A DNA stretch of 64,000 nt from NCBI RefSeq assembly GCF_006345805.1, contig NC_042998.1, forward strand, positions 186,310,001 through 186,374,000, given 5' to 3'. Origin of the DNA: Octopus sinensis. Lineage: Eukaryota. Below, piece after piece: positions 1 to 64,000 of the stretch (positions are counted from its first letter, which is position 1; the number at the start of each line of letters is the position of its first letter). The notes under the pieces were generated by a model. It worked only from the letters and a program-made list of their open reading frames with translations, was not told the DNA's origin and ran no database searches. The position numbers and the translations under genes were made by a program.

Positions 1-3000
1 ATGCTTATGATCAACTAGTAAACAGTAGTGTATTTGCATATGAATTCCTTAAATTTAGTTTTAAGTAAAAATTGATATCTTGTATGTGCTTGACACGAGA
101 TTTTATTTGAAATTGTGTTGAAACTAAAGCATGTATCATGATAAATTCATGTACACTTTTATACCCACTTCTCTCCCCACTACCCCCCTTCATATACATA
201 CACTAGTATATATTATTAAGTATAAAATGTCTTCATTCTGAATTTATAGCCTGCTACTGATAGTCTACTCCACTGTACCTCCGAGGTGTTAAGCTAAAGT
301 ACCTCTGTTTTAAGTGTTATTTAAAATTAGTTTTATCAACAACATATATTTCTTGTCTTTTATTTCAAATTTGGTTTCCTAATTGTCCATGAATGTCCAC
401 CTCTCTAAGGTTTCGGTTATTAAGTTTGCATTATAATTAATATAGAATTTTCATTTCAGCTTGATTTTTAAAATATTTTAAAAATTCTATTGCTTATGTC
501 ATAGGCTGTATTGGTTGATGTTGCTGATCATAACTTTACACAAAATAGTATTCTTATTTAAATAAAAGATTAAATAATGCAGTAGTTAATAAAGAATACT
601 GTAATAAATCTTATAATAAAAGAAATCATTACTATTGTTATTTAGCCAGAAAAGGGTGATTGAAGCTAAAGACTTTTGTGAGTCTTCTGACACTGGTGAG
701 GCTGATATGATTGACATCCAACTTCAACTTTTCTATGATGATGTTAGTAGCAGACAGAAACATAAGCAGTGTTGGAATTTCAGAGGGATATTGTACTGGG
801 GAAGAAAGATTGCACTCGCTTAGAATACATCTGCACATGTATATTTTGCAGTTTTAAAGAATAACATTCTTTGTGAATAATCATGAAAGTGATGCCCTAT
901 AAACTAGTACCTGTGTGACACTGTTCCTTGTCAAGCACATTTAACTCTTGCTTGTTCACTTTAGTTGCAAATAGATGTCCTAAAAGTCACAGCTTTAGCT
1001 TATGAAATCAATCAGTCTGTATAACATTGCACATTTTATCACACTATTTATATACTACTAGTTGCACTATCAATATACTAATTCTATAGAATATTCCCCT
1101 TAATAGAGAGTTATTTAAAATGACTTGACTCTGAACATATGTACCTGCTACACAATCCCATTATCACAGTGAATAACATTTTTATGACATGAATACATGA
1201 AGCTAAGGAAAATTGTACCATGAAGCTTTGTTTGGGATGCTTACAACCAATTATTGTCCTGTGTTTAACTTTGTATTGTAAAGAATGAGATAAAGTGAAG
1301 GTGCTCTTTTAAACTTCAAAAACAAAAATTGCAAACATTATTTTAAGTAAAATTTTAAAAATTGATTTAATCTCAGCTTAGTCATCGAATCTATGATAAA
1401 GGAAAGTAATTATGTGGTCATTATAATGGCAAATCAGATAACAAGACAATCACAAGATATCAACTGACCATCAGAAAAAAAATTACCTTAGATAAGAGAG
1501 AATGAGATAGTACCCAGATCAAATAGGCTCTGTATGTAATTAATGTTGTCTGCCACAACTCAGATATGTTTGTGATTACATCCATATCTATTTTCCTGCT
1601 TGTTTAAACAGGAAAAGTAATAAAAGACAAGACAGGAACAAGACATTATATAAATATAGAACAGTTATTTTAAATCCTATTTGTTTAGTTATATGTAGAG
1701 CAAGACAAATGATACTGGCCCTTGGGGAATTGTTTTATATCTATTTTGGCCATGTTGAAGAAATTTTTAGTATCGTGTTGCTTCATTTAACTCATTTACT
1801 TCACATTAAGTCATAGTGCTAAATAATCTTTATCCTTTTGGCATCTAGTTGATTATTAGCTCATCTGTAGTGATATGTATACTTAGCACTACTTATTTCT
1901 CTAGTTTGCTGCAAATGCAGCTATTTTATCTGAGAAAACAGAACAATACTCAGATGGATATTATGCTAAAAGTTTAGTAATATCTTCTGCTCTGAACTAA
2001 AGAGAATTAACAATTCTAATAAAAGCGTATTTATAACCTACAATGGAAATATTGAATAAATGAATGCAAAATATTTCAATCGTCTATTTCCTATACAATG
2101 TAAAATACTGCAATTCTTGTTTCCTTGAAAACCAATATTTCTTCCTCAAAATCTTCCGTATTCGATATTCATTGAAACAAACCATTTGTGGATGCTTTCC
2201 TATAGCATGGTTTTCATAGCAGACTGTCATATAATAGAATGAATGTTTACTTTTAGCAACCTTGCATGAAAGATGTTTCTGTGTTCTTTTGAGAAAATAT
2301 CTCCAGCTCCACTGTCAGACCATGATCATCATCTTGTTTTCTAGTAAAAGTGTCTGATATCCTTATTTATTGGTTTTTAAAACTTCAAGGAATGTATGGC
2401 TAATTCTGTCATTTGTATTTGTTGATCCTTCAAATATTTCTGCCATTTCAATTCAATATCTTTCTGTAGTTGTTGATAAGTTTACATATGTATAAATAAA
2501 CTTGCATGCTTATATCAAGTTATAGATTATCAATGGACTTGCTTACAAGTCCATCACTTGTGTCATACATTATACTCAACTTAGTATAATGACAGCTCTA
2601 CATAGCCCCTTCACTTCAGTGTACATTAGTAAAATAATAAATTTCTTTCTGATCTAATATTTGCTGATATTAAGTTGGTTTATTATGTTAAACTTTTCAT
2701 GAAATAACATCTTTCACTTTCTTTTATGGAGTTGAATAGTATCTTTCATTTTCTTAATAGTTCAGGTGTGCAACCTGAAGTCATCAAGTTATTTTGTCAG
2801 TCAGGTGTTGTTCCTAAAAGCTTGTAACAGTTTAAGGTCTTAATAGTTTAAGGAGAACTTTTGCTTTCAGATTAAAGTAATATGCAGAGTTATATATAGC
2901 TTATTGCTAAGGCAAATACCACATATTCCTAAGCTATTAAGGTACCTAAATTGCTCCAAATTTAACTATTTTACATTAATTTCCCTAATTTTTCAACTTC

Positions 3001-5240
3001 CATGCAAACTTAGTGAGTTCAGCATTGTATCTTCTGATGATCAGTGCTACTACAAGCTCATTTCTTTCTACCAATGTTCCACCTATTCTTACTTGATGAA
3101 CTTTTATAAGAAATTTCCTAACATGCCTAATACTATCTAACAGTGCTAGTCATGTGATCAGCAAGAAGAAATACTCATTATACATGCATAGTGGGTAGGT
3201 GGGTATTTGTGGGTGTATAGACAGGTTATTTTTTTTTCCTTTCATATAGATTATGTGCAACTGATCTGGGAAACTAAATGTGTACACTTGTACACATATT
3301 TACAAAACCAAAGACACATACAAAACATTGAGATGTATTTAAGTGAAAATTTCCTCTGCTTAAGAAAGCTTAAAATTCTGCTCTCCAATTTCTTTGACAC
3401 CAAATATTTTTCCCGACAATTATGGTTTGCTTTATATCTTTCTTCCTTTTCACTCCTATTTAGAATGGAATGTTTTGTAATCCTTTTGCTCATGGTCTGC
3501 ATGATACATATCTCAATTTTACATCTGCTATTCTTAAACATCTTTTGTAGCCTTTCAAAAGAAGACATGACTTTTAATCTAGAGAAGGAGTTAAATATTG
3601 TCTTCAATATTAAACTCTAAATTGCTATTGGATGCCTGTCTTTCCTCCTCTTCAAACCATTGATCCGTTCAATTTTCAGCTTGTTTCTTCTTTAATATTA
3701 CTGCTGCAGGAGTACTGTCTGCTATAATTAGTTCCTATTTCCTTCATATTGCATAGTTCCTATGTCTTTTATATTGTATAGTTCCTTTTCCCCATATATT
3801 GCATTTGAATTCAGATTAATACACCCTCTTCAGATGGGTAACTTTAAGATGGGGTAGCTGTAGAGAATTGGTTTTATTTCCTGCTTTCTCTGCTTGTCAT
3901 GGCATGTCTGATTATACCTGCAACAAATATTTCTATTCATGTGGGTTTTCTTTTTTCTTTTTATATTTGTTATATAATAATTATTTTAATAATGTGTTAG
4001 TGTATTTGTATTTTGAGGTTTAATTTCATCATGTTGCACTTAGCAATATTCATTTTTTTTTCTTTTTCCAACATTATGGGTAAGAAAGACCTCATTAATA
4101 TTCCAAGCTTTTAAAAAATGTTGAAAATTATATCTTAATTTAATACTTTATTACTCAGTTTTTTCCTTAAAATTCAATAAATTTTGGCAAATGCTGACTA
4201 CTCCTACATAGGTATTTTAATTAAATCTGAATTTCGTTCTTCTCTATATATTGACCCCATATTGACTGAAACAGCCATTTACATGTAAACTTTAATTTGA
4301 TGAGATACTCACATCCATAGATTATGAGAGGAAATTTATTAAAAGGTCAGCAAAGAAAATATTTATTTGTAATGGTTCTTCAGAATTTTTCAAGTCATTC
4401 TACACAGTGTCTATTGTACTGACAACTTCTGTTATAATATAATATTTACAATAGTAAACATTAATCACTCTTAATGCCAGTAGCTTCTACTTTGTATAAA
4501 TTTATGTGGTCGCTTGTAGCACCTTCAAATTTCCATTCAATAACAACCTTTCCTTTGTCTTCTTTAGTAATGTTTGAAAGAATTTTTCAATATTGAGTTG
4601 TTACCAAGTTAATATAACAAAAAAAAAAATTGATGTATTTTACACATAAGATTCAGGGCTGTAATCCTGAAATGTTAAATATAATATTCATAAAATATTT
4701 AAAATTCAAACAAGTTTCAATATACTTTTGACCAATAATGAAATAGAGTATTTAGTGATGAAACAGCAGAAAACTTAACATTGTTCTGTAAGAACTCATT
4801 TCACATATTCAGTTACCAGTCACTGTTTAAAAAGAAATAATTGCTACTGTCAATCTCACAATTTTGTAAGTATATGTTATTTATCCTATAGCATCATCCA
4901 ATACATGGATCTGGTGTTTAATTATACTGCTTATTTGGATCTGGGGATTGCCAAAATTTTATCTTTTTCTCAGCAATTTTACAAGACCCTTCTATTTGTT
5001 TTATGTTAAATTTTCATTGTTCCAATTTAGAATTGTCTGAGAAAAATTTCTTCCACAAGTGTTATGTGTAGAATTCTTACTCTGATTATCTTTTTTTAAA
5101 GTAGTTTTTTTTAATTTTTTGTTTGGTTTTACTTTTTTAACATTCATGTGTTTGTATTAATTTTGCTTAATATTCAGTTTTGTTATAAATTGTTTTAGTT
5201 GAATTACTGATTGAATTCTGTAGCTGAATAACTTTAAATC

Positions 5241-5268
5241 ATATATATATATATTATATATATATATA

Positions 5269-5316
<48 letters not shown>
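5241..5316. repeat. (TA)n microsatellite
   Basis: Direct reading. Similar tracts: TA 50315-50460 and 50903-50944, TG 60373-60419, CA 35678-35705 and 59859-59887. Confidence 0.95.
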
Positions 5317-5319
<3 letters not shown>

Positions 5320-5635
5320 CACCCATGTGTAAAACATACTGGAGTGTGTGTGTATACATACATATATGCACACATATACCAGTTTGTTTTACATATGAGT
5401 GGTCAATCCTTATAGTTACTAATGTATTTGGGTACTCATGAACCATTGGTTCACTGTTAATTTCATTGGTATGGTTTTTCAATTTTTAGATATGAAAAGA
5501 TGAACTTCATTGCAATTATGTTAGTCAGCTCCCCATCCAACCCAATCCAGTATGAAAAACAGGTGTTAAACATTGATGATGATAATGATAAACACCTCTA
5601 AGCATATTGTTGTTAATTACTGATCTGTAAAATTG

Positions 5636-6530
5636 TCATCATCATCATTTAATGACTGCTTTCCATGCTGGCATAGGTTAGACAGTTTGACTGGAACTAG
5701 TAAGCCAGAGAGCTACACCAGCTTCCAGTCTGATTTGGCATGGTTTCAATGGATGGATGCCCTTCTTAACACCAACCACTCCAAGATTGTAATGAGTACT
5801 TTTTATATGCCATCAGCACAGGTGCTTTTTACATGCCACCAGCACAGGGGATTTTACATTCCACCAGCACAGGTGCTTTTTACATGCCATCAGCACAGGT
5901 GATTTTACATTCCACTAGCACAGGTGCTTTTTACATACCACCAGCACAGGGGATTTTACATTCCACCAGCACAGGTGATTTTTACATGCCATCAGCACAG
6001 GTGATTTTACATGCCATCAGCATGGCTGCCAGTTATATGATACCAGCATCAGCCATGACTAGGATTTCACTTGGCTTGATGAGTCTTCTCAAGCACAGCA
6101 TATCACCAATGGTCTCAGTCACTTGTCATTACCTCTGTGAGACCCAGCATCTGAAAATCACACTTTACAACCTTGTCCCATGTCTTCCTGAGTCTACCTC
6201 TTCCACAGGCTCCTTTCACAGTTAGAAATCACAAAGGTCTCAGTCGATTGTCTGAGACCCAACATTCAAACAACATGCTTCACCACCTTGTCCCATGTCT
6301 TCCTGGGTCTACTTCTTCCACAGGCTCCCTTCACAGAGATCGCAAAGGTCTCAGTCGATTGTCTGAGGCCCAACATTCAAACATCATGCTTCACCACCTT
6401 GTCCCATGTCTTCCTGGGTCTACCTCTTCCACAAGCTCTCTCTACAGAGATTGCAAAGGTCTCGGTCATTTGTCATCATCTCCAAGAGGCCCAACATTCA
6501 AAGATCATGCTTCACCACCTCATCCTATTT
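5636..6530 (-). mobile_element. RTE LINE 3' end with internal tandem amplifications
   Basis: (CAT)n tail and 3' UTR family as at 32182; three copies of the ORF end (period 115/111 bp) and about 10 copies of a 23-24-bp subrepeat. Confidence 0.8.
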
Positions 6531-6923
6531 GAGTTAATTGTTAGAGATAACTGTTTATCTGTTTGGCAAGTCTGTTTAGTTTATATATCTCAGTGACTTG
6601 CTTGCTAATATTTTTCAGACAATTTATAAACTGGAAAGTGAATGATTTATGAAATGGAAAGTGTTAATTACCATTGGATATTATATTCCAATACTGAAAT
6701 ATTTATGAAAGTAAATTTCCAGTGTTGAAATATTTACATTGAAATGAGATTTTACTGTCTGTTCTGTTTAGAAGTTTTGTAATTTAATCTCTTCAATAGA
6801 TTGTTTTGACTAAAATCTCTATAATCTTAGTTAGAAGTCAATAACTTGGCACAACACTTAAACTGCTATAGAAGAGGCTTAAGGATCCTGGAATTGAGAC
6901 CTGCATTGTCAACCTGTAAGAAA

Positions 6924-7324
6924 TCATCACCATCATCATCATTTAACATCCGCTTTCCATGCTAGCATGGGTTGGACGATTTGACTGAGGTCTGGCGAAC
7001 CATACTCCAATCTGATCTGGCAAAGTTTCTACAGCTGGATGCCCTTCCTAATGCCAACCACTCCAAGAGTGTAGTGGGTGCTTTTATGTGCCACCGGCAT
7101 GAAGTCCAGTTTGGTGGTACTGGCAACAGCCACGCTCAAATGGTGCTTTTTATGTGCCACCTGCACAGGAACCAGTCCAGTGACACTGGCAACAACCTCG
7201 CTCGAATGTTTTTTTTCACGTGCCACCAGCACAAGTGCTAGTAAGGCGATGCAGGTAACGATCACGCTCGAATGGTTTGTTTAACGTGCCATCAGCATGG
7301 AAGCCAGCTTGTTGCCCTGGCAAC
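6924..7324 (-). mobile_element. RTE-family 3' UTR fragment
   Basis: catcatcatttaacatccgctttccatgctagcatggg...gatgcccttcctaatgccaacc shared with many copies in the window. Confidence 0.85.
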
Positions 7325-7916
7325 ATTTGATGAAACTTATCACCAAGCCTCACACATCATTTCTGCTAAGATAGTATGAAACAACTTCAATAATAATACA
7401 AAAAATATGATTTAATTGAAACTTAAAGAAATGGACAGGCATCTTTGTTTGCAAGGAGACATTTAAGTATTATAAAATCTTTTATATAGTATGGTATTGC
7501 ATTGAGATTTGTTTCTTTTTAGCATGCGTTAACTCTCTTTTGGTTTTATTTTTTAGTCTAGAATATATTCATAATAATGTAGCAAGTAATTTTGACAATA
7601 TTTCAGAAATTTAGAAGTTTGAAATTGGCACCTTTTACCAAGATGTCATTGTTAACTTTTTAGTAAGTTTAGTCCCTTCTTAGACTGTTTCCTCCTTCAT
7701 AGAAAATCTTTTACTATTCAAAAGAAAAAAAAAATGTTTTCTTTCTTTCTATCAAATTCTAGGTAAGAAATATTTCAATTTAATTTCATGTTCATTAATC
7801 CTGCCTAATGTTAATATTTGAATTAAAAATTGATTTCTGTATTGTATTCTGTATTTATGTTTAAGGTTGTAAAACCAATGTTGTTGTTTCATGTCATTTA
7901 CTACCTCCAATTACAG

Positions 7917-8084
7917 GGTGAGGCTCTGCGACAGAGTCTGTTGACAAAATATTATGGCAAAGATTATTTTCGAACAAGGCGAGAGAGTATTAATGCCAAT
8001 TCACCACAGATGAAAAGCTTAGGAATTATTGGACCAGGTTCTGTAATGGTCAGCCGAGCTGAAATGACTCTCCATGAAGTTCAA
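7917..8084 (+). CDS. ITPR: ITPR exon 1 in window ([13 protein letters not shown]...RRES...[11 protein letters not shown])
   Basis: ttacag acceptor, CAA|gttagt donor, 168 nt, phase 0/0. Confidence 0.92.
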
Positions 8085-8675
8085 GTTAGTATTTATTTTT
8101 CATTTTAACTTTTACTTCATCAAATCATCATCAGCATCAGTATCATTTAACATCCATTATCCATGCTGTCTTGGGTTAGAGGTTGTGACCAAAGCTGGCA
8201 GGCTGTGTGGCTGCACCAGACTCCAATCTGATTTGGCATGGTTTCTACACCTGCATGCCCTTCCTAATGCAAACCACTTTACAAAATGTGCTGGGTGCTT
8301 ATACATGGCACTGCACAGGCACTTTTACATGGTGCCACACAATAGTTTCTATTATATTTTGGGTTTTTATATTTAAGATAGATGCTTGATATGGTGCAGT
8401 AGTCAGAATTTACACTTTCAAAGAACTGTTGGTTCTTCAAATGTCAATAACATTTACTCTTTACTCTTTTACTTGTTTCAGTCATTTGACTGTGGTCATG
8501 CTGGAGCACAGCCTTCAGTCGAGCAAATCGACCCCAGGGCTTATTCTTTGTAAGCCTAGTACTTATTCTATCGGTCTCTTTTGCCGAACTGCTAAGTTAC
8601 GGGGACGTAAACACACCAGCATCGGTTGTCAAGTGATGTTGGGGGACAAACACAGACACACAAACATATACACAT

Positions 8676-8732
<57 letters not shown>

Positions 8733-11700
8733 TATACAACGAGCTTCTTTCAGTTTCAGTCTACCAAATCCACTCACAAGGCTTTGGTCAGCCCGAGGCT
8801 ATAGTAGAAAACACTTGCCCAAGGTGTCATACAGTAGGAATGAACCCGGAACCATGTGGTTGGTAAGCAAGCTACTTACCACACAGCCACTCCTGCACCT
8901 ACAGGATTGTTTAGAATATTTTTATGTTGGGGTGGGATATTGTGTTTTCTTTTCATTTTATGAAAACTGTCAATTTAAACTGAACACCTTCTACCATCAA
9001 ATATATTTGGAAATGTCTGTCTTTTTAGGATTGATAAAATAGGCATTAGTGTCATTGAGGTTTTCTGATATGGTATATCATTTTCTCATTGTAACTAATC
9101 ATAAATCAATTCCTTTGTCATTTCCGACTGCATTTAATCACCTTTAACTTGGATCAAAGGATTGACAAATTTCACTAAAGTTCAAATAAAATTACATCTT
9201 TGTGTAAATTATTTTGTTTTATCTCGTTCATTTTCTAGTGCCATTTAGACAAGGAAGGTGCCTCTGATCTTATCGTGGACCTCATTATCCAGAATGCGAG
9301 CAACCAAATATTCTTACAGACTGTTGAACTTGGAATCGCTTTACTGGAAGGTGGCAACAGTGTTATTCAGGCAAGCCAGCTTATTGTATTTTTGTAAATA
9401 ATACTGTGTAATCAAATTTTTCTTGTATTTAACATAAAGACTTATTTTGTGAGTGTGTTTATTTATATGTATATATAGATATAAATTAGAAATGGAAATC
9501 AAAATAATGAATTGAACAATTGAACAATTAAATGATTTAATCATTAAATGATAAATTCAATTCACTTTTATTATTTTATACAAACAAATGGCACATCTAG
9601 TAAATTACAGCTATTTCAACACCATTAAAAAAAAACAGGTTTTTCAAGAATAATAAAATACTGTTTTAAATATAATGAGGTTTCATCAGACAGACATGTC
9701 TTCTTAAATATCTTATGAAAAATCGCAATTGAAAATTTTCATAACTGCTGACGCGTTTCAAAGAATCCACTTTAATTATATATATGTATACTGAACGACA
9801 AAAAAAAAAAAACTTGCACTGTAAAAGATTATTTGTTTCACACAAGATATTGAGATTATATAGATTTTATCATATTTCTGAGTAGTTTGACATTAGGAAA
9901 ATATCACTGACCCACAACACCACTCACTTTTGAAAACAAGGATTGCAAGTAGGGTTCAAACTCACTCACTCTTCATGAACATAGTAATGCTCGTGAATAC
10001 ATCTTTATGAAAAGCATGATGCAGGGTCAAAATGTTGACTCATTGAGTATAAAAGGCACCCAAATTTTATACTGTCATTCATTTCCCGAATGCAGTAAGC
10101 ATGCCTAGACTGACATGAAATCAGAGGGAGCAAGCTATCAGATGTCTCCATGGGTCAACATCTGTGGTCAACGTCCGTGGGTCATTGCTAATGACTTGAA
10201 CTCCATAGGGAGTCACCACAGATCTATTTGTGCAGTGACAGTTCACCACCAACTGAGATCTTTCAATCTGTCTTGTCAACATTCGGCTAGAAGTCATATC
10301 CTCATAGATCGTCATCAACGGGCACATTTGCAGTGGGCTCAAAAACATCAGAACTGGCGATATCAGCAGTGGAGGACTGTAGTCTTCTCTGATGAAAGTC
10401 AATATTGCATTTCTGTGGTAGATGGCAGAGAAGAAGGGGTGAATGTCATGCTGATGGCTATGTAGGGGAGAGAAAGTCATAAGGACAGAGCATCATGGGC
10501 AAAATGCTTAGCAGTATTTCATCTGCCGTTACGTTCTAAGTTCAAATTACGCCGAGGTCAACTTTGCCTTTCATCCTTTCAGGGTCGATAAATTAAGTAC
10601 CAGTTATGCACTGGGGTCGATGTAATCGACTTAATCCGTTTGTCTGTCCTTGTTTGTCCCTTCTGTGTTTAGCCCCTTGTAGGTAGTAAAGAAATAGGTA
10701 TGGGGTGAGATTGCACTCAACCAAAGACTCGGACTGGTGGTCTTCCAAAACATTGGCCAAGCTGGAGCAGTGGAGTAACTGTTACTTGCTACATCAACCA
10801 GGTGTTGAGACCTCACATTGTGCAATATTTTGCCCGTCATTCGAATCACGTGTTTCAACATGACAATGCCCATGTCCATACTACCAGGTTGAAAACAGAC
10901 TTCCTCCACCAGCACAACTTCCAGACACTGCTATGTCCTGCCCTAAGTCCAGACTTGAACCTCATAGAGTATCTGACAACTGTGACACAACTCACTGCAA
11001 GTTTTAAAAGAGTGTGGACTGCTATCCCCATGGCCTTCATCAGCTGTTTGGTGTATTCAATGCACATAAGATACCTGGCAGTAATCAACGCTAAGGGTGA
11101 TCACACAAGATATTGAATTCATCTCTTTGGATCCAGGACACCCCGTCATCACATGACACTATGTGATGTCAAACGTGTTTCAGGAAATTACATTTTATCA
11201 TCAGTAAAGAATGGTTTCTTAATTATCACTCTTCAGTCAATGTTATGGCAGTCCATTAATAAACCAGTTTCTATTTAGTATATGTGTGACATTTCTTTTG
11301 CTGATGTTAGGAAGGGCATCCAGCTGTAGAAACTCTGCTAGATCAAGATTGGAGCCTGGTGCAGTCATCTGGCTCACTAGTCCCCAGTCAAACCATCTAA
11401 CCCATGCCAGCATGGAAAGTGGACGTTAAACAATGATGATGATATATATATAGACATACACACACATAGAGAGAGAGAAGAAGAGGTTAATCAGAACATA
11501 GGAGCTGTGGCCATTGCCTTCACAGGATCTGTAATACCAATGAGATGTTATGGTGAAGAGTATGAAGGCTGTTCTTAAACATATTATTGTCTGGCTTAAC
11601 TGGGTAACTTATTCCATCAACTATATTAATACTACTACTTGGTTTTTGGGTTCCTTTAATCAGGTATATTCAGGTGAAAGCTTTGGGACCAGAATAAATT

Positions 11701-14700
11701 GTCCCATTTCTCCTGCCAATCTAGGTCATCTACTTTTTCTTCACTGATTAAGTAAATAAAAATGAGAAGTAATTATAAGAACAATAATGATATGTGTTTG
11801 ACATGAGAGTAAATTTTAAATGAATATGAATGCATTATTTTTAACAAAACGATATATCATGGCTCAGTCTCTACAAGTTAGGTTAGTTCTATCTAAACTC
11901 ACTGCACTAAATCACTAAAGAACTAGTTCACCATTTGGTCATCAATCCAAGCATTGTCACAATCATTATTTCATGCTCTTAGCAAGGCACATTTCTCTCA
12001 TTACCTCACTATATACACTTGTAAAAAGGTATTCCAAATCTGAAGGTGAGTAATTGGTATTAGAAATACTGTAGTCAATACTTCAATCTCTGACTTAGTA
12101 TCATGATTGTCCCAGATTGAAACTGGCACTGGAAGGACCTGCTGCATATACTTGAGAATATTTGGGTGCTCCATGATGATAATCCTAACTTATTCTAGTC
12201 CTCAGTGGCAGCTTTTCTAATATTGGTGAAAAATAAGCCTTTTGTCAGGTGGTTTTCTGTAGACTGAGTTCTCAGTGGTCCATTGCTGCAAAATGCATCT
12301 CTCTCTATTGCAATACCTTTGTGCCATGAAATCAAGATGCTAAAGCAAAGATGGTGTTAATGTGGTCATTGCAATTGATCACAACCTAAATCAATTCATG
12401 TAGAAATTTTCACTGTGAAGAAGTAGGTCACTGACTTTGCTGATTCAGTGACCTACTTCTTCACAGTCTATTATCACTACTGACTGTCCTTCCCAGAGAG
12501 GTAAAATAGCTTGCTGTTACTAGCTTCTACCTTTTGTTGATGATGGGCTCAGATTGTGAGGCTCGGCTTGTCTCAGGGTTTATTGGGCAGAAACAATTTG
12601 TAGTACTTAATTTAAAAAGATGTAATAGCAGTCACTCCATCATGCAATCAGTCTGTTTCTCTTGTCCATCCTAGTTTGGTTTTGTTAATATCTCTATATA
12701 TAGGCGCAGGAGTGGCTGTGTGGTAAGTAGCTTGCTTACCAACCGCATGGTTCTGGGTTCAGTCCCACTGCGTGGCATCTTGGGCAAGTGTCTTCTGCTA
12801 TAGCCCTGGGCCAACCAATGCCTTGTGAGTGGATTTGGTAGACGGAAACTGAAAGAAGCCTGTCGTATATATGTATATATATATATATATGTATGTGTAT
12901 GTGTGTCTGTGTTTGTCCCCCCTAGCATTGCTTGACAACCGATGCTGGTGTGTTTATGTCCCCGTCACTTAGCGGTTCGGCAAAAGAGACCGATAGAATA
13001 AGTACTGGGCTTACAAAGAATAAGTCCCGGGGTCGATTTGCTTGACTAAAGGCGGTGCTCCAGCATGGCCGCAGTCAAATGACTGAAACAAGTAAAAGAG
13101 TAAAAGAGTATATAAGCGGCAAAATGTCTGTCTGTGTGTGTGTCCTGTATACAAATCCACAATTTTTCAGTTAGAGGGATCGCACTTTCTATGGTCATTC
13201 AAAACCATCCAAGGGTGGTTGTGCAATATCTTTACATTTCCCCAGTCACTCCGCAAAGCCATTAAAAATTCAATAGAAGTGACTTTTTTTTGTGAATTTT
13301 CTATCTAAATCCCAATCAAAATGCCTGAAATTTGATACGCCAATTGAATGCCAGCTAGATGTATGTGATTGGTCGGAGATTTGGACAGTACTCACGTGTT
13401 ATGTGTGCACGCATGCAGCTGTATATGCATGCACTAGCACTATAACCCAGCAACGCCAGGTCATAGTGCTAGTCAAATATTAAAACATTAAAATCATAGC
13501 AGTAAATTATAACATAATGATATACTTTCAGAAATCTTTATATACAAGATTGACTAAAGACAAAAGCTCTGAAATATATGTCAAAGTGTTTTATGACAAG
13601 ATGCGGGAAGCAGAAGCTGAAATAAAGAATACTATAATGGTTAATACCAGTGATACATTGAGCTGCAAAAAAATGACGACTAATTCACCTCAGAAAGAAG
13701 TTAATAAAGGTATGGAAGTATTATTAATATATGATATAATTATTGATAATTTAGATAAGCTCTGTGTTTATATGTATGTGTGTACATATAAGTATGTGTG
13801 TGTATATCCTGACACCTCATTACCACTACCTTTTTCTCTCTCTTTCCAGCTAGAGGAGCCATGTATCTCCTCTACAGTAAGACACTGTTCCTATCTCTCT
13901 ATCATACTATTGTGTCTCAACACCTGGTATAAAGTAGATTCCTCCTTCAAATCTGCTGGCAGAATCATTAGCATGCTGGGCAAAGTGCCTAGCAGAATTT
14001 CGTTTGTCTTTACATTCGGAGTTCTAATCCCACCGAGGTTGACTTTGCCTTTCATCCTTTCAGAGTCAATAAAATAAGTACCAGTTTTGTCCTGGGGTCG
14101 ATGTAATCTACTCACCACTTCCCCAACATTGCTGGCCTTGTGCCAAAATTTGAAATAGATATATATCATGTACATACTGGTCATCTCTGTCAAACCAGTG
14201 TCATTCTCCACATTCTCCTCTTCTGCATCATCATCTCATCTGTGACTGCTTTAATTGTCATTCTCATCAATTCTCTATCATCATATCGTCAGCCCCAACA
14301 CCATATCTGCTGCCACTACCTCACTTCTTACTACAAATCCTTCACTTCATTTCAACAATATTAATTCAAAGTTCTATTTCTGAGAAACAAAAGTGAAACA
14401 GAGTAAGAAAGATTTTTTTTCACACTGCCTGAAACTAGATTTATCCAGTTTTCTTTCCTTTCAATATTCTGGAATTTCGTGTCTTTTCTTTTACATTTTC
14501 CACAGTTAGAAGTGTTGATGGTATGTCCATCATCAGTAGTGAAGGAGACAGTTCTTTAAGCCGGGGTGTTGGTCACGCTGAAGAGATTGGATCTGGTGAA
14601 GAGTTTCATTCTAATAAGACAACAAGCTGGGAGGAAACAATGATACAAGATAAAAACAAAGTGTCTCCCCAGATTGCTGTACTCCAACCAATCTTGAGAT

Positions 14701-17700
14701 TTTTACAGCTTCTTTGTGAAAATCACAACCGAGATTTACAGGTAGGTAACCAGTCTGCTAATTAGTTTGACACTGCTTACACTGTGTAACAAAATTTTTT
14801 TTTTTTTTTTTTGTCACCTTTCGGGATTTTACGGGACGGACCACGTCGCCGTATCGAGCGCGGGTATTTCCTATTTGCTTCTATCTAGAAATCAAAGGAA
14901 ATTATTACTATTCCCTTCAGACTTTGCTTTTGTGACCTGGACATCAAATATTTTGAAACTAATCCATTTTCCATTACATTTCAAACAGATTCAGCACCGA
15001 GTGGCTGAAGCAGAAATATCATTATAGCAAATATTATGCTCAATACCACAGATTTTCTTATCAGTGACTTGACCATAACTATTTGAGCATGTCCCTTACT
15101 GGCTGACAACATGTGCATCTCTGATCATGAACAGGAGTAGTGGGAGATCATCATAACCATATGTTGAGAGGGATTCTTTGGAGGTTTGAATATGAGGGAG
15201 TGCCCAAAAGTAACTGGACAAAAGTAACTGTGGGACAAGCCCATTGTAGTTCAGGCTTCTACCACTGGAAGTCACTTGATGCAACCCTCAGGCATCAGTA
15301 TGCTGACCAGTGTTGTTGGGTGAAGTCATACTGCCATGTAGTGCATCTTTGTTTTGCAGTGCTTCTCCCCTATTCGTTGATTTTTGCAATGGCTGAAACG
15401 AAAGAGCAGCATGCTTCTCTCTTTACTCTTTTACTTGTTTCAGTCATTTGACTGTGGCCATGCTGGAGCACCACCTTTAATCGAGCAACTCGACCCGGGA
15501 CTTATTCTTTGTAATCCCAGTACTTATTCTATCAGTCTCTTTTGCTGAACCGCTAAGTGACGGGGACATAAACACACCAGCATCGGTTGTCAAGCAATAC
15601 TAGGGGGACAAACACACACACAATCACACATATATATATACATATATACGACGGGCTTCTTTCAGTTTCCGTCTACCAAATCCACTCACAAGGCATTGGT
15701 CGGCCCGAGACTATAGTAGAAGACATTTGCCCAAGGTGCCACGCAGTGGGACTGAACCCAGAACCATGTGGTTGGTTAGCAAGCTACTTACCACACAGCC
15801 ACTCTTGCTTCTGTGAATTTTTTTTTTTTTTTTGCTGGGTTAAAACAGCAACCAAAATAGTCATCGTGCTTCAAAAAAGCTGACAAAGATGCTGCCATGA
15901 GCAAAACCCAGGTTTACAAGGGGTTTTCACACTTTAGAAATGATCACTTGTTGCTTGAAGACCAACCTCATTCAGAGCAACTGTCGACCTCTCGAATGAA
16001 TGCAAACATCAGGAAAATTCATGAACTGATTGTTCTTGGAGGACCATCATTGAACAATTGACAAACTTGTTGATATGATTGACAAATTTGTTGATAACTT
16101 GTTGATATGAACCAGGAGTTCCTTCCAACGAATTTTGAGTAAGGAATTATGAATGAAATGAGTTGCAGCAAAATTTGTGTCTTGCTTGCTCATGGAAGAT
16201 TAAAAGCAGTCATGACTGAATGCGTGTCAGGAACTAAAAGAACAGTTGGAAGTTGATCCAGACCTTTTTTATGAAGGTCATCACTGGTGACAAAAACTGG
16301 TGCTACAGAATTTGCAGATGTAGAAGAGGTGAAGAAAAAAAAAACAATGGAGGCATTAAAAGGTATCACTTTGCTAGAGTTCCAGGGCAGTTTCAAACAG
16401 TGGAAAATGCATCTGGACTGATGCATTGCTTCAGATGAAGACTACTTTGATGGTGATAAGGGTGTAAACATGTAAAACTAAATGAACAAAATAATCGTGC
16501 AAAATTCCAGTTTCTTTTGGGTACCCCCTTGTAAATGTAACAAAAGCAAAGTTTGGAGGTAATATTAGCCATTTTTCATACTTTCCAGGGGCAAGCAAAT
16601 AGGAAATAGCATTTGCTCCCCAACCTCAAAGAAATTGGGGTTTTTTTTCTGTTTTACTTCTTTGTGATTGTCTTCGTTATAGAAGTTATCTTAAAAGTAC
16701 AGCCTACCAGGAACAGTAGTGTATCAAACTTTGTAGTGTCTAGTTTTGTAACACTAATTTATAGGTCAAAGTAATGCCAGGCTTTTCTTTGAATTGCAAG
16801 TGCCATCAGTATACTTGACTAATTCAGTACCACAGCTTCATAATCACCTGACATAATATTATGTCTGGGATTGCCTAAAGAACTTTTTGGTGGGAACGCT
16901 AGTGTCCCCTAATGCAATGATTAAGTGAAGGTATATGCATACCTTTTTATTTTATGTATTTATATATTTTTTTCTTTTACCATTTTTATTGTTTAATAAA
17001 TTGTGTTCTTTTCCAATAATTTTGCTGTTAAAAATGATTTAAAATAATAAAATATTCAACCAACTATACCTCAACCCTTATTTCTTTTGAAAGAAATTAT
17101 AAATATGTGAAGTATATTTGCCATCTAAATGTGGCTAACCACTAAGGGTGGATGTTACTGTAGCTTGTAGCCCCAGGAGAACATCTTCTCCAGCTGGCTA
17201 TTGACACACTTTCTGTGCCCTATCGGTATTTGCAAAGGGAATCCATCCTTCCCATCGTCGACCTGACGTGTCAATAGCCAGCTGGAGAAGATGTTCTCCT
17301 GGGGCTACAAGCTACAGTAACATCTACCCTTAGTGGTTAGCCATATTTAGATGGCAAATATACTTCACATTGTCATGCAGTTACTGTTTATACCTCATTC
17401 AGAGATTTATTATTGCTAAATTATAAATAATTTCATAAAAATATCAAATTTCTGTCTAATTTATTTTTACTTGTTCCTTCAGAATTACTTAAGGAGTCAG
17501 AACAACAAATCAAACTATAATTTGGTGTGTGAGACCCTACAGTTCCTTGACTGCATCTGTGGAAGCACAACAGGTGGTCTAGGTTTGCTGGGTTTGTATA
17601 TCAACGAACAAAATGTCGATCTCATTAATCAAACTTTGACAACACTAACAGAATATTGTCAAGGACCTTGTCATGAAAACCAGGTAAGCAATTTTTTTTT

Positions 17701-20700
17701 TTCATCTAGTTTCAGCTCATAAGCTGTGGCCATGCTGGGGCACTGCCATTTGGTGTTGCTACATAATTTTACTTCACGAATGCTTTTTAGCAATTGACAT
17801 TTGGTGCATGAGAGAGTTTGATGCAGCTGCCCTCATCTGCACCTCCTGCCACGAAGTTGGTTCATATGGGACACCTGACAGGAAGAGGTCCAGCTTTATT
17901 TTGAAGACACCTACATCCACCTCATGCAGGTCTCTCAGGTCATTTGGGAGGATATTGAAGAGCTGTGGACCTCTGAAGTCGAGGCTATTGCAGTATTTTG
18001 TCATACATCTTGATGGCAAATTTGGAGTCCTTGGCACTATGCAGTGGTGCCCAGTTCTAATACTTGTGTAATTCTCGATGCCAAAGTTTGAGACAAGTCC
18101 TTCCAGGATCTTCCAGATGTATATTATGCATATGTTTCTCGCCTACGCTCCAAGGAATAGAGTCTTAATCTCTTGAGTCTTTCCCAATAGCTTTCATAAT
18201 TTTGTAAAAATAAGTTCCTTCAGATTCATAAGTGGGATACTTCTACAAATTTGAATCATTAGAGGCACAGGGGTGGTTGTATACTTAAAAAGTTTGCTTT
18301 CTAATCACATGGATTTTGGTTTAGTCCCACTACATTGCTCCATGAGCAAGTGTCTTTCACTATAGCCCTAGGTTGACCAAAGCTTTGTAAGTTGATCTGG
18401 TTGATGGACACTGAAAGAAACCTGTTGTGTGTGTGTATATCTTTATCTTGACATCACATGATAGCTATAAGTGAGTTGTCACCATCAAACCTCACAAAAA
18501 CATGTCTGGCCATAGGAAATATTACCTTGCTTGGAAACATGTGAAAGTTGACCACAGGAAAGGCGTCCATCCAATGAAAATCAATGATGATGAAGAAGAG
18601 GAGGAAGAGAGCAGTTTCAAATCTTTTTTGACTTATTTCCTTTTGGATGCCATTCCTATTACTAAATAAATGCTTAATCTTAAACCTGGGTGTAATTCCT
18701 ATTTTCAATTTGATTTTTTTTGTCTATAAGGAAGAGAAGGAAGGACCGTTTCTATATTTACAGGTCTCCCTAGACTGGTGAGAATGATTCAGATGATGTT
18801 CAGCTTGAACTTGCATAGGTTGTTGTGGGTAGTAGAGACTGCTGTGGTTTCAATGATGAAGGATTGGGAAATAGCGTGTAGTGTGGGATTTGGATGGTAA
18901 AACAAATCCCACATGGTGAGAGAATGACAGATGGTGCATTGGATGAGGTCAGTGAAGGTGGTGTGCAGCTAGCTGTTGTGGGGCAACAGCTGTTACTGTT
19001 CTAGTTGTAGTAAAGGAGGAAGAAAGGCCAAAGCAGTGCATTTATGGGAGAGTGGTTGTAGTATGTGTGCTGGTAAGCAGTTAATGTTTCTGATGTATTT
19101 TGGCCTATTTTAGCTGTAGTTTAGGTTTTTGATGTTGTTTAGCATCAGCCCATCTCCAGATGCAGTTGTTCTTATGACTTTGTCATCAGTTACAGGCGTA
19201 GGAGTGGCTGTGTGCTAAGTAGCTTGCCTATTAACCACATGGTTCCGGGTTCAGTTCCACTGTGTGACACCTTGGGCAAGTGTCTTCTACTATAGCCTTG
19301 AGCCGACAAAAGCCTTGTGAGTGGATTTGGTAGACGGAAACTGAAAGAAGCCCGTTGTATATATGTGTGTATATATATATATGTATATATGTATGTGTGA
19401 GTGTGTGTATATGTTTGTGTGTCTGTGTTTGTCCCCCTAACATCGTTTGACAACCAATGCTGGTGTGTTTACGTCTCCGTAACTTAGCGGTTCAGCAAAA
19501 CAGACCGATAGAATAAGTACTAGGCTTACAAAGAATAAGTCCTGGGGTCGGCTTGCTCGACTAATGGTGGTGCTCTAGCATGGCCACAGTCAAATGACTG
19601 AAACTCGTAAAAGAGTTATAACTTACTTTGGGTTTTCAAAAATTACATATCGCATCATATTTTATTATATGCTTAATATTTTTTGCTTTGATTTTTCAGA
19701 ATGCAATCGCTATGCATGAGAGTAATGGAATTGATATAATTATTGCACTACTACTCAATGACATCAATTCCCTTGGCAAACAAGGAATGGGTTTAGTCCT
19801 TCGACTAAAGGTATTTCCAATTTAACCTATGGTTTATTAAGTGCATATTATTAACAATTTCTCATAAATTGTGCAGAATATGATCTACTTTTGACAATAA
19901 CTCTATCAATTTTTCCATTCTTATAGCCATGCATATCTACAATAGAAATAATGAATCAAATTGCTTCAGACATGATTTTTAAATGACATCTAGCATAATT
20001 TTCATCCCTTTTCTTTTTTGTTTTGTTTTCTTTAAAATTGTAACATATGGTTCTCATGATACACTCAGATAACATAAACTATAGACTGTGGTGAGTTGTT
20101 ACTGAGAATAAATTTTATGACTATGGAAGGTTATAAAAGACAGAATTTCCTTTCTCTTATGATTTCTTCCCAACATTATTTAAATGTTCTTTACAGGACA
20201 ATGCTTCTAAATTACTCTTGGCAATCATGGAAAGCCGACATGATAGTGAGAATGCTGAAAGAATTTTGTACAACATGAACCCAAAACAACTTGTAAGTAT
20301 GCTTTAGATATGCTAAACTTATATCACTAATTCTGGAATAATATCTATATTTCTCCTAATTTTGTGGGTATCTATAGCTATGGCTTGCTCTCTCTTCATA
20401 TGTCTAATGAAGGTCTTAATAAGTTTGATATCAGCATTATTTTTGAATTAAGAGATACAATTGCAGAACAAATAAGATACCAACTAAATAAAATTTTCAG
20501 TTGTTCAGTGGAGAAGTTGAGTGGATTTAAGGGCAACACACTTATATCAGTTTCTTCAAAACATTAAAAAGGATTTTTTTCTTATGAATTTAAAATGATT
20601 TTTAAGTATTATTTCATGAATTATTGACACAGATAGGGATGATAAAGATGACAGCAGGGATTTTAGTGGTGGGAGCAGTAACAGCATTGTGTTTGTTTAA

Positions 20701-23700
20701 TTTTTTGTGTTGTAATAAATGTGTGTGACTGAAATTACAATTGTCCTCATTTTTGTATTTCACCTGATTAAAGTGATGAAATAGGTAAATTATTTAAGAC
20801 AGCATCAATTCAAAGCATCAATTTTGAAAAAAATTAAAAACATAAATATTGCAAAAGACAAGGATAAAACTATCATAATATTTATGTAAACTTTCTTAAT
20901 CAATGTTTATTTGTTCCTTAACACAAACATTACAACCATAAATCAATATTTATCAAGATATATTTTTGTCTTTTTAGCTTCCAAATACTAATACTTTATC
21001 TGAATTGAAATTAGATTCTTAGTGGTACTTTGTTCTTCCCAAGCTGGAAATGCTGACTGCCCCACTTATTTTCTTCAATAATAATCATTTAAATATTATG
21101 GATTTTCAGTAGAATATTACATATTTACATAATAGACAAGTTTCCTATCTGGTAAGTTTAATAACAGCATTAAGCTAAATTTAATGCTGAACTTTGAAAG
21201 TATCATAAGGGTCTGTCTGTGACCAAATTCTATATAATTCAGTTTCAGATATTTCTGAATTGTTTCTATCTAAGAAAAAGCTAAAAAAAAAAAAAATTAT
21301 AAAAAGTGATATAGTTTTACATCAATCGGAATGCTGAATTGAAACTACAAAACTTAGGGAAAATATTTCCAAATGCAAAACTTATTTATTAAGGAAATAT
21401 GTTGCTAACCCAGGCTTATTTCTCTTTGTTGTTGTATTTCTGTGGCCTTCATGCATGCTTCTTCTTTCTTCTCAGTTCTTTCTTTATACCGAATTTTTTT
21501 TTTTCCTTTTCACATAACTATTTTGAAAATTTCCACCTCTTTGCTTACACCTATTGGCTGCCATACTGAATAGATTTCTTTCACATGTAAATATTCATAT
21601 CATATTTATCTTTATTTTTCCTTTCTCGCTCTACTTTTGTCATAAGTACTTTTTCAGTTAAATTTTACATTCCCATTAATTTATTTTCCACTTTTTGTCA
21701 ATAAATTATTTCCTTGGTAATCCATACAAAATGAAAGCAAATCTGCTTCTTATGATTTCTCAAGATTGTCCTTAATCCTTTTTTTTTTTTTCATCCCACT
21801 GCCATACATATGGTATCAGTTTGTATCACCCATTTGTTTTCACAGTTTGCCTGTGTCTGCCTTTACATCTTCTCACTAATTGATGTTTGCTGATGCTTCT
21901 CAAAACTGCATTCTTGCAGGTTGCTGCTATTGTTATGGTGTTTAGGCAGGACATCCTGGATGAAAACTCACAAAAACCTGAGGTGCCACTGCTAAAAGAT
22001 TCTTGCCTCAAATTTTATTGTTTGCCAGCTTTTCCATTTTACTTTCTTTGAATGAGTTACTTGTAGAGACTGCATGCTTCTGCTTAAAGTCAAGAACCAT
22101 ATTTTCCTGGTTTCTTTTTTCCGTCAGTGTCTCTTTTACTGCCAAGTTCCAAGTAATCTGATGCTCATTGCTAAATAGATAGTTTGCTTTTATATTGAAA
22201 TCAGAAAAGGTTTAGCAAAATATTTTGTTTTTCAGCTGGTTGTTTTCAACATTTTCTAGACATTTCTATGAATTATACTAGAAATGTTGTTGTTTTCCTT
22301 CTTTTTAACTTTTTTATGTATTTCAATAGAATATATTTTTCAGTTTGTCAATTTTATTTCTTTACAACTACATTATCCTTAATGTCTTGTAGTAGATATT
22401 CTTTAGCAGATCTGATAACACAGTCATTCTGATATTTCTACAGAGATTCACAGGAAATTTTTGTGGCATCAGATCAAGTATTTATAGAAGTCTATCAGTC
22501 ATCTAACATTTTTATCTTTTGCTTTTTTTTAAATCCAGTTTTGAATTTATCTGGATTTAATTTTTTAAAGATCATTTACAAATTACAAATTCAAAGGATT
22601 TGTTTCTATACTGATATGAAACATCATCTTTTATGTTTGCTAAGACTTCTGGAAGATTTATTGGATATATAAATATGGGAGAATAATTTTACCTCTTATA
22701 TTTGGATAAGTCTTTTTTGCAAGATTTGATGCAGTGATGTAGAGAAGATTAATATTCCTCCTGTTTATGTCCAGTAAGTTTTATAGAAGCCTTAAAATAG
22801 GAATGCTGTTAGAATATAGTTTTAAGCACGATTCATTTGGATAACTTTTCTTTTAACTCATTTTAACAAAATTTAGTTTGTAAATAATTGTTGCTTACAG
22901 GAATGAGCATAGAGTTGGCTAGTTGCTTGCTGTCTTGAAAGTTTTAGAAAAATATGCTATGCTTTTAATATCAGTCTATTATGAATTAAACTGCTACAGT
23001 AAATCCTAATATTTCGGAGTTGTACTTGTCTAGCAAGTGAGTCTGTGTTGAAACTGCAGTAAGTACATCATAGAAGAGTCATTTTAACCATTTGATATCA
23101 CACAAAAACTGTTAAATTCACTTTTGATTTACATTTATGAAATGTCAAAATTTTCGTCAAACAACTGTGAAATTTAAAATAATAGTTTTTGTATGTTTTT
23201 AAATGGTCAAAATGACTCTTCCATAATGTAATTATAAAATCCTAAGAGTTCTCTTCAAAAGAAAAGTTTTATCAGATGAAATCAAACTTTTAGGTAGAAC
23301 AAATACCATTGTTAGTTGTTAATTAAATTTTCAAAACAGTATTTGAAGAATTCAAGATTCAATTTAAATTTAATCAGTTTTATTTTTCATGTAACAACAG
23401 TTTATGATTGTTTCTTTTCTTTTCATTTCATTTTACTGTAAGCTAGAAAATCTCCCTAACATGTATTGGTAATAAAACTTTTAAGAGTTTGGCCTACTCA
23501 AGTGTTAAACTAAAGACTACAAATGAAAGTCTTCAGCTTAGTAATCAAAATATTACCAAAATATATATATTTTCTGTTCAGTTGTTACAAAGCTTGTAAG
23601 AGACTACAGTTACTCCCTATTATAAATATTTTAAGTGTAGGATCCATTCAAATGTAACATAAGAATCTTTAAAGAATGGTTTTGTTATATTAGTTTCTTG

Positions 23701-26456
23701 AAACTAAGAGACCTGGATGTTGTGTCATGTGAGAAAGTGGCTGAGAACTTTGAACATCATTAGTTGGTATGATTAAAACAGAACATTTTAGTAGTTGGTA
23801 GTCAGAAGAGATGGTACCTTGAAAGGGCAGAGACTTAGGATTGGATAAGTGTTGATACAAGAGCCTGAAGGTAAAAAGGTAGTTAACATTCAGGAGAGTA
23901 CAGCCTTTACACTGGTTCCCATGTGGACCCTGGCTGATATTAGAAGTTTCAGTTAGGCATCAGTGTACAGTAGAAAATATTTAAAGATGGTCAGAGAGGG
24001 AGAATAAACTGTGTATCTGTGTAATGTTTGAGGCATGTTGGTGAGGTAATCTTTGCTGATCAGTCAGGTGACCTATACATAACTGATCTTGGTATGATTC
24101 GTCAGAGTTATTTAGAGGAACATTTATTGAAAATATATCATTTGGTATTTTGTGAAGGGATAAATGTATTTTATATATATTTGACTAATTTAGGATGAAG
24201 AGAAAGTCTTTGATTAAATTCTATGGTTGAGTGTGTCTTTAATTCATATGCTCATTTCTTTGATTTATTAGTCCTAGAAAGGAGAACTGCTAGAATAGTT
24301 TAATTTCACAAATTTTGTACAATGCTTTATATTCCTTGTTTAACGAGTGTTGGTTTACATGATCTTCAATTAGTATATTCAGTTATACAGCAGTCCTGAG
24401 GGTATTGTATTAAGTGCTAAAGATATTGATGTAGAGTTACTAATTTGTATGTCTTGCCAAGTAATAAGAATGCAGTTTATTATCTTCTCAGGATGAATTT
24501 TTTAATTGTTTTTTGTTGTTGTTTTTTCTTTTATACAGGCACACACAGAGGGGTAGGGGCATCAGTCTGTTTTTTTTTGTTTTTTTTTTTCATTTCAAAT
24601 GTACCCCTCTATTCAGAATTCAAATATATTCTTCGAATATATATTCTATTAGCTTTTGTTTCTCAGCTGTTAGTTCAATTAGTGCTCATTCAAAAAATAT
24701 GCAAATTGTCCAACTTGATATAATCACCAATGTGCAAAAACTAAAATTAATGAATGTGTTTAAGTTAGTTAATAATTGATTAAACAACATACGACTTTTA
24801 CATTTGAAATTCATTTTTAAAATAATATGATTTTCATTAAAAGTGAATAAAAATATTTAGATTATTTATTACAAGATGATGCAACTCTTTCACAGGGATG
24901 ACAACCACAATGGACCCTTCTTCCCTGGATACCATTCTTACTGTCACCTTTTATTGTTCATGTTTGGTTATGTATCTACTTTACAAATTATTATGATTAC
25001 ATGAGAGTAATAGGACTAAACAAGAATTCGGCTTTCAAAATTTTCATGAACTACAAAGAAGCCAATCTCTGAAATTCATGTAATAAATAGCCTGCTTGAT
25101 TGGATTTATTATTTTCATAATCAAATAGGTGCTGCCTCTCCAAAGAAAAATAATGGCAAAAATGTTTGAATATATATTTATAATACATATATATCACCAT
25201 GGTAATAACAGAAACATTGTAACTTGTCTGAATTTGACTAATAACTCAGAATGTATTTAATCCATTTAAACTAAACAATGTATCTGACTGACAGAAAACA
25301 AGATGACATACTGCTTAACATTGGGAAAAGAATCATCATCATCATCTTCATCATCGCTTAATGTCCGCTTTCCATGCTAGCATGGGTTGGACGGTTTGAC
25401 TGAGGGCTGGCGAACCAGATGGCTGCCCCAGGCTCCAGTCTTGATCTGGCAGAGTTTCTACAGCTGGATGCCCTTCCTAACGTCAACCACTCCGAGAGTG
25501 TAGTGGGTGCTATTACATGCCACCAGCACGGGGGCCAGACAGGCAGTACTGGCAATGACCTCGTTCAAATCTTTTTACACATGCCACCGACACAGGTGCC
25601 ATCCTTGTTGATGATGAAGGAGTGATGAATATTTTCAAGTACAGGAAAATTTTTAAGTGCAGGAGAATGCTATTTTGATTTATTAAATTATATTGGTTTC
25701 TGTATTCTTCAGTATGGATTTGTCATATGTAAAGAAGGCTCTAATATTTACATTTGTATTTGTGATAAGGATCAACATTTTTCTATGGCTGCATGAGAGC
25801 TGTGACTCTCATAATAAATGGCTCACAGTATATTTCTTTAAATTTCTAATTTATATAGGTGCACATGGCTGTCTAGTTAAAGAGAATGCTTCCTAACTAC
25901 ATGGTTTTGAGTTCAGTCTTCCAATGTGGCATCTTGAGCTTGTGTCTTCTACTATAGCTCCAGACTGACCAAAGTCTTGTGAGTGGGTTTTGTAAATGGA
26001 AACTGAAAGAAGCCTAGTGTCTATGTGTGTATGTGTATGAATTCATATTTTCTCATCTGAACACATTTGTTCATTGTAAACAGTGGCTTTGCTAGCAGTG
26101 TCATTTGCTTGCAGTCCACTATGAAAGCACATCTGAGTTTCTTGACATGCCTTGTCATGTTGAATGATCTTTGTGAACAAAAGGCTTGTCCATCTGGAGT
26201 CAGTTGTTTCTAGTTTTCCAGTTATACATATCCATGCTATTCATTGTTTGATAGACTGGGAGATTAATACTTCACCTGGAAACATATGGGGTTGATAACA
26301 GGAAGGACATCAAGCCATAGAAAACTTTGCCCAAACATACTTTTGTCTGACCCATGCAAGCATGGAAAAGAAGACATTTGAATGAAATGTACATACAGAA
26401 AAGTGCTATAATGTTTATGAGAAAACCAGTATACATAAAACTGCAAACTTAATTTA

Positions 26457-26490
<34 letters not shown>

Positions 26491-29400
26491 ATTGGCAATA
26501 TGATTTTTTTAAATGCTGTGAGGATTGATGTCTTTAAACTGAGTTGTTACCCTTCTGAAAGTCTTTGCATGTCATTGCTTATATATATATATATGAAACC
26601 ATGCTAATTTCTTTCTTTGTTTTATTCCTTAAGCTTTAAACTTAATAAAGTGTTATTTTAAAGGCAAAAATATTCAATGTTTTTCAAATTTGGATTTTTA
26701 TCTATTTTGGGAAACAGAAAGAATGCTATTATAATCTTGAAGTGAAGCAGAAGTTTTACTTTACAGGTCTACTGATGATATGATCTGTGTACTATTTTCA
26801 TCTTATTAATGTTCTCTTTGTAAATTGATTAATGCCTGTGATATTCTGGCTTTTCTTTACAAGTATATATTCATATGAATTAATTTCGCATTTTGCTTTT
26901 TTTATCAATACCATATGTAATGTAGCTGTAGAATTACTAGTTCCAAGAATCCTTTCCAAATGTAGATTTCACCCAACCACCATTTTCTCTACAATGTTGG
27001 ATCATCTAAACCTTACCTAATCAATGCAACACATATCACATCACCCTGCTACCCAACAATCTTCTGTCTTACAAACATCTATTTTTTTCAAATCAGTTAA
27101 CTGGTCAGAGCTTCACAAGTTTTATACTGGCCATTCTTGGGACTAAATGTGCTTGTCTTTGACTTCTCCATCACAGCTAAGTGCATGATTGAAACTGTTC
27201 TCTTAAATCTGTCTCTCCATATGACCTCTTTCACTCAACGAAATGGCACAACTCCAGACCCCCAAATTGTCTGCTCACAATTGTGCCGCAGCAGTACAGA
27301 CAAAAGATTCCACCTACATCACTTTAGGGAATTCACTTACCAACAAAGCTAAAAGACTTTTACTCATCACTGAAATTCCTGAAAGGTGACTATCAGGAAA
27401 TCAAATAATGATTTTGTGTGCCACACAGCCTTCAAGCTCTATCACTTTTCAAAATGCATGGAGGACATTGCATCTTATAAGCAATGGTAGCATTACAATC
27501 AATACTCCTTCATCATTATCAAGACACAATTGCTATTAATATCAAGAGAACACTTTTTTAGCCACACCCTTCTAATACATGAACAACCATAGCAATCAAA
27601 ATCATTAAAACTCACAATATGATCTCTCTACAGTGTGACTTCATATATATATATAACATTTCAAAACATCTTCCCAAAGACTAGGCTTCAGAAACAGAAA
27701 ATACTGTGATCAATTGCTGACCCACTGCAAAGCTCAAGTAAAAACCACATTTGGAGGACTGCTCAATATCTGGTATAGTACTGTAGCTGCAATCCAACAT
27801 TCTAGATTACATCCATTGGAATGTCATTTAACTAAGTGGCAAAATTTCATTCACGAACACACATCAACAACTGACCATAAGTCTACTGTTTCTAATCTCT
27901 GCTCCTCTGAACTATCAAGTTGCATACAACCCTTGTTAAGTTCTGAAACAGGATTCTCTTTGTAATATCCAAATCCTGCATTAAACACTGTGAAGTCATT
28001 CCTCCCCAAAGCTACAATCTTCTCAAATGTTTTCACACATTTTCCATCCAGACATCATCCTCATCATCGCCATTTAACATCCGCTTTCCATGCTAGCATG
28101 GGTTGGACGATTTTGACTGAGGGCTGGCGAACCAGATGGCTGCACCAGGCTCCAATTTTGATCTGACAGAGTTTCTACAGCTGGATGCCCTTCCTAATGC
28201 CAACCACTCCGAGAGTGTAGTGGGTGCTTTTTACGTGCCACCAGCATGGGGGCCAGTCAGGCAGTACTGGCAATGACCTTACTCAAATCTTTTTATACAT
28301 GCCATCGGCACAGGTGCCAGTAAGGTGACGATTCTCTTTGTAATATCCAAATCCTGCATTAAACACTGTAAAGTCATTCCTCCCCAAAGCTTCAATCTTC
28401 TCAAATGTTTTCACACATTTTCCATCCAGACATCAACTTAAAAATCAAACAGAACATCAGTGACATGAGTCTGGATTGTGCAGACATTGTAAGCAGTGTT
28501 TCTCCCTCTTTTGTTTTATAACAGAAAGGTATCACTAAGTAGTTTATTGCATTTTGTCCACTCTCAGCCATAGTTCCAAATTCTACAAGAATCAGTTCTG
28601 CCTTTCAACTCACCACAGTTAGTAAAATATACAAGTAATATTTGGGGATCAATCCAACTAAATATACTGCCACAAAACTTTTGGATTTTATACTTTGCTG
28701 AAATAATATTTTTGTTGCTAAATGTTTGATTAGTATATTTTTTGTTTTCTTGTTTGTTTGTTTATTTCACCAATATTTTGATAAAATTGCTAAATTCATT
28801 TTGTTGTGATAAATATGTTTTTGTTTGGTCAGTAAAATATTTTAACATGTATTTTATATACATCATTTGTCAATGGCATTCTTTAATATATCCTGATCAT
28901 ATCTTAAGATTCCTTAGCTACAATTTTCTTATTATTTTATTTACTGTTTTACTTAATACTGCAAATGTTTTAAAATATATCTAAAATAGTATTCTTATGT
29001 ATATCACATTTCATTTTAATTTTTCCAGATATGGATTTTATTTCTAAATGTTTGAGAAATGTTGATATCAATAACCTACTGTTTGTATACAACATTTCAA
29101 CTAGTTTATTTTTCAGTTATCTTCATGTATATGTCTCCTTATTGCACTTACTAAGGAATGCTCTTAAGTGTGAAATACTTTAACCCTTTCATTACTATTT
29201 ATTTTGAGATGCTCTCTGTTTCTTTCAATTACTTTAAATACAACAAAGAATTTAGTAAAATAACTTGGTTATTATTAAGCTAGTGCTAGGAACATAAATT
29301 GTGACTAAGGTTTGGTGGAAGATTTTAATTCAAAACTTATGGAAACAAGAATTTATAGAGGCTGGTATTCAGCTGATATTTTCCTTGTTTGTGATGCTGG

Positions 29401-32400
29401 TTTCAGCCAGTTTCAGCCGGGTTGGTAACGAAAGGGCTAATGTGCACAGGAAATCCTTAAATATCTTTATGGATTAAAATGTTATACTATACCCATATAA
29501 TCAAACTTGGAGTGCTGTATCTAGCAGAAGTTTGGTGGAAACACCCATGATAATTATCCAGTTATAATTATACAATGATACTAATGAATAAGAAGAGAAA
29601 TAGGTTTAAAACTAATTTGCAATTTGATCAGGCATGGATTTTTACTGGATAAAAATCTTAACTGCTGACTCTGTACACTGTATTCAGTCATTGATTTCTT
29701 TCTTTGCCAAGTAGCATTTTTGTTTTCAGAAAATACATAAGGCCAAGTAGAAAACTTTAAACATATTTTAGTAAGCATTATTTTAGTGCTACTATTTTGT
29801 CCGTAGGTTATAAATTTGAAGAGGCACTGTTTCTTTAACATATTAATGTTTAATGTCCTCAAAGCAAGACAATCAGAATGGATGGAAGCACTCCGTCGGT
29901 TACGACGACGAGGGTTCCGATTGATCCGAATCAACGGAACAGCCTGCTCGTGAAATTAACGTGTAAGTGGCTGAGTACTCCACAGACACGTGTACCTTTA
30001 ACGTAGTTCTCGGGGATATTCAGCGTGACACAGAAAGTGACAAGGCCAGCCCTTTGAAATACAGGTACAACAGAAACAGGAAGTAAGAGTGAGAGAAAGT
30101 TGTGGTGAATGAGTACAGCAGGGATCACCACCATCCCCTGCCGGAGCCTCGTGGAGCTTTAGGTGTTTTCGCTCAATAAACACTCACAACGCCCGGTCTG
30201 GGAATCGAAACCGCGATCTTATGACCGCGAGTCCGCTGCCCTAACCACTGGGCCATTGCGCCTCCACGAAGACAATCAGAATATTATGTATTACAAAGAA
30301 TTTAATTAAATATTTAAGTAAACTTTATGTATTGATGGATTGAGAGTTGGATCATGAGTTCAAGCCCAGGCATTAGTATTCTTTCCATCAAGCAAGGTAT
30401 GTTAATATACATTGATCAGGAAACTTTGATTAAAATATGTGCTACATTTATACAGCATCACAAACAAGGAAAATATCAGCTGAATACCAGCCTCTTGGTT
30501 GAAGAAATGAGTTTGTATTCCATTATTACACTGTTATACAAAGAGCAAGACAATGACATTTCTGGCCACATTTACCTGACAGAACAAATAAATTAAGGAC
30601 GAAGAGCTACTTGACAGCAGAACACTGAACTAATAAAGAACTAAAGAGCAATTTAGTAGTCGTCAGCTTTGAGATTAAATCTTCTCATATAACAGGGATG
30701 GAATTAATTTGAGGCATGAGAACAGAGAAGTCACAAGGTCTTGATTATCTGTAAATAATCTTATTGAATTTATTTAACAATTGTTTCAATGCATAAAATC
30801 ATTCAATACATATTAACTTGCAGAGAAAAATACACAGTTTGAAACATGCTGAAAACATTTTCCTTAATGACAGAGCATATTTCTGAACACCTAATAATTG
30901 AAATATCAAATGTAAAGAGATAACGAAGATAGGTCAATGTATCCAGTTTGGTGTTTTCCTATTTTGTTTGGAAATCCTACTGTTCTTTGATCACTTATTA
31001 TAAATTCTTTTTTAACTGTTATCTCCAAAGAATCATTGCATATGGGGTTTGAGTAAATTGATAAATTGATTTTACTGCTCATCTACAAATATATTGACCT
31101 TGATTCTCGGCAAAAGAAACCAGTATTAAACAGAAAGGAACTCCTATGTTGTAAGGTTCACTAATAATTCTATAAAAAACAAAATTCTTCAATCATACAA
31201 AAACTGATTAAAACGATGTTTGTTCTGCTTTTCATAGGTAAAAGTTGCAAAAGAAACCTTTCATTCAGAAGATGTTATTGATTGCGATGCTGATGATGAA
31301 GAGGAGCACAGAGATGGGCAAGTTTCGCCAAAAGCTGTCGGACACAACATATTCATTTTAGCCCATCAGGTTATTTTATTTTCATGTTCTCTCTCTTTCT
31401 CTCGCTCTCTCTCAATGCTTTCTCTATTCTCATTGTCATCATGTCACCTTATTTATAATTTAACCCTTTAGCATTCAGATTATTCTGTCAAATGTAAAGC
31501 TTATGTATTCACACCGTGTAAAATTAATCTTGCATCATTTCATGGCTTTGAGATTTCAATGATGTGATTGTTTATTTTTAAAATGACACAATAAGGTAGC
31601 TATGAATGACCATATCTGACTAGTTTGAACATAAAATAGGTAGAATATTTTGGATGGATATGGCCGGTTTAAACACTAAAGGGTTAATCAGATGAGAGTT
31701 GACTCTATACAGCTGCCAAGTTGGCTTGCTTATGCTGTTTGTCCACCTCTTCTGGCAATGTAGTCTCAGTCAGCATGGACAATAGGATAAGTTCTCAGTT
31801 GTGAAACTTAGTGCCTTGGAGACAGCTTACCACTGATAACTTACTGTCCCTTTGACATGACATCCTTAACAATGGTTCCCTTCTGATAATTTAGATTATA
31901 CAAGGTAGAGGAGAATTTTAGTACCCAGTCAATGATGTGGTGTGGTTGATGAGAAAAAAAAACAGATGAAATTATAATGATGCAGTAGAGATTTGATGTT
32001 GTGATATTAAATAATAAATATACTTTCACTTTTTCAGCTTTCCCAACATAACAAAGAACTGGCAAGTCTGCTGAAACCAACTGGTAAAGATATCTATGGA
32101 GATCAAGCCCTAGATTTTTATGCTAAACATACAGCCCAAATTGAGGTAAGTAGGCTTGTAAATTATATTATGAATGAAGGCAATTGCATGAAGGGGTGCA
32201 GATCACTAACAGTGGAGAGAACATGTGGAAGGGGTAGACCCAGGAAGACGTGGGATGAAGTGGTGAGAAAGATTCTTCTGACATTGGGCCTCACAGAGAT
32301 TATGACAGGGGACTGAGACTTCTGGTGGTTTGCTGTGCTTGAGAAGACATGTCAAGCAAAGTAAACTCGTGGTTGTCCTTGAATAAAGACATGTCCCCTG

Positions 32401-33276
32401 CATCCCTCTTCAGCTGAGCTTTCCTTGTCTTGTAGGATTGTTGGTGATGATGCCACATAAAAAGCTCCTGTACCAGTGTCACAAAAAAACACCCATTCCA
32501 GTGCTGTGTAAAAGCACCTGCTATACTCTGTAAAGTGTTTAGCATTAGGAAGGGCTTCCAGCTGTAAAAACCATGACAAAACAGACATGGCGCCTGGGCA
32601 GCTCTTCAGATGGCCAATTCCCATCGGACCATGCCAACCCATGCCAGCATGGAAAACAGACGTTAAATGATAATGATGAAGTTATTTAACTACATTGGAT
32701 TTCATCAAATCGACCTCTAATCTAGGATATCTATCCCATTTGATATTTTCAGGAATAATGTGCCCCAACTACTTTATCTAATATATCCATTTTTAAAACA
32801 TGGTACGGTTTGAGGAAGATTTGGTTGCTATTTCTCTTGGGTTAAGTAACCACATAGACATTTCTTTACTGATGTTTGTATGTGTACATGCATATGCACA
32901 TCTTTCTAATCAGTCAAAAGCTACAAATTAAGCATTAGGCTTTATCCTACGATACTGAATTATAAATATTGTTTGTATCTTAACCAAATATCTTCCATAC
33001 GCATACATGTGTATTTTACATAAGCAATTGGGTCTCCTTAATTTTTAATAATGTTAATTCGTATACATTTTATCTCTTACTTGTTTCACTCATTAGACTA
33101 CACCCATGCAGTCAGATTATCAACCCCAGGACTTATTCTTTTTTTTAAGTCTGGTACTTATTCTATTGGTCTCTTTTGCCAAACCGCTAAGTGATGGGGA
33201 CATAAACACACCAACACCAGTTGTCAAGCAGTGGTGGGAGACAAACACATACATAGACACATACACACACACATAC

Positions 33277-33310
<34 letters not shown>

Positions 33311-35673
33311 ATAATAAAATAATATATAAACATATGCACATATACATACATATATGTAAATACCTACATCTATATGTATATATACATGCATATATGGGTA
33401 CAGGACACCAAAAAAACATTGAACACAATGAGAAACGAAAACATGAAAACAAAAACATAGAAACGGACTTTTTTTCAAACAATGAAAAAACAGAGTACAA
33501 GACATACAACACAAGGAATATTCCCCTTCTTCAGTTGTCCCTGTTTCTGCCATTCCATATATATATATATGATAGGCTTCTTTCAGTTTCTACATACCAA
33601 ATCCACTCACAAGGCTCTGGTTGGCCGACAGCTATAGTAGAAGACATTTACCCAAGGTGCCACACAGTGGGACTGAACCTGCAATTATGTAGTTAGAAAG
33701 CAAGATTCTTACCGCACAGCTACACTTAATAACACTTTATGTACTCCATTCTTTGATGGAACATAAGATGCAGCAAAAATTTTTGCTCTCAATTAAAATG
33801 ATTGGAAACCAGTTAAGATTTTAGAAACCTGATCTCTGACGTTCAAAATAATTGTACCTTATATGTTTTATTTTTGTTTTTATTTTATTATAGATTGTGC
33901 GAAATGACAGAACATTAGAAAGAATAGTTTTTCCGATCCCAGAGATATGTGAATATTTAACAGATGAAACTAAAAACAAAGTCTATTATACTGCAGAGCG
34001 AGATGATCAAGGGAGCAAAGTAGCTGATTTCTTTGAGCGACATGAAGATATGTTTGCTGAAATGAAGTGGCAAAAACAACTTCGTGGTATAGTCTTTGTT
34101 ATTCATTTATATAAATATCACCAGTTAATATGAAATTGTACATTAGTTGAGAGCTGAGATGATGCCACTTCATGCTAAATTACTTATCGGTAAATAAATA
34201 GATGACTTTAGCTGACAGGATGGCCGAGCGCTCTAAGGCACCAGACTCAAGGTGTGTTACCTTAACCAGAATGAAGAGTATTCTAGTCCACGAATGTGGG
34301 CGTGGGTTCAAATTACCAATGTCGCTTCACTGACACCTGTGCCGGTGGCACGTGTAAAAAGATTTGAGCGAGGTCATTGCCAGTACCGCCTGACTGGCTC
34401 CCGTGCCGGTGGCACGTAAAAAGCACCTACTACACTCTCAGAGTGGTTGGCGTTAGGAAGGGCATTCAGCTGTAGAAACTCTGCCAGATCAAGATTGGAG
34501 CCTGGTGCAGCCATCTGGTTCGCCAGCCCTTGGTCAAAATCGTCCAACCCATGCTAGCATGGAAAACAGACGTTAAACGATGATGATGACTGTGTTATTG
34601 CCATTGAAATGTCATGAATATAATAACATCAGTTGATATCAAATTATGTGGATTGGTAGGTGTCTTCAACGCTTGTGTTTCAGTCTGTATGAAATGCAGG
34701 CTATAAGAAATAAAGTCAAAATATAAGAAATATGATAGTGTATGCTAGTGAAACATAAGTGGTTAATATATTGAGGATATACAATGACCCTAGCAGAATG
34801 AACTGCGAATTATCTGCAGGATATTTAATTTTACCTTTAGGGAAACATTATAGTGTAGATCTGTGATTCCCAATTTGGGGCATGGTAATATTTTGGTGAG
34901 GTATGTTGAATTTATACCTTTTGTACACAATGTTTTGTATACCAATGAATTATTAAAAAAAAAATTCTTTACATCCCTTCTGTGGACACAATTTTATCAA
35001 ATTTTGGACACTTTACAGATAACAGGTCGTTTTCATCATATTCATAAGATCTGATGTCACTAAAGAGGGAATAGATTATTTCCTTCAATTTAGTGGTATG
35101 TGAGAACATGTAGGTAATTACAAATGCATGTGTGTGTGCATGTGTGTATGTAGTATAGAACTGGTCAGTACTGAATACAATGCCATCTTAATTCCCTATG
35201 GAGAAATAAACTGTAGACAGACTTATGTGTACAGGTGTGTCTAAAAGTATTGACTCTTTATCTCCAGTGGCGACAAAAATCAGGGTACACAAGAAAAATG
35301 TGGTGCTGCAGAGTGTTGATGGGGCAATAAATGGCGTTGGGGGCTGAGGGATGAAAGAATTGAATGGTGTGGAATGGAAGTAAGGGGTAGTGCCAGTGAA
35401 GGAAGAGAAAGAGGCAAAGAGAGAGACAGACAGATAGAGAGAGAGAGATTTATGGTACAAGTAATGCACGTCGGGCGAAATGCTTAGCGGTATTTCATCT
35501 GCCGTTACGTTGTGAGTTCAAATTCCGCCAAGGTCAACTTTACCTTTCATCCTTTCAGGGTCAATAAATTAAGTACCAGTTATGCACTGGAGTCGATGTA
35601 ATCGACTTAATACCTATGTCTGTCCCCTCTATGTTTAGCCCCTTGTGGGTAATAAAGAAATAGGTACAAGTAA

Positions 35674-35708
<35 letters not shown>

Positions 35709-38700
35709 ATATATATGAACAGAGATGAAAATTAACGGGTCATTTTATTCCTACCAGTCAGTTTGTAAATTCAGCAAAATGATAAGAAAAGACTTCCATC
35801 ATTGATACAAAGGCTTTTGCAGCTGAGAAGATTCACAGAATATTTTTTGTTTCTTTTTGAGCATATTTTCCAAAAGTTTATACTGAAATCTTTTTGAAGA
35901 AATTGTTGAAAGAATTTGCTTGACCTGAAATCTTTTCATGTTTGATTAAAAAATACATAAAATGAATAATGCAAGTAAAAAAAAGTTCATCAATATTCAG
36001 AGGAATACTTAAAATTTGGATTTATACCCACTATCCATGATAAACTGTCACCAAGTTATGGGCAAAAAAACTCAGATCTTATGAATTTTCCAAAGTCCTC
36101 TCCCCACTCTCTTGAAAAAAATTTTCCCACAAATTTCTTTATAATCATAATCTATGCCGGTTGAAAGATATTTATATAAAATTTCATTTAAAAAAAACAT
36201 TTTCCTAAAAGTTATGAGGGAAATACTTGGATCTTGTGAATTTTCCAAAGTCCTCTCCCCACTCTCTTGAAAAAAATTTTCCCACAAATTTCTTTATAAT
36301 CATAATCTATGCCGGTTGAAAGATATTTATATAAAATTTCATTTAAAAAAAAACATTTTCCTAAAAGTTATGAGGGAAATACTTGGATCTTGTGAATTTT
36401 CCAAAGTCCTCTCCCCACTCTCTTGAAAAAAATTTTCCCACAAATTTCTTTATAATCATAATCTATGCCGGTTGAAAGATATTTATATAAAATTTCATTT
36501 AAAAAAAACATTTTCCTAAAAGTTATGAGAGAAATACTTGGATCTTGTGAATTTTCCAAAGTCCTCTCCCCACTCTCTCTTGAAAAAATTTTTCCCACAA
36601 ATTTCTTTATATCATAATCTATGCCGGTTGAAAGATATTTATATAAAATTTCATTTAAAAAAAAACATTTTCCTAAAAGTTATGAGGGAAATACTTGGAT
36701 CTTGTGAATTTTCCAAAGTCCTCTCCCCACTCTCTTGAAAAAAATTTTCCCACAAATTTCTTTATAATCATAATCTATGCCGGTTGAAAGATATTTATAT
36801 AAAATTTCATTTAAAAAAAAACATTTTCCTAAAAGTTATGAGGGAAATACTGGATCTTGTGAATTTTCCAAAGTCCTCTCCCCACTCTCTTGAAAAAATT
36901 TTCCCACAAAATTCTTTATATCATAATCTATGACGGTTTGAAAGATATTTTATATAAATTTCATTTAAAAAAAAACATTTTCCTAAAAGTTATGAGGGAA
37001 ATACGTGGATCTTGTGAATTTTCCAAGTCCTCTCCCCACTCTTGAAAAAAATTTTCCCACAAATTTCTTTATAATCATACTCTATGCGGTTGAAATTATT
37101 TATATAAAATTCATTTAAAAAAAAAACATTTTCCTAAAAGTTATGAGGGAAATACTTGGATCTTGTGAATTTTCCAAAGTCCTCTCCCACTCTCTTGAAA
37201 AAAATTTTCCACAAAATTTCTTTATATATCATAATTCTGATGCGTGTTGAAAGATATTATATAAAATTCATTTAAAAAAAAACATTTTCCTAAAAGTTAT
37301 GAGGGAATACTTGGATCTTGTGAATTTTCCAAAGTCCTCTCCCACTCTCTTGAAAAAAATTTTCCCATCAAATTTCTTTATAATCATATATCTATGACGT
37401 TTGAAAGAGATGTATATAAAAATTTCATTTAAAAAAAAACATTTTCTAAAAGTACTGAGGGAAATACTTGGATCTTGTGAATTTTCCAAAGTCCTCTCCC
37501 CACTCTCTTGAAAAAATTTTCCACAAATTCTTATAATCATAATCTATGCCCTGGTTGAAGATATTTTATATAAAATTTCATTTAAAAAAAAACATTTTCC
37601 TAAAAGTTATGAGGGAAATACTTGGATCTTGTGAATGTCCACAAAGTCCCTCCCCACTTCTGGAAAAAAAATTTTCCCACAAATTTCTTTATAATCATAA
37701 TCTAGCCGGTTGAAAGATCTTTATATAAAATTTCATTTAAAAAAAAACATTGTCCTAAAAGTCTGAGAGGAAATACTTGATCTTGTGGAAATTCCAAAGT
37801 CCTCTCCCCACTCTCTTGAAAAAAATTTTCCCACAAATTTCTTTATAATCATAATCTATGCCGGTTGAAAGATATTTATATAAAATTTCATTTAAAAAAA
37901 AACATTTTCCTAAAAGTTATGAGGGAAATACTTGGATCTTGTGAATTTTCCAAAGTCCTCTCCCCACCCACCCCTGTTGCTCTCCACGCATTTTGTACAT
38001 CTGTTGCACTATTTTTTTTTTCATTTGTTTCCAGGTAATATTGTAAACATTAACCAAATTTTGAATAACAAAAATTAAATATCGCAAGGGGACATCAGGA
38101 TTTTAGAAATGATTCGGTGGGGCATGGCCAAAAGTCCATTAGAAACCACTGGTGTAGATGGAGTTAAGAGCCAGGGCATGAAAATTATTGTGACTGGGTG
38201 ACATGTGTGAAGAAGTAGAATGTGTGATTTATGGAATGAGCTGTATTGCTGATCTGTTCAAGTACTACCTGCATAAAGCAACAAGAATCACAATGATATT
38301 TAGTGATGAGTGGATATGAGACCACACTGATACTGAATCAAGTGTTGATATGTATTTCATTGAGTATTGAAATGCTTGATACTAACAAAAGGTTTATTGT
38401 TGAGGAAACTCAATACTGAAAGCACAATCAAATTTATTATAAAATTTATTTTGACCAACAGTTTATTCAACCAACTGGTTTAATAAATTGTAAGGCTACT
38501 TATGAAGTATTTACACATTTCTGTTAATATTGTATTTACGCATGTATATAAATTATATTTTCTAACCTGTTTTTTTGTACACATATATATATTTCAGCTA
38601 ATTCCTTACTTTTCTGGTTTAGTAGTCATATGCTACTATGGGGAAATATTTCATTTAATTTGGCTGTTCTCATGAATTTGTTAGTTGCCTTTTTCTATCC

Positions 38701-39261
38701 TTTTGGACAGTCCACAAAAGGTATGTTCACATTAAACATTTTCGTTTCTGTTACAACTTAATTTTTATTCCATTAACTTAGTAAAGTTATTCCATTAACT
38801 TCCTTCTCAAAAATATGCTAAATTTTCAGTCGTTGCCAGAGATGCAGGTGTGGCTGTGTGGTTAACAGGTTCACTTTGCATTCATGCAGTTTCAAGTCCT
38901 CTCTCACAGCATGGCACCTTGGGCAAGTGTCATCTATCAAAAAACCAGGTTGACTAATGGTTGTGAATGCCAGCATGGAAAATGTGGATATAAAAATAAT
39001 GGCAATAATAATAGCTTAAATCAAACTGGTCCATCTACATGTAAATATGTATCCTATATAATACAGTTTTATATTAAAGAGATGAGGAATTATGTACAGT
39101 ATTTACATTCGATGGATATTTGTCTTCATCTTGTTTGTTGTTAACACAACGTTTCGGCTGATATGCTGCATATGGGCACATGGCGTAGTGGTTAAGAACG
39201 CGAGCTACTAACCCCAAGATTCTGAGTTCCATTCCAAGCAGTGACCCGAACAATAATTATG

Positions 39262-39298
<37 letters not shown>

Positions 39299-41990
39299 CA
39301 ACAACATCGAAAAATACCTTAAGAATGAGAACCAAGGTTCGAAATTTCCCCAAGACACCTGAAGAAGGCTGGAGGGTACATCAGCTGAAATGTTGTGTTA
39401 ACAACAAACAAGATGAGGACAAATATCCGTCAAATTTTAATAATGTAAATAATGTATCATATATGTTTAAATGCTTTTCAAATCAGTTAAGTAAAATTAA
39501 GAATAAGAGTTGTTTGAAAGAATTGGGTAATAACCTAGTGGCCTAATTAACTCAGATAATACTCTAAAAACAAAGGTATATAATGGTAGAGATGGAAATT
39601 TAAAGTATGAAGCCTACCAGACTGAGTTTATTTGGGAGGTAGGAACTTTCTGTTCATGAAAAACAAACAGAATTTAAATATTGTTGTTAAATGGTTGCAT
39701 TTGTCATCCTTCAGGGAATATTTTTTTTATAATTCTATAATGTCTTCTATTCCAGAACTGGATTCCCGCCTATCAGGATTAGTGTGGGCAGCCATGTTTG
39801 CGTCCTTAGTCATAGTCATAATGGTTCCTCGACCGGCAGGTATTCGGACCCTCATCGTTTCAACAATATTACGACTTATTTACTCTGTTGGTTTAGCACC
39901 AACCCTCTGGCTTTTAGGAGCCTTAAATGTAATAATATATTTGCTTCATATTTTTAAATAAATTTCTAAATGAATTTTATTCATCTTTCATTAATATGAT
40001 TAATTAATCAGCTCATCTAATATAGATAATTATACTGGTAAAAATGTAAAGTAAATAAGACAAAAATATTTATTATGCAGTCTTTGGAAATGCTCTCATA
40101 CAGAACTAAATGTTTTGGTTTTAAAACAATGTAATACTTAGTGTTGTGAATGGATTTGGTAGACAGAAGCTGAAAGAAGCCCGTTGTATATGTATATATA
40201 TATATGTGTGTGTGTGTGTGTATTTGTGTGTTTGTCCCCCCACCATCGCTTGACAACTGATGTTGGTGTGTTTATGTTCCTGTAACTTAGCGGTTTGGCA
40301 AAAGAGACTACTAAGGGGTAGTAGTTGTAATTGCTGTTCAATATACATGACAACATCTTGTTGTTATATAAAATATTAATCATTTAGTTTAACACTGTCA
40401 CCTGGCTTTTGGGTGCATTTACTTGAGGCCACTCTGTTGCAAGCATTCAGATCAGATTTCTGAACTGAAGACAACTAAATATCTTGAGGTACTGCTTCAT
40501 ACTGTTGTATGAATTATGGTTTCTTGCTCCCTTTCTTTCTCCATCCATTCATCCATCTCAAGAATCTGTAAAATTGGTGCTGCCTTTCTGCTTCTAATTA
40601 ACCCTTTCGTTACCAACCCAGCTGAAACCGGCTCTGGCTCTGAGTACAAATGTCTTGTTTTCAGAAGTTTTTAATTGAAATCTTCCATCAAACCTTAGTC
40701 ACAATTTATGTTCCTAACACTAGCTGAATGATAACTAAGTTATTTTACTAAATTCTCTGTTATATTTGAAGTAATTGAAAGAAACACAGAGCATCTCAAA
40801 ATAAATACAGTAACAAAAGGGTTAAGCTATACAACAAAACTATCATACTACTACTAACATAGCACCACATATACAACTGTTATAAATAGCACTGCTATTA
40901 CTAAGTCTACTAACCCCATGACATTACACTTTGTATACACATTCTGTCTCTTCGGGTATTATGTCTATCACTATCAGTAATCATGGACCTCTATGCCAAA
41001 GTCTGGAAATTCATGATTTTCTCATTAATTTCTGCTTGTTTATTTATTGTTTACTCTTTTGGCTTCCTGCTGTGCCAAGCTTGCCCTTAAGGTACAGGGC
41101 CTATTTAACCTTTAGACAGAGGGACTACTTCACGTGACATCAGAACATGTCTACACACCAGTGGGCTTATGTGACACATGTCTAGGGACCAGAATAAGAG
41201 TTGTTTGAAAGAACTGGGTAATAACCTAGTGGCCTAATTAACTCAGATAATATTTTAAAAACAAAGGTAGAAATGGAAATTTAAAGTGTGAAGCCTATCA
41301 GGTTGAGTTTTGTATGTCTTAGCCACAGGACTATCTTCTGTAATTTGACTCATAACTGGAGTCCTTGACAGGTACTATCATTCTAGGTCAGAGTAAACCT
41401 AGGAGTAGTAGTGACTCTATTTACCCCCCAAAACTTCTTAACTCTTAAACTGGGGCCTTTGGTGTCTTACCCACAACACACTATTATGGTCTATATTGCA
41501 CTAAACTGTAGACTACATGCATTACTACTCTATACGACAGTATTACAAATTACATACACAGTTATGACTAATATTACACTAGACCAGCTTTTCTCAACAG
41601 GGGTTCCCCAGAACCCTAGGATTCTGCAAAAGGTTTCTAGGGGTTCTGCGGGAAAGAGTGAGATAAGTTAATGCTAATTTCATGATTGTAATATGACTAT
41701 ACATGTACAACATATATTGTTGGTTATTGTAATATAGACATCATCCTATCCAACCGTTGTGTTATATAAAAATATGACAACCATATATATATATATATAA
41801 ATTAGAAGAAATGAGGTACTCAGAAATCTGGATGGTTTTATATTTACAGATATTTATTAGTATGTTACATGTTTTTATAAAAACATGTAACATACCAATA
41901 AATATCTGTAAATATAAAACCATCCAGATTCCAGATTTCTGAGTACCTAATTTCTTCTAATATATAATACCTGTACATCATCTCCAAGCC

Positions 41991-42027
<37 letters not shown>

Positions 42028-45000
42028 ATGTATGTATATGGGGGGGGGGAGTTTACGAAAAAGACGAAGACAGGTGGTGTACAAAACAAACAGATGTATT
42101 AGTATAACGCTCGGGATTAGAAAAAGTCTTTTACGTTTCGAGCCTACACTCTTCTACAGAAAGGGACACAGAAAAAACAAGTTGAGGAAAAATGTATGTG
42201 TGTGTGTGTGTGTGTGATATTTACCATGTGAACTATGACAAAAAAGATATAGTATATAATTTTTTTTTGTCCAAGGGTTCCTTGAGACATGTAATTTATT
42301 TTAAGGGTTACGCAAGGGTAAAAAGGTTGAGAAACACTGCACTAGACTATATACATAGTGTTTCTATAGTCAATACTACCATGATGCCTTGTAGACTATA
42401 TTCAATACTATCACTATGATGTGTACACACACTCATGCCTTGTGGGATTTTGAAACCCAATGCAAATATTTTTTACTAGTTTATTAGACGGCAATTAGTG
42501 GATCCATTTTAATAATTAAAAACTCCCTTAATTGTATCATGCAACATGCATGGTGCATTACACTACAGCTATAACCAATGCAACCCATATTATATCACTA
42601 TACTTATTGTTTTACAGTATATCTTACTACTATATCTACCACTACTATTCCACAGTATAACTTTATTTTTCTCTTTCACAGGTGCTGAACAAAGGTATAT
42701 TCATTATCAGTCTAATGGGAAACAGGGGCAGTTTTACCCGCTCCTTTAAACACCTGCTGATGGACTTTGAGCTTGTTTACCATATTATCTATTTGTTGCT
42801 GTGTGTGTTGGGCCTCTGTGTTCATGAATTTTTTTACAGTCTTCTTGTAAGTGTTTTCTCTCTCTCTCTCTCAATACACACACACACATTCACACACAGT
42901 ACACTTAGTTCAGTTTATTGATTTATTTGGAGCTGCTGCTTCCTTTGGTACTCTGAATTCCTGTTTTTACAGAAAAAATGCACAAAATAATCAAAAGCAA
43001 ATGACAACCAAAATCCTTAAAAACAAAATTACTTACCAGATTCAAATTACCTTCTAAAAACATGACACAAACTGGGGCCTTCCTGAGTGAAGAACCTGCA
43101 TCAACTTTATAGAAAGCATATCTTATAAATTTAAATCAGGACATATATTCACTGTAAAAAAAATCACTTCACCCATTTGGGAAAAAATTTAATTTATGCC
43201 AGTAAATGTAAAGGTTGTTCTGAAGATTATAGGGCAAACAGAACTTACCTTGAGAAACAAACTCACTATCCAGAATCAAAAATACAAGATCCAGATATGA
43301 AGCAGATTCCTCTAAGTGAAAAATTTACTTGTGTGTGCAACAAATAAATCGCCAGAATTTCTAATCTTCCCATTTAATCTTTGTTATGCGAAAACCACAG
43401 ATCAAAGACAAAAAAAAACAGAAACAAAACATGCTTATTAAAAGATCTAAACGACAATTGAATAAGGGTCTTTTGCTGATGAAATGTAACAATTCAGAAA
43501 TATGCTCTATAGTTTGATGACATTATTCATAGACCAGCATGTTGTGTTTTCACACACAATGTTTGTAAGGAGAATCTCTTATCCTAAACAGTTTCTGCAG
43601 TGATGGCTGTTCCACATTTGAGTGTGCACAATGTGTTTAATATCTGTACACAGCTTTATATGTCTGACATAATAGTCACTCTGCTATTTTGAAGGCCTGT
43701 GGAATAGGGAAGTCCCTTACCTAAAAACAGGTGGTGGTCGATGACAAAATGGGTATTTGATCTCAAAATTCTTCCACAGAGTCAAATGTGTAAAAGCAAG
43801 CATTAAATGAACAACTCTATCAATGAAAAAAATAATATACATATAGGCACAGGAGTGGCTGTGTGGTAAGTAGCTTGTTTACCAACCACATGGTTCCGGG
43901 TTCAGTCCCGCTGCATGGCACCTTGGGCAAGTGTCTCCTACTATAGCCTCGGGCCGACCAAAGCCTTGGGAGTGGATTTGGTAGACGGAAACAGAAAGAA
44001 GCCCGTCGTATATATGTGTATATATATGTGTGTGTGTTTGTGTGTCTGTGTTTGTCCTCCTAGCATTGCTTGACAACCGATGCTGGTGTGTTTACGTCCC
44101 TGTCACTTAGTGGTTCGGCAAAAGAGACCGATAGAATAAGTACTGGGCTTACAAAGAATAAATCCTGGGGTCGATTTGCTCGACTAAAGGCGGTGCTCCA
44201 GCATGGCCGCAGTCAAATGACTGAAACAAGTAAAGAGAAAGAGATAGATATATTTTTATGTACACCATCAAGGCTATGCCTGCATGCATACATTTTGCAG
44301 CCAGCACAAAAGAAATTAATGAGTAAACAAAATGTTAGTTACCTTGAAATAATGCAATAATTTATGAATGTATTTATTATAGATTCACCTCAGGTTAAAT
44401 AGTCTTACAAGGTGCACGGTGACCTCACTGATGCTGGTGGCACAAGAAAGGCACCCAGTACAACACACATGGACGGGGACACACACATAAATGTAAAAAG
44501 TACTTGGTGCATTTAGTAAAGTGGTTGGCATTAGGGAGGGCATCCAGCTGTAGAAACTTACCAAAGCTGACACTGGAGCACACTGCAGTTCTTGGATCCA
44601 CTGGATCCTGTGAAACTGTCCAACCCATGCCAGCACAGAAATCTCTATATATATAAACAGCAAAATGTCTGTGTGTGTGTGTCCTTTATACAAATCCACA
44701 ATTTTTCAGTTAGAGGGATCGCACTTTCTATGGTCATTCAAAACCGTCCAAGAGTGGTCATGCACATCTTTACATTTCCCCAGTCACCCCGCAAAGCCAT
44801 TAAAAATTCAATAGAAGTGACTTTTTTGTGAATTTTCTATCGAAAACCCAATCAAAATGCCTGAAACTTGATATGCCAATTGAATGCTAGCTAGCTGTAC
44901 GTGATTGGTCAGAGATTTGGACAGTACTTGCGTGTTATGTGTGCACGCACGCACCTGTATATGCATGCACTAGCACTATGACCCGACAACACCAGGTCAT

Positions 45001-48000
45001 AGTGCTAGTAGATGTTAAATGATGATTCAGTATACATGTACTTTGTGGGGCAAAAATTCACCCATATTGATGTGGATTGTTTGTTTTATGTTTCTAGCTT
45101 CTGGATGTTGTTTACAGAGAAGAAACCTTACTCAATGTGATAAAGTCTGTTACAAGAAACGGACGTTCAATCATTCTCACTACGGTTCTTGCCGTAATTC
45201 TCATCTACCTCTTTTCTATCATTGGTTACGTCTTCTTCCGAGATGACTTTATGATGGAAGTGGAGCATTTGACAGAAATTCCAAGTAAGACTTAAATGAA
45301 TTCCTAATCTGTTTATTTCCTGTTTTATCTTATATTTTCTTTAATTTCAATTAATTTTTTAATTTTTTTTTTCTTACATTACTAAATTTTTTCTAAAGTA
45401 ATTCCTTTTTTTCCATACTAACATGTAATAAAGTTATTCTCCTCATCAGATGACTTATTTGATCATATTAATTTCTATGTAATCTTAGTTTTCATTTTTT
45501 TTTTTAATTTTGTAAAGATGTCATTTAAAGGAAACTATACTTTTTGAATCTTGGATAAAGATCTTCAAGAATATTTTATATATTTGTACTCTAAGATAGA
45601 TTTGTATTACATCTTTGATTGATATAAAAAAAAAACTACATAAATACAGGACATATGAAGCTTGAAGAAGTCAGTACTCATCTACATAAACTTGTATAAT
45701 CAAAATGCATTCAAAATAATGAAGCTGTCAGACTCACATTCCTGTCTCACTTTTTTCTAAGTAACTTCATTGCACTTGGTTACTATATAATGTTTATCTT
45801 TTCATAACAACTTGTTGCTCTCCAGCTTCATTATAGCTACTGGTTGTCAAATGGTCTCCTCTATGCACTGACTATTTCATCACTGTGTGATCTATTTCCA
45901 GTATCTATTATCAACCTCTTCATATTAGTTATTATCTAATCTCATCTTTTCTGCTTCTTCTTTGTCTCCTTCAAAACAAATCGGTTGCTATTTCCATAAC
46001 GGCTGGCTGTTATCTTCAAGGCCATTGATTGATATCCAATACCTTTCTAGCAGCTGGTTTGTAATCTGACCTCTTCACAGTAACTGGTGTTGTGATTTCT
46101 TCATAACATTTATTTTCTGTCTGACTCTTCACACTAATCTATTATTTTCTGATGTAATATCTTTGTACCGGTTGCTTCTGACCTTTATAAAGTAATTAGT
46201 TGCCAGTTCTTCTTCACAGCAACTAGTTTTTGATAATCCTTTCAGAATAATTAGTTGTTGGTGAACCATTCATGGGAACTAATTACTTTATGGTCTCTTG
46301 AAACTATTGGATAGCAACAATATCTAATTTTAATTCAGTTTTCCTCCAGAAAATCTTTACAGAAATATAATCTTAATACTAAAACCTTTTCCATAATCAT
46401 TTAATTTTGTTGGTATTAACAACAAATTAACATCCTCGAATTAAAAGTGAGGTATTTGTTGCTGAAAATAGTTACTGTTACTACTTCAATCTTTGATATG
46501 CACTGTTTTGTACTAATTTCAGACGACACTGTTTCTAATATTACATCTGACACTTGCTCCAATAATGACAGCTGCTCTGTAAGTAAATCATGGGACCACT
46601 GGAACTGGTGGCATAAAGGTGAATCATTCATCTTCTTTCACTTTATTTACAACAAAGACAAAAAAAAATCATCTATACAAATACAAATAACTACCAAATA
46701 ATTTAACATTTATATCAACATTAAAGTATTTATTAAACAATTTAATGAATTTAATTCTTCATTATTTTAAAAATTCATTGATGCAAGTCCATATATTTCA
46801 ACTCAGTGTAACAAAAGGTTTAAGAAGTGAACTGGATTTAGCAGCAGTGGGGAGAATCTAATAATCATGTAGATGGCCAAATGAGAGCACTAATGATGAA
46901 AATCTCCCTTCTATATTCAGTTTGCACTTTACAAATTGCTTATTTTCTTTACTGGAGTTTTGTTTATTAGAGAACCGAATTAGGAGCTTGCAGAGCTAGA
47001 CCTAAAGTGTTCGTTAGCTGTGAAACACTAGAGAAATCAATGCAGTAGATAATGATAGATATTCAGTTATAAGAAAACTGGATTGATAATAAAATTTTAA
47101 CTGAATTAAAATAGTTATTGAAGAAACTCCTAATCCAGGTTATCAAATCAAATTATACATGCTTAATAGGGTATTTAGTCAAACATTTATCATTGGGAAC
47201 AATTTCGTTCTGCCCAAAATACTCAAGAAGTTATATCAGAGGTAGTTAAATCTCTATAAAAACAACTCACCACTCAGTCTTGCTTTTCAGAAATAATTTA
47301 TACAGAATTTAATTATTCATCATAGATAATGTCAACTGAAATTTAAGCAAACATCTGAATGTTCTTTAGAAGATTGACCATTTCTTTTATTGCATGTTGT
47401 AACATGTCTAGTATTCTCATCTTATCCTGAAATTAAAACCTCACTAATATTCTTGCATTGTTCTTTACAGTTAATTCTTATTTGTTTTGTTAATTCACTC
47501 TAAATATGCTAATAAACAACCTCTATCTTTCTTCAGATTTTTTTATTCAAAATTTTCCCCTATATGTAAACATGTTTTGTCCCACTATGATAGGATTTCC
47601 GAGCTAATATCTCTATTTTTAAGCTGAAACCAATATTTTTCATTGAATTCTCTCTAAAACTAATACAAGGTTAGTAAAAAGATTCTAAGATAAGTACAAA
47701 AGTCAGAATATCAACCAGGTAACCTTTACAGGGATCTATCATAAATTGTTGTGCATGTGTATTTTTTTATTGATATGTAAATGCTTCATGAATTTATACT
47801 TGGAAACTTGACTGAAGAATAGAAAGCCACAAATGTTCCCTCCTTGTTTTCCTGTCCATCTTTGTATCGTCCTTCTGTCCGTATGTTTTCATTGTCGTCC
47901 GTTCTTGTTCCGTTTTTTTGGATTTATATATACATATAGCAGCATATGTACACCTTTTGCTCAGCTTGTAAGTATATATCTAATTCTGTACAACTTTCTT

Positions 48001-50313
48001 CTTTCTTGCTCCCCCTTTCTCACATTTCTTGGCATTCTCTTTCTTTAACCCCTCTACTTTCCTCTTACCTCTCGTGCCTCTCTCTCTCTCTCTCTCTCTA
48101 GTTTCTTCCCTAATTCTTCAATCTCTCTGCTCCCTACCGCTCTCTGTTCCTCCCATGTGACGGTGCTCAGCCAAGCATGATCTTTCTTTCTTGGACTGAC
48201 CACTGCTCGCACAACACCTTATTTTCCTGTTTGTTGCCACAAGGCTTCCACTTCACACACCAGCTTAGCTAAACTTCTTTTAGTTGAAAGACATCTGTTG
48301 ATATTCTTGTTGTTTGTATTTGTACTCGTATAACATTTTCTCCGTTTTCTCATTTTTTTTGTCTGTGTTGTTGCACATATTCACTCGATTTCTTCCCAAA
48401 ATTTAACGCCCTTAGCTTAGATTTTTGGGGCCTACCAATTTTGAACAGTCTCAAGTGTAACAGGCTGAAACTGTAATGATAAGTGGAAGCTTGACTGAAG
48501 AATAGAAAGCCACAAATGTTCAATCCTTGTTTTCTTGTCCGTCTTTGTATCGTCCTTCTGTCTGTATGTTTTCATTGTCATCCATTACATTCTTCTTCTG
48601 CTATATATATCAAAACAGAAAATTTGGGGGGTTTTATTCACCATTACATGTGTTTTATGTCATTTGCAAATAAGAGTTACAAAATTGAATATGTTGTAAA
48701 AAACATGCAAGATATCCCATCTTAGAAATTCTTCAGACAAAGAATCCAATAGTATAAAATTTACACCTGGATGAACATTTATATATACTTTTAGTAATCA
48801 GGAGTCCTTTAGATAGGGGTGAAAAACATATCTAGTAACATAGGAAAGAGAGAAAGAGGTTTATAGAATGAAGTAATAATCATGCATATTTGTACTGAAA
48901 CTTTTTACTGTTACATTACTTAGTTCATCAGTTTGATGCTTCTGTAGTTTTTTCTTTCTAGAGCAATGTTTTTTAACTTTTGTGATGTTTTGTTTGGTTT
49001 TTTCTGTTTGCTTTTTTGTTTTTTCTGTATTTCCTGCTATACCAGCTCGACATCCTAATTTCATCTCGCACCTGATAATAAAAAATATGTCTTCTTCACA
49101 GGACAGTTCATTACATAACATTAACAGCTTTATATCGATTTAACATTAGCATTATTAAAATAAACATTAAGAGAATAGATCTAGCTAAAACACTGTGAAC
49201 ATTGACAGAGAATTCTTCAAAGTAAAAACAATTTACTCACAAGAATCCCAAAATTCCCACCAAGGTCAGGAGAATAAGGTGGACGAGGAATTTTTTCCCA
49301 ACCAAGCTCTTCAATCTTCTGTGATGTGATCTTTGCAGTGTAGGGTTGTGCATTGTCCTGATAAAACATCACTCCTTTTCGATTCACTAAAGCAGGTATT
49401 TTTTTTCTTCAAAGCTTAGTTCAAATGTTCTAATTGCTGACAGTAGACTTGAGCATTGATTGTTGCATTAGGTGATAACAATTCAAAGTGAATTACTCCT
49501 TTGCAATCCCACCAGATAGAGAGAAGAACATTTTTTCTCTGAAGTTCCCTTCTTGGTTGTGGTTCAGCTTTTTCCCTTTTACCAAGCCACTGTTTACAAC
49601 ATTTAACATTTCAATAGAAGATCCATTTTGCGTCACCAGTCTCAAGTATATCCGAAAAGGGTGAAATGAGTTTGCGAGAATGGAGAGAAGAGCAGATGTC
49701 AACTCGGGATTTGTGGTTGCTTTTCAAAAATTCATGAGGCACCCATTTTCTAAGTTTAGGAACCTTTCCAAGTTGTTAAAGATGACAATGAACAGTTGTA
49801 TGGTTTGAACTAAGCTCTATTGCCAATTCTTCAACTGATAATGCAGGATTTTTTTCAAGTAATGCCTCAAGGAGCTTATCATCAAACTCAACTGGACGTC
49901 CTGTTCGATCTTCATCTTCAAGGCTGAAATCTCCACTTCTGAATTTTCCAAACCATCTTCTGCAAGTTCTTTCATTCAAACATTCTTTCCTATAAACTGA
50001 GTGTATGTTTCAAATCGCTTCGGCTGCAGAGTTTCCTTTTTTGTACTCATAAAGCATGTGCCTTAAATGTTCTTTGGATACTTCCATGTTAGAAAGGTTT
50101 TAAATCAAAGAAATTTTAATTCTATTAAATCCTTTAAAATGTTTTAGCCCGAAGGCCGCGGCCATGCTGGGGCACCAAAATAATATTTAATTAGTTTAAA
50201 TGTGCACAAATGCATAAAAATATTTTAAAATTCCATTAGACACTCTAAAATACTATTAAATTTCATTCAATTTTAAAAAAGGTAAAATCGAACAGAACTT
50301 ATGGGATGATCTG

Positions 50314-50390
<77 letters not shown>

Positions 50391-50412
50391 CATAAATATA
50401 TATACATATATA

Positions 50413-50460
<48 letters not shown>

Positions 50461-50894
50461 ATACATAAATATACCATCATCGTCATCATTGTTTAACATC
50501 CGTTTTCCATACTGGCATGGGTTGGATGGTTTGACTGAGGTCTGGAAAGCCAGTGGCTACACCAGGCTCCAAATCTGATCTAGCAATGTTTCTACAGCTG
50601 GGTGCCCTTACTAACGCCAACCACTCTGAGACTGAAGTGGGTGCTTTTTATGTGCCACCGGCATGGAGCCTGTCAGGGGGCACTGGCATTGGCCACGTTC
50701 AGATGGTGCTTTTTACGTGCTATCAGCACGGGAACCAGTCACGCAGCCCTGACATCGATCACGTTCAGATAGTGCTTTTTATGTGTCACTGGCATGAGAA
50801 CCAGTAAGGAGGCACTGGCATTCATCATGTTCGGATGATGCATTTTATGTGCCACTGAAATGGAATTATATATGTGTGTGTATATGTATGTATG

Positions 50895-50946
<52 letters not shown>

Positions 50947-53900
50947 TTTGATTATATGAACAGGAAAACAGAACTCAAAGCATGAGTATATATCTATATT
51001 TTATTATTAATGGACAGGACTAAGGTGGCAAGCTGGCAGAATCATTAGCATATGGGGCAAAATGCTTAGTGGTATTTTGTCTGCCACTACGTTCTGAGTT
51101 CAAATTCCACCAAGGTTGACTTTGCCTTTCATCTTTTTGGGCCTGATAAATTAAATACTAGTGAAACTGAGGTTGATGTAATTAGCTGTCCCTCTCCCCC
51201 AAATTCCAGGACTTGTGCCTGTAGTAGAAAACATTATTAATGGGCAGGAATAACAAGATGACTAAAGATACACACACACACATATATTTGTATATATATG
51301 TGTGTATATGTTTCTGTGTGTGTGTGTGTGTACTATATGTATTCTAATCATGCCTTTGTGGTTGTGCTTATTACATATTGAATCATTTAAATCTTTACAG
51401 ATGAAACAAGAGATGATGATGTTGAAGATAAACAGCGAGCATGTGATTCTCTGATCATGTGTATTGTTACATCACTCAATCAAGGACTACGGAACGGAGG
51501 AGGTATTGGAGATGTCCTGCGCAAGCCCAGTAGTAAGGTGAATGTTTATGGCATTGTACCTGCCAGATTTGAAATTCTTTCCAAGATCCTGAGCAAAATA
51601 TGGTTCAAAATGTTTCACAGAGTCTACAATACAATATATGCTTTTCAATCTCATCCAGTACTCTCATTTTCAAATAACTTCTCCTCCCCATCATTACCAC
51701 TGCCCTCGGTTTGTCATTAAATTAATTTTAACAAAAAATATTTTAGAATCTGCTGTACTAATTTATTATTGTGTAGACATATATAAAATCGTGGTGCTAA
51801 GGATAAGGGTAGGGACATCATTTTCTTCTTGAATAATTAACGTTAGTGCATTGTCCTTGAAATTTTGTTTGGCTGTGGCTTTCATCATCCACTGAGTTTT
51901 GATATTTCTACCTCCAAGTCTTTATACTTAGCTCATTTATAGCCATCATCTTTAGACAACTATGTCTCTTAGGAGGCAAGGGTTAACTGGTGAAGTGTCT
52001 TAACTAAAGCCTTGACAGTGGATTTGTTAGATGAAAATAGAAAGATGCTTGTTGTATGTGTGTGTGTGTGTGTGTGTGTAGTTGTCTTGACGTCAAGTGA
52101 TGGCTATATGCAAGCATCACTGTCATACAAGTTCATTTCTAGTCTTCTGTGGAAATCATGTTTGGCCAGGGAAAATATGACCTTGTTTGGAAACAAGGTG
52201 AGGTTTGGTGACAGCTGTGGTTGTCATAAATTACTATGACTCCATTTGAAAATAACAAAAGAACTTGAATAGTTAAGCTGGTGCTAACATATTAAATGTA
52301 GAGACTATTAAAAATGCTTATGCAGTGAAGTAGGGAAAAACAATATTAGTCAGTAACTAATGTTATTCTGATGTTTGGCAGAAATGGGAAACAGTTCTGA
52401 TTCTGGATATGTGTTGGTTTTGTTATGACCTCTTCTGCTAAACTTAAACTTCATATTTACTGAAGGAATGGTGAGAAAGAATCATTAAGTAAATGTTTAC
52501 AGAAAGGCATAAAAATTAGAATTGTTTTGGAAACAAATTACTTAAGTTAACCAACATAAAGCTCTTTTGCTGCTAGTGAGTTCTATCTTCAGTATCTGTT
52601 ATCATTTACTCGTTTTAGTTATTGAATTACGGTCAACTGGAGCAGTGCCTTCAAGGGCTTTTAGTTGAACAAACCAAACCCAGTACTTGTTTTTTTCTAA
52701 GTTTGATACTTATTCTATTAGTTTCAGTTGCTAAGTTATGCTAAGTTATGGGGATGTAAACAAACCTAAATTGGTTGTCAAGATGTGGTGAAGGACAAAC
52801 ACACACACATACAACAGGTTTCTCTGCAGTTTCCGTCTACCATCACAAGGCCAGGGCTGTAGTAGAAAACATTCGCCCAAGGTGCTGCACGACAGGACTG
52901 AACCTAAAATCTCAGAGTTGCAAAGTGAGCTTCTTAATCACAGCCATATCTGCACCTATAACCATGACTATTTCACACACTTTGCAATAGTAGATACTAA
53001 TTCCATCCTTAACCCTTTCGTTACCAACCCGGCTGAAACCGCCTCTGGCTCTGAGTACAAATGTCTTGTTTTCATAAGTTTTGAATTAAAATCTTCCACT
53101 AAACTTTTGTCACACTTTATGTTCCTAACACCAGCTTAATGATAACGAAGTTATTTTACAAAATTCTTTGTTATATCTAAAATAATTGAGAGAAACACAG
53201 AGCATCCCAAAATAAATACAGTAATGAAAGGGTTAAACATTATAACAATTGATTTACTTTGCAATAATAAAAGGACTTTCTTTTTCCATCAAAAATAGAT
53301 TTCTATTTACTTTTTTCTATTTTTTTTTTATTTTTGCCACTACCAGGAACCATTGTTTGTTGCACGAGTCATCTATGACCTTCTGTTCTTCTTCATTGTA
53401 ATTATTATTGTCTTGAACTTAATATTTGGTGTCATCATTGATACCTTTGCTGATCTGAGAAGTGAAAAGCAACAAAAAGAAGAAATATTAAAGAACACTT
53501 GTTTTATATGTGGTGAGTCAATGTTTACTCCACACTTTTTCTATATGTATCTTATATTAGTCCTATATTTATTTTTTATGTTTTTCTTTTGTTGTTCTAT
53601 AATTGTTATACTTGTGTTCCATACTCCTTTGTGTGTTTCCCTATAGTGTTCTCATACTTGTTCTCATACTTCTTAATGTCTTTATCATCCTTCTATACTT
53701 GATCTTTGTGTTTCTTCCTATTTGCATTATCCCTGCTATATGTATGTGAGTGTGTGCGTGTTATATATAGAACATATAGCACTATAGAACAGTATAGAAC
53801 TATATAAGAACACGAGCATGATCGTTACCAGCGTCGCCTGACTGGCACCTGTGCCAGTGGCATGTGTAAAAAGCTTTGAGCGAGGTCATTGCCAGTACTG

Positions 53901-56900
53901 CCTGACTGGCCCCCGTGCCAGTGGCATGTAAAAAGCACCCACTGCACTCTCGGAGTTGTTGGCGTTAGGAAGGGCATCCAGCTGTAGAAACTCTGCCAGA
54001 TCAAGATTGGAGCCTGGTGCAGCCTTCTGGTTCGCCAGCCCTCAGTCAAAATCGTCCAACCCATGCTAGCATGGAAAGCGGACGTTAAACGATGATGATG
54101 ATGATGATGAATGTGAATGAGAAAGCATTACATTTTACAGAATAATCTGAATGGTAAAGGGTTCCTATATTGATATTCTAGGTTCAAAACTATCAATATA
54201 CAAACAAATAAGGCAGCTTCTGTGTGGTCATGTAACCTGCCAGAAATAACTGCTTAATTTCTCTTAAGTCCTTACCATCTTAAAAGAAAAGTAAGCTTAC
54301 ATTAGACAAAGAAGTCCTAAATATACAAAAAGATGGGATAGTCATGGCTAGAATGCCTTTGATTCAAAGGGATAATTTGGAGCTAATCAACAAAAAGTAA
54401 TCATGTTTTAGGTTCAAAATTAACCCTGATCAAGTTGATTTATGACTTGCCCTATTATTTTTGTATTCATATTCTGATAAGACGAAAATGCAACATCCAT
54501 CAATTGAATAATTAATTGTTTATGTTTGAGGTGCATTTGATTGTTTTCCTTTGATAGTTCTGGAAATGAAAACTTGATCCTGAACAATATCTGCTTCTAC
54601 TCTTGATATGAGAAGTTATTTAATGTTTTCACTTTGTCCATGTCAACTTCATTGAACATAGAAAATATCAGGGTCGATTTTGACTTAGCAGATGGGGTGC
54701 ACCTGAGCACTGTATACAATAATTTCATTATTTCATTACTCATCATCATCATCATTTAACATCCGCTTTCCATGCTAGCATGGGTTGGACGATTTGACTG
54801 AGGTCTGGCGAACCAGACTCCAATCTGATCTGGCAGAGTTTCTACAGCTGGATGCCTTTCCTAATGCCAACCACTCCTAGAGTGTAGTGGGTGCTTTATG
54901 TGCCACCAGCACAAGGACCAGTTTGGTGATACTGGCAACGGCCACGCTCAAATGGTGCTTTTTATGTGCCACCTGCACAGGAGCCAGTCCAGCGGCACTG
55001 GCAATGACCTCGCTCATATATCAATAAAATGAATACTCCTTAACTGTTGGAGCTGTTATTTAATCTGTTGTTTTCCCAATACTGCCAAAAAAAAAATGTA
55101 TGGCCATATAACATTATAAGACATTTTTATTTTTAATGCAACTATTATATTAATTATTAGGTTTGGACAGATCATCATTTGATAACAAAGCAGTGTCTTT
55201 TGAGGAACATTTAAAATCAGAACACTGTATGTGGTATTATTTATTCTTCATTGTTTTGGTCAAAGTAAAAGACCCCACTGAATTCACTGGACCAGAAAGT
55301 TATGTCTATGCAATGATTAAGGTGAGTCAACTCAAGCATTATCTTAAAACAATTTCAGTCGGTTGAACTTTCTTACTTTCACTACATTTATATTGTTATC
55401 AGTTGTTGCTGTTATCAGTTACTATGAAAGGAACCAACCTACAGCTATTAGCTTCGGTTGAGAAGGCGGCGAGCTGGCAGAAACGTTAGCACACCAGGCG
55501 AAATACTTAATGGTATTTCGTCTGCCATTGCGTTCTGAGTTCAAATTCCGCTGAGGTCGACTTTGCCTTTCATCCTTTCGGGGTCGATTAAATAAGTACC
55601 AGTTACACACTGGGGTCGGTATAATCGACTTAATCCCTTTGTTTGTCCTTATTTGTCCCCTCTGTGTTTAGCTCCTTGTGGGCAATAAAGAAATATATTA
55701 GTTTCGGTTGAGTGTCTTTCTTTTCTCCTGGATATAACTTTGCACTGTATCCACTTGTGGCTCCCTAATTCCAGGAATTTGAAGAGTATGAAATCACCTC
55801 TTAGACACTTTTGTTCCAAAGTCTACTCTGACCTGACGTAGTAGTGCCTGTCAACATCCTAGCTATAAGATGGGTTTGTGTATCACAGGAATGTCTCCAG
55901 AAGAAGGTCAGTCACAGACACCCTAATAGAGAAAAGATTGGGACTGGCTCTGCACATACTATACCCACTATAATAATAAACCATTGCTGCCTTCTGGGGT
56001 ACTTTATTAAGCATTTAAAAAGGGGTAAGGGAGTAAACCCCGACAGAAAATCTAGAAAGAGAGGCTGTAAGGTAAATATATACAGCTAAGCTTAACCAAT
56101 ATCTGGCATCCCCTGTGACTGCATGGAAGCTGTAAGTGTATTGATTTGACTTTCTGTCATGGAGTAACTATGAGTGAAGAGGTGGTCAGTGTATTTGGAG
56201 CTAGGCACTTCTGGAAACAGCCTACACATAGTGGAGGTGGTTAATCTACTGTCTCTACAACAACAGAAAAGGCCAACATAAAGTTTCTTTCTCTATATGA
56301 CATCATTGGGAGAAAAAAAAATACAATATATCAAGTTTCGTATCAAGTTTGTTTCTATATGAGTTTTGTTTTGCAGGATAAAAATTTGGACTGGTTCCCT
56401 CGTATGCGGGCTATGTCTTTGACAGCAGAAGAGAGTGATGGGGAACAGAATGAGCTACGAAATTTACAGCAGCAGCTTGATAATACAAACAAATTAGTCC
56501 TTACCCTCTCACAACAACTCATAGACCTCAAAGAACAAGTAAGTTCACCTCAAAGAAGTAAATTTGGAATTTTAATTATCATCTCCTTAAGCCCATTAGC
56601 AGATCAGTAGGATGTTGTTCTTGTTGGTTAGTCCATATCAACCGAGCCAAGAGCCTATGATCAAAACCATTCCAGACTGGAACATCCAGTATTTTATTTA
56701 TGGTGTATCTTGGACTCCACCATTTAATGTAACCTTCCTTTTTTTTTTAATATGGTAGGGAGTTGAGGGAGATTTCATTGCTATTCCTAATAGCTCAAAT
56801 GCCTCCTTCTTTTACTTGTTTCAGTCATTTGACTGCAGCCATGCTGAAGCACTGCCTTTAGTTGAACAATTTAACCCTAGGACTTATTCTTTGTAAGCCT

Positions 56901-58698
56901 AGTACTTATTCTATTGGTCTCTTTGACCAAACTGCTAAGTTACAAGGACATAAACACACCAACATCGGTTGTCAAGCAATGGTGGTGGGACAAACACAGA
57001 CACACAAGCATATACAAATATACGACAGGCTTCTTTCAGTTTCTGTCTACTAAATCCACTCAAGGCTTTGGTCAGCCTGAGGCTATAGTAGAAGACACTT
57101 GCCCAAGGTGTCATGCAGTGAGACTGAACCCTGAACCATGTGGTTGGTAAGCAAGCTACTTACCACACAGCCACAGCTGTGCCAACAATTTGACCCTAGG
57201 ACTTATTCTTTGAAAGCCTAGTACTTATTCTATTGGTCTCTTTGGCCAAACTGCTAAGTTACAAGGACATAAACACACCAACATTGGTTGTCGAGCAATG
57301 GTGGTGGGGCAAACACAGACACAAGTATATACAAATATACGACAGGCTTCTTTCAGTTTCTGTCTACTAAATCCACTCACAAGGCTTTGGTCAGCCCGAG
57401 GCTATAGTAGAAGACACATGCCCAAGGTGTCATGCAGTGGGACTGAACCTTGAACCATGTGGTTGGTAAGCAAGCTACTTACCACACAGCCACAGATGTG
57501 CCTATAGCCATGCCTGCACCTATGTTGAGAATCTCTTATTGACTTATTTATTTTTAACCCTTTCGTTACTGTATTTATTTTGAGATGCTCTGTGTTTCTT
57601 TCAATTACTTTAGATATATAACAAAAAATTTAGTAAAATAACTTAGTTATCATTAAGCTAGTGTTAGGAACATAAATTGTGACTAAAGTTTGGTGGAAGA
57701 TTTTAATTCAAAACTTCTGAAAACAAGACATTTGTACTACAGAGCCGGAGCTAATTTCAGCCAGGCTGCTATCAAAAGGGTTAAGAATTGTTTCTCTATT
57801 ATATATTTTAACCCTTTCGTTACTGTATTTATTTTGAGATGCTCTGTGTTTCTTTCAATTACTTTAGATATATAACAAAAAATTTAGTAAAATAACTTAG
57901 TTATCATTAAGCTAGTGTTAGGAACATAAATTGTGACTAAGGTTTGGTGGAAGATTTTAATTCAAAACTTATGGAAACAAGACATTTGTACTACAGAGCC
58001 GGAGCCAATTTCAGCCAGGCTGCTATCAAAAGGGTTAAGAATTGTTTCTCTATTATATATTTTAACCCTTTCGTTACTGTATTTATTTTGAGATGTTCTG
58101 TATTTCTTTCAATTACTTTAAATATAACAAAAAATTTAGTAAAATAACTTAGTTATCATTAAGCTAGTGTTAGGAACATAAATTGTGACTGAGGTTTGGT
58201 GGAAGATTTTAATTCAAAATTTCTGAAAACAAGACCTTTGTACTACAGAGCCAGAGCCAATTTCAGCCAGGCTGCTATCAAAAGTGTTAAGAATTGTTTC
58301 TCTATTATATATTTTAACCCTTTCGTTACTGTATTTATTTTGAGATGTTCTGTATTTCTTTCAATTACTTTAAATATAACAAAAAATTTAGTAAAATAAC
58401 TTAGTTATCATTAAGCCAGTGTTAGGAACATAAATTGTGACTAAAGTTTGGTGGAAGGTTTTAATTCAAAACTTCTGAAAACAAGACCTTTGTACTACAG
58501 AGCCAGAGCCAGTTTCAGCCGGGTTGGTAACGAAAGGGTTAAATGAAACCTGTTTTATTCATCATTAACTTCATCTTTGAATTTATATATTTTTCTCTTT
58601 ATTTCTTTCTTCAGATGACAGAACAAAGGAAACAGAAACAACGTTATGGTTTACTGCATTCTAACACACTACCAATAGCAAATAACCAGAACGTTTGA
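7917..58698 (+). CDS. ITPR: Inositol 1,4,5-trisphosphate receptor, 3' part of gene (20 coding exons, 1002 aa, 5'-partial)
   Basis: Spliced translation is colinear with the ITPR C-terminal third ([63 protein letters not shown]). Splice phases join without frameshift; exon lengths sum to 3009 nt, ending in TGA. Confidence 0.97.
8118..8337 (-). mobile_element. RTE-family 3' UTR fragment (older copy)
   Basis: Diverged copy of the same tail. Confidence 0.75.
8453..8901 (-). mobile_element. tRNA-derived SINE family A (internal TA/CA microsatellite, AAGAGT-type tail)
   Basis: Reverse complement of the copy at 12701; A/B-box-like head and (gagtaaaa)n tail. Confidence 0.85.
9239..9370 (+). CDS. ITPR: ITPR exon 2 ([17 protein letters not shown]...[11 protein letters not shown])
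   Basis: ttttctag acceptor, CAG|gcaagc GC donor, 132 nt, phase 0/0; not in the ORF track. Confidence 0.92.
10115..11281 (+). mobile_element. Degenerate Tc1-family DNA transposon, interrupted by a SINE
   Basis: Transposase remnants [10 protein letters not shown]...[10 protein letters not shown] and [10 protein letters not shown]...[11 protein letters not shown]...[12 protein letters not shown]; frameshifted. Confidence 0.88.
10497..10698 (+). mobile_element. tRNA-derived SINE family C nested in the Tc1 fossil
   Basis: aaatgcttagc...gagttcaaatt...ggggtcgatgtaatcgactt...ataaagaaata, shared with 13953, 35465, 51020, 55463 and 63356. Confidence 0.85.
11306..11441 (+). mobile_element. RTE-family 3' tail
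   Basis: aggaagggcatccagctgtagaaac...gttaaacaatgatgatgat. Confidence 0.8.
12691..13472 (+). mobile_element. Non-autonomous Helitron-like element, copy 1 (contains SINE A at 12701-13108)
   Basis: A|TC 5' end, 3' hairpin ending CTAG|T; body nearly identical to 44642-45008. Confidence 0.8.
12701..13108 (+). mobile_element. tRNA-derived SINE family A nested in the Helitron 5' end
   Basis: Full head-to-tail copy flanked by tatata on both sides. Confidence 0.88.
13532..13709 (+). CDS. ITPR: ITPR exon 3 ([11 protein letters not shown]...KVFYDKM...VNTSD...EVNK)
   Basis: tttcag acceptor, AAAG|gtatgg donor, 178 nt, phase 0/1. Confidence 0.92.
13953..14158 (+). mobile_element. SINE family C, variant 3' end
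   Basis: ctggcagaatcattagc head and conserved central ttgcctttcatcctttc block. Confidence 0.75.
14506..14741 (+). CDS. ITPR: ITPR exon 4 (...[19 protein letters not shown])
   Basis: ttttccacag acceptor, CAG|gtaggt donor, 236 nt, phase 1/0. Confidence 0.93.
15419..15808 (-). mobile_element. tRNA-derived SINE family A
   Basis: High similarity to 8453-8901. Confidence 0.85.
15838..16533 (+). mobile_element. Internally deleted mariner transposon
   Basis: HTH remnant ([11 protein letters not shown]...LEDQP), [11 protein letters not shown] (first catalytic D region), and terminal gggtacccccttgta resembling a TIR. Confidence 0.75.
17105..17370. repeat. Long inverted repeat (103-bp arms, 60-bp spacer)
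   Basis: 17105-17207 is the reverse complement of 17268-17370 with 2 mismatches. Confidence 0.95.
17483..17683 (+). CDS. ITPR: ITPR exon 5, RIH-associated domain (NYLRSQNN...[11 protein letters not shown]...CQGPCHENQ)
   Basis: ccttcag acceptor, CAG|gtaagc donor, 201 nt; near-invariant ITPR motif. Confidence 0.97.
17770..18192 (-). mobile_element. CR1/L2-group LINE 3' fragment
   Basis: [17 protein letters not shown] and [15 protein letters not shown]...[12 protein letters not shown]2 C-terminal motifs; frameshifted. Confidence 0.85.
18262..18585 (+). mobile_element. Older SINE with a family-A-like head and a different 3' half
   Basis: Degenerate family A head followed by a ttgcttggaaaca...aggaaaggc body, also seen near 26000-26380 and 52020-52230. 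Confidence 0.6.
19193..19615 (+). mobile_element. tRNA-derived SINE family A
   Basis: Full-length copy. Confidence 0.85.
19700..19810 (+). CDS. ITPR: ITPR exon 6 ([15 protein letters not shown]...LVLRLK)
   Basis: tttttcag acceptor, AAG|gtattt donor, 111 nt. Confidence 0.93.
20197..20292 (+). CDS. ITPR: ITPR exon 7 ([32 protein letters not shown])
   Basis: ttacag acceptor, CTT|gtaagt donor, 96 nt. Confidence 0.95.
25333..25600 (-). mobile_element. RTE-family 3' UTR fragment
   Basis: (CAT)n tail and conserved body. Confidence 0.85.
25855..26385 (+). mobile_element. Older family-A-related SINE
   Basis: Degenerate head, gaaactgaaagaagcc block and an aggaaggacatc...ccatgcaagcatggaaa tail. Confidence 0.55.
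28058..28329 (-). mobile_element. RTE-family 3' UTR insertion flanked by 106-bp direct repeats
   Basis: Direct repeats at 27952-28057 and 28330-28435, 2 mismatches. Confidence 0.9.
29180..29440. mobile_element. TTAA-flanked MITE (piggyBac-like ends), family E
   Basis: TTAACCCTTTC...GTAACGAAAGGGCTAA termini; body shared with 40598, 53009 and 57554. Confidence 0.85.
29880..30268 (-). mobile_element. Young tRNA-derived SINE with 14-bp TSD
   Basis: Head TGGCCCAGTGG (A box) and GTTTCGATTCC (B box); CpG-rich; TSD aagacaatcagaat at 29866-29879 and 30269-30282. Confidence 0.9.
31238..31369 (+). CDS. ITPR: ITPR exon 8 (VKVAKETF...[11 protein letters not shown])
   Basis: ttttcatag acceptor, CAG|gttatt donor, 132 nt. 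Confidence 0.93.
31461..31687. mobile_element. TTAA-flanked MITE, second family
   Basis: TTAACCCTTTAG...CTAAAGGGTTAA TIRs. Confidence 0.8.
32038..32145 (+). CDS. ITPR: ITPR exon 9 (LSQHNKEL...[13 protein letters not shown])
   Basis: tttttcag acceptor, GAG|gtaagt donor, 108 nt. Confidence 0.95.
32182..32677 (+). mobile_element. 5'-truncated RTE LINE (ORF C-terminus + 3' UTR + TGA-repeat tail)
   Basis: Translation [23 protein letters not shown]...GLTE...[16 protein letters not shown]; GRGRPRKTW is typical of RTE-clade ORF ends. Confidence 0.88.
33076..33725 (-). mobile_element. SINE family A with a foreign 160-bp insert in its microsatellite (33397-33556)
   Basis: Family A flanks on both sides of an expanded TA/CA tract. 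Confidence 0.75.
33894..34086 (+). CDS. ITPR: ITPR exon 10 ([23 protein letters not shown]...EMKWQKQLR)
   Basis: ttattatag acceptor, G|gtatag donor, 193 nt, phase 0/1. Confidence 0.95.
34214..34313 (+). pseudogene. Intron-containing tRNA-Leu(CAA) pseudogene, truncated in the T-loop
   Basis: GACAGGATGGCCGAGCGCTCTAAGGCACCAGACTCAAG + 29-nt intron (34252-34280) + TTCTAGTCCACGAATGTGGGCGTGGGTTCAAAT follows the eukaryotic Leu-CAA layout; the 3' acceptor strand is missing. Confidence 0.85.
34313..34590 (+). mobile_element. RTE-family 3' UTR fused to the tRNA-Leu pseudogene
   Basis: ttaccaatgtcgcttcactgacacc matches ttaccagcgtcgcctgactggcacc of the 53812 copy; ends in gatgatgatgac. Confidence 0.88.
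35465..35662 (+). mobile_element. SINE family C, 5'-truncated, 11-bp TSD
   Basis: TSD ggtacaagtaa at 35454-35464 and 35663-35673. Confidence 0.88.
36073..37966. repeat. About 155-bp tandem satellite, 12 full units plus a partial
   Basis: gatctt anchors at 36075, 36230, 36386, 36541, 36698, 36853, 37008, 37159, 37314, 37471, 37625, 37779 and 37935. Confidence 0.97.
38598..38720 (+). CDS. ITPR: ITPR exon 11, first TM helix (ANSLLFWF...[19 protein letters not shown])
   Basis: atttcag acceptor, AAAG|gtatgt donor, 123 nt, phase 1/1; not in the ORF track. Confidence 0.94.
39111..39450 (+). mobile_element. tRNA-headed, (AAT)n-linked element with a Penelope-like hammerhead tail and an inverted tail copy upstream
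   Basis: Head from 39174 with A/B boxes; CTGAAGA...GAAA motif at 39359-39390; 39111-39164 is an inverted copy of 39378-39431. Confidence 0.65.
39756..39928 (+). CDS. ITPR: ITPR exon 12, TM helices ([11 protein letters not shown]...[10 protein letters not shown])
   Basis: ttccag acceptor, AAT|gtaata donor, 173 nt, phase 1/0. Confidence 0.93.
40144..40308 (+). mobile_element. Internal fragment of SINE family A
   Basis: ggatttggtagac...gaaagaagccc and ttgacaac...gcaaaagagac blocks. Confidence 0.75.
40598..40825. mobile_element. TTAA-flanked MITE family E
   Basis: TTAACCCTTTCGTTAC...GTAACAAAAGGGTTAA. Confidence 0.88.
41585..42339. mobile_element. hAT (Charlie/Buster-like) MITE with 8-bp TSD and nested inserts
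   Basis: TIRs CAGCTTTTCTCAAC / GTTGAGAAACACTG; TSD cactagac at 41577-41584 and 42340-42347. Confidence 0.88.
41801..41961. repeat. Spacerless palindrome (about 77-bp arms)
   Basis: Centre TTTTTA|TAAAAA at 41877/41878; 2 mismatches and one 7-bp duplication. Confidence 0.93.
42682..42846 (+). CDS. ITPR: ITPR exon 13 ([16 protein letters not shown]...VHEFFYSLL)
   Basis: ctttcacag acceptor, CTT|gtaagt donor, 165 nt. Confidence 0.95.
43844..44243 (+). mobile_element. tRNA-derived SINE family A
   Basis: Full-length copy. Confidence 0.87.
44411..45025 (+). mobile_element. RTE-family 3' UTR interrupted by a Helitron-like element
   Basis: Tail ...ccagcacagaaa | insert | tagatgttaaatgatgat resumes after the insertion. 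Confidence 0.78.
44642..45008 (+). mobile_element. Non-autonomous Helitron-like element, copy 2
   Basis: A|TC...CTAG|T, no TSD, 15-bp terminal hairpin at 44969-45009. Confidence 0.85.
45098..45284 (+). CDS. ITPR: ITPR exon 14, S4-S5 linker and TM5 ([26 protein letters not shown]...[14 protein letters not shown])
   Basis: tttctag acceptor, A|gtaaga donor, 187 nt, phase 0/1; not in this frame in the ORF track. Confidence 0.96.
46523..46618 (+). CDS. ITPR: ITPR exon 15, variable ER-luminal loop ([32 protein letters not shown])
   Basis: tttcag acceptor, AAAG|gtgaat donor, 96 nt, phase 1/1. Inferred from splice signals and position in the luminal loop; poorly conserved, and skipping it would also preserve frame. 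Confidence 0.75.
47801..48583. repeat. 100-bp direct repeats (47801-47900, 48484-48583) flanking about 580 bp
   Basis: tggaa.cttgactgaagaatagaaagccacaaatgtt...ttcattgtc.tcc present twice. Confidence 0.85.
49261..50316 (-). mobile_element. Degenerate mariner (DD34D-type) transposon
   Basis: [28 protein letters not shown] and [10 protein letters not shown]...PRPPYSPDL; TIR-like tatcagatcatcccataa at the 50316 end. Confidence 0.88.
50475..50857 (-). mobile_element. RTE-family 3' UTR fragment
   Basis: (CAT)n tail and conserved body with subrepeats. Confidence 0.83.
51020..51234 (+). mobile_element. SINE family C variant with TSD
   Basis: attattaatgg(a/g)cagga on both flanks. Confidence 0.8.
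51401..51537 (+). CDS. ITPR: ITPR exon 16, pore helix and filter (...[32 protein letters not shown])
   Basis: ctttacag acceptor, AAG|gtgaat donor, 137 nt, phase 1/0. Confidence 0.96.
52603..52959 (-). mobile_element. Degenerate SINE family A
   Basis: Diverged but colinear with the other minus-strand copies. Confidence 0.65.
53009..53236. mobile_element. TTAA-flanked MITE family E
   Basis: TTAACCCTTTCGTTAC...GTAATGAAAGGGTTAA. Confidence 0.88.
53347..53512 (+). CDS. ITPR: ITPR exon 17, TM6/gate ([41 protein letters not shown]...TCFIC)
   Basis: taccag acceptor, G|gtgagt donor, 166 nt, phase 0/1. Confidence 0.97.
53812..54110 (+). mobile_element. RTE-family 3' UTR fragment
   Basis: Ends in (GAT)n. 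Confidence 0.87.
54740..55015 (-). mobile_element. RTE-family 3' UTR fragment
   Basis: Close relative of the 6924 copy; inverted relative to 53812. Confidence 0.87.
55161..55321 (+). CDS. ITPR: ITPR exon 18, zinc finger/linker ([10 protein letters not shown]...[13 protein letters not shown]...[11 protein letters not shown])
   Basis: ttattag acceptor, AAG|gtgagt donor, 161 nt, phase 1/0. Confidence 0.96.
55463..55695 (+). mobile_element. SINE family C, full length, 17-bp TSD
   Basis: TSD tattag(c/t)ttcggttgag at 55446-55462 and 55696-55712. Confidence 0.9.
56377..56538 (+). CDS. ITPR: ITPR exon 19, C-terminal coiled coil ([15 protein letters not shown]...DLKEQ)
   Basis: ttgcag acceptor, CAA|gtaagt donor, 162 nt. 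Confidence 0.96.
56810..57505 (-). mobile_element. SINE family A with a 319-bp tandem duplication
   Basis: Units 56865-57183 and 57184-57502. Confidence 0.88.
57554..58542. repeat. Tandem array of four family E MITEs (period 254/254/252 bp)
   Basis: TTAACCCTTTCGTTAC at 57554, 57808, 58062 and 58314; final TIR ends at 58542. Confidence 0.93.
58615..58698 (+). CDS. ITPR: ITPR last coding exon ([27 protein letters not shown])
   Basis: Long pyrimidine tract + cag acceptor; [10 protein letters not shown] is the conserved ITPR tail; TGA at 58696-58698. Confidence 0.95.
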   Translation: MTEQRKQKQRYGLLHSNTLPIANNQNV

Positions 58699-59855
58699 TT
58701 CCTTCACTACTAACATCTTAGATTTGTTCAATGGAAGCTATTGATGTTCTCAATGTCATGTGATGTTTGTACTGCGTCAAGTTCTCAAAACTGCTGCACT
58801 ATTACCGCTGCTACCAAAGAGAATTGGTCACTAAGCTGCTGCTGCTATCTTAGAGAATTGGTCACAAATATCTCATTCTATTCACATTGAGTAGAATATT
58901 AGACCTTATTTCCGTAGTTACTTATTTAACGGGATTTTTCGGTTCTATATTTTTATTTCATTTATATATATTTATTTATATTTTTGGAGGTTTTATTGGG
59001 TTTCTTTTCTTTTTTTTTTTTTTTGTCAATTTTCCTTTTATAGATAATTGAAACAACATAAAAACCACAATTGTAATTTAACCCACATGAATATTTTTTT
59101 TCATTTTTTTTTTTTTCATTAACAAATGAAAATTGTAATGAAATCAGTCCTTCTTCCAAAATATTTCTGTGGTTTTTTTTTTTTTTTTGTGTGTGTTATA
59201 TTTATAGCTGATACATAAACCTCTATATGTGGACCCGACAAAACTTCTTTTAAATGTATAGAAAGTATATTTCACTTGGAGAACATATTCTGAAGTGATC
59301 CGGCAAGGAGTTGTTTGAACCATTTCAGTGTCTCTATCTTTGGCATATATCTGGAGGAATTAATCAGATTATACATTATACACATTAATACCATTAGCTT
59401 TGTGTGTTGGTGCTTATGTGTCCACATGAGTGCTTATAAATAGATCTATACACATATGAGTATGTGAGTGTAAACCTACATTCTCCATTTTATTGCAATA
59501 TTTGATCACACATATATGCAGTCATGTATATCTCAAGAAAGCTGCAAAAAATGCCTCTGTGTGCATGCGTGCGTCCGTGTGTGTGTGTGTGTGCACATGC
59601 GTTTAAATTTAAACAAGGTGAGAACATGCCCAACACATGTATGGGTGAGTGATACTCTTTTTATAAAATTACAAAATATGATTGTGTAGTACTGTGATAT
59701 TAATTTCCCATTTGCTCTTTACAGATTAATATTTAATGTTTAGTATCTTTCTTGTATGCATGTGTGCATATATATATATATATATATGAATACACAAAGA
59801 TATTCCTAGCAGGATTGTTAACCAACATTGATTTAGTTGTTTTATACCCACCTAA

Positions 59856-59889
<34 letters not shown>

Positions 59890-60118
59890 ATCATTTTAGA
59901 AAACACTTCCTAATGATGTTATGTTCGAAACTATCATTTTGACATCTTTTTTTTTCTCTCATTATACACTAATGGTTAAGGGTTAACCTCCTTTTTTTTT
60001 TTTAATTAAATTTTAGTTTTTCAGTATTACTCCAAGCAAATGTGGATTATACCAACTTTTGTTGGATGGTTGTTGCTGCTGTTAACATCTACATTCAGAA
60101 TCAGTATATGTATGTCAT

Positions 60119-60149
<31 letters not shown>

Positions 60150-60275
60150 CAAATGTGAGGATAAAATTCTTTTCGAAAAAAAAAAAATATATATATTTTC
60201 TCGAAAAAAATTTTATCAATGGCCAGCATATTAAAAAATACCTTTAATGGTTTCCTTTGCCCTCATTTATGAATT

Positions 60276-60306
<31 letters not shown>

Positions 60307-60369
60307 ACATACATGTGCACAATTTCTGCTGATCTATATATGTGATACATTGTCCTGGTGTGTTTCTTC

Positions 60370-60421
<52 letters not shown>

Positions 60422-60463
60422 TTTAATATTTTCCAGTTAGTGATTTATTTTCTCCTTACCAAA

Positions 60464-60480
60464 AATAAAGGAACAATAAA
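60464..60480 (+). promoter_or_regulatory. Possible polyadenylation signals (two AATAAA) for the ITPR 3' UTR
   Basis: AATAAA at 60464 and 60475, about 1.8 kb after the stop; chance matches are likely in AT-rich DNA. Confidence 0.25.
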
Positions 60481-61255
60481 CAGAAATTCTAATCTGTTAC
60501 TAATTAGGTGTTTCAAAAGAAGCATACACACATATAAACATATGTGTGTTTATTTATAACTAATCTTTCATTTGTTTTTGTTTGTCCAATTTTGAGAGCT
60601 GACACATAACTTTCTAGAAAAATTATGAAATCTAAAAGCAAAAAAAAAAAAAAATGAAAACATTGTAATATCATAATTGTTAAATTTACCTTTGTGTGTG
60701 TGGGTGTGTGTAATCTATGTAATTATTATCATTTTTGTTATAAAAGTGATCGATTTTAGCCCATACATATAACTGCGTGCGTGACCACAGATCATCATGT
60801 TCAAAAAGTCATCGAAGCCATTGTTAAATGATACCACAGTGTGGCAATTTGTTAAGTCAAGGTATTTTCTCACCCTTGACTAATCCACCGACTTAACCTA
60901 ATATACCTTCATTAGGTCAATTACATCGTGCATTGATCTAACTAATGCAACTGAAATTTCTCTGCTTGGTGGGGAAAGAACAATCATGCAATTAAAATTT
61001 TGAAAAATGAAAGAAATGCAATTTTATGGAACAATAAAATTTATTTATTTTAGCATCTGTTTGATATTTCATTCAATTTTCTTATTTTCTGACGTTCACT
61101 TTTTCAGTTGTTTTTAAATTGCTTCAGAATATTTGTTATTTTTATGATTATAAATGAGCCAATTACAATGTAGAAGAATATTTGAACAGGGAACTGAAAA
61201 GCTGAAACTTGTGTTTGGTGGGAGATAATAATAATAATAATAATAATAATAATTG

Positions 61256-61532
61256 TGTACAGTGCTCAGGTGCACTACAACTCATCTAAAGTGTATATAT
61301 AATCAGGTGTAGTTTCGGCGGATTTCGGAAAGCATGAGGGCCTTAAAGGATGCAGTGTCATGGCAGTCAACAACTGACGCAGGCAGTTTATTCCATGCTT
61401 CAGCAACTCTGAGCGTGAAAAAATGTTTCCGAAAGTCATGGGAGCTGTGTTGTTTTTTGACTTTGTAGGCATATCCACATGTGTTAGACACATGGAGATC
61501 AAAAAGGTGTTCAGTGTTGTTGTTGGTGAGGT
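61256..61532 (-). mobile_element. CR1/L2-group LINE 3' fragment
   Basis: HDFRKHFFTLRVAEAWNKLPASVV motif; adjacent (AAT)n tract at 61226-61253. Confidence 0.85.
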
Positions 61533-61589
61533 CTGTTCAAAACCAAAGTGGACTCTGAATTAAATAGTTATATACCAAATTCGATGTGC

Positions 61590-62050
61590 AAAGAGCACCA
61601 TACGAGTGTGATCATTGACAGAGTGGCTAACCAGCTTACATGCCAGTGGCACTTAAAAGGCACCATTCGAGTGTGATCGTTACCAGCGTCACCTTACTGG
61701 CACTCGAGCACCATCTGAGCGTGATCATTGCCAGAGCAGCTATCTGCCCTCCGTGCCGGTGGCACGTAAAAGATACCATTCGAATGTGATCGTTACCAGC
61801 ATCGCCTTACTGGCACCTGTGCCGTGGCATATGTAAAAGATTTGAGCAAGGTGGTTGCCAGTACCACCTGACTGGCACATAAAAGCACCCACTACACTCT
61901 CGGAGTGGTTGGCGTTAGGAAGGGCATCCAGCTGTAGAAACTCTGCCAGATCAAGATTGGAGCTTGGTGCAGCCATCTGGTTCGCTAGCCCTCAGTCAAA
62001 TCATCCAACCCATGCTAGCATAGAAAGCGGACATTAAACGATGATGATGA
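61590..62050 (+). mobile_element. RTE-family 3' UTR with multiple internal subrepeats
   Basis: Repeated gtgtgatcgttaccagc blocks and a (GAT)n tail. Confidence 0.85.
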
Positions 62051-62317
62051 TTTTTTAAAACAGGGTTTAAGTAACATGATTAAGAGTGAGGCTAAAACAT
62101 AGAATCTGTTATAATATTAGAAGAGGATAGGTATTACACAAAGTATTAGCATGAAGTAAAATTAAGATGCTTCTAGACATATTCCACAAGAAAGGAGCAC
62201 AGTTCATCAAAAGCATTTTACTTAGCACATTGCCAATTTTTATAACAAGGTTACAGTTAATTTAAATATCCTTAGTATATGATCAGTATTTTCCCCCCTC
62301 CCTTTTATCTGGTTGTA

Positions 62318-63122
62318 TAGTGGAGGTGCATGGCTTAGTGGTTAGAGTGTTGCACTCATAATTGTAAAATTATGGTTTTGATTCCTGGACCGGGTAACAC
62401 ATTGTGTTCTTGAGCAAAACCTTCATTTCATGTTGCTCCAGTTCACTCAGTGACAGACTGGCATCTCATCCGAGTCAGGAATATATATTCCATGGGAACT
62501 GGTCCTATGACTCTAAATGATTTGGGAAGGAACTTTACGTAGTGGAACCACATTGCTTAGTGGTTAGGGTGTTGGGCTCATGATCATAAGATTGTGGTTT
62601 CAATTCCTGGGCCATGCACTACATTGTGTTCTTAAGTAAAACATTTCATTTCATATTGCTCCAGTCCACTCAGCTGACAAAAAGGAGTAATCCTGCAAAG
62701 GACTGGTGTCCCATCCAGGTGGGGAATAAATACACCATGGAAACCAGGAAACTGGCCTTATGAGTCTATCTGACTCAGGAAGGAACTTATTTTACTTTGT
62801 CTGGATATGAGACAGAGTACCAGCAATATGTTGTTGTGTGTTCCTTCTCGAGCCATGCCTGGCTCATAAGGGCCAGTTTCCCGGTTTCATTGGCGTATAG
62901 GTTGCCCACCTGGAAGAGATGCCAGTCTGTCACAGGTTAGCTGCTAGATGCAGGAGAAAAGAGGGAAAAAAAGTTGTGACAAAAGAGTCAGCAGAACTTA
63001 GACATTGCCTGCTGCTGGAGCCACGCGAATCTTAGGTGTTTCACTCATAAACACACACATTGCCAGGTCTGAGATTTGAACTCACAAGTCTGCTGCTCTA
63101 ACCACTAGGCCATATACCTCCA
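62318..63122. mobile_element. Cluster of three older tRNA-derived SINEs (two +, about 62318-62515 and 62540-62790; one -, about 62830-63122)
   Basis: gtggagg..catggcttagtggttag heads and a ttgtgttcttgagcaa..c.ttcatttca core. Confidence 0.7.
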
Positions 63123-63355
63123 CAGAGTACCAGTAATATAGCAAAGTTAATTCAGTTGCTTGAACTTTTTACAAAAGTGAGCATTATGTATGAACAGGAA
63201 AAAAGTAATATTTTTAATATGTAGCTCTAGGGTGTTTTACGTGAATGACCTTACTCTTAGAAATCTCATGTTCTCATAAGGTACTTACTAGTACTCTGTT
63301 GGTTACAACAACAAAGGTTCCAGTTGATCTGATCAACAGAACAGGTTACTCATAA

Positions 63356-63600
63356 AAGGCAGTGAGCTGGCAGAATCGTTAGGGTTAGGGTTAGGGTTGA
63401 AATGCTTAGCAGTATTTCGTCTGCCATTACGTTCTGAGTTCAAATTCTGCCGAGGTCGACTTTGCTTTCAAGCTTTCAGGGTCGATAAATTAAGTAACAG
63501 TTATGCACTGGGGTCGATGTAATCGATTTAATCCCTTCCCTTTGTCTGTCCTTGTTTGTCCCCTCTATGTTTAGCCCCTTGTGGGTAATAAAGAAATAAG
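63356..63600 (+). mobile_element. SINE family C nested in a minus-strand SINE (about 63230-63866)
   Basis: gaacag(g/c)ttactcat on both flanks; the host shares its 3' half with the 29880 SINE. Confidence 0.8.
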
Positions 63601-64000
63601 AACAGCTTACTCATGAAATTAACATGCTAGTGGCTGAGCACTCCACAGGTATGTTCGCCCTTAACGTAGTTCCTAGGAAGATTCAGCATGACACAGAATG
63701 TAACAAGCTGGCCCTTTGAGGTACAACTCATTTTTGCCAGCTGAGAGGACTGAAGCAATGTGAAATGAAGTATCTTGCTCAAGGACACGATGCACTGGCA
63801 GGAATCGAACTCACAACTTTATGTTCTTGAGCTAAATACCCTAACCACAAGGCCATGCACATTCACTTTCTCAGAAGGTAAATAAGATGTGGTGTGTAGT
63901 CTGTTATTTCTAGCATCACTAAATGAATGGAAGGTAACCTCAATAGTAGCAGATTTGAAGTCAGTAGTAAATCAGGAGATCAAAATATTCTTTCCTAATC

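Follow-up and report, generated by a model that had tools for sequence, protein, structure and literature searches.

How did part of a tRNA-Leu(CAA) gene, with its intron still in place, come to be joined directly to the 3′ end of a LINE in an octopus intron, and is the product a new SINE? The locus lies in a 64,000-nt stretch of Octopus sinensis DNA, here called the window (RefSeq assembly GCF_006345805.1, contig NC_042998.1, positions 186,310,001 to 186,374,000 of the forward strand). All coordinates given below count from the first base of the window. In a sequence-only reading of this stretch, the composite had been described as an unspliced, leader-bearing tRNA-Leu(CAA) cut in the T loop and fused without spacer to the tail of a LINE assigned to the RTE clade, and it had been proposed as a newly born SINE made by a template switch. 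The host gene was found from an exon at 33897-34088 (+ strand), which matches the IP3 receptor in a PDB sequence search (7lhe_A residues 2195-2256, E = 9e-24); a Pfam search of this flanking exon found no domain. The chimera sits about 120 nt into the intron after this exon, on the gene's own strand.

All parts of the composite are on the + strand. The 5′ copy of a putative target-site duplication (TSD), gatgact, is read from the sequence at 34201-34207. It is followed by the pre-tRNA 5′ leader ttagct (34208-34213), which matches in five of six positions the tcagct found upstream of the closest tRNA genes (L032/L033). Exon 1 of the tRNA (nt 1-37, at 34214-34251) consists of the acceptor 5′ strand, the D arm with an A-box-like motif TGGCCGAGCGC at 34221-34231, and the anticodon CAA at 34248-34250, with G37 at 34251. 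A 29-nt intron is retained at the canonical 37/38 site (34252-34280). Exon 2 (34281-34313) covers the 3′ strand of the anticodon stem, the long variable arm and the 5′ strand of the T stem and reaches T60 in the T loop (ttcaaat), so that the stretch from 34208 to 34313 equals the 6-nt leader, the first 60 nt of tRNA-Leu(CAA) and the intron. LINE homology spans 34313/34314-34589. It comprises the last ~277 nt of the element, that is, 3′ UTR truncated on its 5′ side at the junction (34313-34578) and the (GAT)n microsatellite tail (34579-34589), with gatgatgatga as the final bases. The 3′ copy of gatgact is at 34585-34591 and has five of its seven nt within the (GAT)n tail.

The two partners are joined with no spacer or filler. 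A single T (34313) is common to both, i.e., there is 1 nt of microhomology. The corresponding sequence is gtgatcg-ttaccaa in LINE copies and gggttcgaat-cccac in tRNA genes, against gggttcaaat-taccaa in the window. Neither at the junction nor beyond the tail is there a T-stem 3′ strand, an acceptor 3′ strand or a trailer of the tRNA. The window copy has no complete cloverleaf with T-stem and acceptor 3′ strands and no terminator, as the tRNA stops at nt 60, and it does not qualify as a functional tRNA-Leu(CAA) gene. ARAGORN called nothing at the window copy either in default mode or with introns allowed, and Rfam (E ≤ 1) gave zero matches on 33900-34900. The lack of a default-mode ARAGORN call or an Rfam match is expected for a fragment that is 3′-truncated and intron-bearing.

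A whole-genome search with 34195-34314 yielded about 54 candidate tRNA-Leu(CAA)-like loci, mostly intact intron-bearing genes. A tandem array of intron-bearing tRNA-Leu(CAA) genes is located at C27:6.913-6.923 Mb. With introns allowed, ARAGORN folds the parent loci as a class II cloverleaf of 86 nt that has a long variable arm, plus 29-35 nt of intron; nothing was found on these loci in default mode because introns are disallowed in that mode. The Met(cat) label that ARAGORN gave to the parents was rejected, the intron having been placed 2 nt off the canonical 37/38 position. The class II shape excludes Met and an intron at 37/38 gives the anticodon CAA, so the parents are tRNA-Leu(CAA) genes.

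The closest genes are three copies on contig C11371, with 93% identity over 104 nt. The tRNA part of the window differs from them at seven of the 104 positions (6.7% diverged): nt 2 (T>A), G19>C, G26>A, G57>A, one anticodon-stem position and two intron positions. CpG transitions account for three of the seven differences, and G26>A lies at a CpG site. The intron is identical to those of the C11371 genes at 27 of 29 positions, and the introns of other subfamilies are clearly different in sequence. On the 5′ side, agct (or close to it) precedes most genes of the tRNA-Leu(CAA) family at -4 to -1, and upstream of -6 no similarity was found between the window and any gene flank. On the 3′ side, all 29 loci that were aligned (of the ~54 candidates) retain the stretch 3′ of the T loop, which reads tcccac in 27 loci and tctcac in two. 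In most aligned loci ttctgaca comes next; the window goes on as LINE instead. Every element of the layout in the sequence-only reading (both gatgact copies, ttagct, the tRNA with its 29-nt intron, the T-loop cut and the spacerless LINE tail) was recovered at its position. Its account of the composite as an unspliced, leader-bearing pre-tRNA-Leu(CAA) joined to a 5′-truncated LINE 3′ end also stands, as leader and intron match real genes. The expected intron-bearing Leu(CAA) parents do exist in the genome.

When the genome was searched with the whole unit, over 4391 candidate copies of the LINE tail were found. The best 40 of these, which were scored, match query positions 112/113-389 only, at 94-96% identity. 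Every copy compared ends in (GAT)n. Other copies extend in the 5′ direction by variable lengths (between about 10 nt and over 1.5 kb), which is the 5′-truncation pattern of a LINE. Decayed copies encode a reverse transcriptase (RVT_1, E = 1e-25) some 1.2 kb upstream of the 3′ end, and a PHD finger comes directly after this domain. No endonuclease was found in the 314 aa preceding the reverse transcriptase (RT) of the octopus copies. Relatives from other organisms with about 50% identity have an AP-type Exo_endo_phos domain (residues 13-234) followed by RT and PHD, and the 90%-identity clusters of these relatives contain members of up to 1006-1079 aa. No clade label is present among the names of the LINE homologues and clusters. 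The domain architecture and the (GAT)n end fit the RTE clade. Microsatellite ends also occur in other LINE clades, e.g., CR1/L2, and hence are not diagnostic for RTE, which was the label of the sequence-only reading and stays a candidate assignment. Such 3′ ends are common in RTE elements, and RTE elements of this kind have been described in Octopus (PMC9115989). By repeat comparisons that were pairwise and majority-count only, the window tail has six private substitutions in 271 nt (~2%) vs a median of six in other copies. Judged from these counts, it is an ordinary member of its LINE subfamily.

Like a SINE, the composite has a 3′ tail shared with a partner LINE (277 nt of an RT-encoding element). 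In its head, the A-box-like motif is present with the G19>C change; the B box keeps GGTTCAAAT, and LINE sequence stands in the place of C61/C62. The + strand is free of TTTT between the tRNA head and 34829, so a predicted Pol III transcript starting from the head would include the tail. The junction was then searched in the 2.72-Gb assembly (13,516 contigs). With a 21-nt junction pattern and up to two mismatches, the window locus and one 2-mismatch match (L064) were found, and a reversed control gave two to three matches. L064 was considered as a second copy of the junction and discarded as an unrelated chance match. With a 33-nt pattern and up to three mismatches, the window locus was the only match in 2.72 Gb. 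The composite is single-copy, and the amplification that defines a SINE family is not seen.

Logan contigs from four other organism labels (B, C, D and E; the window genome is A) were compared over 33700-35100. In B, D and E, the tRNA part is reached by single contigs coming from the unique left flank; they extend to 34270, 34224 and 34270, respectively, with zero differences in the tRNA part. In B and D, contigs link the end of the tail (from 34563 and 34579) with the unique right flank. From the contigs crossing the flanks, A, B and D at least have the insertion in common, and E has its left side. Organism C is about 5% diverged in the left flank; its contig fits to approximately 34200 (estimated from bin depth), next to the 5′ gatgact, and then continues with several hundred non-matching bases. 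This contig leaves the tRNA part uncovered and does not pick up again on the right flank; over 34640-34686 there is no contig of C. The pattern, in which no empty site was read, fits an absence of the insertion in organism C.

Occurring in other organism labels and having a unique junction, the insertion is neither new nor amplified. The proposal of a newly born SINE had to be abandoned on these grounds and on the 6.7% divergence of the tRNA part with its A- and B-box changes; counting copies of the junction, a check named with that proposal, turned up no second one. The composite is best called a SINE-like dead end, with the layout of a SINE (Pol III head, LINE tail), decayed boxes and no daughter copy. 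Both parts have diverged by roughly 2-7%, in agreement with a burst of SINEs and LINEs reported in O. vulgaris at a Jukes-Cantor distance of 0.065 (PMC13282606).

How the two parts came together is the remaining question. We consider it likely that the composite is a chimeric retrocopy made in one event, in which the LINE RT switched template, passing from the LINE RNA to T-loop nt 60 of a nuclear pre-tRNA. The LINE endonuclease would have nicked the IP3-receptor intron at gatgact, and reverse transcription primed on the (GAU)n end of the LINE RNA would have copied its last ~277 nt. The RT would then have switched to a nuclear primary tRNA-Leu(CAA) transcript, still unspliced and with its leader still attached. 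The RT may have entered inside the T loop, which is single-stranded at nt 60, or a precursor already shortened to nt 60 may have offered its 3′ end. The RT would then have read past A58 and along the intron and leader as far as the 5′ end of the pre-tRNA transcript, and second-strand synthesis would have left a 7-bp TSD. No amplification of the product followed, and it has decayed since then like neutral intronic DNA.

Several observations argue for this order of events. That the RT copied a nuclear precursor is shown by the retained intron and leader. The homology of the window to tRNA genes ends 4-6 nt upstream of the tRNA, with neither gene flanks nor a trailer. L038/L082, a retrocopy of the same tRNA-Leu(CAA) family, has its start at -5 and lies between the copies of a 15-bp repeat. 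These ends indicate that the 5′ part of the composite is derived from RNA rather than from genomic DNA. As in U6/L1-type chimeras, a small RNA in sense orientation is directly joined to a 5′-truncated LINE 3′ part. There is no 3′ tRNA remnant after the tail, and analogous pre-tRNA/tail chimeras recur in the genome. The template switch suggested by the sequence-only reading is still the simplest account, supported by the stop of homology at -4 to -6, by the L038/L082 retrocopy and by two chimeras with the same tail (L077 and L078).

Other observations speak against a single event. The TSD is short and overlaps the tail. The junction has just 1 nt of microhomology. Entry in the middle of the tRNA is unlike L077 and L078, in which the switch was to the 3′ end after the trailer. 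The tRNA part shows 7/104 differences (three of them CpG) vs 6/271 private changes in the tail. The mid-tRNA entry has a precedent in tRNA retrocopies and in L1 chimeras. It was reported that 3′-truncated retrocopies of processed or unprocessed tRNAs break at loops or other stretches that are single-stranded (PMC5322556), and truncation is typical of the tRNA pieces in L1 chimeras (10.1101/2025.02.02.635956).

The 7-bp gatgact repeat brackets leader, tRNA and tail exactly. When random 25-mers of the window were compared with the tail/flank stretch, the chance of a shared 7-mer or longer was P~0.035 (about 1 in 30). The repeat is thus only modestly beyond chance and lies partly inside the tail; it is supportive and not strong, as had been said of it before. 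In other copies of the LINE, TSDs of 6-7 bp abutting the tail were found at L005, L018 and L030, in a survey of 29 copies that was only partly informative due to imprecise 5′ ends and many microsatellite flanks.

Two other chimeras in the genome carry the same LINE tail. In L077 a complete tRNA-Arg(ACG) with the trailer caaatgcttt is joined to the last ~172 nt of the tail, and in L078 a 5′-cut tRNA-Arg with trailer is joined to its last 54 nt. With the same tail and other breakpoints, L077 and L078 indicate that the process is recurrent in this genome.

A different group of fusions was noted with a pattern made of the tRNA-Leu 3′ end, the trailer and ggtgcNNcagcatg, which gave 11 matches and none in the control. 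At these loci (at least 11, L079-L089), a pre-tRNA-Leu(CAA) with leader, intron and T-run trailer is joined at one fixed point to a retroposon tail of about 50 nt. There are two variants of the tail, and one is the end of the abundant SINE in this genome. One of the loci (L082) is the one bracketed by the 15-bp repeat. Three trailer types are present, indicating several independent fusions. L083 and L087 are 91% identical and have in common a derived deletion in the anticodon region, so that one fusion at least was copied. Six of the 11 copies begin at (a)tcccacttctgacag, i.e., nt 59/60-61, just 3′ of A58. This start point is the T-loop spot where the tRNA part of the window ends. A stop of the RT at m1A58 would explain the 5′ ends of those six copies.

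The alternative that survives best, which we nevertheless regard as unlikely, consists of two events: a tRNA-Leu(CAA) pseudogene or tailless retrocopy and a 5′-truncated LINE inserted at its T loop, with removal of the 3′ part, in either order. The weak TSD would fit, and 3′-truncated tRNA retrocopies ending in loops are known in other animals (PMC5322556). With more than 4391 candidate copies, this LINE is abundant enough for a chance insertion beside anything to occur. Divergence also seems higher in the tRNA part (6.7% from the nearest gene) than in the tail (~2% private changes). This difference could come from two events of different age, or the true source gene could be absent from those found. 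Against two events, the same nucleotide would need to be hit twice independently, or an insertion would have to be accompanied by an exact deletion. The 3′ remnant of the tRNA is missing after the tail. The gatgact repeat encloses the composite and not the LINE part alone, and the organism C contig that has the left flank shows neither part. One-piece chimeras of a similar kind are recurrent in the genome.

Still less probable, in our view, is a rearrangement at the DNA level, in which a piece of a tRNA gene or a tRNA cDNA was captured as filler and end-joined to a truncated LINE cDNA with no switch of the RT. The 1-nt microhomology fits end joining equally well, and a break inside the tRNA is unusual for end-to-end template jumping. 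A genomic piece, however, should carry gene flank past -6, and none is seen. Capture of a tRNA cDNA and template switching give one and the same product, and the two are inseparable by sequence alone. That the composite is a SINE master, functional or nascent, with Pol III transcription from the tRNA promoter and mobilization via the LINE tail, is very improbable: the head-plus-tail layout, the box-like motifs and the TTTT-free stretch to 34829 would suit it, and other tRNA-Leu(CAA)+tail fusions did reach a few copies (L083 and L087), but the copy count refutes a family, the locus has left no daughter copy in any of the four organism labels that have it, the A box is altered at G19, and B-box position 61 with the entire T-stem 3′ strand is LINE sequence.

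A single retrotransposition event with a switch to pre-tRNA is our preferred reading, and by this reading the chimera is a known kind of by-product of LINE reverse transcription. Taken alone, it is a dead intronic retrocopy of an ordinary sort. Its value is that of a clean, datable mollusc example of the proposed first step in SINE genesis, the switching of a LINE RT onto a Pol III transcript. The unusual detail is that the captured RNA is an unspliced, leader-bearing nuclear precursor which was probably entered at the T loop. Modest in interest by itself, the locus gains from belonging to a recurrent pattern in the genome. We tentatively raise the possibility, to which we give somewhat less than even weight, that LINE RTs in the octopus lineage habitually switch to nuclear Pol III primary transcripts (pre-tRNAs with leader, intron and trailer). 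The resulting fusions would record pre-tRNA ends and the birth of SINEs at several stages, from one-off fossils to a small tRNA-Leu(CAA)+tail family, and T-loop nt 59/60 would perhaps be a preferred break or entry site beside m1A58. Taken with the other chimeras of this genome, the locus could support a census of fusion frequency, of tRNA break sites and of what separates the few amplifiers from the many non-amplifiers.

Among known systems, the closest are chimeras of small RNAs with LINEs, including tRNA/L1 chimeras, which are enclosed by one TSD (10.1101/2025.02.02.635956), and the U6/L1-type template-switch chimeras (Buzdin et al., 2002, as cited in 10.1101/081950). The window composite is like them in having a Pol III RNA on the 5′ side and a 5′-truncated LINE on the 3′ side, directly joined, with one TSD (putative in the window) around both. 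They too are mostly single dead copies, and their tRNA pieces are usually truncated. The differences from tRNA/L1 chimeras lie in the partners and in the break. Their LINE partner is L1, whereas the window has an invertebrate LINE with a (GAT)n tail; their tRNA pieces are mostly antisense halves broken at the anticodon loop, whereas the tRNA of the window is in sense orientation, is an unspliced precursor with leader and is broken in the T loop. Priming takes place directly on the target in tailless retropseudogenes (Schmitz et al., 2004; PMC5322556), which lack a LINE tail, unlike the window composite with its 277 nt of LINE.

Template switching has also been proposed for the gain of SINE heads. 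The head of PittSINE was gained in this way (10.1101/081950), and chimeras of RTE-type LINEs with tRNA or 5S RNA gave rise to SINEs (Kojima, 2018, as cited in 10.1101/2025.02.02.635956). Such de novo heads share with the window composite the architecture, the proposed switch of the LINE RT to tRNA and the flanking TSD, which is putative in the window. They differ in being transcriptionally active and amplified, whereas the window has a single copy without the 3′ third of the tRNA. Within the same genome, L077 and L078 share the LINE tail of the window composite and L079-L089 share its tRNA gene family, and precursor features are kept in all of them. In L077, L078 and L079-L089 the whole tRNA with its trailer is joined at the 3′ end of the transcript; in the window, the joint is inside the T loop.

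The (GAT)n LINE tail that forms the 3' end of the window chimera was also found in two further chimeras in the same genome. At L077 (G000:C2:2680644-2680900), a complete tRNA-Arg(ACG) and its trailer are joined to the last ~172 nt of the tail, and at L078 (G000:C2:99296200-99296315) a 5'-cut tRNA-Arg with trailer is joined to its last 54 nt. Inside the LINE 3' UTR there are imperfect direct repeats of ~50-60 nt with the motif gtgccggtggcacgt(g)taaaaag... (window 34330-34430 and loci L002-L030). Some copies carry extra repeat units, e.g., at C4:123740017-123740124 adjoining L020.

The window chimera is intronic in an inositol 1,4,5-trisphosphate receptor gene and lies on the same strand as the gene, an exon of which was located at 33897-34088 on the + strand (PDB 7lhe_A residues 2195-2256, E 9e-24). 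Organisms B, D and E have 54 additional bases in their aligned contigs at 34113/34114, relative to the window assembly. This figure applies to those three only; the organism C alignment is interrupted near the same point, fitting up to 34103 and again from ~34114. Either an intronic indel or a difference in assembly accounts for these 54 bases.

At least 18 intron-bearing tRNA-Leu(CAA) genes are arranged in a tandem array at G000:C27:6913555-6923400, with a 35-nt intron and ~0.3-1.2 kb spacing. Three more, on the unplaced contig C11371, are more closely related to the window copy. Several tRNA-Leu(CAA) genes (at L041, L048, L060 and L035) are followed by a full-length copy of the abundant SINE that starts a few bases past their terminator T-run. 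This placement suggests that the SINE inserts preferentially at those terminators or that Pol III reads through them.

At eleven other loci, L079-L089, a pre-tRNA-Leu(CAA) that keeps its leader, intron and T-run trailer is fused, always at the same point, to one of two variants of a ~50-nt retroposon tail. A pattern search of the genome for this fusion gave 11 matches vs 0 in the control. Examples are found at G000:C4:118314097-118314296, C23:20506392-20506567, C2:197403621-197403809 and C13:3382265-3382464, and additional, partial copies at C6:57851513, C13:11334610, C1750:3644 and C3:46389297. L083 and L087 are copies of one master because a derived anticodon-region deletion is common to both. 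Six of the 11 copies (L079, L081, L084, L086, L088 and L089) have their 5' end at (a)tcccacttctgacag, i.e., at tRNA nt 59/60-61, immediately 3' of A58, and these ends look like reverse-transcriptase stops at m1A58. The tRNA part of the window chimera stops at the same T-loop position where these six copies start. L079-L089 are a small family, SINE-like in form.
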